Assembly: GCF_009914755.1 (NCBI RefSeq)
Contig: NC_060929.1
Source: the human T2T-CHM13v2.0 reference genome, Homo sapiens
Reading direction: 5' to 3' (one strand)
Length of the DNA stretch: 64,000 bases
How positions within the stretch are numbered: the stretch's first letter is position 1; every line of letters begins with the position of its first letter. The translations under genes and the position numbers were made by a program. Positions 1 through 64,000 of this stretch are shown here, one piece after another. The notes under the pieces are model-generated. The model searched no databases and was not told the DNA's origin. It worked only from the letters and a program-made list of their open reading frames with translations.

Positions 1-2215
1 GGTTTATTGGATCAAATGGTAGATCTACTTTTAGTTCTTTAAGAAATATCCATACTGTTTTCCATAGTGGTTGTACTAGTTTACATTCTTACCAGCAGTG
101 TGAAAGTGTTCTGTTTTCACAACATCCATGCCAACATCTATTTTTTTTTTAATTTTTAAATTATAGTCATCCTTGCAGGAGTAAGATAGTATTGCATTGT
201 GGTTTTGATTTGCATTTCCCGATAATTAGTGATGTTGAGCATTTTTTAATGTTTCTTGGCCATTTGTATATCTTCTTTTGAGAATTGTCTGTTCACGTCC
301 TTAGCCCACGTATTGATGGGATTATTTGTTTTTTTTTTTTCTTGCTGATTTCTTTTAGTTCCTTGTAGATTCTGGACATTAGTCCTCTGTTGAATGCATA
401 GTTTGCAAAAGATTTTCTTCCACTCTGTGGGTTGTCTGTATACTCTGCTGATTATTTCTTTTGCTGTGCAGAAAGTTTTTAGTTTAATTATTTATCTTGG
501 CTTTTGTTGCATTTGCTTTTGGGTTCTTGGTCATGAAGTCTTTGCCTAAGCCAATGTTTAGAAAGGTTTTTCTAATATCTTCTAGAATTTTTATGTTTTC
601 AGGTCTTAGACTTAAGTCTTTGATCCATCTTGAGTTGATTTTTATATAAGATGAGAGATAAGTATCCAGTTTCATTCTTCTACATGTGACTTGCCAATTA
701 TCCCAGCATCATTTGTTGAATACAGTGTCATTTCCCTATTTTATGTTTTTGTTTGCTTTGTTGAAGATCAGTTTGCTGTAAGTATTTGGGTTTATTTCTG
801 GGTTCTCTATTCTATTTCATTGGTCTATGTGCCTATTTTTATACCAGTGCCATGCTGTTTTAATGACTGTAGCCTTATAGTATAATTAGAAGTCAGGTAA
901 TGTGATGCCTCCAAATTTGTTCTTTTTGCTTAGTATTGCTTTGGCTGTGCAGGCTCTTGTTTTGTTCCATGTAAATTTTAGGATTGTTTTTTCTAGTTCT
1001 GTGAAGAATGATGATGGTATTTTGATGGGAATTGCATTTAATTTGCAGATTGCTTTTGGCAGTAAGGTCATTTTCACAATATTGATTCCAGCCATTCATG
1101 AGTATGCAAAGTGTTTCCATTTGTTTGTGTCACCTATGATTTCTTTCACCAGTGTTTTGAAGTTTTTCTTGTAGAGGTATTTCACCTCCTTGGTTAGGTA
1201 TATTCCTAAGTGGGTTTTGTTGTTGTTTTTGTTTTGCAGCTATTATAAAAGCAGTTACATTCTTGATTTGATTATCAGCTTGGTCACTGTTGGTGTGTAG
1301 CTGTGCTACTGATTTGTGTACATTAATTTTACATTAAATTCTGAAACTTCACTGAATTCATTTATCAGATCTAGGAGCTTTTTGGATAAGTCTTTATGGT
1401 TCTCTGGGTATACAATTCACCAGTAAACAGTGACAGTTTGACTTTCTCTTTACCGATTTGGATGCCCTTTGTTCCCTTCTCTTTTCTGATTGCTCTGGCC
1501 AGGACTTCCAGTACTATGTTTAATAGAAGTGGTGATAGTGGGCATTCTTGTCTTGTTCCAGTTCTCAGGGGGAATTCTTTCAACTTTTCCCCATTCAATA
1601 TAATGTTGGCTGTGGGTTTCTCATAGATGGCTTTTATTACCTTAAGGTATGTCCTTTCTATGCTGATTTTGTTAAGGGTTTTATTCATAAAGGGATGCTG
1701 GATTTTGTCAAATGTTTTTTCTCTGTTGAGATGATCGTGTGAATTTGTTTTTAATTCTGTTTATGTGGTGTATCACATTTATTGACTTGCATATATTAAA
1801 CTATCCCTGTGTCCCTGGTATGAAACCCATTTGATCATGGTGGATTATCTTTTTGATATGCTGTTGGATTCAGTTAGCTAGTATTTTGTTGAGGATTTTT
1901 GTATCTATGTTCATCGGGGATATTGATCTGTAGTTTTCCTTTTTGATATTGTCCTTTCCTGGCTTTGGTATTAGGGTGATACTAACTTCATAGAATGATT
2001 TAGAGAGGATTCTCTCTTTCCCTATCTTTTGGAATAGTTTCAATAGGACTGGCACCAATTCTTCTTTGAATATCTGAAAGAATTTAACTGTGAATCCATC
2101 TGGTCCTGGACTTTTTTGTTGGCAATTTTAAAATTACCATTTCAATCTTGCTGCTTGTTATGGGTTTGTTCAGGGTTTCTATTTCTTCCTGGTTTAATCT
2201 GTGAGGGTTGTATGT
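1..2215 (-). mobile_element. LINE-1 ORF2 fragment (older primate L1, L1PB/L1MA-like), decayed
   Basis: Minus-strand ORF fragments match L1 ORF2 ([41 protein letters not shown]); many stops and frameshifts. Confidence 0.95.
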
Positions 2216-2221
2216 TAATAA

Positions 2222-2393
2222 CTTCTCTTTTTATTTTTTACTCAGCTCATGAGGCACCCACTTATCAAGCTTTTTCACCTTTCCAATTTGCTTCAAATGC
2301 CAAACGACCACAGAAGGGTCAACATTGAGTTCTTTGGCAACTTTTCGTATAGTTGTAAGAGGATCAGCTTTGATTATTGCTCTCAATTTGTCT
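2222..2393 (-). mobile_element. Hsmar1 mariner transposase fragment
   Basis: Reverse strand reads DKLRAIIKADPLTTIRKVAKELNVDPSVVVWHLKQIGKVKKLDKWVPHEL, containing the mariner WVPHEL motif. Confidence 0.9.
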
Positions 2394-2621
2394 CATGTTG
2401 CTCTCAATATGGTGAAGATATTTGCAAATTCCCCCTGTGTATTATACTTCTTTAAGAGGGATTTAAAAAATAACAGGAATTACTAAAGATTCCAAAAGAC
2501 CTCCAAAGCCTGTGGACATGGAGGATCCAAGCCTATATCTCCAAGGAGGAAAGAAAAATAATGCTAATATCTGGGGTACAGATGAGAATAAAGGGAAATT
2601 TGCAGTAAGATGTATACTTAC

Positions 2622-2728
2622 ATTGGTGCAAAAGTAATTGCAGTTTCAGACCGTGAATTTTAAATTATTATAACTAGGCTCAAACACATCTTTATTAATC
2701 AAAATAGGAACCATTACAGACAACACAT
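2622..2728 (-). mobile_element. Hsmar1 3' terminal inverted repeat and adjacent end
   Basis: ttggtgcaaaagtaattgcagtttcagaccgtgaattttaaa...aggaaccattac matches the Hsmar1/MADE1 TIR and the element's 3' end as recalled. Confidence 0.85.
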
Positions 2729-2729
2729 A

Positions 2730-4705
2730 GGTGCACATCCCTAACCTCGGCAAAATAAACTTTCTAAATTAACTGAGACCTGTCTCAGATTTTGGGGGTT
2801 TACATTTTGGTAACTACAAAGGGATTCTGGGTGGAGATGCCCTTGATTTTTGACAAAGCTCATATCAGTGCTTGGTACCAGCTTGAGCTATCTTTATGGG
2901 TCAAACCAGTAAGACAATTTGCTGAGGCCTGGAAGCACACCCTCCAGAGAATCCTTAATCTCCCCAAATTTAATCAAGATCTAAATTTTATTTTGCTATA
3001 CAACTCCTTTTTTTTTTTTTTTTTTGGAGTTTTACTTGCTTTCAGCACAAGGAAGGCAAGCTCTTCCTGCTTTCAAGATGATGGACAGCAGTTGACTCCT
3101 TTATGGAATTTCAGCTTGCTTCCAATAGGGAATATGAGATTTTTTTCCTGGTCCTAGGATGGTAGAGAGAAGTCTTCAGCCTGAGACCCATTCCTAGGTA
3201 GGTAACTAAGTTGGGGTTTGTCTTGGCTAAAGTTAAAATTAACAGCCATCTGGTCTTAATTTCTCCTTACCATTAGAGCACTCAGTAATCATATAAGTTA
3301 CGCGATCATTTGTTTTGCTTAACTGTTTTTTTGTTGTTGTTATTGTTGTTTGTTTCTGTTTTTGTTGTTTTGATTTGTTTCCCATTGGGTTTGACCAACT
3401 CTATCCGTCTTGATCGAATCTGAAGGAAAGCTCCAAATTATGAGGAATGAGGTCTCTGAAATGGCTAAATTCCCACCAAAAAAAAAAAGTGGTATGGTGG
3501 GAGGAGAAAAACGGCCAGAAAAAGGAAAACAAAAAAGGAAAGATTTCTGATTTTGACTACTTAAGGGGCTTTATTTACATACAAGGCAACCCTTTTGCTA
3601 GCCAGGTGAAACTGAAAGCAATGGCTGTCACCCCATGCTACAGTTTGATAGCTAAGGTTCTGCCTTTTTTCCACCATGACAGCCTGGATTTTGGTTCCTA
3701 AATCAAGTTCTTTCTGGTTTGATACTTGGTACTTCTGAAATAGTGGCAATCTGCCCTAGCTGAAATATGGTAATGAGATTTAAAAAGATTTTGTTTTAAG
3801 AGCTCAATGGTTAAAGTCAGCTTAATTAAAAGCTAACCTCCAAGATGTGTCTGTGTCTATGTGTGTTTGTATTTAAAAGGCCTTTATATTTGTTTTTTGT
3901 TTCCTTTCCTAGGACGTTGTCCTTTTTATTGAGCAAAAGTTTTTGTCTTCTCAGCTGATCAAACTCTGTTTTGTTCATTTACTTCTGCTGTCTCTCCTTT
4001 CTCTTGCACCCTCTGCTGCATGAGGGACCTAAAATAGTTTATAACAGCCTGGGTGGGGTTCCTTAAAGAAAACAGAGAAGGCCCCAGACTCCCTTTGGGG
4101 GATAAACCTGTTTTTCCTTATGGAAGCCCAAGAGTGTGAACAGATAAGTTCATCTCAGCTTTAAACTGCTTGCTTTTGTATTATGTTACCTGATTTACTG
4201 ACTAAAATAGTTATTGAAACAGGTTACTCTTGGGTTTTTAAAGAAGAGTGTAGTGTAGACACTTAGAAATGTCTGTTTCAAACAAATTGTTTAAAGTGTA
4301 CTGTAAAAACATCACATTGTCTAACCTCATAATAATTCTCCCGGTTTGGAAACCCAGGATTAAGTGTGGGCTCTGCCCGGAGCTCATTGATCCAGTTAAA
4401 AGATAGGTAGTCCCTACCTAAATACGATTGGTTTTCTCATACAATCCCATGATAGATTTTTGTAATTTTATGTTTGATTTGACATTCATTTTTAATCTCC
4501 CTCTAGCACACCAGACTTTTCTCTGTACCTTATGATGTAAAATTTGCTATTTGATTTTCACCTGAGTTATTTCCTTTAATATGCATATTTAATGCTATTT
4601 AGCTTACAACTACCTAGGGTTGTGAAACAGCTTATCAAGAATTTGAAAGTCTGACAGGAATAAAAAGGTTTTTGTGAATCTATAATATAGTTATTTCTAT
4701 CAGCA
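2730..4705 (+). mobile_element. ERV1 (MER4-group; LTR8/HUERS-P1-like): LTR 3' end plus non-coding internal region
   Basis: LTR end ...aaaataaactttctaaattaactgagacctgtctcaga...ttaca (ends 2804), then a TGG-initiated PBS-like tggtaactacaaagggat and MER4-group-like internal sequence; subfamily assigned by recall. Confidence 0.7.
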
Positions 4706-7700
4706 TTCCTGATGAAGCTGGGGACACTGAATTTGTAAATTCCGATGAGCCTTTTTTTGCCAGAAGAAACAACTTCCCCATCCCCAGTGGGGGCAACATC
4801 CCTCCCTGACCCACGCTGCCATCAGCTTTTCCACCTTTGTCTGAGAAGATAAAGCCTGTGCTGCCTGAGGCAACAGTGATGGCCTCCCCTGAGGCAGTTG
4901 TGAGGCAAGACAATGTTTATTCTCCTCAGGAACCACTCCCAACCTATAACTAGAAGCAGGCCCCTAGAGGTGAGGTTCATAGTGTGACCCACAAGGAGGT
5001 GTGCTACATTCCAAAAGAACTACTTGAGTTTTCTAATTTATATAAGCAGAAATCTGGAGAACAGGCAGGGGAATGGCTATTAAAGGTGTGGGATAATGTT
5101 GGAAGAAACATAGAGGTTGATCAGGCTGAATTTATTGATTAGGGCCCACTACACAGGGATTATGCATTTAATGTTGCAGCTCAGGAAGTTAAAAAGGTTC
5201 TAATTGTTGGTTTGCTTGGTTAGCTGAAATATGGGTTAAAAGATCGCCCACTGTGGGTGAGCTGGAAATGCCTAATCTCCCTTGGTGTAATGTACAGGGA
5301 GGGATCAAAAGGCTTAGGAAGATTGGGATGCTGGAGTGGATTAGTCACTTTAGACCTACTCATCCAAGCTGGGAGGGTCCAGAAGACATACCCTTCACTA
5401 ATACTTTGCAAAACAGATTCGTGAGGGCAGCATCTGCATCCTTGAAGAGCTCTGTGATTGCTCTTCTCTGTATGCCAGATCTAACAGTGGGAACCGCAGT
5501 CACTCAACTACAAAATTTAAATGCAATGGGAATAATTGGATCCCGAGGTGGCACGAGCCAAGTGGCGGCACTCAACCATCAAAGGCAAGGTGGGCATAGC
5601 TACCATAATGGACAGCAGAGGCAAAGCAGCCATCAGAATAGTCTGACTCATGTAGAGCTCTGGCATTGGCTAATTAATCACAGTGTTCCTAAAAGTGAAA
5701 TTGATAGGAAGCCCACTGCATTCTTACTTAATTTATATAAGCAGAAAACTTCCAGGCTGAGTGGACAAAAGACTAATTTGAATTATATAAACAGAATCAC
5801 AGCCCCTCAATCAATTTCCAGACTTGAACCAGTTTACAGACCTAGAACCCCTTCAATGAAGAGGAGGCCAGGTCCCCTTGAGGAATGACCCCACTACACT
5901 ACCAACAATTTATGCTGTTAATCTTTCTCCCATCCTTCCCCAAGGAGACCTCTGGCCTTTTACCAGGATAACTATGCACTGGGGAAAGGGAAATGATCAG
6001 ACATTTTGAGGACTACTGGACACTGGCTCTGAGCTGACACTGATTTCAGGGACCTAAAACATCATTGTGGCCTTCCAGTAAAAGTAGAGGCTTATGGAGA
6101 TCAGGTAATTAATGGAGTTTTAGCTTTTGTCTGACTTACAGTGGGTCCAGTGGGTCCCTGGACTCATCCTGTGGTCATTTCCCCAGTGCTGGAATGCATA
6201 ATTGGCATAGACATACTTTGCATCTGGCAGAACCCCCACAGTGGCTCCCTGACTGGTAGGGTGAGGGCTATTATGGTGGGAAAGACCAAATGGAAGCCAT
6301 TAGAGCTGCCTCTACCTAGAAAAATAGTAAATCAAAAACAATATCACATCCCTGGAGGGATTGTAGAGATTAGTGCCACCATCAAAAACTTGAAAGATGC
6401 AGGGTTGGTGATTCCCACTACATCCCAGTTCAACTCTCTTATTTGGCCTGTGAAGAGGACAGATGGATCTTGGAGAATGACAGTGGATTATCATAAGCTT
6501 AACCAAGTGGTGACTCTGATTGCAGCTACTGTACCAGAAATGGTTTCATTGCTTGAGCAAATTAACACATCTCTTGGTACCTGGTATGCAGCCATTGATT
6601 TGGCAAATGCCTTTTTCTCCATTCCTGTCCATAAGGCCCACCAGAAGCAATTTGCCTTCAGCTAGCAAGGCCAGCAATATCCTATCTTTGGGGTATATCA
6701 ACTCTCCAGCTTTGTGTCATAATCTTGTTTGGAGAGATCTTGATCACTTTTCCCTTCCCCAAGATATCAAACTGGTCTGTTACATTGATGACATTATGCT
6801 GATTGGACCCAGTGAGCAAGAAATAGCAAACACGCTGGATTTGTTGGTGGGACATTTGTATGCCAGAGGATGGGAAATGAATCTGACTAAAATTCAGGGA
6901 CCTTCTACCTCAGTAAAAGTTCTAGGAGTTCAGTGGTTGGGGCCTGTCGAGATATTCCTTCTAAGGTGAAGGATAAGTTCTGCATTTGGCCCCTTCTACA
7001 ACAAGGAAAGAGGCATAACACCTAATGGGCCTATTTAGATTTTGAAGACAACATATTCCTCATTTGGGTGTGTTATTCTGGCTCATTTATTGAATGACCC
7101 AAAAGGCTGCCACTTTTGAGTGAGGTCCAGAACAGGAGAAGGCTCTGCAACAGGTCCAGGCTGCTGTGCAAGCTTTTCTGCCATTTGGGCCATATGACCC
7201 AGCAGATCCAATGGTGCTTGAGGCACAGTGGCAGACAGGAATGTTGTTGGGAGCCTTTGGCAGGCCCTCATAAGTGAATCACAATGGAGGCCTCTAGGAT
7301 TGTGGAGCAAGGCTCTGCTATCTTTTTCAGATAACTACTCTCCTTTTGAGAGACAGCTCTTGGCCTGTCACTGGGTTTTGGTGGAAACTGAACATTTGAC
7401 TATGGGTCATCAAGTTACCATGCAACCTGAACTGTCTATCATGAACTGGGTGCTTTCTGACCCATGTAGCCATAAAGTGGGGCACGCACAGCAGCATTCC
7501 ATCATCAAATGGAAGTGGTGTATACGTAATTGGGCTTGAGCAGGTCTTGAAAGCACACGTAAGTTACATGAGGAAGTGGCTCAAATGCTTATGTACTCCA
7601 CTCCTGCAACCCTGCCTTCTCTCCCTCAGCCTGCACTGTTGGTCTCATGGGGAGTTCTTTATGATCAGTTGACAGAGAAAGAGAAGACTAGTGCCTGGTT

Positions 7701-9661
7701 CACAGATGGTTCTGCATGACATGCAGGCACCACCCAAAAGTGGACAGCTGCAGCAATACAACCTCTTTCTAGGACATCCCTGAATGACAGTGGTGAAGGA
7801 AAATCTTCCCAGTGGGCAGAACTTTGAGCAGTGCACCTGGCTGTGCACTTTGCGTGGAAGGAAAAATGGCCAGACGTGAAATTATATACTGTAGCCAATG
7901 GTTTGGCTGGATGGTTAGTGACTTGCAAGAAATATGACTGGAAAATTAGTGACAAAGAAATTTGGGAAATAGGTATGTGGATGGACCTCTCTGAGTGGTC
8001 AAAAACTGTGACATTTGTATCCCATGTGATTGTTCACCAACGGGCCACCTCAGCAGAGGAGGATTTTAATAATCAAGTGGATAGGATGACTCATTCTGTG
8101 GACACCACTCAGCCTCTATCCCCAGCCACCCCTGTAATTGCCCAATGGGCCCATGAACAAAGTGGCCATGGTGGCAGGGATGGAAGTTACACATGAGCTC
8201 AGCAACATAGACTTCCACTCACCGAGGCTGACCTGGCTACGGCCACTGCTGAGTGCCCAATTTGCCAGCAGCAGAGACCAACACGGAGCCCTTGATATGG
8301 CACCATTCCTTGGGGTGATCAGCCAGCTAGTTGGTGGCAGGTTCATTATATTGGGCCTCTTCCATCATGGAAAGGACAGCAATTTGTCCTCACTGGAATA
8401 GACACTTACTCTGGATATGGGTTTGCCTATCCTGTGTACAATGCTTCTGCCAAGACTTCCACTCATGGACTCACAGAATGCCTTATCCACCATCCACCAT
8501 CATGGTGTTCCACACAGCATTGCCTCTGACCACGGCACTCACTTTACGGCTAAAGAAGTGTGGCACTGTGCTCATACTCATGGAATTCACTGGTCTTACC
8601 ATGTTCCCCATCATCCTGAAGCAGGTGGAATGCCCTTTTGAAGTCACACTTACAACACCAACTATGTGACAATACTTTGCAGGGCTGGGGCAAAGTTATC
8701 CAGAGGGCTGTGTATGCTCTGAATCAGCATCCAATATATGGTACTGTTTCTCCCATAGCCAGGATTCACAGGTCCAGAAATCAAGGGGTGGAAGTGGAAG
8801 TGGCACCACTCTCCATCACCTCTAATGACACACTAGCAAAATTTTTGTTTCCTGTTCCCATGACATTATATTCTGCTGGCCTAGAGGTCTCAGTTCCAGA
8901 GGGAGGAATGCTGCCAACAGGGGAAACAATAACGATTCAATTTAACTGGAAGTTAAGATTGCCACCTGGACACTTTTCCTACCTAAGTCAACAGGCTAAG
9001 AAGGGAGTTACAGTGTTGGTTGGGGTGATTTTCCCAGACTATCAAGATGAAATCAGTCTACTACACCACAGTGAAGCTAAGGAAGAGTATGTGTGGAATA
9101 CAGGAGTTAGGGCATCTCTTAGTTTTACCATGCCCTGTGATGAGGGTCATTGGGAAACTGCAACAGCCCTATTCAGGCAGAACTGCAAATGGGTTCCAGA
9201 CCCCTCAGGAATGAAGGTTTGGGTCACTCCACCAGGTAAAAAACCACGACCTGCTGAGGTGCTTGCTGAAGTCAAAGGGAATACAGAATGGGTAGTAGAA
9301 TAAGGCAGTCATCGATGCCAGCTACGACCATGTGACCAGTTGCAGAAATGAGGACGATAATTGTCATGAGTATTTCCTCCTTATTTTGTTAAGAACATGT
9401 TTGTGCATTTATACACTTGTACTAAGAAAATATTTTATTTCCTTTTTTCTTCATCATATAAGATTTATTGACTTTATATTAGCATTTAAGCGTTGTTAAT
9501 TTTATGTAATAGCATTTGGGTTGGGGATTGGTGCATTTCCAGTTGTACGAAGAATAGTTGCATTATGTTAGGTGTAATTATGACCTTATTATTGTCTTTG
9601 TTTGAAGATTATGTATGGTTTCAGGAGATGTATATGGGTTCAAGTTGACAAGGGGAGGACT
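4706..9661 (+). mobile_element. HERV-L internal region (5'-truncated gag, pol, dUTPase), decayed
   Basis: ERV-L gag (5253-5888), RT ([24 protein letters not shown]), RNase H (AWFTDGS), integrase (HEQSGHGG, SDHGTHF), dUTPase-like (LRLPPGHF); polypurine tract aaggggagga just before the LTR. Confidence 0.95.
5950..9303 (+). pseudogene. HERV-L protease/RT/RNaseH/integrase/dUTPase reading frame, multiply disrupted
   Basis: GLLDTGS protease motif near 6010; ORF pieces 6141-6665, 6520-6969, 7228-7539, 7831-8196 and 8638-9303 separated by stops and frameshifts. Confidence 0.9.
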
Positions 9662-10100
9662 TGTGATGGTTAATATTGCCAACTTGATTGGAGTGAAGGA
9701 TGCAGAGTATTGTTCCTGGGTGTGTCTGTGACGGTGTTGTCAAAGGAGATTAACATTTGAGTCAGTGGACTGGGAAAGGCAGACCCACACTCAATCTGGG
9801 TGAGCACATTCTAATCAGCTGCCAGTGAGGCCAGTATTAAAGCAGGCAGAAGAACGTGGGAAGACTAGACTGGTTTAGTCTTCCGGCCTACATCTTTCCC
9901 TCATGCTGAATGCTTCCTGCCATCGAATATCAGACTTCAAGTTCTTCAGCTTTGGTATTCAGACTGGCTTCCTTGCTCCTTAGCTTGCACACGGCCTACT
10001 GTGGCACCTCACCTTGTGATTATGTGAGTCAATACTCCTTAATGAACTCCCCTTTATATATACATCTATTAGTTCTGTCCCTCTAGAGAACCCTAATGTA
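9662..10100 (+). mobile_element. MLT2A (HERV-L) 3' LTR
   Basis: Begins tgtgatggttaatattg directly after the PPT and ends ...ctagagaaccctaatgta; matches the MLT2A consensus as recalled. Confidence 0.92.
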
Positions 10101-10102
10101 GT

Positions 10103-10180
10103 AGGTGTTATTATTATTCCCCTTTTAAAGATGAAGAAATCAAAACACAGAGAGGGTAAGTAGCCTGCCCAGGATCACAT
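10103..10180 (-). mobile_element. MIR fragment
   Basis: attattcccctttt...gatgaagaaa...agagagggtaagtagcctgcccaggatcaca MIR core. Confidence 0.7.
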
Positions 10181-10477
10181 AGGTTTTAAGACAGTGACAC
10201 CTGAGGATAGGTTGGGTACCATGCTTGCTAACCCTATAGGGCAGTGACTTCACTCTGCAACCTTATGAAGCCCTCTGAATAATTACCTCATTTTTATTTT
10301 TTATTATTCAGAATTTCACGGGTGACCTAAATAACCACTAGGTGTTTTAGTTTCCTAGTTTGCATTTTTGCATAACTTAAAGATTTCAGGTCATTGAATT
10401 TCATTTGCTTATACTTTTTTGTTTGCATGTTTAAATCAATTTTGCTTCTTGTACAAAGCAAGCCTTGTTTTCCTCAG

Positions 10478-10534
10478 AGCTCTAGAAACCAACAAGTGTA
10501 CCCAAACCACAGCCACGTACCTCTTGCTTGCTGA
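10478..10534 (+). CDS. IRGM: IRGM alternative 3' coding exon (IRGMd-type tail), phase-0 reading SSRNQQVYPNHSHVPLAC*
   Basis: Same acceptor as the SNRK-derived exon; phase-0 frame begins SSRNQQV, which I recall as the IRGMd C-terminus; TGA at 10532-10534. Confidence 0.6.
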   Translation, partial: SSRNQQVYPNHSHVPLAC

Positions 10535-10612
10535 AAGGATCCTGAGAGAAAAGCAAGACAAAGAAATACAGATCAGCTCCGCAAGCCCTAGAAATAGCAA
10601 GGCCCAGCTCAG
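10478..10612 (+). pseudogene. SNRK: Duplicated (unprocessed) SNRK exon, UBA/post-kinase region, 135 nt with intact AG/GT
   Basis: ttcctcag|A GCT CTA GAA...CAG CTC AG|gtgaga; translates [45 protein letters not shown] versus recalled SNRK [45 protein letters not shown]. Confidence 0.9.
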
Positions 10613-10749
10613 GTGAGAAAAAAAAATCTTCACTGATTTTAGTAAGTTTAAAGTTTGGAAATAGTAAACTTTTTTTTTTGTTGTTGTTGTTGTTAATGCT
10701 TCCTAACTTTGTGAGGCTAGAGAGTACAAATAGTGATCCCAACTTCCTG

Positions 10750-10860
10750 ACTCAGCTTCCTGATCTGTAAAATGGGAGTAATAATACTCTCTACCTCATG
10801 AGATTGTGGTGAAAGATATGCAAATCAATAGATGTGACATACTTAGGACAGGGCTCCATG
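10750..10860 (+). mobile_element. MIR fragment
   Basis: ctcagcttcctgatctgtaaaatgggagtaataatactctctacctcatgagattgtgg MIR core. Confidence 0.7.
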
Positions 10861-11324
10861 TGTTTGTTGCCATTGCTATGAATTTTTACCACCATTATTG
10901 TCTTCAGGAATAAATGACTACCCTTCTTCTCTCTTCCTTCCTCTACCTCTTCCTTCCTCTCTTCCTCTCTTCCAGCTCCTCCTCCTCTCTCCTCATCTTC
11001 CCACCTTTTTTTGCCATATTACTTTCCACTTAAAATAAAAACATAGAAAGGGTTTACTTTTTGAGCTCATCACTATGAAATTTATTTAGAATTTATCTTT
11101 ATCCATTTAGATATAGGTAATTTGTAGAATTGTAGTAAAACTGAAGGGTATTCCCAATTCTGAATACATCTGATTTGTGCATCCAAATATGTATATTTAT
11201 TACTGTTATAAGGTCTATATAATTATTATTATTGTGTAATTATTATTATTGGAAAAGATAAATGTATAATTATTGTTGTTATATTATTATTATTTAAAAT
11301 TTGTTATGAGAATAATTATTATTG

Positions 11325-11570
11325 TCTCTTAGGATTCTTTCAGTAAGAAAGAAATAAGTGGCTGCAATGTGGGTATACCTGTTGGTTTCCAGGGCTCTAA
11401 GGAAAACAAAGTTTACTTTTTACAAGAGGTATAATTGATTTAATGAAGCAAATGAAAAAATACTAGCAAAATTCAATGACTTGGAATCTTTAAATTATGC
11501 AAAAATACACACTAGGGGTTAAAACACCTAGTAATTACTTAGGTCACTCTTGACTCTTGAAATTCTAAAA
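11325..11570 (-). pseudogene. SNRK: Second, inverted copy of the SNRK intron-end/exon fragment
   Basis: Reverse strand ttttccttag|A GCC CTG GAA ACC AAC AGG TAT...; translates ALETNRYTHIAATYFFLTERILR; 57/72 nt identical to 10478-10549, and about 170 nt of intron also align. Confidence 0.9.
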
Positions 11571-11959
11571 ACAACTGCATAAAAATGTTCATATCAGTAA
11601 GAAAAATCCAAAATGCTGATGGTAGCTGAGATGGATGTCAGTGTTAGATGCATAAGAAAAGGTAATGAGTAAAAAGGGAAAGGTAAATGAAGCTTCCAAG
11701 GATGTGCAGGTTATCCAAAAATTTAATTGCATGCCAGTGTTTATTTTTGTTAAACTGGCTTACTTGCTTCCATCAGAAGTAAGAAATGTAGATGAGGTCT
11801 GTATTACATAAATGTGCATTGAAACACCAGTGTCAATCAGAAAAATTAGAAAAATCTTTGTTTTCAGATTCTCTTTGCATTTATTGGTAATTTAAGCACT
11901 AAAGAATTATTCATGTGTTAAGAATATGTCATCATTAACCTCTTTGAATGAAAGCAATG

Positions 11960-12040
11960 TATTCATTCATCCATTTAAAAAGTAATGCTTGCCAAGTACT
12001 TAGTCTGGCCAGGCACTGTGCTGGCTAGGCACTGGGGGTA
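11960..12040 (-). mobile_element. L2 3' end fragment
   Basis: attcattcatccatttaaaaagta...ccaggcactgtgctggctaggcactgggg. Confidence 0.65.
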
Positions 12041-12082
12041 TAACTTCCACAAGGCTCACATTCCCTACCCACTCTCTTGCAG

Positions 12083-12144
12083 CTGGCCTGCCATGAGAAA
12101 TACCTCAAGAGTACTCCAGAGAATTCCACAAGGCCCAGAAATAT
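12083..12144 (+). CDS. IRGM: IRGM alternative internal coding exon (LACHEKYLKSTPENSTRPRN)
   Basis: ctctcttgcag|CTG GCC TGC...AGA AAT AT|gtaagt, 62 nt, strong splice sites; peptide matches the recalled C-terminus of IRGM isoforms b/c. Confidence 0.85.
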
Positions 12145-12229
12145 GTAAGTATTTAGAAACTTTCTACAGTGAAAATACACAATGAACACTAAGGATAGAA
12201 GCAACAGCTAAGATCACTTTTTATAAAAC

Positions 12230-12847
12230 ATAGTGTGGGTCACAGCTCATTGTGATGGGGTAGGCCAAGGCATGAGATTCCAGAGAAAGAGCCCAAGGTA
12301 AAATTCAAGGGTACACTTACTTCTTAGGGTGGCTTCTTCAGCTGAGTACCAGATAAAAAGATAGCTTGTGTTGAAGCAGTATATTGTAAGACTAAGGTGT
12401 GTCTTAAACTCAAGAATTACCCTCAGAATGAAAAGCTGCTCATAAACGTGAGCAGCAGGCAAGACCTAAGACTAGTTGAGGGATCAGCAGGCTCTAGTCT
12501 CCCACTTTCTTCCCTATATAAGATGTGTGCTTGCTAGTGGATGGGCAAACTGGAGTCATCTGAACCATTAAAATTCCTGTCTTTGGATTTATAATTGAAT
12601 ATACATTAATTAAATAGTTTTGTATGACTTCACTGTCATTATTTGTATAATTGTTTATTTAAGCTTAGAACATTCAGTCAATTGTGGGAGATATGAACAG
12701 CTTTTTATCCATTTGAAAATGCCACATTGTTTTCTACATATTCCTAAAGTGAGGGTCCTCGGCATGTGTAGCAAGTGTCCTGTTTGTTGTTCCTTGTTTC
12801 GTTCATTTAAGTGTCTGTGGGTATATCTGCAAAAACTCATAAGGCAC
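12230..12847 (-). pseudogene. Decayed V2R (vomeronasal type-2, class C GPCR) exon-3 remnant, copy A
   Basis: Acceptor tttttcag|VPYEF, then LLHMPRTLTLGI...FKWI, VILEFKTHL, KCT...LWN and AVTHTM, in the order of V2R exon-3 motifs (L/VSYG, YQMAPKDTSLALG..HF.W.W, EIP.FK.F, NC...LEW, AVAH.LH). Confidence 0.55.
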
Positions 12848-13324
12848 CTGAAAAATTGTAGAAATTTATGCTTAAACCGAAATTAAGAACCTGGGTTTAT
12901 TTTAGTAAATCTTTCTCTCCAGTTTTCTAGAAACATCCTAAAGATATATATCCTTTATACAGACACTAACCTTCTCAGGAACCACACACTCCCACTGAGT
13001 GTTGCCTGTGATAGTTTGCCCTATGCAGAGGTCCATCTGTAAGTCCAACTTGCAGCCTCCTGTCCTCCTAGGTCATGTATCTAGGTCACATCACTCACCC
13101 AGGCCAGGAAAGCCCTCCCAATGGGAACCCGCTTTTAAGTTGTCCAGAGTATACCTTCTTGCTATCATATTCAACTGTATCACTCAACATGTTAAATAAC
13201 TTTCACTTTTCATGTGGGAAAATGTTTCATATTTTCATAAAGAGTACCTCATGGAAGTTAATCATCACTGAAACAAAACAACTGTGCCTTTGCTTTGTGT
13301 TGTCCTTGATTTCAAACGTCTTCA

Positions 13325-16705
<3,381 letters not shown>

Positions 16706-16759
16706 AAAATATACTTTATACTTTATATTTATACTTTATACTTATATTTATACTTTTCT

Positions 16760-19700
16760 ATGGCGGCATAGTATTCCATGGTGTATATGTACCACATTTT
16801 CTTTATCCAATCTGTCATTGCTGAGCATTTAGGTTGATTCCATGTCTTTGCTATTGTGAGTAGAGTTGCAGTGAATATTTGAATGCATATGTCTTCACAG
16901 TAGAATGATTTATATTCCTCTGGGTATATACCCAGTAATGGGATTGCTGATTTGAATGGTAGTTTTGCTTTTAGCTCTTTGAAGAATCACCATACTGCTT
17001 TCCACAATAGTTGAACTAATTTACACTTTCACCAACCGTGTATAAATGTTCTTTCTTCTCCACAACCTTGCCAGCATTTGTAATTTTTTGGCTTTTTAGT
17101 AATAGCCATTTTAACTGGTATGAGATGTTATCTCATTGTGGTTTTGATTTACACTTCTCTAATGATCAGTGATATTTAGCTTTTTAAAATATGATTGTTG
17201 GCCACATGTATGTCTTATTTTGAAGTGTCCATTCATGTCATTTGTCCACTTTTTAAATGGGGTTGTTTTTCTCTTGTAAATTTGTTTAAGTTCCTTATAG
17301 ATGTTGGATATTAGACCTTTGTCAGACTCATAGTTTGCAAATATTTTCTCCACCCTGTAGGTTATCTATTTACTCTGTTGATGGTTTCTTTTGCTGTGCA
17401 GAAACTCTGTAGTTTAATTAGATCCCATTTGTCAACTGTCACGTTTGTCATGATTGCTTTTGGTGTTTTTGTCATTAAATCTTTGCCCATTCCTATATCC
17501 AGGATGGTATTGCCTAGGTTGTCTTCCAGAATGTTTATAGTTTTGGGTTTAACATTTCAGTCTTTAATCCATCTTGGTTAATTTTTGTATATGGTGTAAG
17601 AAAGGGGTTCAGCTTCAATCTTCTTTATATGGATAGCCAGTTTATTAACCCAGCACCATTTATTGAATAGGGAGTCTTTTTCCCATTGCTTTTGTCAGCT
17701 TTGTTGAAGATCAGATGGTCCCAGGTGTGCAGCCTTATTTTGGAGCTCTCTATCCTGTTCCATTGGTCTATGTGCCTGTTTTTGTACTAGTACCAAGCCA
17801 TTTTGGTTACTGCAGCACTGTAGTATAGTTTGAAGTTGGGTAACATAATGCCTCCAGCTTTGTTCTTTTTGTGTAGGATTGCCTTGGCTACTTGAGATCT
17901 TTTTGTCTTCCATATGAATTTTAAAATTGATTTTTAAAAATAGTTCTCTGAAGAATATCCTTGGTAATTAGGTAGGAATAGCATTGAATCGGTTATTTGG
18001 TTTGGGAAGTACGCCCATTTTAATGATATTATTTTTATCCATGAGCATGGGATGTTTTTCCATTTGCTTGCATCTTCTCTGATTTCTTTGAGCATTGTTT
18101 TGTAATTCTTATTGTAGAGATCATTCACCTCTCCGGTTAGCTGTATTCTTAGGTATTTTATTATTTTTATGGCAATTGTGAAAGGGATTGCCTTCCTGAT
18201 TTGGCTCTTGGCTTGGCTGTTGTTGGTGTATAGGAATGCTGCTGATTTTTGTAAACTGATTTTGCATCCTGAAACTTGCTAAAGTTGTTCATTAGCTAAA
18301 GAAGCTTTTGAGCTGAGACTATGGGGTTTTTTAGATATAGAACCGTGCTATCTGCAAACAGAGATCGTTTTACTTCTTCCCTTCCTCTTTGGATGCTCTT
18401 TATTTCTTTTACCTGATTGCTCTGGCTAGGGCTTCCAATATTATGTTGAAGAGTGGTGAGAGAGGGTATCCTGTCTTGTGCCAGTTTTCAAGGAAGATGT
18501 CTCCAGCTTTTGCCCATGCAGTATGATGTTGGCTGTTTGTCACAGATGGCTCTTAGTATTTTGAGGTATGTTTCTTCAATATCTATTTTATGGAGAGCTT
18601 TTAAGATGAAAGCATGTTGAATTTTATTGAAAGCATTTTCTTCATCTATTGAGATAATCATGTGGCTTTTGTCTTTAGTTCCGTTTATGTGATGAATCAC
18701 ATTTATTTATTTTCTTATGTTGAAGCAAACTCACATCCCAGGAATGAAGCCTACTTGATCGTGGTGTATTGCTTTTTGATGTGCTGCTGGATTTGGTTTG
18801 CAAATATTTTGTTGAGGATTTTTGCATCAATGTGTATCAATATTGGCCTAAAGTTTTCTTTTTTTGTTGTGTCCTTGCCAAGTTTTGGTATCAGAATTAT
18901 GCTGTTTTTATAGAATGAATTGGGGAGGAGTCCCTCATCCTCAATTTTTTGGAATAGTTTCAGTAGGAATGGTACCAGCTTTTCATTGTACATACAGTAG
19001 AATTCACCTGTGAATCCATGAAGTCCTAGGCTTTTTTTGGTTGGTAGGCTACTTGTTACTGATTCAATTTCAGAGCTCATTATTGGTCTGTTCAGGAAAT
19101 CAATTTTTTCCTGGTTCAATCTTGGGAGCATGTATACGTCTAGGAATTTACCCATCTCTTCTAGGATATTTTAGTTTGTGTGCATAGAGATGTTCAAAGT
19201 AGTTTCTGATGGTTATTCTTATTCCTATGGGGTTAGGGGTAACATTCTCCTCATCATTTCTAATTGTGTTTATTTTGATGTTTCCTCTTTTTTTCTTTAT
19301 TAGTCTAGCTAGTGACCTATCTTTCTTTTCAATTTTTTCAAGAAAACCAACTACTGGATTTATTGACCTTTTGAATGATTTTTTTTGTGTCTTGATTTCC
19401 TTCAGTTCAGCTCTGATTTTGGTTATTTCTTGTCTTTTGATAGCTTTGGAGTGGATTTGTTCTTGCTTCTCTAATTTTTTCCATTGTGATGTTAGGTTGT
19501 TAATTTGAGATCTTTCTAATGTTTTGATGTGGGCATTTAGTGCTATGAATTCCCCTCTTAACACTGCACAAGAGTTCTGAATTAGGTTGAGCTGGCTGAA
19601 ATGACAGAAATGCAATTCAGAATATGGACAGAAACAAAGATCATGAAGATTCAGGAGAACAACAAAACCCAATCCAAGACAACTAAGAATCAAAATAAAA

Positions 19701-21295
19701 CAATACAGGAGTGGAAGGATGAAATAGCTGGTATAAAACAACTTAATGGATCTGACAGAGCTGAATAACACAATACAAGAATTTCACAATGCAATCACAA
19801 GTAATAACAACAGAATAGACCAAGTAGAGGAAAAAATCTCAGAACTTGAAGACTGGCTCTCTGAAATGAGACAATCAGACAACAATAAATAGGAAAGAAT
19901 TAAAAGGAATGAACAAAACCTCCAAGAAGTATGGAGTTATGTAAAGTGTCTAAATCTATGAATCATTGGCATTCTTCAAAGGGAGGAAGCAAACAACTTG
20001 GAAAATGTATTTCAGGCTATCATCCATGAAAACTTCCCCAACCTTGCTAGTGAGGCCAACAATTAAATTCAGGAACTACAGAGAACTCCTGCAAGATTCT
20101 ACAGAAGAAGATCATCACCAAGACCCATAATTGTCAGGTTTTTCAAGGTCAAAATGAAAAAAAAAAAAAAAAGACTGTTAAAGGCAGCTAGAGAGAAATG
20201 ACAGGTCACCTGCAAAGAAAACTTCATCAGGCTAACAGTGGACCTCTCAGCTGAAACCTTACAAGCCAGGAAAGATTTAAACCTGCCTCACATGAGGTCT
20301 TGAAAGGAGTGCTAACTATAGAAAGGAAAGACTCCTACCAGCTAATACCAAAGCACTCTTAAATACAGAGACCAGTAACACTATAAACCAACCACACCAA
20401 CAAGCCAGCATAATAACCAGCTAAGAGCACAATGACACACATCAACAATAACCTTGAATGTAAATGGGCTAAGTGCCTCCACTTAAAAGGCACTGAGTGG
20501 CCCGCTGGATAAAAAAGCAAGACCCAATGGTATGGTGTCTTCAAGAGCATATCACACATAATGACACCCATAGTCTCAAAAAAAAGGGATGGAGGGAAAT
20601 TTACCAAGCAAATGAAAACCAGAAAAAAGCAGGGATTGCAATTCTGATTTCAGACAAGAAAAAACAAACAAACAAACGAAAAACAGACTTTAAACCAGCA
20701 AAGATTTAGAAAGACAAAGAAGGGCATTACATAATGGTAAAGGGTTCAATTCAACAAGAAGGTCTAACTATCCTAAATATAAATGCAGCCAACACAAAAA
20801 AAGCAAGTTCTTAGAGACCTACAAAGAGACACAGACTCCCACATAATAAAAGTGGGAGACTCTAACACTCCACTGATATTGTTAGATAGATCATTGAGGC
20901 AGAAAATTAACAAAGATATTTAGGACCCAAACTCAACATTGGACCAAATGGATCTGATAGAATGGATCTATAGAACTCTCCACCCAAAAATAACAGAATA
21001 TACATTCTTCTCATTGCCACATGGTGCACACTCTAAAATTGGCCACATAATTTGACATAAAACAATCCTTGGCAAATGCAAAAGAACGAAAATTATACCA
21101 AACACACTCTCAGACCACAGAATAATAAAAATAGGAGTCAAGACTGAGAAAATCACTCAAAACCATGAAAATTAACATGGTTCTGAATGACTATGGGGTA
21201 AATAATGAAATTATGGCAGAAACCAAGAAGTTCTTTGAAACTAATGAAAACGAAGATACAACATACCAGAATCTCTGAGACACAGCTAAGGCAGT
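16760..21295 (-). mobile_element. L1 (L1PA/PB-like) with 5' inversion: minus-strand ORF2 16760-19567 plus inverted ORF1/EN piece 19573-21295
   Basis: Plus piece ends at ...DTAKAV and the minus piece starts at AVLRGEFIALNAHIK, so the two are contiguous in L1 coordinates. Confidence 0.9.
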
Positions 21296-21299
21296 TCAT

Positions 21300-24140
21300 T
21301 GAATTTTACACAAAAAATATTGGCTGATATTTTGATAGAGATTGTGTTAAATCTATGGACGAATTTGGGGAGAATTAATATCTTAACAACATTGAGCCTT
21401 CCAACCAATAAACTAGATCTATTTCTCTATTTTGGTCCTTCTAAATTTCTTTCAGCAATGTTCTATAATTGTCACATATTTTATTATGTCTATTCATGTT
21501 TCATATTTAAATGCTATTGCAAGTAGTATTGTTTTCAAATTTCAATTTCTGATTGTTTATTGTGGAGTTTTGTCTATTGACCTTGTATCCTAAGATCTTA
21601 CTAATCTCAAATATTAGTTGTTAGTATTTTTTTTCAAGATTTAAAATTTTTTACATACATGACCGTATTAGTTCGTTTTCATGCTGCTGACAAAGACATA
21701 CCCAAGACTCTGCTGTTTACAAAAGGAAGAGATTTAATGGACTCACAGTTCCACATGGCTGGGGAGGCCTCACAATCATGGCAGAAGGTGAAAAGCACAT
21801 CTCACATGGTGCCAGACAAGAGAAGAGAACTTGTGCAGGGAAACTCCCCCTTTATAAAACCATCAAAGCTCATGAGACTTATTTACTATCACAAGAATAG
21901 CACAGGAATGACCTGCTCCCATAATTCAATTACCTCTCACCAGGTCCCTCCCACAACATGTGGGAATTGTGGGAGCTACAATTCACGATGAGATTTGGGT
22001 GGGGACACAGCCAAACCATATCAACTAGCATATCATCTGCAAATAGAGTTTTACTTCTTTTTTTCCAAACTGAATGCCATTTTTTGGCTATTGTACTGCC
22101 TTGGACCTCCAGTATATTGATCACTAGAAATGACAGAGAAGACATCCTTGCTTTGTTCTTTATTTTAAAAAAACACTCAGTCTTTCACTATATGATATTA
22201 ACTGTAGGGTTTTCACTTCCTTTTTATCTATGAAGAAGTTCCTTTTTAGATGATTTTTGTCAAATACTTTTTTTCATCTTTTGAGATAATATGGTTTCCC
22301 TTTTTGTTTGCTAATGTGGTGACTTACATTGATTGATTTTCAAATGTTAATCTAACCTTGCATTTCTGAGAGAAAACCTACTTGGGTCTTGATGTATTAT
22401 CCTTTTTATATAATGTGATATTATTGTTTAGACTTTTGCATCAATAGTTATGAGGGATATTGGTCTGTAGTTTTATTTTCTTATAATATCTTCTGGTTTT
22501 GTATCATGGTGATGCTGACCTAATATAATGAATTGGGAACTATCCCTTCCTCTTCAATTTTGTGGAAAAGCTTGTATAGAATTTGAATTGTTGCCTCTTT
22601 AAATATTGTTTGGTTTGAGACAGTTCACCAGTGAAGGTCTATGATCCTGAATTTGATAAGGTTTTACACTACAAGTTGAATTTTAAAAATTGATATAGGA
22701 CTATTTATGTTAATATCTATTTCTTCTCGAGTAAGGTGTGGTAGTTTGTATCTTTCAAAGGATTTGTCCACTTCATCTGTTATCAAGTTTATTGGTATTA
22801 AGATGTTCATAATCTTCCCTTATTATTTTTTTGTATGTCTGTAAAGTCTGTAGTAATGTCACTTCTCTCATTTCTGATTTGAATAATTGTGTCCTCTCTT
22901 TTTTCCTGAGTCTGACATATCTATCTTCTCAAACAGTCAGCTTTTGATGTATTTTCTTTTTTTCTATTTAATTTATGCTTTGAACCAATCATTCTGCTGT
23001 TTATAATGCATTTCATTTTTTCCTACTCCTATCTTCTTAAGGTAGAAACTGATTCATTGAGACTTTTCTTCTTTTCTAATGCATTCCTTTAGCACTTTAA
23101 ATTTCTCTTTAAGAACTACTTTACGGACATTTCACAAATGTTGATATAGTTGTGTTTTTATTTTCATTAAGTTCAAAATGCTTCATTTCCTTTTTGATTC
23201 ATTCTTTGACTAATGGGTTATTTAGAAATGTGTTATTACTTTCCATATATTTGGTATTTTCCACATATTTTCATGTTATTTATTTCTAATGTAATTGATT
23301 TCTAATGAATTAAATTAGAATCACATGAGAATGAGTCACCTTACCTTTTAAATTTATTGCTCTGTCTTGGTAAATGCTTCACATGGACTTAAAAATGTGT
23401 ATTGTACCATTTTGGGGTGGGATGTTCTACAAATGTCAACTAGGTCAAATTGGTTGATTTTGCTGTTCAAGTCTACCTACTATAACCTTACTAATTATCT
23501 TCTCATTCTCTCAATTAGTGAGAATGTATTGAAATTTCTAACTGTAATTGTGGATTTGTCTATTTTTCCTTTGAAGTTTTATCAGTTATTGCTTCATGTA
23601 TGGTGAAGCTCTGCTATTAAGTGCATAAGTGTTTAGGATTATGTTCTCATGATAAACTGATTCCTTTATCACTATGAACTGGTCTTTTAAAAATCTCTTA
23701 GTTAGTATTTATCCTGAAATATATTTTATCTGATATTAACATAGGCCTTCCAGATTTCTTTTGTGTTATCATAGTATATCTTTTTTCCATTCTTTTACTT
23801 TGAATCCATTTATGTCTTTACATTTAAAGTGTGTTTCTTGTAGGCAGCATATAGTCTCTGCGTTTTTATCTAATATGACAATCTCTTCCCCTAATTGGTG
23901 TCTTTAGATCATTTATGTTTAATCTGAGTATATCATTAGATTAAGACTATCATTTTGTTTTCTATTTGTTCTGTTTTTTGTTCTTTTTCTACCTTGTTTT
24001 GGATTATTTGTTATGATTACTTCTCTTCTTTTTGGATTTAAGCTATAACTCTGTTTTGTTATTTTAGTGGTTTAGCATTTGTACTACACATTTTTAGCTT
24101 TTCCCAATCTACTGCCAAGTTATATTGTGCCACTTCATGT
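21300..24140 (-). mobile_element. Ancient L1M fragments
   Basis: T-rich plus strand with decayed L1 ORF2 similarity. Confidence 0.75.
21664..22023 (-). mobile_element. THE1 (MaLR) solo LTR
   Basis: gtattagttcgttttcatgctgctg...ggggacacagccaaaccatatca. Confidence 0.92.
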
Positions 24141-24405
24141 ATAGTAAAAGAGACAATATGAACATGACCATGTTTTGCCAGCAGATGACCATGTAGCCAT
24201 TCCAATGACAGGCACTGATTTTGGCCTATCTCTGGCAGCTGTAATTGTGTATGATATGGCACTTTTCAGGCAGCCACATCCATGAACACGCTGAGATTTT
24301 CCGTAGATGTGGAATTTCAAAGCAGTGTTAGACATTAAATCAAGCTTCCTGTTGGTCTTCTCAACAACAAAATCCAGGGCCAGGATCTTTTAATTTTTTG
24401 GCAAA
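24140..24405 (-). pseudogene. Decayed V2R exon-2 remnant, copy A (possibly an annotated VN2R pseudogene)
   Basis: Acceptor tttttttgctag| then LPKN*KILALDFVVEKTNRKLDLMSNTALKFHIY...WLPEKCHIIHNYSC(frameshift)RPKSVPVIGMATWSS versus V2R consensus PKNYQ.ILAL.FA.EEIN.NPDLLPN.TLGFHIY...WLSG....IPNYSC....KSVAVI. Confidence 0.8.
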
Positions 24406-25261
24406 CTAGCAAAAAAAGAGTATCATCAACCAGAACACAACTCCCAAGGGACTAAATTTCTATACTTTCCAATCCTACAGGGTCAAAGCTCAGGGCATTC
24501 ACTGAATATTTAGCATCAATCACATCCCCAATGTTCTGCAGATAAGAATCATCTTAACTCATTTAAAGATCCAACATGATTATCATAGGTCTGTATTCCC
24601 AATAAACTATCTCACTGTCAGGATGTATAAGTCATTTTTGAACACTAAAACATAAGGATTAAGATTAAATTTTTTATTAAATGGTGACATTAAGTGTTTT
24701 TATGGAGTTTTTTTTTTTCAATATTGAAGTTTGGCTAAATAATAGGAGCATCTGCATGCAAGCATCATGTATCATGAACCAATTCAGAAAACGGTGTGGA
24801 AGATTAACTGTGTTAATTACAGAAGGGAAAGGGAGGCAGGAGAGGCAGCATAACATAATTGTTAAGTGTGTAGACTCTAGAATCAGAATATCTGAGTTTT
24901 AATTAATCTCTCCAAATTATTTAGATATTTTGCAAAACCTGTTTATTAGGTCTAGTAAATATTTTGTGCAGTTTTGAGATCTTCTACATAGAAGGATATG
25001 TTGTCTACAAATAACAACACTTTTATCTCTTCCTTTCCAGGTTGCAAGCCCACTCCCTACTTTGCTTTTCTTATTGCACTGGCTAAATTCACCAGTGTAA
25101 TGTTAACTAGAAAGAGTCAAGTAAATATTCTTGCCTTTTTCCAGCCATTAAATATGATGTTTACTGTAGGTTTTTTATCTATGCCCTTTAACTATTTGAG
25201 GAGGCTGCCCTTTATTCCCAGTTTACTTAAAGGTTTATTATTTTTTCAATCTACAATACAT

Positions 25262-25396
25262 TTTTTTGAGACAGGGTCTCATTCTGTCACCCAGGCTGGA
25301 GTGCAGTGGTGCAATCACTGCAGCCTTGAGCTCCTGGGGTCAAGGTGTCCTCCCACCTTGTCCTCTTAAAGTATGGGGATTACGGACATGAGCCAC
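25262..25396 (-). mobile_element. Alu monomer (FLAM-like) within old L1M sequence
   Basis: Single Alu arm with T-tail on the plus strand. Confidence 0.8.
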
Positions 25397-27517
25397 AATT
25401 TTCTTGTTTTGTTGTTCCTATTTTGTGTGTTTTCCTATTTCTTCATCTTCTTTTATTTTTATCATGTCCTTTTTATTTTTTTGGAGTTAGATCACAGCGT
25501 TTTTTTATTCTAACCTATTGAGACTGTTGCTTAGGTATTTTCAGGCTTTCTTTTTGCCTGATCTATACTTACTGCTATACATTGTCCTCTATTATAGGTT
25601 TAGGCAGAGTAAATTTTGTGAATGGTATGCAGTAAATTTGTTTTTTCTTTGTTTTACCCATTTGGATAACTGAGCCAGAGGCATTACTGAAAAGGTGAGT
25701 TTCCTCCCATTGTTCTAGAATGCCAACTTTGTCATAATTCAAGTGTCTACAGGTAATTATCAGTTTTCAGATTCTCTTTTACCATTGATCTACATGATTA
25801 CTCGTGTAACACCACATTGCCTTAATTACCACTGTTTTATAAGAAGTCTAATAAGTTATCCAAATTTGTTCTTCAAAAGTGTCTTAGCTACTCTTGCCTT
25901 GGGGCATTTCTGTATATCATTTTAGAACCAAATTATAAGATTTTTATAAAAAAGGTTGTTGAGGTGTTGATATAAGGTTCATTGACTACTGTGAAAAACT
26001 GATGTAATTTTGTTGAGGAGTGAAGAATATGACTAATCACACGTATTAGATACACTGTCAGGGCAACCATAGGATGCACAGATTAAAAAATATATAAAGA
26101 ACAGACCATCAGAGTAAGCCTGATAAAAGAATTATGCAAAACAAGACATCAGAGTAAGCTCAATGTAACTATTGATGAAAACTAGGTATCTGCCATTTAC
26201 CAACAGAGGGGAAGCTTAGTTCCACACAACTGTAGCTTCAGTTCCATATAAATAGAGCTAAAAATCCACTAGTTTTATAGCCATGTGCTAGCTACCCAAA
26301 TGCTACATAGTATTTTTATTTCTGTTATTCAACAATAAAATTAGCAGATCCATTTTATGAATGGGTTTGCTCTTTTGGATTTCTCTTTTCCCACCCCAAC
26401 AATATATAAATCACCTGGGATGTGGGGGGAGTGATATCTTTAACATTGAGTTCCCACATCCCTGTCCAGTGAATGGCATCTTTAATTCTCAGTTCCCACA
26501 TCCCTGTCCAGTGTGCCCTCTACTCTACAGTTGTTCTCAACTAGAGGAGCCCCATGTTTTCACAACAGACAGTTTAGCCAAGCAGGAAGGGGATCAAGTG
26601 GATAGGAAATCAAGCAGGAAATATGTGCAGATGCTGTGTTTATCACACAGGTATTCTCATCCTTGCCAAGTATGCTCTCCTGCAGGTCACTTCCAGCAAG
26701 GGTGCTCATCTAAAAATGCTTATGGGGGAATGGATGGAATGACAGATAGTAGGTGTTATCTTAGAGGCCTCCAGTTCTCAAGGCTATACAGGCATTACTT
26801 CTCACACCAAGAGTTTTCCCCTGTAAGTTTTCAGGGCAAACAGTTGGGGCTTCAGGGAAAGGATCACAAAGAAGTGAAGAGACATTAGGCAGGGTCTTTA
26901 TGTGCAATCACCACGGTTTATGTAAGTATATGAAAATAAATCCAAGTATTAAAAAACACAACCTTAACATAGCAAAAATAAGGCCACCAGGATCAGAAGA
27001 CAGTAAAATGAGCCACTTATAGGGATAGGCAATCAAAAGCAGAGTGTCCAGAGGGAAAAGCAAGCTCAGACGTGGTTTTTACACATTAGTCTTAACATCT
27101 AATGCTTCAAGATAGAGAGTAAAGATTTAAAAAGTACTAATATTAACTGAAAATGAGCTCTGCATTGTATTTGTACTTACTGATAAAAAATACTCAGCTA
27201 GGAGAAGTATGTTTGCCTAAAGTCACACAATCTGTGAGGCACTGAGCCAGGATTAAACCCAAGGCCATCTGGCCTCAGTGCCAATGTTTTTCAGCTCCAA
27301 GTTCCCAGTTGGGAAGAGTAAAAGGGAGACCTGCTCAAAATGCATCAATCTCAAGGTCCTTCCAGAGATGCAGGTCAACTTATATGCTTGAGATGGGAAA
27401 ATGCATACAGATCAACTTTACTGAATCTGATCAACCTATCATTCCATTTTTTGTACAAGAACTTTACATGTAGCTTTAGGGGTCATGCTCAAGCCCCTTC
27501 TTAAAATAGTGTATAGG

Positions 27518-27528
27518 TTTTATTTTAT
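27518..27528 (-). terminator. ZNF300: Candidate ZNF300 poly(A) signals (AATAAA twice)
   Basis: tttattttatt on the plus strand, about 400 nt past the stop; a longer 3' UTR is possible. Confidence 0.4.
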
Positions 27529-27921
27529 TGTTTACTTAAGCTTTCTTCCACGTCTTTTATAGAAAAATTAGTTTATGGCCATAATTATGACAAGCTAATA
27601 TTAGCAGTTTCACAATGGCTGATTATCATTTTGTAGTATAAGGAATATGCAACTTGACAATATTCTGTATGCTTAACTTGCTGTGCTGATCACTGAGTTC
27701 ATAACTTTAAAAGCTTTACATGCCATATTAAAAATGTTCTTCATTTATATAACTATTTTCCATCATCTTTGCTGGAAAAGTTAGGCATCACCAAACTAGA
27801 AACAAATTCCCTTAAAAATTTTTATCTATTGGGATGTTGTCCCCAAGCTTATCAAATTAATTGGGTTTCTAGTAATTATTAAGGCTTGAGCTAATACTAA
27901 GGCTTTTCTGTGGCCAGTTCA

Positions 27922-29493
<1,572 letters not shown>

Positions 29494-30559
29494 TTAAGAG
29501 TCATCACAAGAGTCAATTAAGAGGGTAAAGAAGTAGAACAAATGGATGATCCAACATAGTAGATGAACTCACAAAAAAAGGATGGAAACAGGTCATCTCA
29601 GAAGACAGTACAGCATATAGTGTTATCAGGTGAATAGACAGACAAGAATGTTAAACAGAAATATTCATGTAAAAACTAAACTTAAAAGAGATGAAAAAGT
29701 GGGGTCTCATCACTAATTTTTGATTATTCTTCTAGAATATTTCACTTCTGCTTTCTGAATAGAAACCCCTTTTCACCTTTTAATTTCATTTATATTATAA
29801 ATCATGTGCTACACATTCTTATTATCCTACCATCACTCTAAAAAACAAGGTATCTTCTGTATGCAAAATACTTTAACTCTCCTCCATCTATTTTCCTAAC
29901 AACTAACAAATAATAGAAAAATCCAATATCCTGCTACAGATTCAGTATCAGAGTCAAACTGAGAATACAGACGTAAATTCCACTACTCCCAATAAACTAC
30001 TTTCTATACATGTCAAGTAAAACTAGTAAAGTTCTCCCAGAAAAGCTGTATCTTCCTGACCCTAAGGTTTTGTTCATATACTCTCTCTCCAACACTGCTT
30101 GCCTTCACCCTCCTCCTTCAGCCTCATCAGCATTTATGTCATTCAGAGCAGTTACAGTTGCATGCTCTGAAAAATGTTTCTCAAATACGCTCACATCTCT
30201 TTAGACTCTTAATTTTCTCTGAACTTCTAAAACAGTAACTGTATTTGACATTTAATTTAATACAGTCATTTATCTGGGAATATTGCCTTTTAAAGCACAG
30301 CTTGTGTTCTTGAAAGGAATTTGCCTTCTATTGCCTTTAAAACCCTTTCAGGAAAGACAACAAATATAAACATATATATATACACACAAGAGACAGGATC
30401 AACAACAAATAGAACTCCTCTGAAAGGCTTCACAATTACTTGTTGAGTGACTACTAAATTCTCAGCATAGAAGCAAAGAATAGGAGATTTTGATAAGGAT
30501 AGAAACATAAACCTCAGGCACCAATCAATTAAAAAAACATAAATTGATATTTCACTTCC

Positions 30560-30682
30560 CTTGTCTCCCATCTGCCTGATATTCATCTGGATAGATCCAA
30601 TTTGATATGTCTCCCTTTATGATCCATGGCTCTTCTCCTTGTTCCAACTTGGAGATGACATCTGGTTTGGAAACTGGATACC
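30560..30682 (-). CDS. ZNF300: ZNF300 KRAB-B exon (123 nt, extended, non-canonical donor)
   Basis: tttaatag|GG TAT CCA GTT TCC AAA CCA GAT... [20 protein letters not shown]...[13 protein letters not shown]; ends CAAG|GGAAGT. Confidence 0.85.
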
Positions 30683-30905
30683 CTATTAAACAGAAATCAC
30701 AGAGAATTGAGATTGACTGCACTGAAGGAAAAAGAGAAGGTGCAGTTTCAGATGGTCTACAATAAAGCTGTCCAGTTAGCCCTCAACAAAGGCATAACCT
30801 CCATTTGCAAAGGTATGAAGGTCATAAAAGTCATGACATATGTCAGGAACAATCTAATCACAGCAACTAGTAAGGAAAGGCACTTGATTGGACAACTCTG
30901 AGTTA

Positions 30906-31238
<333 letters not shown>

Positions 31239-31364
31239 CTAATACATATAGTAATTTCATACATTTTAAAGGCAGCATCCAAATAACTGGGAGGAAGATG
31301 GATTATTGGATGAATCGTTTTGAAACAATGAATAGTAAAGAGGAAAAGAATAATGCTGAAGAAA

Positions 31365-31763
31365 TATTATGGGTTGAGTTGTATCTCCTGAATATTTATA
31401 TGTTGAAGTCCTAACCCCCAGTACCTCAAAATGTGATATGACTTGGAAACAGGGTCATTGCAGATATACCTAGCCATATGAGGTATTTAGGGTGAAACTG
31501 AATCCAATATGATCTGTGTCCTCATCCAAAGGGGGAAATTTGAACACAAAGACATGCATAGAGGGAAGATAATGCAAAGAGAAAAAAGAAGATAGTTATA
31601 AAGAAGCCAAGGAGAGAGGCATGAAACAAATACATCCCTCACAGTCCTGAAGAACAACCTTGATTTTGGACTTCTAGCCTCCAGAACTATGAGACTAAAT
31701 TTCTATTGTTTAAGCCACCCAGTTTGTGGTACTTTGTCACAGCAATCCTAGCAAACCAATACA
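31365..31763 (+). mobile_element. MLT1 (MaLR) LTR
   Basis: tattatgggttgagttgtatctcc...ttggacttctagcctccagaact...aagccacccagtttgtggtactttg...aataca. Confidence 0.85.
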
Positions 31764-32399
31764 CTATATAATACCTGGGAAAAAGAATAGATTCTGATGG
31801 AATAAAAATTTAAACTCTAAAAAGTACTAAAGGCCATAAAAGTAACAAAATAAGACACAGGAGAATTTTAATTAATGATTATAGAGCAGAAATGCCCTTT
31901 GTAAGTACATTTTTTTTTAAAAAAAGAAAAGCTACATTTAGAGAATCATAGAATGTCAGAGCTCTAGAAGATCATTAATCTAATCTCTTTATTTCATAGG
32001 AAAATGATCTTAGCTTCCCCCAAATGTAATAGCTTTCTTATATACATACAATAGTTAGTAATAGAATGAATATACCAATTACAGTAGCAACAAAAAATAA
32101 GGAATCCCAAATGATAAACTCAACAAAAATGTACAGAAAACATTAATGAAGAAACCACAACAAATTAGTGACATAACATCAAAAATGAATTTGGGTAAGA
32201 GTAGAGTTATAAAATGTTTCTGGAGGGAACATTGACTATTTTAATTATGTCACCATTATCCTCACAATAGTTGTTAACTAATAGCAGAAACTAATCTAAT
32301 AGTGATCTGTATTATTTTAAATAAATTGTTCAGACTTTTTCCCCAAATATTCCATAATTACCAAACACCACTTTCAGAATGAAAATGATTATTTCAAAT

Positions 32400-33190
32400 G
32401 TCAACATTGCCTGCTTAAAAGCCTCCTTTGTTTTCTTCTTTGCTAACACAGTCTCATCTCAGTCATCTCAAATCTCAAGCTTTCTCTCATCCCACACCAA
32501 TTCCATATTCACTCTGTCAAGCTGCCAAACAGTTAGTTGTCCATAACAATCCTGTTAATTTTCCTATTGTACATATAAGAAAACTGAGGATTACAGTGGT
32601 TAAGTAAATACTTGCCAAAGATGATTACATACTAAATATATGATTGATGAACTCTCTTATCTGCAAGATTTATTCTCAATAGTCTAGGTTCTTGACTACT
32701 GCAGTCCAAACTGCCTCCCTGATACTGTAAACATCATGATCTTTTATATTTTATCACTTCAATACCAACCTTAGTCGACCTTTCCATGAAGCACTCTCCA
32801 TTTTAGTTTCAAAATTCTCAGCCTTCCTAAAATCACTCTGCCCTTTCTACTTTTACAAATGCTGCTTCCTGTCCTCAGCCTACTTCCCTCATGAGCCAAA
32901 GTTCAATAATCATTTAAGCCTATTACCTACTTCCTTAGAAATCTGGTTGTTCCCCCCTCTCTGCTATAACAGTACCTGCTCCCATGTCTGCTACAGAACT
33001 TTTATGTGTTAATGTTAGTTTCTACATCTCTTTACATCTCTGCCGATGTGTTAATGTTGGTTTCTACATCTCTTTTTTCTCTGCAGTCCTTCCAGAAGAA
33101 AACTATACGTAAATCTGCTCAGGATATTCAACAGCTAGCCAGTGCATATGACATATACTGGGTACTTAAGAAACGTTTGTTAAATGAATC
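32400..33190 (+). mobile_element. L2 3' region (interrupted by a MIR piece)
   Basis: Ends ...cagctagccagtgcatatgacatatactgggtacttaagaaacgtttgttaaatgaat, resembling the L2 terminus. Confidence 0.6.
33087..33138 (+). CDS. IRGM: IRGM terminal coding exon (IRGMb-type tail, (I)PSRRKLYVNLLRIFNS*)
   Basis: tcttttttctctgcag|T CCT TCC AGA...AGC TAG; phase 2 matches the 12083-12144 donor; peptide matches the recalled IRGMb end. Confidence 0.8.
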
Positions 33191-33206
33191 ATGATTATAA
33201 AGAAAA

Positions 33207-33217
33207 AATAAATTAAA
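33207..33217 (+). terminator. IRGM: Poly(A) signals AATAAA/ATTAAA for the long IRGM isoform
   Basis: aataaattaaa about 70 nt after the TAG, followed by GT/T-rich sequence. Confidence 0.65.
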
Positions 33218-33719
33218 ACTTATGTTTAGTTAAACACTGTTTTGTGTATTAGTCTAATTTGTTTTATCTGAAGAAAAGTAACATAAGAAAGATAATAAAT
33301 GTGGAATACAGAGGAAATCCATTCTGAGAGGTAAATTCATAGATGTTATCATTCTAACATTCTGATTTTGCTTTATTAATGATACCCAAATGCTTCAAAA
33401 TAATAAGTAGGTATAAATTTCTTAATTTTGAGGAAAATATAGTACATAATCAGTGAAAAATTATACTTTTGTCAACTACAAACAATTTTTACAGCTCAGG
33501 TCCCTGGGGAAATGGAAGTGCTATTAAGTGATGGAAGAAATGAAAGGGAAGTAGGTGTTAAAGGCTGAAAAGGAGGATATGTGTAAAAACGACTTCACTT
33601 CTGGATGGTAGGGAACTAATATACAGCCCTCTTCCTGAAGGAAGAAGCATTTAATCAACTAATTAGCCACAGCAGTTGGATTTACTGGGCTAAGTAAAAA
33701 ATCCATTCTCCCTCAAAGC

Positions 33720-33998
33720 AGTGCTGTGTAACAGAAATATAAAGCTAACCAGATAGGTAAGTTTACATTTTCTAGGAACCACATTCAAAAAATTATTTTC
33801 AATAATATACATTTATTCCCATATATTACTCAAGATATCGTTTCAACATGGAATCCTTAAAAACTACTAGTGAGTTTTTTGGAAATATAACTTTGAAATC
33901 TGGTATGTACTTAACATATCTCAATTCAGACTAGCCAATTTCAAGTGTTCAGTAACCACATTTGGCTGATGGCTACTATATTAGACAGCACGGCTCTA
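33720..33998. mobile_element. MER3/MER33-type hAT DNA transposon
   Basis: cagtgctgtgtaacagaaatata...gtaaccacatttggctgatggctactatattagacagcac. Confidence 0.65.
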
Positions 33999-34961
33999 AA
34001 ACAAAGCTACTGAAATCCAAAAACAAAAACAACAATGAAAAAATCTTTTTGCAATAGAACTCTAAACTCTACTGTAAAATATACACAAGGACTCCTAATG
34101 TAAAAGCTGATTTCAAGATTTCACAACGATAATCATAATGATGATGTAATAACAGCTGACACTTAAATATATCAGTACAAACCATGCCCCAGTTATGGTT
34201 TTAAGCATGGTTTTTACTCAATTCTCACAACAACCCTATGGGGATTATAATCTCTATCTGTAAGATGAAGAAACAATCCCAGGCAACCAGGCCACAAGGA
34301 AATATTATGCATCTGATAAAATAGTAAAGGAGAATTCTATGTACTGATATGGAAAAAGATATTCTAAGTGTATACAAAAGACCTTTATATTGGACAGTAA
34401 GTTAAAAATCAGGTTGCAGAACAAAATATTTACTATAACCTTCTTTTTCCAAAAGAAAAGCGCAAGAAAATAAGAGACATTCTCACACATTTGTACTTCT
34501 ACATATAAACTGTTAATCAATCACAGTTATATTCATATCAAAAAAGGTTTGGAAGGTTAGAAGCAATGGTTAACACTGATTATCCTGGGAGAAGGTGAGT
34601 TTAAGTTAAAAGGTCTCTCTGTTTTAAATTTTTATCTTTTATATAATTTTAAATGTTTATATGCCAATGCTGGCAGAAAGAAAAAATAATACAAACTTTT
34701 AAAAATGGGAGAGCAAAGAAGGAACAGCCTTGAACTTGACACTAATCCTACAAATTCTGAAAGCACAGCAAAAGATATGGAGCATCAGGGACCTTTGCCC
34801 TCCAAAGATTTGCCAGATAAATATAATTTAAGAATGGCTTTTTTGAGAGAAATACATAGTTTAGAAAAACATTCAAAATGTGCCTATCTTACGTTAATGA
34901 ATTTACCTGTGGATAAAGCTGGACAATAGGAAGCATCTGTAATCAATTTGTTCCTTGAAAG

Positions 34962-35170
34962 CAGGGGTCAACAAACTTTTTCAGTAAAGTTTACATTTTT
35001 GGCATTGCAGGCCATACGGTTTCTGTTGTAACTACTCAACTCTGCCATTGTAGCTAGAAAAAAGCTATAGACAACATGTAAACAAACAGCATGGCTGTGC
35101 TCCATAAAACTTTCTTTATAAAAACAGTTGGAGAATGGGATTTGGCCCATGGCAATAATTTGCCAACCCT
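34962..35170. mobile_element. MER58-type hAT DNA transposon
   Basis: TIRs caggggtcaacaaact...tttgccaaccct. Confidence 0.8.
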
Positions 35171-35638
35171 CACTCAAGAATAAGGTTCAAGGAGTTTGGC
35201 TAGACATTATGATACATCCCCTCTAAAAAAGATCGTTTTAAGACACCACTACAAGAAACCTACTGTGGCATTTAGCAAAGGAGTGTTGGTGAGAACACTG
35301 TGCACTCCACCTCCTAGAGTAAAAGCCAAAAAGGAATTTATTTTTAGTCTTATATGGCTAGAAACATTTTCTTAACATGGGAAATTTATCTTTCTCTTTA
35401 GGGAAATGCAAATCGTGTAACTCATGATGTCTGCAAGTAAGATCAGAACAATTAGTACATTAATTTATAAAAATGGTTGCCAGCCAGGTTTTTTACATAT
35501 TACCTAGAAACTCTTTCGAGGTCTTGATCTTTGTTGTTACCACCTTTTCCTTCATCCAGATTTTAGCTAACTTTACTTTCCATTTGATTGTATGAAAAAC
35601 CAAAGAAGAATTTTTTTTTTTTTTAAAAAGCAACTCAC

Positions 35639-35653
35639 CTGGGACTTCATCAT
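35639..35653 (-). CDS. ZNF300: ZNF300 start-codon exon (MMKSQ); exon spans 35639-35680
   Basis: gctttttcag|...aaaaATG ATG AAG TCC CAG|gtgagt, phase 0 into KRAB-A. Confidence 0.9.
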
Positions 35654-36361
35654 TTTTTGCTCTTCCAAAAGGCCAGATGACTGAAAAAGCAAAACTGGTG
35701 ATCAGAATGTTTTTCATAGTCCAAACCCAGACTGCAGCTTTCACATTCACCAATCTTGCAACAACTAACATCAGAAGTCAAGTAACTAATGGGCTACCCT
35801 GTGGGATAAGGTTGTTTGAGCCTTACAGAAGTCTCAGCAGGCACCATGTGGAGGAGGGATCATTCTTTACTCCTCTTGTACCTATAATATGATCACATAG
35901 AAGTTGACCAAGGTTTTATAATTGGATAGATGTGAAGATATGTTTCCAGTTGATTTACTAACAACTTACTGTTCCCCTTGGGAATCAGCAATTCTATTTA
36001 TAGAAGATTTTCATGAGGCAATAATCATGGATAGCTATATAAGGATATAAGTGAAGATGGAGCTCCTTGGCAGTAAGAATGGGAATGACCAAATGGAAAA
36101 CTGAGGCATGTGTTCCCTATTCCTAAAAAGAACCAGCAGCTGAATTCCAACAATTTTCCAAGAACTCTCTTATATTTTCCCCCAACTTAGAAAACTCTTG
36201 CTAAATCAATGTGCATGAACTCAAAGGTTAATTTTAAGATGTTTTCTGTTTAAATTTTTATTGCTCTTTTTCAACAGCTCTATTGTCTGTATACAAAAAT
36301 GGTGATAGGTTGGAACCACTGGAAAAAAAAAGAGTATACCACAATGCAGGAAGGTAAATAC

Positions 36362-36475
36362 CTGGTAAATTTTCCTCAGTCCCAGGACAAGTCATGCAGA
36401 CAGAGCTGAACTATTTCAGAGGACGTGGGGGCTCCCATGACAGACAGATTATTTTATATGGGGGTATCAAAACAT
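36362..36475 (-). other. ZNF300: Candidate ZNF300 5' UTR exon
   Basis: cttttgtttccttccag| ... ccag|gtattt. Confidence 0.5.
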
Positions 36476-37289
36476 CTGGAAGGAAACAAAAGAAACAATC
36501 ATACTCATCTCTGGATATCCCGCAGATGCTCAATAAATGTCTCTTGAATAAAATATAAAATGATTTAAATAAACTTAGAAAGTGGAGAACTGAAATCAAA
36601 CTTTTAATTATGATTTTATCAGTTTTGATTTGTTTGGTCTTGTTTTAAAATGACCATTTGATGGGGGTACCATCAGAAATGCTTAGTGGGCAATGGTAGA
36701 CTAAGAAAAGATGTGAAAAGGGGTTGACCTTTAAGAACTCAAACAGTTGCCTATGACCTGTGGAAATTTAACGTTAAGTAAAGGCCTTCCCCAGTAAAAT
36801 GTGGCTGACCACCATGACACCGTGGCCCCATTACTGTCCCCATCTAAATCTCGGAATTCTCAGGCCTAGTAATCATATACCCTACTGAACTCCCCCATGT
36901 CCATCACATCACTGAACACATGGACGCCCCCATCATTTAGTCCATAGCCTCCCATCACTGATTCCTCAGAGTCCCCTAAATCACTGAACCCAGTTAAACC
37001 CACCAGTCAGTCCACCTGCAAGCCATTCCTGACCTAATAGACACCCCCTCACCTCTCACTTCCCTGTTACTAATCACATCTCGGACTCCCACATAAATCC
37101 AACATTAATCCCACCTACTTCCCCCACCAGTGATTTCATAAACCTCCTACCACTGACCCTCACGGGCTCCTCTCCTCCCATTACCAATCCCACAGACTCA
37201 CCCTTCACCGCACACATCCCGCCTCTGACTCCCAGCTCGATTATCAGGTCCCAAAACCACCATCACCGCTTAATGGGAACCGCTGTCAC

Positions 37290-37580
37290 ATCCCTATTGG
37301 CAAACTCTCCTGCTTCCTGTCCGCGAGCACCACACCGGGCTCCCGAGGCTGCGCCGTTCCGTACTGGGCGGTTTTGCCCGTTCCGCATCTTCAGAGGCTT
37401 TGTTCAGGAAGCAACATGGCTGCTCCCTGGAGCTGTTTCCGCATGGGGCCGCCATCTTGAGAGCCCGGTCGTCTTCGTACTAGCGGAGGATTCGCCCAGT
37501 GCTGAGCCCGAGAATGGGCTGTACCACAGCGGCAGCGAAGGGAGGGGAAGGCGACGGAAAGGAGGCCTGCGAAAGGAGCA
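37290..37580 (-). promoter_or_regulatory. ZNF300: ZNF300 CpG-rich promoter/first exon with YY1 motif
   Basis: The main non-Alu CpG-rich patch in the window; AAGATGGCGGCC on the minus strand at 37447-37458; ETS-like CAGGAAG motifs; candidate donor GTGAGT at 37201-37196. Confidence 0.8.
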
Positions 37581-39330
37581 TTAAGGAGCACACTTTTGCA
37601 GAAAGATTTTACAAGGGGGATTGAAGAGGAAGTTGGAGTGAACCTTCCTCTATTGGAAGCATGCTTCTGACGAAAGGGGAGGAATTTTAGATGGTACCAT
37701 GGACGTGTTTGTGAATGGTACAGCCCCATGCCGGGAGATTCGACTGCTCAGAGGGGAAGCGTGGAATGGTGCGGTCCTCTCCAGGGAGATTTCACTGTGG
37801 GAGAGAGGGACAAAATCTGGGGGCTGAACAATCATTGTGTACTGTAATTATGCCAATAACAACGGTAAGGAATCCTTATAAGGGAATTTGATATTGCAGT
37901 AATAAGTAATAAGAGGTCGACTGAAGGAAAAAGGGAAATTAAGAGCAGGGAAGAGGAGACTGAGGCACAAAGAGAGGGAAGTGAGAAGCAGAGAATCAGA
38001 GAGAAAATGGGGGAAATGGGGACAAAGGAGCCAGCCTAGAAAGGAGGAGAGACGGGAGACTGAAGAGAAAAAAATAGACATAGGAATAGAAGTGGGGATC
38101 TAAGGGGTAGAGCGTGGTAGACAGACAGATTGAGACAGAAAAGAGACTTGAAAATTGGAACAGACATAAGGGAGAGACTGAGAAGGTTAGATTTCAGAAA
38201 CAACAACAACAACATGATTTTTTAAAAATGAACCAGCCAAAGAGAATACTAAAATTGTTATCTTAACCCTTAGACCTTACATCAAGCTTTAAAAAAGCAA
38301 AATGCATGTTCACAGACCAATGTTTCATTTGTATAAATGAATACAATTTTGAATCATAATTTTCACACGAGTCATGCTTTTTGATATGTTATGAAATAGG
38401 CAGCAATTTTACATTTAGCAATTTATTTCTCATGTCAAAACAAATGCACTTAGATAAGAAGACAATGTATTCAGAAAGAACACTGTTGCATTAGGAAGAA
38501 TGCTCCAATCTCAAATCTGCAAGAATCACAATATCAACAAAATGACTTTTTTTTTTTTTATAGGGAAGAGTAAGAAGGGTTAGCAGGAACTTTGTAGGGA
38601 GAAGGATATGAGATAGGGGTGTGCAGGTGGCAAAACCAGGGCATTTCTACAGAAATTGTTTCTGTTGTCATGGAATTCTGAGAATAAGCGGTTAAGGGGA
38701 GATGTTTTGAATCATAGTGCATTAGTGCAGTGTTTCAACTCAGGGGAAGCCAAAATGAAGGGGCCTGCGGGAAGGAGAGAAGTCTGACTAAAGGTTGGTC
38801 AAGACAAAGAGGATAAGAAATAGTTGGTTGTGAACACTTAACCTCTTCATCTCTATTTAGACTTCCACAGTTATATCAATATTTATTTCTTGACTTGAGC
38901 TTAAGACAGTGTAGACACTGAGTTTAGTGGTAAAGGTATATAGTAATGATTAATTCAGATACCTCACCCTCAAGGAGTGATGCCAGTGGAAGTTGTAGAG
39001 TCAGGAAAAGGCCAGACTCTACTACTATTCCTATGCGGAGAGCCTTGTAGGAATTGTAAAAACTTTAGTTCTTCATCTTAAGAATTACGGAAAGCTGTCC
39101 TTATGTAGTACCTAATTTAAAAAGAAGATGTTGAAGGAACAGGAAGCCTCCCTCATAATGAAAGGAAGAAAATTAAAGCCATAGTACAATACCATTTCCC
39201 ATCTATTTGCTTATAAAATATTTTCTAAGTTTGGCAACACTGTTAGGCCATGGGAAATATCATGTGTTACTGGTGGGACAGCAAACTTACAGCCCTCTTT
39301 AGAGGGTTTGGCAATATCTAGCAAAACTAC

Positions 39331-39940
39331 ATGTATTAGTTATCTATTGCTGTGTAACAAATTACCCAAAACTTAGCAACTTGAAATTATAAATATTTAT
39401 TGTCGCATAGTTTCTGTGAGTCAAGAATGGGAACAGCTGGGCTGGGTGGTTCAGGTTTAGTCTCTCGTGATGTTGCAATCAAGCCATAGGCCAGGGCTGC
39501 AATTATTTCAAGGCTCAATTGTAGGAGGATATGCTTCCAAACTCAATCAAATAGCTGTGGGCAAGCCTCAGAATATCAGTTTCCAAGCTTGCTCACATGG
39601 CTGCTTACGGGCCTCAGTTCCTCACTATGTGGGCCCTTCCTTAGGCTACCTTATTGTTTTCATGATATGGCAGGTGTCTTCCCTCTCTCTAAGGCTGCCT
39701 CATGATATGATAGCTGACTTCTGTACAGTCCAAGTGAGTCAAGGGGGAGAGAACACACACAAAACAGAAGCCACAGGCTTCTTATAACCTAAATTGGAAG
39801 TGGCATCTGATTATTTTTTCTGTATTCTGTTGGCTAGAAGTGAGGCACTCAGGCCAGCCGATAATCAAATGAATGGGAATTGAGCTCCACCTCTTAAGGA
39901 GGATTATCAAAGAATGTATGGACATATCTCTAAAACCACG
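39331..39940 (-). mobile_element. MLT1 (MaLR) LTR
   Basis: tgtattagttatctattgctgtgtaacaaattacccaaaacttagc... Confidence 0.8.
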
Positions 39941-40369
39941 GCACTACATAATTTTTACCCTATGATTCAGAAACCCCACTTGAAGAATATATCCCAAAGA
40001 TACATTCTTCACAATAAAAAATAGCCAAAAGATTATTGCAAAACTGTTTTTAATACCAAAAGACAGCAGATAACACAAACATTTAAAACAGTACTATTTA
40101 GCCGTGAGAGGGGTTGGAGGAGAGAGAGGGAGGGAGAAATATCTTTCTGTACTAACATGAAGTGAATTTCAGGATATAATATTATGTATCCTGAAATTAT
40201 ATTAAGGATATAATATGTTAAAAACATAAAGTGGAAAAATGAAAATATTTGCTATTACCATTTTTAACGTAAAAGTGAATGAATATGTATGTATTTATTA
40301 TATATGTGCATAACATATATATAAAAAGTTGCAGTGAGAAACGAATGAAGTAACCCCTTTCCCCAGTCC

Positions 40370-41168
40370 TTTTTATTTACAAAAGTTATGTTCTATAAAG
40401 TCATCATAAACCCTGGATTAGCAAGTACTGAACCATTGCTTCCAGGGGAAAAATAAAATTATATATATATATAAAATATTATTTTGTAAAATGAAATCCC
40501 AGCTATTATATATATATACATATACACACACACATATGTATAAACACACACATATATAGATACATATCTATCTATCTATATATATAAATCCTAAAAACAA
40601 CTTATCCTGGGTATATTTTATTTTACAAAAGAGAAAATGAGGTTTAGAAGTGTTATGAACCATTGCTTCCAGGGGAAAAATAAAATTATATATATATAAA
40701 ATATTATTTTGTAAAATGAAATCTCAGCTATTTTATATATATATACACACACACATATATATAAACACATATATATATAGATACATATATATATATAAAA
40801 TAATCCTAAAAACAGCTTATCCTGGGTAGATTTTATTTTATTTTACAAAAGAGAAAATGAGCTTTAGAAGTGTTAATTAAGCCTAATGTCACTCCATTAA
40901 CAGCTGCAGCTTCTTGTACATTACTGTGCTGCCCCTTCTGTCTCCATCCTCTGGTCTTCTCTGTATGAGAGGTGAAACAAGAAGCCAGAGTATTGCCTTG
41001 TTCTAACTCAACTGAGAATGTGCACATGAGGTGACACATTTTTGCTACTCTGTGTGTGTCTGCAAATAATTGCAAAAGTGCTGTCAGTATTGATTTTGGG
41101 GTTATAAATGGATTTTAGCAAGTAGGTGAATTTGCAGATGCAGAATTTGTGAATAATGAAGATCAACT
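40370..41168. mobile_element. TcMar-Tigger-like DNA transposon remnant
   Basis: Ends ...gtaggtgaatttgcagatgcagaatttgtgaataatgaagatcaact; family assigned by recall. Confidence 0.55.
40429..40875. repeat. Tandem duplication of about 227 bp containing (TA)n/(CA)n microsatellites
   Basis: tgaaccattgcttccaggggaaaaataaaatt at 40429 and 40656; both units end tttagaagtgtta. Confidence 0.92.
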
Positions 41169-41244
41169 AAATATATACTTACCTTAAAAATTAAAAATGA
41201 ATAATGGAAAAATAAATCATCAAATAAAACATTATCTATAAAGG

Positions 41245-41790
41245 GTGTTATTATCAATGAAAATGTAGCAAATAACCCCAAAATGTAGTGGCATAAAAAT
41301 GCACATTTGTTGTCTCACAGTTTCTGTGGGTCAGGAAGATGACATAAATTATCTAGGTTCTCTGTTTAAGGTCTCTCACAAATCTATAATCAAGTTATCA
41401 TCCAAGGATAGGGTTTCATCTGAAGGCTCAGTTGGAGAAAGATCCACTTCCAAGCTCAATTGTATGATTTTGGGAGGATTCAGTGCCTCAAGAATTATTG
41501 AACTGAGAGTATTCACTTCTTTGATAGCTGCTGGCTAGAAGCCACTCACAGTGCCTTGCCATGCAGAACTCTCTAACATGGAAACTTGCTGATTTAAGGA
41601 GGCAAGAGAAAGAGTCTATAAGGGAGATGGTAGTCACAATCTTTTATAATCTAATCATGAGATGATATCCCCTCAATGTTGCCATATTCTATTGGTTAGA
41701 AGCTACTTACTTATATGGAAGTGATTACACAAGGTCATGAATACCAGGAGGTGGGGATCATTGGTGGTCATCTTAGACACTTCCTGAGAA
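41245..41790 (-). mobile_element. MLT1 (MaLR) LTR
   Basis: caaataaccccaaaatgtagtggc...tctcacagtttctgtgggtcagg...ccacttccaagctc. Confidence 0.7.
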
Positions 41791-41969
41791 GGAAATAAGA
41801 CAGAGGGGATATAAATAGTACCCACTGTCCTTTGAATGTACCATGTCCTGTTTATTTTACTTGAGAACCACAAAAAATTTACATAATTGTAAAACAAAAT
41901 AAATTTTAGAAAATAATTCCAAACTTCTGCTTCTGGCAAAGATAAAATAACAGGGAATGAATGCAGACG

Positions 41970-42360
41970 TGTATTGGTCCATTTTCACACTGCTGATAAA
42001 GACATACCCGAGACTTGGTAATTTATAAAGAAATTACCAAAAGTAAAGTTTAATAAAGAAAAAGAGGTTTAATTGACTCACAGTTCCACGTGGCTGAGGA
42101 GGCCTCACAATCATGGTGGTAGGTGAAAGGCACATCTTACATGGTGGCAGACAAGAGAGAAGTGAGAGCCAAGCGAAAGGGGTTTCCCCTTATAAAACCA
42201 TCAGATCTCATGAGACTTATTCACTACCACAAGAACAGTATGGGGGAAACCGCCCCCATGATTCAATTTTCTCCCACTGGGTCCTTCCCACAACACATGG
42301 GAATTATGGGAGCTACAATTCAAGATGAGATTTGGGTGGAGACACAGCCGAACCATATCA
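41970..42360 (-). mobile_element. THE1 (MaLR) solo LTR
   Basis: tgtattggtccattttcacactgctgataaagacataccc...gacacagccgaaccatatca. Confidence 0.92.
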
Positions 42361-42364
42361 ACAC

Positions 42365-45300
42365 TTATAACTGAAATGACTTTAAAAACAGACAACTATA
42401 TGAAACAATAGTTTTAAGATATTAGACATCAGGCAGTAAAGGATGGCAATCCTTGAGAGATGAGAAACAAATGAAGTGACCCAGTTTACTTCCTTGAGAA
42501 AATTTCCAGGACAAACACAAGAAAAGGAGCCCAGGCAGACAACAGCAGACTCTCAGAGTTAAGCAGAAATAACTAAGAATCTGTGGAGACCAGGGCAAAG
42601 GACAAAAAAAATTGAAAGATGCTCAGAGAGAGAACTCCAGATATTTGCAGAGTATTCAGCAGAGTATTGATTAGTGCATGTATGTAAAGAAACTACCAGA
42701 ACCTGGGAAAAGAAATACCTGAAAGAATAAGAGAAAACAATTGGAGTTTATTTTTAAAGCCAAGATTCATGCCTGTTCCTGCCAGACAGAGTGGAAAACT
42801 TTACAATTCTTGAAGTACTGGGAAGAGTGTGCAGAATGATGTTGCCTCAGTAGTGGGGAATTATTAGCTCTAGATTAAAATCTTGCTCTCGTGCCACCTA
42901 ATAAATCAGACCTGAAAGGATCAAAGCATTCCCAAGTAACTTAACAAAACTGCAGAACAATGGTTCAAAAATATATATTAGAACACAAAATTATCTAGCA
43001 TTCAACAAAGTAAAATTTACTATATCTGGCATCAAATCAAGAATTATCAGGCATGTGTAGACTTAATGTTTTCCCCGTTAGGTCAGGAACAAGGCAAGAG
43101 TATTCACTCTCATCACACATTTGACATAGTACTGGGAATTCTGCCCGATAAAATAACACAAGAAAACAAAATTACAAGCATAAACATACAGATCAGAACG
43201 GGAAGAAATAAAAGTGTCTATATATGTGCATGATATGAATGATTTGCTATGTAGAAATGCAAAGGATTTTATAAGAAATGCCTAGAACTGGAGTGATGTC
43301 AAAATATGGCAGAATAGGACACTCCTGACTATCCCTCCTCCCCAGATGCCCAAATAGACACCTACACATGGATCAATTACCTTCCAAAGAAAGCCAGAAC
43401 TAGTTGAAAGACCCCCGTGCACTGAAGAATTAAGAAAATATCCACATTGAAGTGAGTAGGAAAAGCAGAGAAAGACTCATGCACAAACTCCACCCTGAGC
43501 ACACCACTTTAGGATTCCCATCTCCTAGGTTTTTCCTGAGGAGTGAAGGGTTCCTACAACACATATGGTACCCCAGCTTTTATGATCCCTGCCAGCAGGT
43601 TTGGCTCTTAAATCACCTTGCATGGAGAGCAGCAGGGATTTGGCATTGGATAATTTCTTTGAAGCACAAAGATCACAGAAGTGGTTTTGAATCATGCAAA
43701 CACTCTCAGCAGCTGTAGCTCCTGGGTTCAGTCCAGCTTCTGGCTTCTTTCTGGAAGGAGTTTGCACACTTCCCAAGCACCACCCTGAGGTCTGGTTTCT
43801 GACTAGCCTGCACATGGGAGCTTATGTGGCAAATAAAGAATAAACCTCCTCCAGCCTCAATGGGAAGGACAGCACTCCTGTGCCTTCCACCTCAGCTTAC
43901 AACAGCAATAAATCCAGGTCTGCAGACTCTCCCTGAAGGGAGGTTGTGAGACTTTTGCAAGCTTGAACAAGAGAGTGAGTAATCCTCCACATTTTCTCTA
44001 CTGGCATGCTACAGCAAAAAATCCAGGTCTGAAGACTTTCCCTAGAAAGAATTTCTGCATGCATCAAGTGCCCCAAAGCGCAGTCTGAATGAGAGTGCAA
44101 GCATCCGTCACAGAACCTCTTGGTTTAAATCAGAATGAATGAGAGCGAAAATGTGGCTCTCAGTTTCTCCCTGAGGAAAGAAGTAACTGTAACACATATC
44201 TGACACCCCAGTTCTCCAAGCTGCATTTTGAGAAACTGGCTTTTATTTCACCTTTCTCAGGGCACTAGCATGACTTGGACCACTCTAATTTCCTGGAAGC
44301 TACTGAGAACAAAATCAGTGAGTTGGATAAGCTCAAAGAGTTGAGAGGCACTTAGAATCTCTGGCTGGGCTGATTGGTGAGGACCATCTCCTGCATGAGT
44401 CTAGTATAACAAGATTGGGAGAGGTAGTTGTTGTATCTAATATACAGAAACCATCATAGAGAGTCAAAGAAAATGAAAAAACAAGAATTTTTTTTCCAAA
44501 TAAAAGAACAATATAAATCCCCAGAAGCCAACCCTAATGAAATGGACATATGTGATTTATCTGACAGGGAATCAATAAACAGTCATAAATATGCTTATTG
44601 AGATCAAGACAGCAATGCATGAACAAACTTAGAATTTTAACAAAGAGAAATAATTTTAAAGTTACAAAACAGAAATTATAGAGCTGAAGAACACAGTAAC
44701 TGGACTAAATTCAATAGAAGGGTTCAATAACAGACTATATCAAGTGAAAGAAATTACTTATGAGCTGGAAGACAGGTCATTGGAAATCATCTCATCTAAA
44801 AAGAAAGAATAAATGAATGAAAAAAGTCAAGACAGTTTAACGAACTTTTGGAAAACCAGCAAGCAGAAAAATATACACAATCCAAGTACCTGAAGTAGGA
44901 GAGACAGAAAAAGACAGAAAACATTAAAAGAAATAAAGGAAGAAAAATTTCAAAGCCTGGAAAGGGGAAGAGAAATCCATAACCAAGAAGATCAGATGGG
45001 TAGAATACCAGATAAGATGAATCCAAAAAGTTCCATGCCAAGACACATTATGTCAAATTCTCAAAAGCTAAAAACAGAAATTTGATAGCAGCAAGGAAAA
45101 AGTGACTTGTTACATACAAGGAACTGCAATAAGACTACTAGAATATTTTTCAGCGGAAACTTTCCAGATGAGAAAAGAGCAGGATGATATATTCAAAACA
45201 CTAAAAAGAACCTCACAAAATACGATAGCCAGCAATCCTGTCATTCAAAAATGAAAGGGAGATAAAAACTTTCTCTGACAAAGCTGAGGTTTTACAGATA

Positions 45301-46755
45301 TCTAAGGGAAAATACAAAAATATAGTAATCAACTAAGTGCTAATACATTAGATAACTTAGATGAACAAATTTATGGAAAGACACAGACTACCAAAATTCA
45401 CTTAATAAGAAGTAGATAAACTGAAGACCCATGTATCAGTTTTTAAAAACTGATTTGTAGTTTTGTAGTTAAACATGTTCCCACAAAGAAAACTCAGGCC
45501 AACACAGATTCACTGGTGAATGATACCAAACATGTAAGGAAGAAATAATACAAATTCTTCATGAATTCTTTCAGAACATTAAAGAGGAGGAGATATTTCT
45601 CAAGTCATTCTATGAGGCAAGCATTACCTATACCAAAAGCTGATAAAGACATTTGAAGAGAGAACTACAGACCATTATCCTTCATGAACAAAGACACAAA
45701 AATTTTAAACTAAATTTCAACAAAACAAATGTAGCAATATATAAAAATAAAAAGACATCATAACCAAGTGCAGTTTATAGCAGAAATGCAACAATCCTTT
45801 AACACTAGAAAATCCTTCAGTATATTTCACTGTATTAAACTATAAAATACAATCTTTGTGATTATCTCACTAGATATAGGAAGAGCATTTGGCAATATCC
45901 AACAACACTTCCTGATTTGAGAATAAAAGGAAATTTTATAAATTGAAACTAAAAGGGAGTTTCCTAAACTTAATAAAGGTAATTTTTAAAAACCTATGAG
46001 AAACATCATACGTAATATTAAAAGACTGAGAGCTTTTCACCTAAAATTGGAGCAAGGTGAGGAAGTCCACTCCATGACTTCTTCTACATTGTACTGGAAG
46101 TTCTAGTCAGTGCAATAGGCCAAAAAATAAAAAAAGTGTGTACAGTTTGGAAAGGAAATAGTAAAACCATCTTTATTTGCAGATAATGTGATCTATGTAG
46201 AAAATCTGATGTATTCTACAAAAAAAGATACTAGACTTAATCAGTGAGTTTAGCAAGGTTGAAGTACACTAAATCAAAAAATATCAGATTTATTTCCATA
46301 TACTATCAATAAACAAAAAGATATTAAAGTCTTTAAAACGTGCATAATAGAATTTTTAAACATATGAAATGCTTGGGGGCAAATATATCAGAAGATGTAA
46401 AACACCTGTACACTGAAAACTACAAAACATTGCTGATAGAAATGGAAGGAGAATTGTGACATGTTCATGTAAACAAGACTCATTATTGTTACAATGTCAG
46501 TCTCCTCAGATTGATTTATAGGTTCACTGCATCTATTCAAAATTGCACAAGCTTTTGAGTAGAAATTGACAAGCTGATTTTTCAAATTTATATACAAATG
46601 AAAATGATCTAGAATAGCCAAAATAACATGACCAAAAGAAAATATTTGACGCCTAACACTACTTGATCACAAGACATACACACAGCTATGGTAATCAAGA
46701 CAGTGTGGTATTATTGTAAGGATGGACATACGAATCAATAAAGCAGAATAGACAG
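42365..46755 (+). mobile_element. Old L1M pieces (5' regions, ORF1, ORF2), continuing after the ERV at 48856
   Basis: L1 ORF2 motifs (FYEASIT, LFADNVI, LISEFSKV) on the A-rich plus strand. Confidence 0.8.
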
Positions 46756-48855
46756 TGCGGGGTCCAACCTGCAGACTCTGACCCAGTGACAGATGAAAGA
46801 TGTACACTGACAAAGATATTTTGCCTATCAGTGTGGCTAAGGGTCTCTGCTACCTGAATCTGCAGCCTCGCCCTGATAAGCTGGCGAAGTTTGCATTTAT
46901 TTAGTACAGATTAACTGACAAAGGTCTGGAGTAAACACCACTAGAGGGTAATTAACATTGCCAACCCCCTGAGCAGAGAGCACACGCGGATGACCAAAGG
47001 TTGGTCTTAGGACCATATGAGTAAACAAGCTATTTAGATAAACTTCCCCACATTCCGTTGTTATTTGCTCTTTTGCTATCAACTCATGGTAAAAAGGATT
47101 AGGCTGCCTTTAGCCAAATCTTACTGAAGCTATGCAACCCCTCCAGCCTTCCAAGAAGGTTTGTGTCTGTTTCCTATAACTATCTTTACAATTTTTCTAG
47201 CCACTTTGACTGATCTCCTACATCTCCCCCTTTTCTGTTTTCTGTATCAGGCTTTATTGATTGAAGAGGGCAGATGTGTGCAGCAACAGGTCTGTGAGGT
47301 GTGGCAGTCACTGCTCTTATTCTGGCTTTGCATCCTAGAATTAGTAAATAACAAGACAAACATAAGTATAATCAGCAACATTCTTTTCCAATCAAGGAGA
47401 GACCCCCAGGAGTGGGGGTCTATCCAAGAGAGATGATCTCACACACCCTTCCATATGGCTGTTTGTTGGGTGTGTAGATCTAAGGTGTGAAGGGATTCTA
47501 AAATTTTAGTTTTAAGTTGCCTTACATCTGCTGTTAAATTGTCATGAAAGGTCAAGTTCCCAGGAGCACTCACCGGCTCCAGGTCCATGAGTTTCCTTGC
47601 TGCTTTCCCTTCTGCCTACCACCTGCTTGGCTGCATGGCTCCGGCTTCTAATGTTTTTTCTTATCTTTATATAAGCGTTAAAAGAAGTGGGTTTATATAT
47701 CTGATTGCCTTGTCAATCTTGCATTACCAGGCAGACTAAGAGCTCCCCTTCTAATGCTGCTTGCCTAAGACATGGTCCCATAGCTGTAGCATATCCCTTG
47801 TCTTTTCTCCTATCTATTGGACGAGGGGTCTCACACAAAACCTCTGTTTCCTCTTTGTTATTTTGGCCTGGTGATCGTGGGACTGAAGGACAAGGAGGCG
47901 GTAAAGTAGGTGACAGTTCTTCCTCCTTCCCTTTTTTAGGCTCTTCTGTGTATAATGGGATGAAAGTCACCCTTACTAGAGCCCATAGCCTTAGAGATGA
48001 TACTGTGACCCATTGCCCTTGCTCATGATATTGGTTAAGATTTCTCCCCACTTGTTCCCAGAGCTCTATGCCTATTGTTGTGCCTTCTTCTGGGAACCAC
48101 GGGTTATGGAATACCACAGTTTGCATTAGGTCCCTTAATTGAGCCTGTGAAACCGAGGCTCCACTAGCTTTAAGTAGCTGTTTCAATACTTTTATATACT
48201 GTATCTGTTGAGCTGATAACTGTAGTCCCATGATGAAACCCTGGCCTGAACAATCCCCCCCGAACTTGGAAATCCTGAGTGGGCACCAATGACTTACTGA
48301 CTCACTGACTGCGCAGTCCTTTTCACCTTCATTTTCAAGGGATCCATTGTGATCCTTTTGCAGTGTTCCTCTCAGGGGGCACCACCTGCCAGGATCTGAC
48401 CCACAGACCCTGACCCGACGGATGAAAGATGTACACTGACACATATTTTGCCTGTCAGTGCGGCTAAGGGGCTCTGCTGCCTGAATCTGCAGTCTCAGCC
48501 ACGATAAGCCAGCAAAGTTTGCATTTATTTAGTACAGATTAAATGACAAGTCTCAAGTAAACACCACTAGAAGGTAATTAACATTGCTGACCCCCGAATA
48601 GAGAGCAATCATGCACCTGCGGATGATCAAAGGTTGGTCTTAGGACCACATAAGTAAACAAACTATTTAGATAAACTCCCCCACATTCCCTTGTTATTTG
48701 CTCTTTTGCTATCAACTCATGGTAAAGAGGATTAGGCTGCCTTCAGCCAAATCTTTCTGAAGCTATGCAATGCCTCCGGCCTTCCAAGAAGGTTTGTGTC
48801 TATTTCCTGTAACTATCTTTATGATTTTTCTAACCACTTTGACCGATTCCCTACA
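46756..48855 (-). mobile_element. Internally deleted HERV-K(HML-5)/LTR22 provirus, 2.1 kb
   Basis: Two LTRs of about 468 bp (48387-48855, 46756-47222), TG...CA ends, 6-bp TSD agacag/agatag, PBS tggtgccccctgagagga (tRNA-Met-like) at 48384-48367, PPT agaaaaggggga. Confidence 0.88.
47713..48231 (-). pseudogene. Betaretroviral gag N-terminus (matrix), open for 172 codons
   Basis: MGLQLSAQQIQYIKVLKQLLKASGASVS...HNPWFPEEGT...LWEQVGRNL. Confidence 0.85.
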
Positions 48856-49081
48856 AGATAGTTCAGAAATGGATCCAACTGATAAAATGACAACAAGTTT
48901 TCAACAAAAGCATGACTAAGATTGTAAATTTATGTTATGCATATTTTACCACAATTAATTTCTTAAGTGCCTGCTAAAACATATCATTAGATAAAAGTCC
49001 AAAGTATGATGAAATAAATTTTAAGATTGCACATACACTTACTATTTGATAAATCTCAGTGAGCCAAACTTCTGCTTATGA

Positions 49082-49420
<339 letters not shown>

Positions 49421-49649
49421 TAAGGTATAAGACTAGAATACAGGCCAATAAAAATATGAACTATATTTCTATATATTGCAATGAATAATTGAAAACTAAA
49501 ATTATCTTAAAAACTACCATATGATCAGTGAAAGAGGAATAAAATTAACATGTACAAAAATCTACAATAAAAGCTATTGTATTCATTACTGAAATTTATT
49601 AAGCATTAAAATTAAAAAATTAAATGAAAAGATATATCAATTTCTTTCT

Positions 49650-50090
<441 letters not shown>

Positions 50091-50733
50091 TTCAGTTTCA
50101 TTGATTAGAAAACTTATTGTTAAGTTATTGATTCTCCTCAATTGTTCTATAGATTCAACAAAACCCATTAACATTCCAACAGGACTTTTTTTTTTTTTTT
50201 TTAGAAACTGGCAAGTTCATTCTAAAATGTATATGAAAATGCAACAAGCCTTAGCAGAAGCAATCAGGAAGAACAAAGTTATGAGATGTACCTTACCTGA
50301 TTTCAAGACTTACCATAAAGCTACATTTATTAGCCTGGTATAGGCATATATATTTTTCCATTCATATGAAGTTCTAGAACATGCATAATTAACTTATGAT
50401 GAAAGAAATCAGAACAAACAACAGTGATTGCTTCAAGAGTGAGGACACACTAGATTAGGAAATTTCTGGTGTAATGGAAGTAGTCTATATTTTGATAAGA
50501 ATGTGGGTTACACTAGTTTATGCATGTTTTAAAACTTATCAAACTGTAAACTTAAGACATGTAGTATTTCATTTTGTGTTGTTTGCCACAACAAAGACAA
50601 AAAAATGAGGTGACAAATCAAAGTGATTATGTGAAACAACAGAGATTTAAAGTCTTGTAAGAAAATTAAATGTAAATGATGTAACTTACATAACATCCTT
50701 TAATTATACTCAATGTGTTCCTTCTATATTCTG

Positions 50734-51580
50734 GTCTTTGAGAAAAGGATTAAGTAACATAGTCCCTTGTATTATCAATTAGGGTTTTAGAGTTTTAAAG
50801 CAATTGGATTATTTGTAAAACTTGCTTTAATATCTATATTTGTTGGATATTTTTATCTTTCTCTGTGGAGTCTGTCTTCAGATTTATAGTCTACATTCCA
50901 TTGGTTTGTACCAGAGATTTCGTTTCTTGTCCAGGTGTCTTGAATCATATACATTACAAAAAGACACAATGGCTTTTACTGTCTTTTTAATGTTCAGATA
51001 TCTAATCCATCCAATGATGGATTTACAATGTCACTGCAAAGGAAATCAGGTCAAGCAGCAGGTAACCCTTCCAGCCTTCTCCAAACAGCTTCCAAAGTCT
51101 GTTTTAATTTCATTTTAAATCAGTTATGGCAGTGCTTTGAGTACACCAATATATGCTTGTTTGATCTTTCCTCTCCTTCCTTTAGGAAATCTCTTTTTGG
51201 TCACACTGGTACCCTTTACATGTGCTGTTGCTCTTGCCTTTGCTGTGACTCATACTAGAAATAGCCAATTTTTTTACTCAGGGTTTGAGAGGACGGTGAA
51301 AATGACATCAACTTCCTCAGCAACTTAATTATCTTACATTGGAATCAGAGACTCATATCACCATGGAAACTCAGAATCACAGAACCATAGAATCTTTGCT
51401 GCTAAGAGCACCCACAGAGTACAATTTCTCTTCGTAACTTGAAGTTGTAAAGGATCCTTGCCTGAAAATGGAGACTGTTAACTCATTTTATCTCTTGATT
51501 AGAAATACAGAGGAATTTGTTGTCACACAAAGGATAAGCATGCTGAAATTTGTTGATCACTGGTATTTAAAGTGAAATAA
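50734..51580 (-). pseudogene. Decayed V2R exons 2-4 remnant, copy B
   Basis: Ordered motifs VINK, FSGKD, YNFKLRRE, VGALSSKDS, IP|gtaag, 83-nt intron (51337-51255), D..KRFP, YIGVLKAL, LK*N* (F.WNW decayed), TVKAIVSF, NQWNV, KYPTNI, LNPFLKD. Confidence 0.65.
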
Positions 51581-51619
51581 TTGTTATATGTTGCTGATTA
51601 ATTTTTCCTTTTATCACTA

Positions 51620-55900
<4,281 letters not shown>

Positions 55901-56929
55901 ATTGTTAATAATATTATCTCTTCTAGTATGTGAACATGGGAAATCTTTTATATGACTTTTCTTCTATTTCTTTCATCATTGTTTTATAGTTTTCAGTATA
56001 CAGGTCTTCCAGCTTCTTGGTTAAATTTACCATTGGTATTTATTTGTTTTGTTGCTATTAATGAATGGAGTAGTTTATTAATTACCTTTTTGGACAGTTC
56101 ATTGCAAGTGTACAGAAAGGCTACTGATTTTTGTGTATTGATTTTATATACTGAAATTTTACTGAATTTGTTTATCAGTTCTAACAGCTTTTTGGAGGCA
56201 TCTTTTGCATATTCTGTATATAAGATTATGTCAATACACAGGGATAGTTTAACTTCTTTCTTTTCCATTTGAATGCCTTTTATTTATTTCTCTTGCCTAA
56301 CTGCTGTGGCTAGGACTTGCAGTAATATGTTCAATAGTGGTAAAGGTAGGTATCCTTGTCTTGTCTCTGGTCTCAGAGGAAAAGCTTTCAACTCTTCACC
56401 ATTGAATATAATGCTAGCTATGGGTTTCTGTATATTGCCTTTTTTGTTTTGAAGTATATTGCCTCTATACCTAATCTGTTGGGAGTTTTTTAAATCATTA
56501 AACAGTGTTGAACTTGTCAAATGTGTTCTCTGCCTCTATGGAGGTGATCCTAGGGTTTTTTTATCTTTCACTTTGCTGATACAGTATATCACCTTTATAG
56601 ATAGGTGTATATTGAATCATACTTGCATTCCAAAGATAAATTTTACTTCATCATGGTGAATAACTTTTTTGGTGTGTTGTTGAATTTGATTTACTAGTAT
56701 TTTATTGAGGATTTTTGCAACTATATTCATTTGGGGATATTGCCCTGTAGTTTTCTTATACTGTTCTTATCTGGCTTTGGTATCAAGGTAATGCTAATCT
56801 CATAGAATAAATTTAGAAGTATTCCTTCCACTTTAATTTTTGGAAGAGTTTGAGAAGGATTGATATTGTTTCTTTTTTTAAAAAAAAATGTCTTGTAGAA
56901 TTCATCAGAGATGCCATCATGTACTAGAC

Positions 56930-57298
56930 TGATATGGTTTGGCTGTGTCCCTACCCAAATCTCATCTTGAATTATAGTTCCCATAATCCCCACGTGTCAT
57001 GGGAGGGACCCAATGAGAGGTAATTGAATCAAGGGGGCAGTAACTCCCATGCTGTTCTTATGATAGTGAGTTCTCACAAGATCTGATGGTTTTATAAGGG
57101 GCTTTCCTACTTTTGCTTGGCCCTTCTCTATCATGCCATCATGTGAAGAAGGACATGTTTGCTTCCCCTTCCACCATGACTGTAAGTTTCCTGAGACCTC
57201 CCCAGCCATACAGAACTGTCATTCAATTAAAACTCTTTCTTTTATAAATTACCCAGTGTCAGATATTTCTTCATAGCACATTAGAATGGACTAATACA
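56930..57298 (+). mobile_element. THE1 (MaLR) solo LTR with 5-bp TSD
   Basis: tgatatggtttggctgtgtcc...ggactaataca flanked by tagac/tagac. Confidence 0.95.
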
Positions 57299-59431
57299 TA
57301 GACTTTTCATTGATGGAAGACTTTTTTACTGATTCAGTCTCCTTATTTGTTATTGGTCTGTTCAGGCTTTCTATTTCTTAATGAGTCTGTCTTCGTAGTT
57401 GTTATGTGTCTAGGAAGTTATCCATTTCATCCAGATTATTCAATTTGTTGAAACATAGTTGTCCATAGTAATTTCGTATGATCTTCTGTATTTCTGTCCT
57501 CTCTGTTGTAATGTCTCCTCTTTTGCTTCTGATTTTATTTGAGCCTTCTTTTTTCTTAGTGAGTCTAGGTAAGGGTTTGTCTATTTTATTTTTTTAAAAA
57601 AATTTCTTAGTTTTATTAATTTTTTCTGTTTTCCTAATCTCTTTATTTCTGTGCTGATCTTTAGTGTTTCCTTCCTTCTGATCACTTTAATTTGTTCTTC
57701 TTTTTTTAGTTCCTGGAGGTGTATTGTCAAGTGATTTATTTGAGATCTATCATCTTTTTTGATATAAGCATTTATTGGTATAAGTTTCCCTCTTAGGACT
57801 GCTTCTGCCATATCCAATAAGTTTTAGGTTATCTCAAGATTTTTTTTCACATCCATTTTCATTTCATCTGTGACCCATTGGTTGTTAGAAGCATGTTGTT
57901 TAATTTCTACATATTTGAGAATTTTCCCAGATTTCTTCTGTTTAGTATTAGGGTAATGCTAGCCTCATAGAATAAGTTTGAAGTACTGTTATTGATTTCT
58001 AGTAGTATGCCATTGTGATTGAAGAAGATACTTGTTATGACTTCAATCTTCTTAAATTTGTTAAGACCTGTTTTGTGCCTAATGTATGATCTATTCTAGA
58101 AAATGTTCTGTGTATACTTAAGAAAAATGTGTATTTTATTGTTGGATGGATTGTTCTGTATATGTCTGTTAGGTTCATTTGGTCTAAAGTACAGTTTAAG
58201 TCCGATGTTTCCTTATTGATTTTCTGTCTAGATGACCTGTCTGTTGTTAAAAGTGCAGTATTGATGTCTTCTATTATTATTATATTGCAGTCTGTCTCTC
58301 TCTTCAAATCAATAGTTCCTTTTTGTATTTAAGTGCTCTGATGTTTGGTGCCTATAAATTCACAATTGTTGTAGCCTCTTGATGAATTGACCCAATCATT
58401 ATCATATAAAGACTTTGTCTTTTCTTTATAATTTTAACTTAAAGTCTATCTTTTTCTGACAAGGGAATAGCTACTTCTTCTCTCTTTTGATTCCGATTTG
58501 TGTGGAATATCTTTTTCTATTCCTTCACTTTTAATATGTGCCCTTACTAGTAAAATGAGTATCTCGTAGGCAGCATATAGTTTGGTTATGTTTGTTACAT
58601 CTATTCAGTCTCTCTATGTCTTTTGATTGGATAATTTAATTCATTTGCATAAGAGGTAATTATTGATAGGTAAGGACCTTCTCTTGCCATTTTATAATTT
58701 ATTTTCTGGTTGCTTAGTAGATTGTTTCTTTCTTCCTCTCACTGTTTTCCATTGTGGTTTGATGGTTACCTTTGGTGGTATGCTTTTCGTACTTTCTTAC
58801 TATGTTTTGTGCAACTACTATAGGTTTTTGGCTTTGGGGCTACTGTGAGGCTTTTAAAAATCTTATTCTTATAATAGTTATTTTAAGCTGATAACAACTT
58901 AACTTTAATTGTATACAAAAATCTCTAGATTAATTTCCAAAACATCTTTTATGATATTGATGTCAAATTTTACATCTTTTTGTAATTTGTATTTCTTAAC
59001 AACGTATTGTAGCTACAGTTTTTAAAACAGTTTTATCCTGTAACCCTCATAGCAGAGATAAAATTGCTTTACTCACCACCCTTACAGTATTAGCGTATTC
59101 TGAATATTGATTATATTACTTATACCATTGAGGTCTTTTTACTTTTCTATGTTTTGTGTTATTCATTTGCAGTCTTTTATTTCAGCTTAATGAAAAAAAA
59201 TCCCTTTAGCAGTTTCTTTAAGGCAAGCCTAGTGGTGATGAAATACTTTAGCTTCTGTTTGTTTGAGAAAGTTATTTCTCCCCCATTTCTGAGCAACAGC
59301 TTTGTTAGGTAAAGTATCTTGATTAGTAGTTTTTTCACCCTTCAGCACATTATATATAGTCTGACTCTCTTCCCTGGCCTCCAGGCTTTCTGCTCAAAGA
59401 TCTGCTGATAGCCATATTGAGACTCACTTGA

Positions 59432-59479
59432 GTCTACGGCCATGCCACCCTGAACGCGCCCAATCTCATCTGATCTCAG
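59432..59479 (+). pseudogene. 5S rRNA 5' fragment (nt 1-48), tailless retrocopy
   Basis: gtctacggccatgccaccctgaacgcgcccaatctcatctgatctcag flanked by the 13-bp direct repeat gagactcacttga. Confidence 0.93.
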
Positions 59480-61177
59480 GAGACTCACTTGAATATGATG
59501 TAATTCTTATCTCTTGTTACCTTCAGAATACTTTGTCTTTGATTTTTGAAAATTTGAATATGATGTGTCCTGGTGAAATATTCTTTTGGTTGAATTTAAT
59601 TGGAGGCCAGTTGGTGTCTTATACCTGGATGCTGTTATTATTCTCCAAATTTTGAAAAATTTCAGCCATTATTTCCTTTTTTCTACATTCTCCTTCTGAA
59701 AATTATATTGTGTGAATATTCATTCTCTTGATGGTGTCTCATAATTCCCATAAGTCTTCATGATTGTTTGAAATTCTTTTCTTTTTGTTCCTCTGACTAA
59801 ATAATTTCAAATGTCTTGTCTTTAAGCTCACTGATTCTTTCTTCTGCTTGATCATGTCTTCTGTTGAAGCTTTCTACTGAATTTCTCAGTTCAGTTATTG
59901 TAGTTATTATCTCCAGGATTTATATTTTTCAGCTGTTTTTATTTCTTTGTTAAATTTCTTATTTTGTTCATGAATTGTTTTCCAAATTCCATTAATATTT
60001 AGTTTGCTATCTGCATTTTCTTGTAGTTCTCTGAGCTTCTTTAAGAGGGTTATTCTAAATTTTTTATCAGTCATTTCATAGACCTCCATTTTTCAGGGTC
60101 TATTATTGAAGATGTATTAGTTTTAGTAGTGTAATATTTCCCTAATTTTTAAATAATCCTTGTGTACTTCTAAGAGTGCCTGCATTTTTGAGGAAATAAC
60201 CACCTCTTACAACCTTTGCAGTTGTTCTTTGGCAGTGATAAACTTTTAGAATTTAAGCCAGCCTGGGATTCTGGATGGCCCAGCTAACAGCAAACCTGGA
60301 CAGGCAGACCTTGCCACCAAGTTCTCTAAGTGTGCTGGGCTGCTGTGTGTGCTGTGAGGTGAAGTGGAACTGCTCGATGTGCTCCATCGTCTGATGGGAC
60401 CACTGGCCAGACTCCAGTCAGGCAGAGCTGCTGTATGGTCTTTGCAGGTTGATTGAATAGAGTTTCAGGCTGTCTTTCCTGACTGGGTTGTAGTGCTGTT
60501 TAGAATCTGGAAGTGGGCAGGCCTACGAGCTGGGCTATAAGGTTGGGTGAGGTCTCTGGAATCACCACTTGACTGCTGGGGATTGGTGGAGCCATGCACT
60601 CCATCCGCAGATACAGTTCTGCACTTGCCTCCTGGCCTTGGGAGTGCTTAAGCGAGCTCTGGGGTTTAGTGGAGCCCCCAATAGGATGCTGGGTTTGGTT
60701 GGGGTCAGCTACTCCCTTCCACAAATATTTGTGAACCTGCACTTGCCTCCCAGCATCAGAAATGCTCAAGCAGAGCCCCAGGTCCTGGTGGAGAAGCTGG
60801 CTAAGGACTGATGCCTGGAAAAGCTGTAGGACTGTGCATCCTTGTAGAGTAATGCTGTTGGCAAGTTTCTATGATGAAGCATCTCCATTGTCCAGAATGC
60901 AGAGCCAGTGTCAAGACACTGGTCACTGTGAACCCCATCCCCACCTTTTGTTTCTAACTGACCCCAGGTGGTCTATCCCTGCTGATATCCTCAATGTTCT
61001 GTTTGGGGCAAGATAAGGTCTGGCATCCTGTAATGGGTCCCAGAATGGTGGGGAAGCAAAATATTCATCTTCAACTTTTTTTCCCACTGTAGAAACCATA
61101 GGTCCTGGGGAATCCTCTTTGTGTGGTGCTGTGCCAAAGTGAGGGAGGGGTGACACCACTAAAGTGAAACCATTCTT

Positions 61178-61469
<292 letters not shown>

Positions 61470-61626
61470 GAAACCATTCTTTTTAACCTTCAGATTTTTT
61501 TCAGTTCTGCAATCCAAGGGGCACCTCAAACTTACTCCTTTTCTCTGGGATATTTACAAAGATATGTCTGTCTATGGATAGTTGCTACTTGATTTCTGTG
61601 AGGGAGATTAGAGCCAGAGAATTTCT

Positions 61627-61923
<297 letters not shown>

Positions 61924-63245
61924 CAGAGAATTTCTATTCTGTCATCTTGCTGACATCACTCCAGGAGAAAATTACCAATACATACAACAAATTGGATGAA
62001 TCTCCAGGGAATAATGCTGAGTAAGAAAAGCTGTACTCAAAGATCACATACCATATGATTCCATTTATAGTACATTCTTTAAATGACACAATTGTAGAAA
62101 TGAAGATTAGTGGTCACTAGGGATCAGGTGCTGCGGGACAGATAGAGGTGAGTGTGGCTATGAAAGGGCTATATGAGGGATCCTTGTGGTGATGGAACCG
62201 ATCTGTAACTTGGCTAGCAATATCAGGATCCTACTTTTGTTTTTGCAAACTGCTACCATGGTGGGAAATTGTTTATGGCGGGAGAGCTAATCACATCCCA
62301 ATTCATTTTGGTATTGGATCTTTGAGTTTTCCATTTGCTTGTTGCTAATATATAACCATATAATTGTTTTTTATAACAAACTTTGGATCCTGTAATATTA
62401 TGAAACTATCTTACTAGTTCTAGAACTTTCTTGTAGATTCTTTAGAATTTCTGGTTATACTGTCAGTCTCTCCATCATTGCCTTTCACCTCAAATAAGGG
62501 CCTGATTGATGTCATTTGTATTTCTCAGAACAGGTTCTTTTCAGGGGTAGACCAGAACAGTGAGACATCCACTCCTGAAAGACTTTCTCTTGAAAGATAA
62601 CTAGAATACTTAGCTCATCCTCCCTCCCCCTTGTTTGTCTAAATTCTACATAGATAGGAACCTTGTGATAGGTTTTCCTCCTCATGTCTGTTGAAGTTTC
62701 ACCAACTGGAAATTACTTATGTGTCATCCTTACCTGGCATGGAATATTTATAAATGAGTGTCTCTTTCTACAAGAAAAATTTTACATATACCTTTAGGAG
62801 TGCATGGCAAGTCCCTTCCCTCAAATACAATTTCTAGATATTGGCATTTTCAAATGCAGACTTTCTTGATGTCCTCTATAGTGAAGAACTGCATAACCAA
62901 AATTATACTAGGCTAACATTAACAATCTTACACATATCTGATTGTTATGTAGTATAATCAGGAGCACATAACTTCAAAAGAGATGTACATGCAATTCGTT
63001 CTGTTATGCTAATCATTCATTTCTCAATTTAAAAACTTTTATATGCCATAGTGAAAATGTCCATCATTTACGTATTGACTTCTCTATTATCTTTGATAAA
63101 GAATGAAATACATTAGGAACATGACTTCACTTGTAAAATTTTATCAACAAAGATGTAGTCCCCAAAATCATCAAATCCATTGGTTGTTGCACTATCTATT
63201 AAGGCTTGAACTGACCCTGAAGGCTTTTCTGTGTTCAGACCATTC

Positions 63246-64000
<755 letters not shown>

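What the first reader, a model, noticed from the sequence alone, without database searches (positions are those of the whole stretch)
10290..11590. Inverted SNRK-exon duplicate that could fold over the acceptor of an IRGM alternative exon (candidate RNA-structure splicing switch)
Seen: 10305-10549 (+) and 11325-11570 (-) form an inverted repeat of about 250 bp that is not a transposon, with a loop of about 775 nt. Both arms are the same SNRK intron-end plus exon (57/72 identity in the exon part, no indels). In a plus-strand transcript the downstream arm is complementary to the polypyrimidine tract, the AG at 10476-10477 and the first 72 nt of the exon. Recalled: this exon supplies the IRGMd tail. 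Inference: the duplex could mask the acceptor and favour skipping to the 12083 exon, and could be an ADAR substrate, linking IRGM isoform choice to dsRNA/interferon state. I know of no description of this.
Basis: partly seen in the sequence, partly recalled or inferred. Interest (0 to 1): 0.85.

Follow-up and report, generated by a model that had tools for sequence, protein, structure and literature searches.

The report
Inverted SNRK-fragment repeat in IRGM intron
Downstream of the IRGM coding exon lies a rearranged old copy of part of the SNRK kinase gene whose two overlapping, oppositely oriented ends form a real 265-base inverted repeat around an IRGM alternative exon, but it looks like a neutrally decaying by-product of the rearrangement and not a proven splicing switch.

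Summary
Arms 10289-10553 (+) and 11322-11587 (-) are 79% identical (205/260; 57/72 in the exon part, no indels), with a 768-nt loop. The sequence occurs only here and at SNRK on chr3, so it is not a transposon.

New here: the repeat is the overlap of two oppositely oriented pieces of one ~3.3-kb genomic copy of SNRK.
- 10289-11262 (+) is intron end, a whole 135-nt exon and downstream intron.
- 11322-~13660 (-) is upstream intron plus the first ~75 exon nt.

IRGM exon 10478-10612 is the SNRK exon with its own splice sites, read out of the SNRK frame (18 residues, then a stop). IRGM exon 12083-12144 lies in antisense SNRK intron.

On the plus-strand RNA the arms are predicted to form a 211-bp imperfect duplex (-263.5 kcal/mol, z -43) that covers the branch zone, pyrimidine tract, AG and 72 exon nt. 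Masking or looping-out is therefore physically plausible.

Nothing shows it is used or selected. The two arms and SNRK are about equidistant. Transition differences split 18 pairing-tolerant to 18 disruptive. The acceptor is predicted paired even without arm B. I found no print record. The IRGMd tail and the interferon/ADAR link are untested. It is a known kind of mechanism with an unusual, non-transposon source.

The parts
10289..10553 (+). Arm A: copy of the SNRK intron end (10289-10477) plus the first ~75 nt of the SNRK exon. It contains the branch zone, pyrimidine tract, AG 10476-10477 and the IRGM-frame stop codon.
11322..11587 (-). Arm B: second, inverted copy of the same SNRK intron end plus the first ~75 exon nt. 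Homology to the exon stops at about 11322.
10554..11321 (+). Loop (768 nt): rest of the exon, donor GT 10613-10614, SNRK downstream-intron copy with a multi-copy element at about 10742-10818 and a pyrimidine-rich tract, then an AT-rich junction.
10478..10612 (+). IRGM alternative exon (RefSeq, hub table). It is a full 135-nt SNRK exon copy with the same acceptor and donor positions. In the IRGM frame it encodes 18 residues and then TGA at 10532-10534. The SNRK frame (+1) is still open for 44 codons.
10289..11262 (+). SNRK-derived piece 1, in IRGM sense: chr3 43358448-43358897 and 43359306-43359786 (76% and 68% identity). 409 bp of the present SNRK intron are absent between the two blocks.
11322..13660 (-). 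SNRK-derived piece 2, antisense to IRGM: chr3 43358723 back to about 43356456 (about 70% identity). It is interrupted near its far end by an Alu at 13337-13648.
12083..12144 (+). Second IRGM alternative exon (RefSeq, hub table), made from antisense SNRK intron. The AG is present in both copies. The donor is GTAAGT here and GTAACT in the SNRK reverse complement.
11205..11321 (.). AT-rich (ATT-type) low-complexity stretch at the junction between the two oppositely oriented SNRK pieces.
   Evidence: (family D1)

Best explanation
The inverted repeat is a structural by-product. A genomic (intron-containing, so DNA-mediated) piece of SNRK about 3.3 kb long was copied to 5q33.1 tens of millions of years ago. 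At that time or soon after, it was rearranged so that the part 'intron end + exon + downstream intron' points one way and the part 'upstream intron + intron end + exon start' points the other way. The ~265 bp present in both parts is the repeat. This layout is what an inversion with staggered breaks, or a fold-back template switch, leaves behind. The rearranged block later supplied two alternative 3' exons to the long IRGM transcripts: the SNRK exon itself, read out of the SNRK frame, and an exon from antisense SNRK intron. In plus-strand pre-mRNA the arms can form a 211-bp imperfect, AU-rich duplex that buries the acceptor of exon 10478-10612 and loops the exon out. Most likely this passively lowers inclusion of that exon, and the duplex may be A-to-I edited as inverted Alu pairs are. 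It would not be an evolved, regulated switch. Shown: the repeat, its SNRK origin, the block layout, the predicted duplex and the neutral substitution pattern. Inferred: how the rearrangement happened, that the duplex forms in cells, and any effect on splicing.
For: Origin: blastn of 19.8 kb of the chr3 locus against the window gives collinear blocks, 10289-10737 and 10748-11262 on plus and 11322-13639 on minus. Identity is 0.61-0.82 per 100 columns across the non-Alu part of piece 2. The only other genomic match of piece 2 is SNRK. The parent is SNRK itself. Timing: in the overlap, three-way site patterns are s=21 (A=B, differs from SNRK), a=13, b=23. Pairwise identities are A-B 80.6%, A-SNRK 81.5%, B-SNRK 77.5%. 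The three copies are therefore about equidistant. Duplex: the MFE and centroid of 10250-11650 both pair the arms. Cofold is -263.5 kcal/mol, and the gain is -170.4 against -12.5 +/- 3.7 for 100 shuffles. Pairing probability with arm B is 0.97 for the AG, 0.83 for the pyrimidine tract, 0.86 for the branch zone and 0.82 for the 72 exon nt. There are 211 pairs (134 AU, 62 GC, 15 GU) and the longest uninterrupted runs are 23 and 23. Neutrality: 18 G:U-tolerated against 18 A:C-disruptive transition differences, binomial p=1. Precedent: inverted intronic Alus pair, are edited and shift an exon to alternative splicing (PMC2533698, abstract). Exons looped out by stable complementary regions have lower inclusion, and ADAR sites are enriched in stable pairs (PMC8052449, passages).
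Against: No expression, editing, crosslinking or cross-species data could be consulted, so duplex formation in cells and any effect on splicing are unshown. The model predicts the pyrimidine tract (0.88) and AG (0.97) paired even in 10100-11321 without arm B, so the energy model does not isolate arm B's contribution. The acceptor emerges 850-1100 nt before arm B, so co-transcriptional recognition could precede duplex formation (inference). Arm A has fewer private changes than arm B (13 against 23), which could hint at some constraint on arm A, but the difference is small. Rearrangement in one event or in two cannot be told apart without other species. RefSeq annotates the exon as used, so any masking is incomplete.
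Confidence: 0.55

Rival explanations
1. One reading: the duplex is a regulated splicing switch. Its formation, editing or unwinding (ADAR1, dsRNA helicases) varies with dsRNA/interferon state and sets the choice between the 10478 exon and the 12083 or 33087 exons, and with it the IRGM C-terminal tail.
For: The duplex covers the acceptor, and its geometry loops out the exon with the next exon just beyond arm B. Duplex size and imperfection resemble inverted Alu pairs that are edited and affect splicing (PMC2533698 abstract; PMC8052449 passages). Inclusion creates a stop 78 nt before the exon end, so the choice would also set sensitivity to nonsense-mediated decay. [quoted passage not shown]
Against: No signature of maintained pairing (18:18; equidistant copies). 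IRGM transcripts did not rise with interferon (PMC1297648 passages). No paper in the library connects IRGM with editing or inverted repeats. All regulatory steps are conjecture.
Confidence: 0.1
2. The repeat has no effect on RNA processing. The acceptor is recognised co-transcriptionally, or the nascent RNA is coated or unwound, so the duplex never matters. The exon is alternative for other reasons, such as competition with distant acceptors or low IRGM read-through.
For: Arm B is made 850-1100 nt after the acceptor (coordinates). The substitution pattern is neutral. Local pairing of the acceptor is predicted regardless of arm B. The exon is annotated as used (hub table).
Against: A duplex gain of -170 kcal/mol is far above the energies at which looped-out exons show reduced inclusion and ADAR-site enrichment genome-wide (below -30 kcal/mol, PMC8052449 passages).
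Confidence: 0.3
3. The intronic parts of the arms (10289-10477 and 11398-11587) flank the exon and promote back-splicing of exon 10478-10612 into a 135-nt circular RNA.
For: Inverted complementary sequence lies on both sides of the exon. This geometry is the established one for circular RNA formation (general knowledge, no call).
Against: The duplex runs 72 nt into the exon and buries the acceptor that back-splicing needs. A 135-nt single-exon circle is small. No data were available.
Confidence: 0.05

Closest known systems
Inverted intronic Alu pairs that form dsRNA, are A-to-I edited and make a nearby exon alternative (Lev-Maor et al. 2008, PMC2533698; abstract read)
   Same: Two arms of about 265-300 nt at about 80% complementarity, less than 1 kb apart in one intron region, next to or overlapping an alternatively used exon. 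The predicted duplex is long and imperfect.
   Different: The arms are not transposons: the sequence has 3 places in the genome. They are two copies of a unique SNRK gene fragment. One arm contains the acceptor and the exon start itself instead of lying beside the exon. Editing and a splicing effect are not shown here.
Long-range complementary regions that loop out exons (PCCR catalogue, Kalmykova et al. 2021, PMC8052449; passages read)
   Same: Pairing across an exon, which is associated genome-wide with lower inclusion and more so for more stable structures.
   Different: Those pairs are short (tens of nt) and were selected for conservation. This one is 211 bp and shows no sign of conservation of pairing. 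[quoted passage not shown]
Exon co-option from a duplicated gene fragment (segmental-duplication exon shuffling; general knowledge)
   Same: A DNA-level copy of an exon with its flanking introns keeps its splice sites and is spliced into a neighbouring gene's transcripts.
   Different: The exon is read out of its original frame and gives only an 18-residue tail before a stop. A second exon arose from the antisense strand of the copied intron.
Inversions with inverted duplications at their ends (staggered-break model) or fold-back template switching (recalled from the literature, no paper read here)
   Same: A segment (10554-11321) is flanked by inverted copies of the sequence that adjoined one breakpoint. 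Each piece is collinear with the parent locus.
   Different: The pre-rearrangement state cannot be seen without other species, so the mechanism is inferred from layout only.

Membership tests
Intronic inverted-repeat dsRNA / exon loop-out structure | Two complementary arms on the same transcribed strand within a few kb | tested here: met
   Arms 10289-10553 and 11322-11587, 768 nt apart. Both lie inside the RefSeq IRGM span (hub table).
Intronic inverted-repeat dsRNA / exon loop-out structure | Predicted duplex far more stable than composition-matched controls | tested here: met
   Cofold -263.5 kcal/mol. The gain is -170.4 against -12.5 +/- 3.7 for 100 shuffles, z -43.
Intronic inverted-repeat dsRNA / exon loop-out structure | Duplex overlaps a splice site or brackets an exon | tested here: met
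   The AG pairs with arm B at P 0.97, the pyrimidine tract at 0.83, and the donor lies in the loop.
Intronic inverted-repeat dsRNA / exon loop-out structure | Duplex forms in cells (editing clusters, crosslink or proximity-ligation reads) | not testable with these tools
   No RNA-seq, editing database or PARIS/RIC-seq access.
Intronic inverted-repeat dsRNA / exon loop-out structure | Splicing changes when an arm is disrupted and is rescued by compensatory change | not testable with these tools
   Needs a minigene or antisense-oligonucleotide experiment.
Selected (functional) RNA structure | Pairing preserved beyond neutral expectation | tested here: not met
   18 G:U-tolerated against 18 A:C-disruptive transition differences. 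Arm-arm identity is not above arm-parent identity. This is a single-genome test only, and no other species were available.
Transposon-derived inverted repeat (inverted Alu type) | Arms belong to an interspersed repeat family | tested here: not met
   Only 3 genomic places match arm A plus exon: itself, arm B and SNRK. No Rfam family in 9500-14000.
Duplicated SNRK gene fragment | Homology to the parent gene over exon and both flanking introns, with collinear blocks | tested here: met
   The protein-level match to SNRK (5yks) is E 3e-11 and 7.5e-7.
Inversion with inverted duplication at a breakpoint | Duplicated sequence in inverted orientation flanks the inverted segment, and each piece is collinear with the parent | tested here: met
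   The layout is b-c (plus) then b-a (minus) in SNRK coordinates.
Inversion with inverted duplication at a breakpoint | An outgroup shows the un-inverted, single-copy state | not testable with these tools
   No other mammalian genome is held.

The most novel reading that the evidence does not exclude
A one-off, non-transposon inverted duplication of a kinase-gene fragment gave the 'resurrected' human IRGM both of its proximal alternative 3' exons and a built-in 211-bp dsRNA gate over one acceptor. Editing or unwinding of that gate by ADAR1 or dsRNA helicases would tune which C-terminal tail is made and how much transcript is exposed to nonsense-mediated decay. That would tie output of an autophagy and interferon regulator to the cell's dsRNA state.
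Probability: 0.08. Interest if true: 0.7.

Novelty: new member of a known kind. Interest (0 to 1): 0.4.

Why it matters
IRGM is a Crohn's disease and tuberculosis risk gene, and reviews report that its isoforms behave differently (PMC9192921 and PMC3547297, passages). The origin of their tails is described only as 'short sequence extensions unrelated to known GTPase domains' (PMC1297648, passages). This work shows that two of the annotated 3' exons come from a rearranged SNRK fragment, which explains where those tails come from. It also gives a concrete, cheap test of whether a non-Alu inverted repeat governs exon choice: editing reads, or a minigene with arm B deleted. If the duplex acts, it would be a clean, unique-sequence model of inverted-repeat control of splicing, free of the mapping ambiguity of Alus. 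If it does not, the locus is an ordinary relic.

Tried and rejected
1. Shared Alu as a dating marker. An Alu sits at the collinear position in both the window (13337-13648) and the SNRK intron, with similar flanks, which at first suggested a primate-age duplication carrying the Alu. In a tree of the 16 Alus from the window, the SNRK locus and the upstream 24 kb that covered more than 250 nt of the query (shorter hits were dropped), the two are not sisters. The SNRK Alu groups with a young Alu (92% identity) and both have short end branches of about 0.06 (supports are modest, no fork starred). I therefore read them as independent insertions at the same A-rich target and do not use them for dating.

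2. Remnants of other IRG genes near the block, to test whether the block marks the primate IRG-cluster deletion. tblastn of the 181-aa IRGM protein against the window gave no hit at E up to 10.

3. A weak antisense match of 10061-10173 to chr3 43359280-43359393 (64%, E 8.5e-6). It is too weak, lies in a region with multi-copy elements, and was not pursued.

4. Rfam scan of 9500-14000: nothing.

5. Literature. IRGM+SNRK gave 5 papers, judged unrelated from the listing. IRGM+A-to-I+ADAR gave 4 papers; in the 2 I opened IRGM appears only in the reference list, and the other 2 were judged from the listing. IRGM+'inverted repeat' gave 5 papers, judged unrelated from the listing.

6. Verifying the IRGMd tail. 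Singh 2010 (PMC2996476) is not held.

Full report
**1. The observation**

The sequence and the repeat finder show inverted pairs that together cover 10289-10552 and 11322-11587. Aligned as one pair, the arms run continuously with a few small indels.
- 205 of 260 aligned positions are identical.
- The loop is 768 nt.
- A whole-assembly search with 10290-10620 returned three places only: itself, arm B (79%, E 2.6e-48) and chr3:43358479-43358791 (76%, E 3e-58).

The repeat is therefore real, far beyond chance, and not an interspersed repeat.

**2. SNRK origin**

Arm A's exon, translated in frame +1, matches PDB 5yks (SNF-related serine/threonine kinase) residues 337-377 at E 3e-11. Arm B matches residues 337-360 at E 7.5e-7. 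The chr3 exon is 135 nt, the same length as IRGM exon 10478-10612. It translates to exactly the residues printed for the PDB chain. The chr3 locus is therefore SNRK itself.

**3. The repeat is part of a larger block**

I compared 19.8 kb around the SNRK exon with the window. This gave collinear blocks.
- 10289-10737 (plus) matches chr3 43358448-43358897 at 76%.
- 10748-11262 (plus) matches chr3 43359306-43359786 at 68%.
- 11322-13639 (minus) matches chr3 43358723-43356456 at 70%.

Identity along the minus piece stays between 0.61 and 0.82 per 100 columns outside the Alu. Genome-wide, that piece matches only SNRK.

In SNRK terms, let a be the upstream intron, b the intron end plus about 75 exon nt, and c the rest of the exon plus the downstream intron. 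The window then reads b-c on plus, an AT-rich junction (11205-11321), and b-a on minus. The inverted repeat is simply b, present in both pieces.

A segment flanked by inverted copies of one breakpoint's neighbourhood is what a staggered-break inversion or a fold-back template switch leaves. That mechanism is recalled knowledge, not tested here. Because introns are included, the copy was DNA-mediated and not a retrocopy.

**4. Age and order of events**

In the overlap, site patterns are 21 (A=B, differs from SNRK), 13 (A alone differs) and 23 (B alone differs). Identities are A-B 80.6%, A-SNRK 81.5% and B-SNRK 77.5%. The three copies are about equidistant, so the inverted duplication arose with the transfer from SNRK or soon after it.

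An Alu lies at the collinear site in both loci, but a tree of 16 local Alus does not pair the two. The SNRK Alu is 92% identical to an unrelated young Alu. I read them as independent insertions into the same A-rich target. The block is then older than both Alus.

With 19-30% divergence between copies, the event is tens of millions of years old. It cannot be dated further without other species.

**5. Relation to IRGM**

The IRGM ORF lies at chr5:151384622-151385167 (L006 4622-5167, 181 aa). A strong donor (CGG|GTATGT) follows codon 177 in phase 0.

Joined to exon 10478-10612, the reading frame gives SSRNQQVYPNHSHVPLAC and then TGA at 10532-10534, 78 nt before the exon end. This is not the SNRK frame, which is still open for 44 codons.

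The acceptor and donor of this exon are the SNRK ones.

The second annotated exon, 12083-12144, lies in the antisense SNRK intron copy. Its AG is present in both copies, and its donor reads GTAAGT here against GTAACT in SNRK.

[quoted passage not shown] SNRK is not mentioned with IRGM in any relevant paper of the library.

Whether the 18-residue tail is the one called IRGMd could not be checked. A review says that IRGMb and IRGMd carry a G5 (SAK) motif (passages).

**6. The RNA structure**

Folding 10250-11650 pairs the arms in both the MFE and the centroid structure.
- Cofolding the arms gives -263.5 kcal/mol. The gain over self-folding is -170.4, against -12.5 +/- 3.7 for 100 dinucleotide shuffles.
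- In the partition function of 10100-11800, the probability of pairing with arm B is 0.86 for the branch zone, 0.83 for the pyrimidine tract, 0.97 for the AG and 0.82 for the 72 exon nt. The donor lies in the loop.
- The duplex has 211 pairs (134 AU, 62 GC, 15 GU), and the longest uninterrupted runs are 23 and 23.

This resembles inverted Alu pairs, which pair, are edited and can make an exon alternative (PMC2533698, abstract). Exons looped out by stable complementary regions are less included, and ADAR sites are enriched in stable pairs (PMC8052449, passages). The proposed mechanism is therefore of a known kind and is physically plausible.

**7. Evidence against a selected switch**

- Among arm differences, transitions that keep a G:U pair in the plus-strand RNA number 18 and those that give A:C number 18, with 19 transversions. 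There is no strand-specific preservation.
- Arm-arm identity is not above arm-parent identity.
- The model predicts the pyrimidine tract (0.88) and the AG (0.97) paired even when arm B is excluded. Predicted pairing alone does not show that arm B matters, although weak local AU pairing is far easier to displace than a 211-bp duplex (inference).
- The acceptor is transcribed 850-1100 nt before arm B.
- IRGM transcripts did not rise with interferon.
- No paper links IRGM to editing or to an inverted repeat.
- IRGM is absent from the three held supplementary files of the PCCR paper. The supplements of the RIC-seq paper could not be opened and might bear on this.

**8. Verdict**

The origin story (rearranged SNRK fragment, co-opted exons) is well supported. 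The splicing-switch idea is plausible but untested and has no evolutionary support in this single genome.

I rate the passive-relic reading, with a probable dampening effect on exon inclusion, at 0.55, no effect at 0.3, a regulated switch at 0.1 and circular-RNA promotion at 0.05.

It is a new member of a known kind (inverted-repeat dsRNA over a splice site; exon co-option from a duplicated gene fragment). What is unusual is that the arms are unique sequence and that one arm is the exon itself.

Noticed in passing
window 13337-13648 and chr3 43356459-43356760 (L004 7459-7760): An Alu sits at the collinear position, in the same orientation, in both the SNRK intron and its chr5 copy, next to a TTATTAAAA site. 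A tree of 16 local Alus does not pair them, and the SNRK Alu has near-perfect target-site duplications. This looks like parallel independent insertion into paralogous target sites. Gene conversion of an older shared Alu is not excluded.
   Followed up: partly
window 10737-10748 against chr3 43358898-43359305: About 409 bp of the present SNRK intron have no counterpart in the chr5 copy. Either something was inserted later in SNRK or the copy lost the stretch.
   Followed up: no
window about 10742-10818 and about 10922-11009: Inside the loop, two short stretches have dozens of weak matches across the genome. The first contains a motif I recall as the MIR core (recall, no call names it) and is shared with SNRK. 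The second is a CT-rich low-complexity tract.
   Followed up: no
window 12634-12847 (-): The last exon of lncRNA LOC124901111 (hub table) lies inside the SNRK-derived piece 2, on the strand that is sense to the old SNRK intron. The block therefore also contributes to a second transcript.
   Followed up: no
window 10061-10173: Weak antisense similarity (64%, E 8.5e-6) to chr3 43359280-43359393, a stretch that also matches 10748 onward in sense. This may be a further small inverted SNRK-derived piece left of arm A, or just a shared old repeat.
   Followed up: no
L006 5150-5160 (chr5:151385150-151385160), outside the window: The stop codon of the 181-aa IRGM form lies four codons into the intron, just past a strong phase-0 donor (CGG|GTATGT). 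The canonical protein is therefore the intron-retaining, unspliced reading, and all spliced forms replace its last four residues (VCEY).
   Followed up: partly

What the first reader, a model, noticed from the sequence alone, without database searches (positions are those of the whole stretch)
10478..10612. IRGM C-terminal exon is an exapted SNRK kinase exon read in a different frame
Seen: a 135-nt exon with intact AG/GT whose phase-2 frame is stop-free and SNRK-like. Its phase-0 frame gives SSRNQQVYPNHSHVPLAC*. Flanking intron is present, so this is a DNA-level duplication and not a retrocopy. Recalled: SNRK is on chromosome 3, and IRGMd has an SSR-initiated tail. Inference: the IRGMd tail would be frameshifted kinase sequence rather than a true IRG G5 motif. 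If downstream exons are also spliced on, the early stop predicts NMD.
Basis: partly seen in the sequence, partly recalled or inferred. Interest (0 to 1): 0.78.

Follow-up and report, generated by a model that had tools for sequence, protein, structure and literature searches.

The report
IRGM exon copied from SNRK gene
An alternative end-exon of the human immunity gene IRGM is a decayed copy of one exon of the unrelated kinase gene SNRK, read in the wrong frame, so it adds 18 meaningless-looking amino acids and an early stop.

Summary
Window 10478-10612 has AG/GT borders. Its +1 frame is open and matches only human SNRK (PDB 5yks, E 3e-11). The DNA, including about 150 nt of intron on each side, matches SNRK on chr3 (77% over 416 nt). 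The exon is 135 nt in both genes, with the same borders and 115/135 identical bases. It is therefore an unprocessed DNA copy, not a retrocopy.

The IRGM ORF has a CGG|GTATGT donor after codon R177 (phase 0). The exon is thus read +2 relative to SNRK, giving SSRNQQVYPNHSHVPLAC then TGA. That stop lies 78 nt before the next junction, which meets the NMD rule.

New here:
- The SNRK piece is about 3.3 kb and arranged as a fold-back (10310-11194 +, 11322-13660 -).
- The next IRGM exon, 12083-12144, comes from the antisense SNRK-intron copy.
- The two arms are predicted to form a roughly 200-bp RNA stem over the exon's acceptor.
- Only this one SNRK exon was copied.
- Both frames look neutrally drifted.
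- The copy is old (K2P 0.1-0.4), older than the Alu inserted in it.

Bekpen 2005 already said the long-isoform tails are unrelated to GTPases and carry the NMD signal. The SNRK origin was not found in print. I could not verify that this isoform is the one called IRGMd.

The parts
10478..10612 (+). Alternative IRGM exon that is a relic copy of the SNRK exon encoding the end of the UBA domain. The parent is chr3:43358649-43358783. It is read by IRGM in frame 0 (+2 relative to SNRK).
   Evidence: AG/GT borders. Frames. SNRK hit E 3e-11. 135 nt in both genes, 115/135 identical, 0 indels, same borders. Listed as an IRGM exon in the hub's RefSeq table.
10532..10534 (+). TGA that ends the IRGM frame after 18 tail codons. 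It lies inside the conserved SNRK codons GCT GAA AGG (A-E-R).
   Evidence: It is 78 nt before the exon's 3' end.
10310..11194 (+). Forward arm of the SNRK-derived DNA: upstream intron flank, the exon, and downstream intron. It forms two blocks, 10322-10737 and 10748-11194. About 409 nt present in chr3 between the blocks is absent here.
   Evidence: blastn against chr3: 77% and 69% identity. Alignment.
11195..11321 (.). AT-rich, simple-sequence spacer at the turn of the fold-back. It has no SNRK match.
   Evidence: Gap between the blastn blocks. Sequence seen in the fold input.
11322..13660 (-). Inverted arm: a copy of SNRK intron (chr3:43356430-43358648) plus the first 75 nt of the same exon (window 11396-11322, minus strand). 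An Alu at 13337-13648 interrupts it near its far end.
   Evidence: blastn 70% over 2411 columns. Genome-wide, only chr3 and the chr5 partner match. tblastn hit of the exon peptide at 11413-11315, E 5e-12. Alignments.
12083..12144 (+). Second alternative IRGM exon (62 nt), made from the antisense strand of the copied SNRK intron. Its donor is GTAAGT here but GTAACT at the matching chr3 site, a difference caused by a 4-nt indel.
   Evidence: AG/GT. Alignment to chr3 reverse complement. Hub RefSeq table.
10310..10552 (+). Left strand of a predicted long RNA stem that pairs with 11322-11566. It covers the polypyrimidine tract, the acceptor and the first 75 nt of the exon.
   Evidence: the repeat finder I1-I3, 75-90% complementary. 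The stem is in both the MFE and centroid folds. duplexfold -258.7 kcal/mol with 202 pairs, against -64.5 +/- 6.3 for 100 shuffles. 41 of 46 nt at 10455-10500 are paired.
13337..13648 (-). Alu inserted into the inverted arm after the duplication. An unrelated Alu of another subfamily sits at the same homologous site in SNRK.

Best explanation
**Origin.** Long ago, about 3.3 kb of the SNRK gene on chr3 was copied as DNA to a spot about 29 kb downstream of the IRGM coding exon. The piece held one 135-nt exon, encoding the last UBA helix and linker, with intron on both sides. It ended up as a fold-back, with one arm forward and one inverted. The forward arm kept the SNRK acceptor and donor.

**Use by IRGM.** IRGM transcripts that do not end at the coding exon use the donor after codon R177 (phase 0). 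They splice into this inherited acceptor, and some go on to 12083-12144 and 33087. The SNRK exon starts in phase 2, so IRGM reads it two bases out of register: 18 unrelated residues, then TGA.

**Consequence.** I infer that the exon mostly acts as a stop-carrying ('poison') alternative exon. Its mRNAs meet the rule for nonsense-mediated decay. Any protein made is IRGM 1-177 plus a tail that is neither GTPase nor UBA sequence and shows no sign of having been shaped by selection.

**Shown versus inferred.** Shown: the origin, borders, frames, fold-back and stop position. From annotation: use by IRGM. Inferred: NMD, low protein output and the age. The confidence of 0.8 applies to the origin and frame. 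The 'mostly unproductive, neutral tail' part taken alone is about 0.6.
For: **Origin**
- SNRK is the only protein hit.
- The DNA match includes introns.
- The exon has the same length and borders, 85.2% identity and 0 indels.
- The parent peptide is identical to 5yks_A 337-377.
- Genome-wide there are only chr3 and the two chr5 copies.
- I cut the 90-kb SNRK region into 1509 stop-free peptides and ran tblastn against the window plus 22 kb upstream. Only the UBA exon hit among coding exons (E 1e-20 and 5e-12). The first kinase exon, the exon before it and the last exon gave nothing.

**Frame**
- The 181-aa IRGM ORF is and the phase-0 donor CGG|GTATGT.
- The in-script splice gives 195 aa with the tail. 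The stop is 78 or 140 nt before the last junction.

**Neutral drift**
- There are 12 nonsynonymous and 7 synonymous codon changes in the SNRK frame.
- The SNRK frame stays open in 53% of random trials. Loss of the parent's frame-0 TAA (codon 8, TAA>TAC) happens in 20%.

**Age**
- K2P is 0.10-0.23 around the exon and 0.28-0.41 along the long arm.
- The Alu inserted in the arm is only 0.057 from consensus at non-CpG sites.

**Literature**
- Bekpen 2005 (passages) reports five 3' splice forms reaching more than 50 kb downstream. [quoted passage not shown]
- The IRGM ORF aligns to IRG structures only up to residue 174-177.
Against: - I saw no transcript, junction-read or protein data. Use of the exon rests on the hub's RefSeq table and on Bekpen 2005.
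- Reviews state that IRGMb and IRGMd carry a G5 (SAK) motif and that over-expressed IRGMd alone goes to mitochondria and kills cells (passages). If IRGMd is this isoform, the first claim conflicts with the tail, which has no SA-x. The second suggests the tail may matter, against my 'junk tail' reading.
- Which lettered isoform holds this exon was not verified.
- The forward copy has changed less than the inverted one (12 against 23 private changes in 214 sites). The 114 nt after the donor are 90% identical to SNRK. This could be chance or mild constraint on the splice signals.
- Divergence is very uneven (0.10-0.41), so the age is loose.
- The same-site Alus remain unexplained.
Confidence: 0.8

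Rival explanations
1. The out-of-frame tail is a selected, functional module. The 18 residues, ending in Cys, give this isoform its own localisation or partners, for instance membrane or mitochondrial targeting. The exon would then be a true exaptation at the protein level.
For: Reviews report isoform-specific behaviour of over-expressed IRGMd: cardiolipin binding, mitochondrial location and cell death (passages). The parent's early frame-0 TAA was lost in the chr5 copy, which lengthened the tail from 7 to 18 residues. The forward copy has fewer private changes than the inverted copy, 12 against 23.
Against: The link between IRGMd and this exon is unverified. Loss of the TAA occurs in 20% of random-mutation trials, and 12 against 23 is not a strong difference. 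The mRNA carries the NMD signal (Bekpen 2005). quotes that endogenous expression of individual isoforms had not been documented. No cross-species data could be examined.
Confidence: 0.12
2. The fold-back is a regulatory RNA device. The roughly 200-bp stem between 10310-10552 and 11322-11566 hides the acceptor of the stop-carrying exon, so helicases or ADAR editing set how much IRGM mRNA is diverted to the unproductive form.
For: The stem appears in both the MFE and centroid folds of 10300-11580. duplexfold gives -258.7 kcal/mol against -64.5 +/- 6.3 for 100 shuffles, and 41 of 46 nt around the acceptor are paired. Both arms lie in one IRGM intron/exon unit on the transcribed strand.
Against: This is thermodynamic prediction only. 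The stem follows automatically from any inverted duplication, so it is no evidence of function. The arms are only 79% alike and have drifted. Co-transcriptional splicing may precede synthesis of the second arm, which lies 770 nt downstream.
Confidence: 0.1
3. The resemblance to SNRK is due to a retrocopy, a shared dispersed repeat, or chance, rather than a DNA duplicate of the SNRK locus.
For: Parts of the wider region are repeats. Window 10739-10800 hits 14 other chromosomal sites, 15888-16700 matches L1 ORF2 sequence also present near SNRK, and Alus lie in both loci.
Against: Intron sequence on both sides of the exon, and a further 2 kb of intron in the inverted arm, match SNRK collinearly. 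Only one exon is present, with its splice sites. Genome-wide there are no copies other than chr3 and chr5. E-values are 8.7e-92 for DNA and 3e-11 for protein.
Confidence: 0.01

Closest known systems
Human SNRK, the exon encoding the end of the UBA domain and the linker (chr3:43358649-43358783; protein residues 337-381 in PDB 5yks numbering)
   Same: Same 135-nt length and the same AG and GT borders. 115/135 bases and 32/44 residues are identical in the SNRK frame. The flanking intron is homologous.
   Different: The chr5 copy is an isolated fragment. It has no other SNRK exon, it drifts neutrally (12 nonsynonymous to 7 synonymous changes), and it is transcribed as part of IRGM and read two bases out of register. 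No UBA or kinase sequence is made. Pfam UBA_MELK scores only 13.2 bits against a cutoff of 27.
The five 3' splice isoforms of human IRGM, IRGM(a)-(e) (Bekpen et al. 2005, PMC1297648, passages read; Bekpen et al. 2009, PMC2644816, passages read)
   Same: The exon is one of the known downstream IRGM exons. The paper already states that the long isoforms end in short extensions unrelated to GTPase domains, and that three of the five forms have junctions after the stop.
   Different: In the passages I read, neither paper says where the exons came from. The SNRK origin, the fold-back and the antisense-intron origin of 12083-12144 are additions. Later reviews credit IRGMb and IRGMd with a G5 (SAK) motif, which this tail does not contain.
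Exonisation of duplicated gene fragments or unprocessed pseudogene pieces in a new frame, and stop-carrying 'poison' exons coupled to NMD (general knowledge, recalled)
   Same: A dead gene fragment that keeps its splice sites is picked up by a neighbouring transcription unit. It supplies an out-of-frame tail and a premature stop more than 50-55 nt before a junction.
   Different: No expression or decay data were seen here. The host gene is itself a resurrected pseudogene whose downstream splicing was not confirmed in macaque (Bekpen 2009), so the capture is probably recent while the fragment is old.
Inverted-repeat (usually Alu-pair) double-stranded RNA stems in pre-mRNAs that affect splicing or attract ADAR (general knowledge, recalled)
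   Same: Two inverted arms of about 240 nt, 770 nt apart in one transcript, are predicted to pair strongly.
   Different: The arms are unique SNRK-derived sequence, not Alus. One arm contains the acceptor and part of the exon itself. No editing or splicing effect has been shown.

Membership tests
Unprocessed (DNA-level) duplicate fragment of SNRK | Sequence homology to a SNRK exon, significant and specific | tested here: met
   The only PDB hit is SNRK, E 3e-11. In the genome-wide peptide search only chr3 SNRK and the chr5 copies appear. 115/135 nt are identical.
Unprocessed (DNA-level) duplicate fragment of SNRK | Homology continues into the introns on both sides, with splice sites retained | tested here: met
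   chr3 match over window 10322-10737 and 10748-11194, plus a 2.3-kb inverted arm. AG and GT lie at identical aligned positions.
Unprocessed (DNA-level) duplicate fragment of SNRK | Loss of coding constraint in the copy | tested here: inconclusive
   12 nonsynonymous against 7 synonymous codon changes and 12/44 residues changed fit neutrality. However, the frame is still open, which is expected in 53% of neutral trials, and no outgroup was available.
Processed retrocopy | Adjacent exons joined without introns, and a poly(A) tail | tested here: not met
   Only one exon is present, flanked by its own introns.
Segmental duplication (usual operational definition: at least 1 kb and at least 90% identity; recalled) | At least 90% identity over at least 1 kb | tested here: not met
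   The length of about 3.3 kb is enough, but identity is 69-77% by blastn and 74% counting substitutions only. This is an ancient duplicate.
IRG GTPase G5 motif / genuine IRG C-terminal sequence | The tail is homologous to the IRG G domain beyond strand beta-6 and carries an SA-x type G5 motif | tested here: not met
   The tail codons are SNRK-derived. The 18-residue tail has no S-A pair. The IRGM ORF aligns to 13 IRG structures only up to residue 174-177. Bekpen 2005 says the same.
Functional UBA domain | A complete three-helix UBA domain detectable by profile | tested here: not met
   Pfam UBA_MELK scores 13.2 bits against a cutoff of 27. Only profile positions 30-41 of 43 are matched. The exon before it is absent, and IRGM does not read this frame.
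NMD substrate (50-55 nt rule; recalled) | Stop codon more than 50-55 nt upstream of the last exon-exon junction | tested here: met
   78 nt (exon followed by 33087) or 140 nt (with 12083-12144).
NMD substrate (50-55 nt rule; recalled) | The transcript is stabilised when NMD is blocked | not testable with these tools
   No expression data were available.

The most novel reading that the evidence does not exclude
The old SNRK fold-back is an RNA switch on IRGM dosage. Its roughly 200-bp double-stranded stem hides the acceptor of a stop-carrying exon. Double-stranded RNA helicases or ADAR, both tied to the interferon state, would then decide how much IRGM pre-mRNA goes to the decay-prone form. 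The small amount of protein made from that form would carry a Cys-ended tail with its own membrane behaviour.
Probability: 0.07. Interest if true: 0.7.

Novelty: new member of a known kind. Interest (0 to 1): 0.42.

Why it matters
IRGM is a Crohn's-disease and tuberculosis risk gene, and its isoforms are treated as functionally distinct in the literature.

- **The tail is not GTPase sequence.** One isoform's private tail is out-of-frame SNRK sequence followed by an NMD-type stop. Claims that the long isoforms regain a G5 nucleotide-binding motif cannot hold for this one. Results from over-expressed cDNA, which escapes NMD, need care.
- **It adds a step to the 'death and resurrection' story.** The revived gene picked up splice-competent debris, an old kinase-gene fragment and its antisense intron, as 3' exons.
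- **It gives testable handles.** These are the junction peptide, the NMD dependence and the hairpin arm.

As a phenomenon it is an ordinary kind of exon capture.

Tried and rejected
- **More SNRK exons in the window or the 22 kb upstream.** None were found. The blastn match at 15888-16700 is shared L1 ORF2 sequence, not SNRK.
- **Homology beyond the Alu at the far end of the inverted arm, towards the previous SNRK exon.** Nothing collinear appeared with word size 7 and E up to 10. Only about 17 nt look alike by eye.
- **Dating from a 'shared' Alu.** Rejected. The two same-site Alus differ at about 15 of 33 bimodal columns. They rank 9th of 19 and 13th of 19 as each other's neighbours among 20 Alus. 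Their K2P is 0.18, against 0.38 in the adjoining unique DNA.
- **Twin-priming or L1 transduction as the origin of the fold-back.** The order of the arms does not fit that model. This is reasoning only, not a test.
- **Repeat origin of the 33087 exon.** The genome DNA search found only itself. That search skips common words, so the result is inconclusive.
- **Which lettered isoform carries the exon.** Singh 2010 is not held. This stays unverified, and those supplements and Bekpen's figures may settle it.
- **Prior print of the SNRK link.**
  - IRGM+SNRK: 5 papers, none with both terms in title or abstract. The one I opened lists the two genes separately.
  - Tail peptide strings: 0 papers.
  - SNRK/pseudogene/5q33: 263 papers hold two of the three terms. 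The 12 listed are plant SnRK or unrelated.

Full report
**The observation.** The sequence shows ...ttttcctcAG|AGCTCTAGAAAC... at 10476-10478 and ...CTCAG|GTgaga at 10612-10614. The frame from 10478 reads SSRNQQVYPNHSHVPLAC and then TGA at 10532-10534. The frame from 10479 is open for all 44 codons, and the third frame has stops.

**Is it SNRK?** phmmer of the 44-residue open frame against all PDB chain sequences at E up to 10 returned one sequence. That was 5yks_A, SNF-related serine/threonine-protein kinase, residues 337-377, E 3e-11. Pfam gave only a sub-threshold touch on the last third of a UBA profile: UBA_MELK, 13.2 bits against a cutoff of 27. The exon therefore encodes the end of the UBA domain and the linker, not catalytic kinase sequence.

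- The window's own genome is searchable. With window 10300-10800, the best foreign match is chr3:43358479-43358897 (77%, E 8.7e-92), spanning the exon and both intron flanks.
- A second, inverted copy lies at window 11322-11553 (79%).
- The other 14 of the 17 matches all fall on query bases 440-501, a dispersed repeat.
- The peptide searched in six frames over the genome finds only itself, chr3:43358650-43358778 and the inverted chr5 piece.

**The parent exon.** A three-way alignment places the parent exon at chr3:43358649-43358783.

- It is 135 nt, as here, with AG and GT at the same aligned columns.
- 115/135 bases are identical and there are no indels.
- Its translation is identical to the 5yks row.
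- In the SNRK frame, 12 codons changed the residue and 7 did not. That is what a copy without coding constraint should show, given that the parent is constrained.
- In 20,000 random-mutation trials with the same numbers of transitions and transversions, the SNRK frame stayed open in 53%. The open frame is a leftover, not evidence of selection.

**How much was copied, and in what shape.** blastn of the window against 50 kb of the SNRK locus gives three collinear pieces:

- 10322-10737 (+) matches chr3 ...58479-58897 (77%).
- 10748-11194 (+) matches ...59306-59729 (69%).
- 11322-13637 (-) matches ...58723-56459 (70% over 2411 columns).

About 3.3 kb of SNRK is therefore present as a fold-back. 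The forward arm holds the whole exon and the downstream intron. A 127-nt AT-rich spacer follows. The inverted arm then holds the first 75 nt of the same exon (window 11396-11322, minus strand) and about 2.2 kb of the upstream intron.

The two chr5 copies share a 12-nt insertion and a 26-nt deletion relative to chr3. The inversion-duplication therefore followed the primary copy, or else chr3 changed later.

The 2-kb arm has no other match in the genome. I cut the 90-kb SNRK region into 1509 stop-free peptides and ran tblastn against the window and the 22 kb upstream. Of the SNRK coding exons only this one hit (E 1e-20 forward, 5e-12 inverted). The first kinase exon, the preceding exon and the large last exon did not. 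The remaining hits were non-coding frames of the copied intron, or Alu and L1. The match at 15888-16700 is L1 ORF2 sequence.

**How IRGM reads it.** The IRGM ORF lies about 19 kb before the window (L014:2622-3167, 181 aa).

- Its end reads ...CAG AAG GAG CGG|GTATGT GAA TAC TAA. This is a consensus-like donor directly after codon R177, in phase 0.
- Splicing to 10478 therefore starts a new codon at the first base of the exon. SNRK itself enters the exon with one base left to complete a codon.
- A script that joined the pieces from the files gives a 195-aa product whose last 18 residues are those.
- The stop lies 78 nt before the end of the exon. It is 140 nt before the last junction if 12083-12144 is also included. 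This meets the usual 50-55 nt rule for nonsense-mediated decay.
- In the parent exon the same frame stops after 7 codons, at TAA. In both chr5 copies this is TAC, which lengthened the tail to 18 codons. Such a loss occurs in 20% of neutral trials.
- The TGA that ends the tail sits in the conserved GCT GAA AGG of SNRK.

That IRGM uses the exon comes from the hub's RefSeq table and from the literature, not from data I could examine.

**The neighbouring exon and the hairpin.** The next IRGM exon, 12083-12144, lies inside the inverted arm on the strand antisense to the SNRK intron. Its acceptor context is present in chr3 as well. Its donor is GTAAGT here but GTAACT at the matching chr3 site, because of a 4-nt indel.

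The two arms are predicted to pair in the pre-mRNA:

- The stem 10310-10552 with 11322-11566 appears in both the MFE and centroid structures of 10300-11580.
- The repeat finder reports the arms as 75-90% complementary.
- duplexfold gives -258.7 kcal/mol with 202 pairs, against -64.5 +/- 6.3 for 100 shuffles.
- 41 of the 46 nt around the acceptor are paired.

This follows from any inverted duplication and is not evidence of function, but it is a testable way in which inclusion of the exon could be held down.

**Age.**

- K2P distances to chr3 are 0.23 (upstream flank), 0.17 (exon) and 0.10 (114 nt after the donor) for the forward copy. Along the inverted arm they are 0.28-0.41.
- In the 214 sites where all three copies align, private changes number 12 (forward copy), 23 (inverted copy) and 21 (chr3 plus the internal branch).
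- The Alu in the inverted arm is 0.057 from a 20-Alu majority consensus at non-CpG sites. The duplicate is thus perhaps two to three times older than that insertion.
- From recalled rates this means tens of millions of years, probably around or before the early primate radiation. That is far older than the ape-specific ERV9 promoter and the downstream splicing that Bekpen 2009 could not confirm in macaque (passages).
- The fragment therefore lay idle long before the revived IRGM began to splice into it. This ordering is inference, and cross-species alignments are needed.

**An oddity.** SNRK carries an Alu at the very site, to within 1-2 nt and in the same orientation, where the chr5 arm carries one. 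Homology ends about 17 nt beyond it. Yet several things point to separate insertions:

- The two Alus differ at about 15 of 33 bimodal columns.
- They are not each other's nearest neighbours, ranking 9th of 19 and 13th of 19.
- They are half as diverged as the adjoining DNA.

I read them as independent insertions into one favoured TTTT/AATAA target. Gene conversion of a shared older Alu is not excluded. I did not use them for dating.

**What is already known.** Bekpen et al. 2005 (passages) describe five 3' splice forms reaching more than 50 kb downstream.

A 2022 review says IRGMb and IRGMd carry a G5 (SAK) motif (passage). The tail here has no S-A pair. The IRGM ORF aligns to 13 IRG structures only up to residue 174-177. 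Of the tails I computed, only the direct splice to 33087 (212 aa) contains a K-S-A-Q stretch.

I could not confirm which letter this isoform bears.

I found no paper linking IRGM to SNRK:

- 5 papers hold both words, none in title or abstract. The one I opened lists them separately.
- 0 papers hold the tail peptide.
- The 12 listed hits for SNRK/pseudogene/5q33 are plant SnRK or unrelated.

About 1.7 million PMC articles and most subscription papers are not searched.

**Verdict.** The finding is real and the reading is right in its core. The exon is a frame-shifted relic of the SNRK UBA exon, captured with its own splice sites by IRGM. The additions here are the fold-back architecture, the antisense-intron origin of the next exon, the predicted hairpin over the acceptor, the single-exon extent, the neutral drift and the rough age.

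It is a clean example of a known kind of event, capture of a dead gene fragment as an out-of-frame, stop-carrying exon. It sits in a medically watched gene and has a practical consequence for how isoform experiments are read. It is not a new kind of mechanism.

Noticed in passing
window 13337-13648 and L011:6459-6760 (chr3:43356459-43356760): Two Alus of different subfamilies sit in the same orientation at the same homologous TTTT/AATAA target in the chr5 copy and in SNRK. They lie right where homology ends. The chr3 Alu has a perfect 10-nt target-site duplication, while the chr5 one is degenerate.
   Followed up: partly
window 12083-12144: This IRGM exon is antisense SNRK-intron sequence. A 4-nt indel relative to chr3 turns GTAACT into a GTAAGT donor.
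   Followed up: yes
window 12634-12847 (minus strand): The 3' exon of lncRNA LOC124901111 (hub table) lies inside the inverted arm, in the SNRK-sense orientation of the copied intron. The SNRK fragment therefore feeds exons to transcripts on both strands.
   Followed up: no
window 10613-10737: The first 114 aligned nt of intron after the donor are 90% identical to SNRK (K2P 0.10), much closer than the upstream flank (0.23) or the long arm (0.28-0.41). This may reflect a constrained intronic element on the SNRK side, or chance.
   Followed up: no
window 10739-10800: A short dispersed repeat gave 14 hits on other chromosomes at 83-94% identity. It looks like a MIR core, by recall only. It appears to be shared with the chr3 intron block, so it would pre-date the duplication.
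   Followed up: no
window 33087-33191: Direct splicing from the R177 donor to this exon gives a 212-aa product with a 35-residue tail. This is the only computed tail with a K-S-A-Q stretch that could have been read as a G5-like motif. The exon lies antisense within a ZNF300 intron.
   Followed up: partly
L014:3168-3260 (just after the IRGM stop, upstream of the window): The frame continues after the TAA as F-L-S-S-L-N..., which by recall resembles the F-L-V-S-N stretch that follows in mouse IRG proteins. phmmer did not extend the alignment into it.
   Followed up: partly

What the first reader, a model, noticed from the sequence alone, without database searches (positions are those of the whole stretch)
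30550..30590. ZNF300 KRAB-B exon lost its GT donor and needs a non-canonical GG donor
Seen: at the usual 96-nt KRAB-B end the sequence is CCAG|ATGAAT, a decayed GTGAGT. The best in-frame donor-like site before the TGA (CAA GGG AAG TGA) is 27 nt later, AAG|GGAAGT, which is consensus except at +2. The nearby GC (exon 107 nt) and GT (127 nt) sites are out of frame. 15+127+123+1550 nt gives 604 codons plus stop, the length I recall for ZNF300. Inference: full-length KRAB-ZNF output depends on a rare GG-AG intron competing with a frameshifting GT 4 nt away, which could act as a dosage throttle. Alternatively this haplotype carries a splice variant.
Basis: partly seen in the sequence, partly recalled or inferred. 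Interest (0 to 1): 0.7.

Follow-up and report, generated by a model that had tools for sequence, protein, structure and literature searches.

The report
ZNF300 GG-AG intron, already catalogued
The human ZNF300 gene really does splice one intron from a rare GG start instead of GT, but this is the normal human sequence and was listed in a 2014 survey of unusual splice sites.

Summary
ZNF300 exon 5 (30560-30682, minus strand, 123 nt) ends AAG|GGAAGTGA. The other four introns are GT-AG, and the exons add up to 604 codons plus a stop.

It is not a CHM13 variant. Parada et al. 2014 (PMC4176328, supplementary file 3) list this intron in hg19 with the same length (1088 nt) and the same %GC. They call it GG-AG, U2-like, supported by 7 cDNAs, 14 ESTs and RNA-seq reads, and annotated in GENCODE v17.

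The old KRAB-B donor at 96 nt is dead, now CCAG|AT. Six other zinc-finger genes and ZNF300P1 keep GT at that point. The 123-nt form is old, not a recent rescue: 6 of 8 mammalian orthologue proteins carry the nine extra residues, and two bats lack exactly those nine.

The GG site is the only strong U1-pairing site near the exon end.

The "dosage throttle" idea is plausible from published reporter assays (PMC6280755) but untested for this gene. No annotated transcript uses the GT 4 nt downstream.

Verdict: real, rare, already known. I could not check the donor in other species.

The parts
30560..30682 (-). ZNF300 exon 5 (KRAB-B box plus a 27-nt extension), 123 nt
   Evidence: Hub annotation; acceptor TTTAATAG|GG and donor AAG|GG read; translates to a 40-residue peptide ending DEYQADGRQ.
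30552..30562 (-). 5' splice site, positions -3 to +8: AAG|GGAAGTGA, with GG at 30559-30558
   Evidence: 8 of 11 positions pair with the U1 5' end in the canonical register; duplex -7.3 kcal/mol, similar to the exon 2 donor at -7.2. Listed as GGAG, U2_GTAG-like, score 83.6 in PMC4176328 supplementary file 3.
30585..30586 (-). Decayed ancestral KRAB-B donor dinucleotide (now AT, in CCAG|ATGAAT) at the 96-nt point
   Evidence: In alignment A1, ZNF300P1 and six other KRAB zinc-finger genes have GT at this column.
30560..30586 (-). 27-nt exon extension encoding nine residues (DEYQADGRQ)
   Evidence: 85% identical to ZNF300P1 (23/27) against 56% (15/27) for the next 27 nt of intron (Fisher p=0.035). 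The nine residues are present in 6 of 8 orthologue proteins.
30554..30555 (-). GT at +5/+6 of the donor: a possible alternative cleavage register, giving a 127-nt exon and a frameshift
   Evidence: GAA|GTGAAATA, 5 of 11 U1 pairs, -2.5 kcal/mol. Its use would give a 93-aa KRAB-only product. No annotated transcript uses it (hub table).
30552..30554 (-). In-frame TGA just inside the intron
   Evidence: intron retention ends the protein at 90 aa.
30527..30543 (-). U-rich tract TTTATGTTTTTTTAATT at intron positions +17 to +33: a candidate downstream splicing enhancer (inferred)
   Evidence: Located. That it acts as an enhancer is inference from the TIA1 dependence of GG donors in reporter assays. 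Not tested here.
29472..30559 (-). Intron 5: 1088 nt, GG...AG, 33.0% G+C
   Evidence: Length and %GC (32.9963) are identical to the hg19 entry in PMC4176328 supplementary file 3.
29472..29494 (-). Polypyrimidine tract (16 of 20 pyrimidines) and AG acceptor
27922..29471 (-). Coding part of the last exon (linker and zinc fingers), joined in frame to exon 5

Best explanation
Intron 5 of human ZNF300 is a genuine major-spliceosome (U2-type) intron with a non-canonical GG-AG boundary. It is the normal human sequence and the only route to the 604-aa protein. The donor AAG|GGAAGT matches the U1 consensus everywhere except +2 (and -3). U1 can therefore dock in the normal register, as it does on GC-AG introns. 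Positions +4 to +6 (AGT) remain available for U6 to fix cleavage at G|GG; this step is inferred from textbook splicing mechanism. A strong polypyrimidine tract and AG acceptor complete the intron, and a U-rich tract 17-33 nt downstream of the donor may help (inferred). In evolutionary terms, the standard 96-nt KRAB-B donor was lost by G>A at +1, and the exon has long ended 27 nt further on. Orthologues from a monkey, carnivores, ruminants and a rodent encode the same nine extra residues. In all six, the codon over the old donor is D or Y (GAY or TAY), so the old +1 is A in them too. The intron was already catalogued in 2014 and is annotated by GENCODE and RefSeq.
For: The sequence and reading frame were confirmed. 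PMC4176328 supplementary file 3 lists ZNF300 chr5:150276535-150277623 (hg19, minus strand): 1088 nt, GGAG, U2_GTAG-like, score 83.6. Its support is 10 reads in the 16-tissue mix, 5 in GM12878, 7 cDNAs, 14 ESTs and 76 reads across 5 tissues. It is annotated in GENCODE v17 in three transcripts, including ENST00000274599.5. In the high-confidence sheet it is one of 32 GG-AG rows, of which 6 carry a GENCODE ID. The CHM13 intron has the same length and %GC as the hg19 entry. The survey removed junctions that lay over dbSNP135 variants. [quoted passage not shown] U1 duplex energies: GG site -7.3, GT+4 site -2.5, GC site -4.5 and the old 96-nt site -1.7 kcal/mol; the other ZNF300 donors range from -7.2 to -12.2. 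No U12-type 5' splice site or branch-site motif was found. At the 96-nt point, ZNF300P1 and 6 of 6 other KRAB-B exons have GT. Of 8 orthologue proteins, 6 have the nine residues and 2 bats lack exactly those nine.
Against: I saw no read-level data myself. Transcript support rests on one supplementary table and on the annotation. Published reporter assays rank GG as nearly the weakest donor dinucleotide (GC > TT > AT > GA > GG > CT) and as strictly enhancer-dependent. Efficient constitutive use here therefore needs help that I only infer. How much of the pre-mRNA is spliced at the GG site, at the +5 GT, skipped or retained is unknown. The donor dinucleotide in other species could not be seen, so the age of the GG itself is open.
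Confidence: 0.9

Rival explanations
1. The GG donor is a deliberately weak site. It competes with the GT at +5/+6 (frameshift, 93-aa KRAB-only product), with intron retention (90 aa) or with in-frame exon skipping (563 aa), and so limits or regulates ZNF300 dosage.
For: Reporter assays: a CAG|GGAAGTAT donor was appreciably used only with both SRSF7 and TIA1 enhancers, and it lost to even weak canonical competitors. The abstract reports splicing at -1, +1 and +5 for all non-canonical dinucleotides weaker than GC. ZNF300 has GT at +5/+6 and a U-rich tract downstream. The alternative products were computed.
Against: The +5 GT site pairs poorly with U1 taken on its own (5 of 11, -2.5 kcal/mol). 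No RefSeq transcript in the hub table uses another donor for this exon. 7 cDNAs and 14 ESTs support the GG junction. ZNF300 was not found in the 11 searchable supplementary files of PMC6280755 (file 1 was not searched). I saw no quantitative data.
Confidence: 0.12
2. The GG is a private or polymorphic T>G variant of the CHM13 haplotype, and most humans have GT.
For: AAG|GTAAGT would be a perfect donor, one base away from the observed sequence. RefSeq annotation on CHM13 is projected from transcripts, so it would not flag such a variant.
Against: hg19 lists the same intron as GGAG with identical length and %GC. The survey discarded junctions over dbSNP135 variants. 45 re-sequenced patients showed no splice-site variant.
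Confidence: 0.03
3. The GG-AG junction is an alignment or reverse-transcription artefact, or the intron is removed by the minor (U12) spliceosome.
For: Non-canonical junctions are often artefacts (PMC4176328, passages). A 2-nt repeat (AG) sits at both ends of the intron.
Against: The survey classed it as U2-like with only 2 nt of direct repeat and low %GC, unlike its template-switching class. Support comes from independent cDNAs, ESTs and RNA-seq. The junction is the only one that keeps the 604-aa frame. No RTATCC 5' motif and no U12 branch motif are present.
Confidence: 0.03

Closest known systems
Catalogued human U2-like GG-AG introns (Parada et al. 2014, PMC4176328), e.g. COL21A1, EFHC2, ELMO2, IDH3B, WDR13 and the testis-specific CPSF3 site
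   Same: GG at +1/+2 with otherwise U2-like consensus, an AG acceptor and transcript support. ZNF300 is itself a row in that list.
   Different: Most of the 32 GG-AG rows are unannotated alternative sites (26 of 32 carry no GENCODE ID). The ZNF300 site is the donor used by the main coding transcript.
GC-AG introns
   Same: A mismatch to U1 at +2 is tolerated because the rest of the donor matches the consensus closely. Here 8 of 11 positions pair.
   Different: G at +2 is much weaker than C in reporter assays (ranking GC > TT > AT > GA > GG > CT).
Reporter donor CAG|GGAAGTAT of Erkelenz et al. 2018 (PMC6280755)
   Same: An almost identical core (GGAAGT) with GT at +5/+6.
   Different: The reporter site needed both SRSF7 and TIA1 sites to be used. 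For ZNF300 the enhancers are only inferred.
ACTR10 AT-AG intron (Parada et al. 2014, Figure 2B legend, seen)
   Same: A non-canonical donor in a human coding gene whose evolutionary origin can be traced.
   Different: The ACTR10 site is reported as recently derived from GT in some primates. For ZNF300 I could not determine the state in other species.
Standard KRAB-B exon of KRAB zinc-finger genes (96 nt, CCAG|GT)
   Same: The first 96 nt are homologous and 96% identical to ZNF300P1.
   Different: The donor at 96 nt is destroyed (AT), and the exon runs 27 nt further to a GG donor.

Membership tests
U2-type non-canonical GG-AG intron | Intron starts with GG (not GT, GC or AT) and ends with AG | tested here: met
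   The sliding alternatives (GG-TA, AG-TT) are worse.
U2-type non-canonical GG-AG intron | The remaining donor positions fit the U1/U2-type consensus | tested here: met
   8 of 11 positions pair with U1, -7.3 kcal/mol. U2_GTAG-like, score 83.6, in PMC4176328 supplementary file 3.
U2-type non-canonical GG-AG intron | Polypyrimidine tract and AG acceptor | tested here: met
   16 of 20 pyrimidines before TAG|.
U2-type non-canonical GG-AG intron | The junction is supported by transcripts | tested here: met
   Seen only through the published table: 7 cDNAs, 14 ESTs and RNA-seq reads. I examined no reads directly.
U2-type non-canonical GG-AG intron | Not explained by a polymorphism of the reference | tested here: met
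   GG in both hg19 and CHM13; dbSNP135 filter; no variant in 45 patients. I did not see allele frequencies in large cohorts.
U12-type (minor spliceosome) intron | 5' splice site RTATCCTT and branch site TCCTTAAC-like 10-26 nt from the acceptor (motifs recalled) | tested here: not met
   Neither motif was found.
GC-AG intron | C at +2 | tested here: not met
   G at 30558.
Canonical 96-nt KRAB-B exon | GT donor directly after the 96th nucleotide (CCAG|GT) | tested here: not met
   ZNF300 has CCAG|AT. ZNF300P1 and 6 of 6 other genes examined have GT.

The most novel reading that the evidence does not exclude
The GG donor is not a recent accident. It is a weak site maintained by selection across mammals, since the canonical KRAB-B donor was lost before the boreoeutherian radiation. 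On this reading, splicing factors such as TIA1 or SR proteins set how much full-length ZNF300 is made, as against a 90-93-aa KRAB-only product. Bats would have escaped by keeping or regaining the 96-nt GT donor.
Probability: 0.1. Interest if true: 0.5.

Novelty: already known. Interest (0 to 1): 0.25.

Why it matters
Constitutive GG-AG introns in the main coding transcript of a human gene are rare. In the 2014 catalogue only 6 of the 32 GG-AG junctions were annotated at all. Such sites are useful test cases for splice-site predictors, and for variant interpretation at +2 positions. For ZNF300 itself, all full-length protein must pass through one of the weakest donor types known. That could make the gene unusually sensitive to splicing-factor levels, but this has not been shown.

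Tried and rejected
1. CHM13-private variant: rejected.

2. U12-type intron: rejected, no motifs.

3. Other in-frame donors: candidates at exon lengths 57, 84 and 114 pair poorly with U1 (4-5 of 11), and the one at 144 lies beyond the stop.

5. Literature on the ZNF300 donor. Searches were 'ZNF300'+'splice' (46 papers, 20 listed), 'ZNF300'+'non-canonical' (15 papers), 'ZNF300'+'exon'+'intron'+'KRAB' (12 papers), 'ZNF300'+'splice donor' (3 papers) and 'ZNF300'+'sQTL' (2 papers). Judged by their listings, none deals with this donor. PMC6488596 and PMC12313397 were opened and are irrelevant. The only printed record I found is the supplementary table of PMC4176328; ZNF300 does not occur in its main text.

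6. ZNF300 in the supplements of PMC6280755: 0 hits in 11 files, file 1 not searched.

7. The donor dinucleotide in other species: no tool here holds eukaryotic DNA other than the window's own genome, so this was not done.

8. Two paper-reading runs failed on term format. The first was re-sent with valid terms; the second was replaced by reading the sections.

Full report
**The observation**

On the minus strand, exon 5 of ZNF300 runs from 30682 to 30560. Its acceptor is TTTAATAG|GG and it ends ...GACAAG|GGAAGTGAAA. The intron therefore begins GG (30559-30558). It ends at a good acceptor, TTTTCTTCTTTTAG|AC. The other four introns of NM_052860.4 are GT-AG.

Joining the annotated coding parts gives 15+127+123+1550 = 1815 nt. 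This translates to 604 residues and one terminal stop.

- At 96 nt into the exon the sequence is CCAG|ATGAAT.
- The GC at 30575-30574 and the GT at 30555-30554 give 107-nt and 127-nt exons, both out of frame.
- Read-through meets TGA at 30554-30552.

The junction can slide by only one or two bases, because AG is repeated at both ends. That would give GG-TA or AG-TT, which are worse than GG-AG.

**Is it a variant of this haplotype?**

No. Supplementary file 3 of Parada et al. 2014 (PMC4176328) lists ZNF300 at chr5:150276535-150277623 (hg19), minus strand. I saw its rows through.

- Intron length 1088 nt, dinucleotides GGAG, type U2_GTAG-like, score 83.6.
- 10 reads in the 16-tissue mixture and 5 in GM12878.
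- 7 cDNAs and 14 ESTs.
- 76 reads across thyroid, brain, ovary, testes and kidney.
- GENCODE v17 IDs ENST00000274599.5, ENST00000418587.2 and ENST00000446148.2.

The CHM13 intron (29472-30559) is also 1088 nt. Its G+C content, 32.9963%, equals the table's value to the printed digits.

The survey states that it discarded non-canonical junctions spanning indels or SNPs in dbSNP135 (passage). Separately, Prescott et al. 2010 (PMC2850616, passages) sequenced the six ZNF300 exons and adjacent splice sites in 45 Crohn's disease cases. They found only a synonymous SNP.

In the survey's high-confidence sheet of 184 U2/U12-like sites, GG-AG occurs in 32 rows (hits 102-133 of the term). Six of those rows carry a GENCODE ID: COL21A1, EFHC2, ELMO2, one IDH3B junction, WDR13 and ZNF300. 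ZNF300 is not mentioned in that paper's main text. File 1 of its supplements could not be searched.

**How it can work**

I compared each candidate donor with the 5' end of U1 snRNA.

| Site | Pairs in register (of 11) | Duplex energy (kcal/mol) |
|---|---|---|
| GG site | 8 (mismatches at -3, +2, +8) | -7.3 |
| Exon 2 donor | 8 | -7.2 |
| GT 4 nt downstream | 5 | -2.5 |
| GC site | 8 | -4.5 |
| Dead 96-nt site | 9 | -1.7 |

The GG site is thus the only good U1 landing place near the exon end.

By analogy with GC-AG introns, U1 would dock in the normal register despite the +2 mismatch. The intact +4 to +6 AGT would then let U6 fix cleavage before the first G. These two steps are inferred from the standard splicing mechanism and were not shown here.

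No U12-type 5' motif or branch motif is present. The survey also classed the intron as U2-like.

Erkelenz et al. 2018 (PMC6280755; abstract, sections 4-6) tested the nearly identical donor CAG|GGAAGTAT.

- GG ranked second weakest (GC > TT > AT > GA > GG > CT).
- It lost to weak canonical competitors.
- It was considerably activated only when both SRSF7 and TIA1 sites were present.
- With SRSF7 alone, cleavage was at +1.

A U-rich tract, TTTATGTTTTTTTAATT, lies at +17 to +33 of the ZNF300 intron (30543-30527). It could play the downstream-enhancer role, but that is inference.

**History of the exon end**

A search of the window's own genome with the exon region gave 24 matches. I aligned ZNF300, the ZNF300P1 copy (L002) and the six further KRAB-B exons that were returned as loci (L003-L008). 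The other 16 matches were not examined.

At the 96-nt point, all six outgroups and ZNF300P1 have GT (CCAG|GTGAGT-like; ZNF300P1 has CCAG|GTGAAA). Only ZNF300 has AT.

The longer exon is nevertheless old. A search with the ZNF300-specific linker found 10 proteins at E <= 1e-10 among 164 candidates. Eight of them are orthologues in which the exon junction can be read.

- Six have nine residues aligned to DEYQADGRQ before DRK: Nasalis, Mustela, Neovison, Muntiacus, Ovis and Heterocephalus.
- Two bats (Molossus isoform 2 and Phyllostomus) lack exactly these nine residues. That is what use of the 96-nt donor would give.
- A ninth, divergent sequence (P0009) is unclear, and P0010 was not aligned.

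In the six long forms, the residue whose codon overlaps the old donor is D or Y (GAY or TAY). The old +1 is therefore A in those species too. This follows from the genetic code; I did not see their DNA.

Against ZNF300P1, identity changes sharply along the exon.

| Segment | Identity to ZNF300P1 |
|---|---|
| First 96 nt of exon 5 | 96% (92/96) |
| 27-nt extension | 85% (23/27) |
| Next 27 nt of intron | 56% (15/27) |
| Next 100 nt of intron | 63% |

The drop after the extension is significant at Fisher p = 0.035-0.036. The ZNF300P1 homologue also keeps an open 40-codon frame through the extension.

This suggests the 123-nt boundary was already in use around the time of the ZNF300/ZNF300P1 duplication. 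That duplication is itself old: identity is 73% over 1353 aligned nt.

At the GG position ZNF300P1 reads AA (CAAG|AAAAAT), which says nothing about whether the site was once GT. I could not see the donor dinucleotide in any other species, so the age of the GG is open.

Use of the GT at +5/+6 would give a frameshift and a 93-aa KRAB-only product. Intron retention would give 90 aa. Skipping exon 5 stays in frame and gives 563 aa.

The reporter work makes competition of this kind plausible. For ZNF300, however, I found no junction counts. The hub's table shows no alternative donor for this exon among the four RefSeq transcripts. ZNF300 does not occur in the 11 searchable supplementary files of PMC6280755. 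The throttle idea remains an untested add-on.

**Verdict**

This is a real, rare GG-AG intron in the main coding transcript of ZNF300. It is present in both hg19 and CHM13, it is annotated, and it was catalogued in 2014, so it is already known.

The 96-nt donor loss and the 123-nt exon are ancient rather than a recent rescue. Two bats use the short form. The GG site is the only strong U1 site at the exon end. The open question is whether the GG itself is ancient or a recent T>G change.

Noticed in passing
L002 (G000:C5:151478671-151478793, minus; window-style 74671-74793, outside the window): The ZNF300P1 homologue of the KRAB-B exon keeps an open 40-codon frame through the 27-nt extension. 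It shares residues with carnivore and rodent ZNF300 that human ZNF300 has changed (KR.IP and EN). It has GT at the 96-nt point and AA where ZNF300 has GG.
   Followed up: partly
P0004 (Molossus nigricans, isoform 2) and P0006 (Phyllostomus discolor): The bat ZNF300 orthologues lack exactly the nine residues encoded by the 27-nt extension. This implies an intact 96-nt GT donor in bats, either retained or regained.
   Followed up: partly
window 30926-31052 joined to 27922-29471 (minus): Skipping exon 5 would stay in frame and give a 563-aa protein with KRAB-A but no KRAB-B. No such transcript is in the hub table.
   Followed up: no
L001 against L002, 1353 aligned nt: ZNF300 and ZNF300P1 are only 73% identical over introns 4-5 and exons 4-5, with introns at 63-77%. 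The duplication therefore looks far older than the ape or monkey radiations.
   Followed up: partly
PMC3308164, footnote to Table 2: The CCDS quality-assurance description lists the accepted splice pairs as 'GT-AG, GG-AG and AT-AC'. This is probably a misprint for GC-AG.
   Followed up: no
P0001 (Nasalis larvatus, 723 aa): The predicted monkey protein carries about 120 extra N-terminal residues not seen in human ZNF300. This is probably an over-extended gene model.
   Followed up: no
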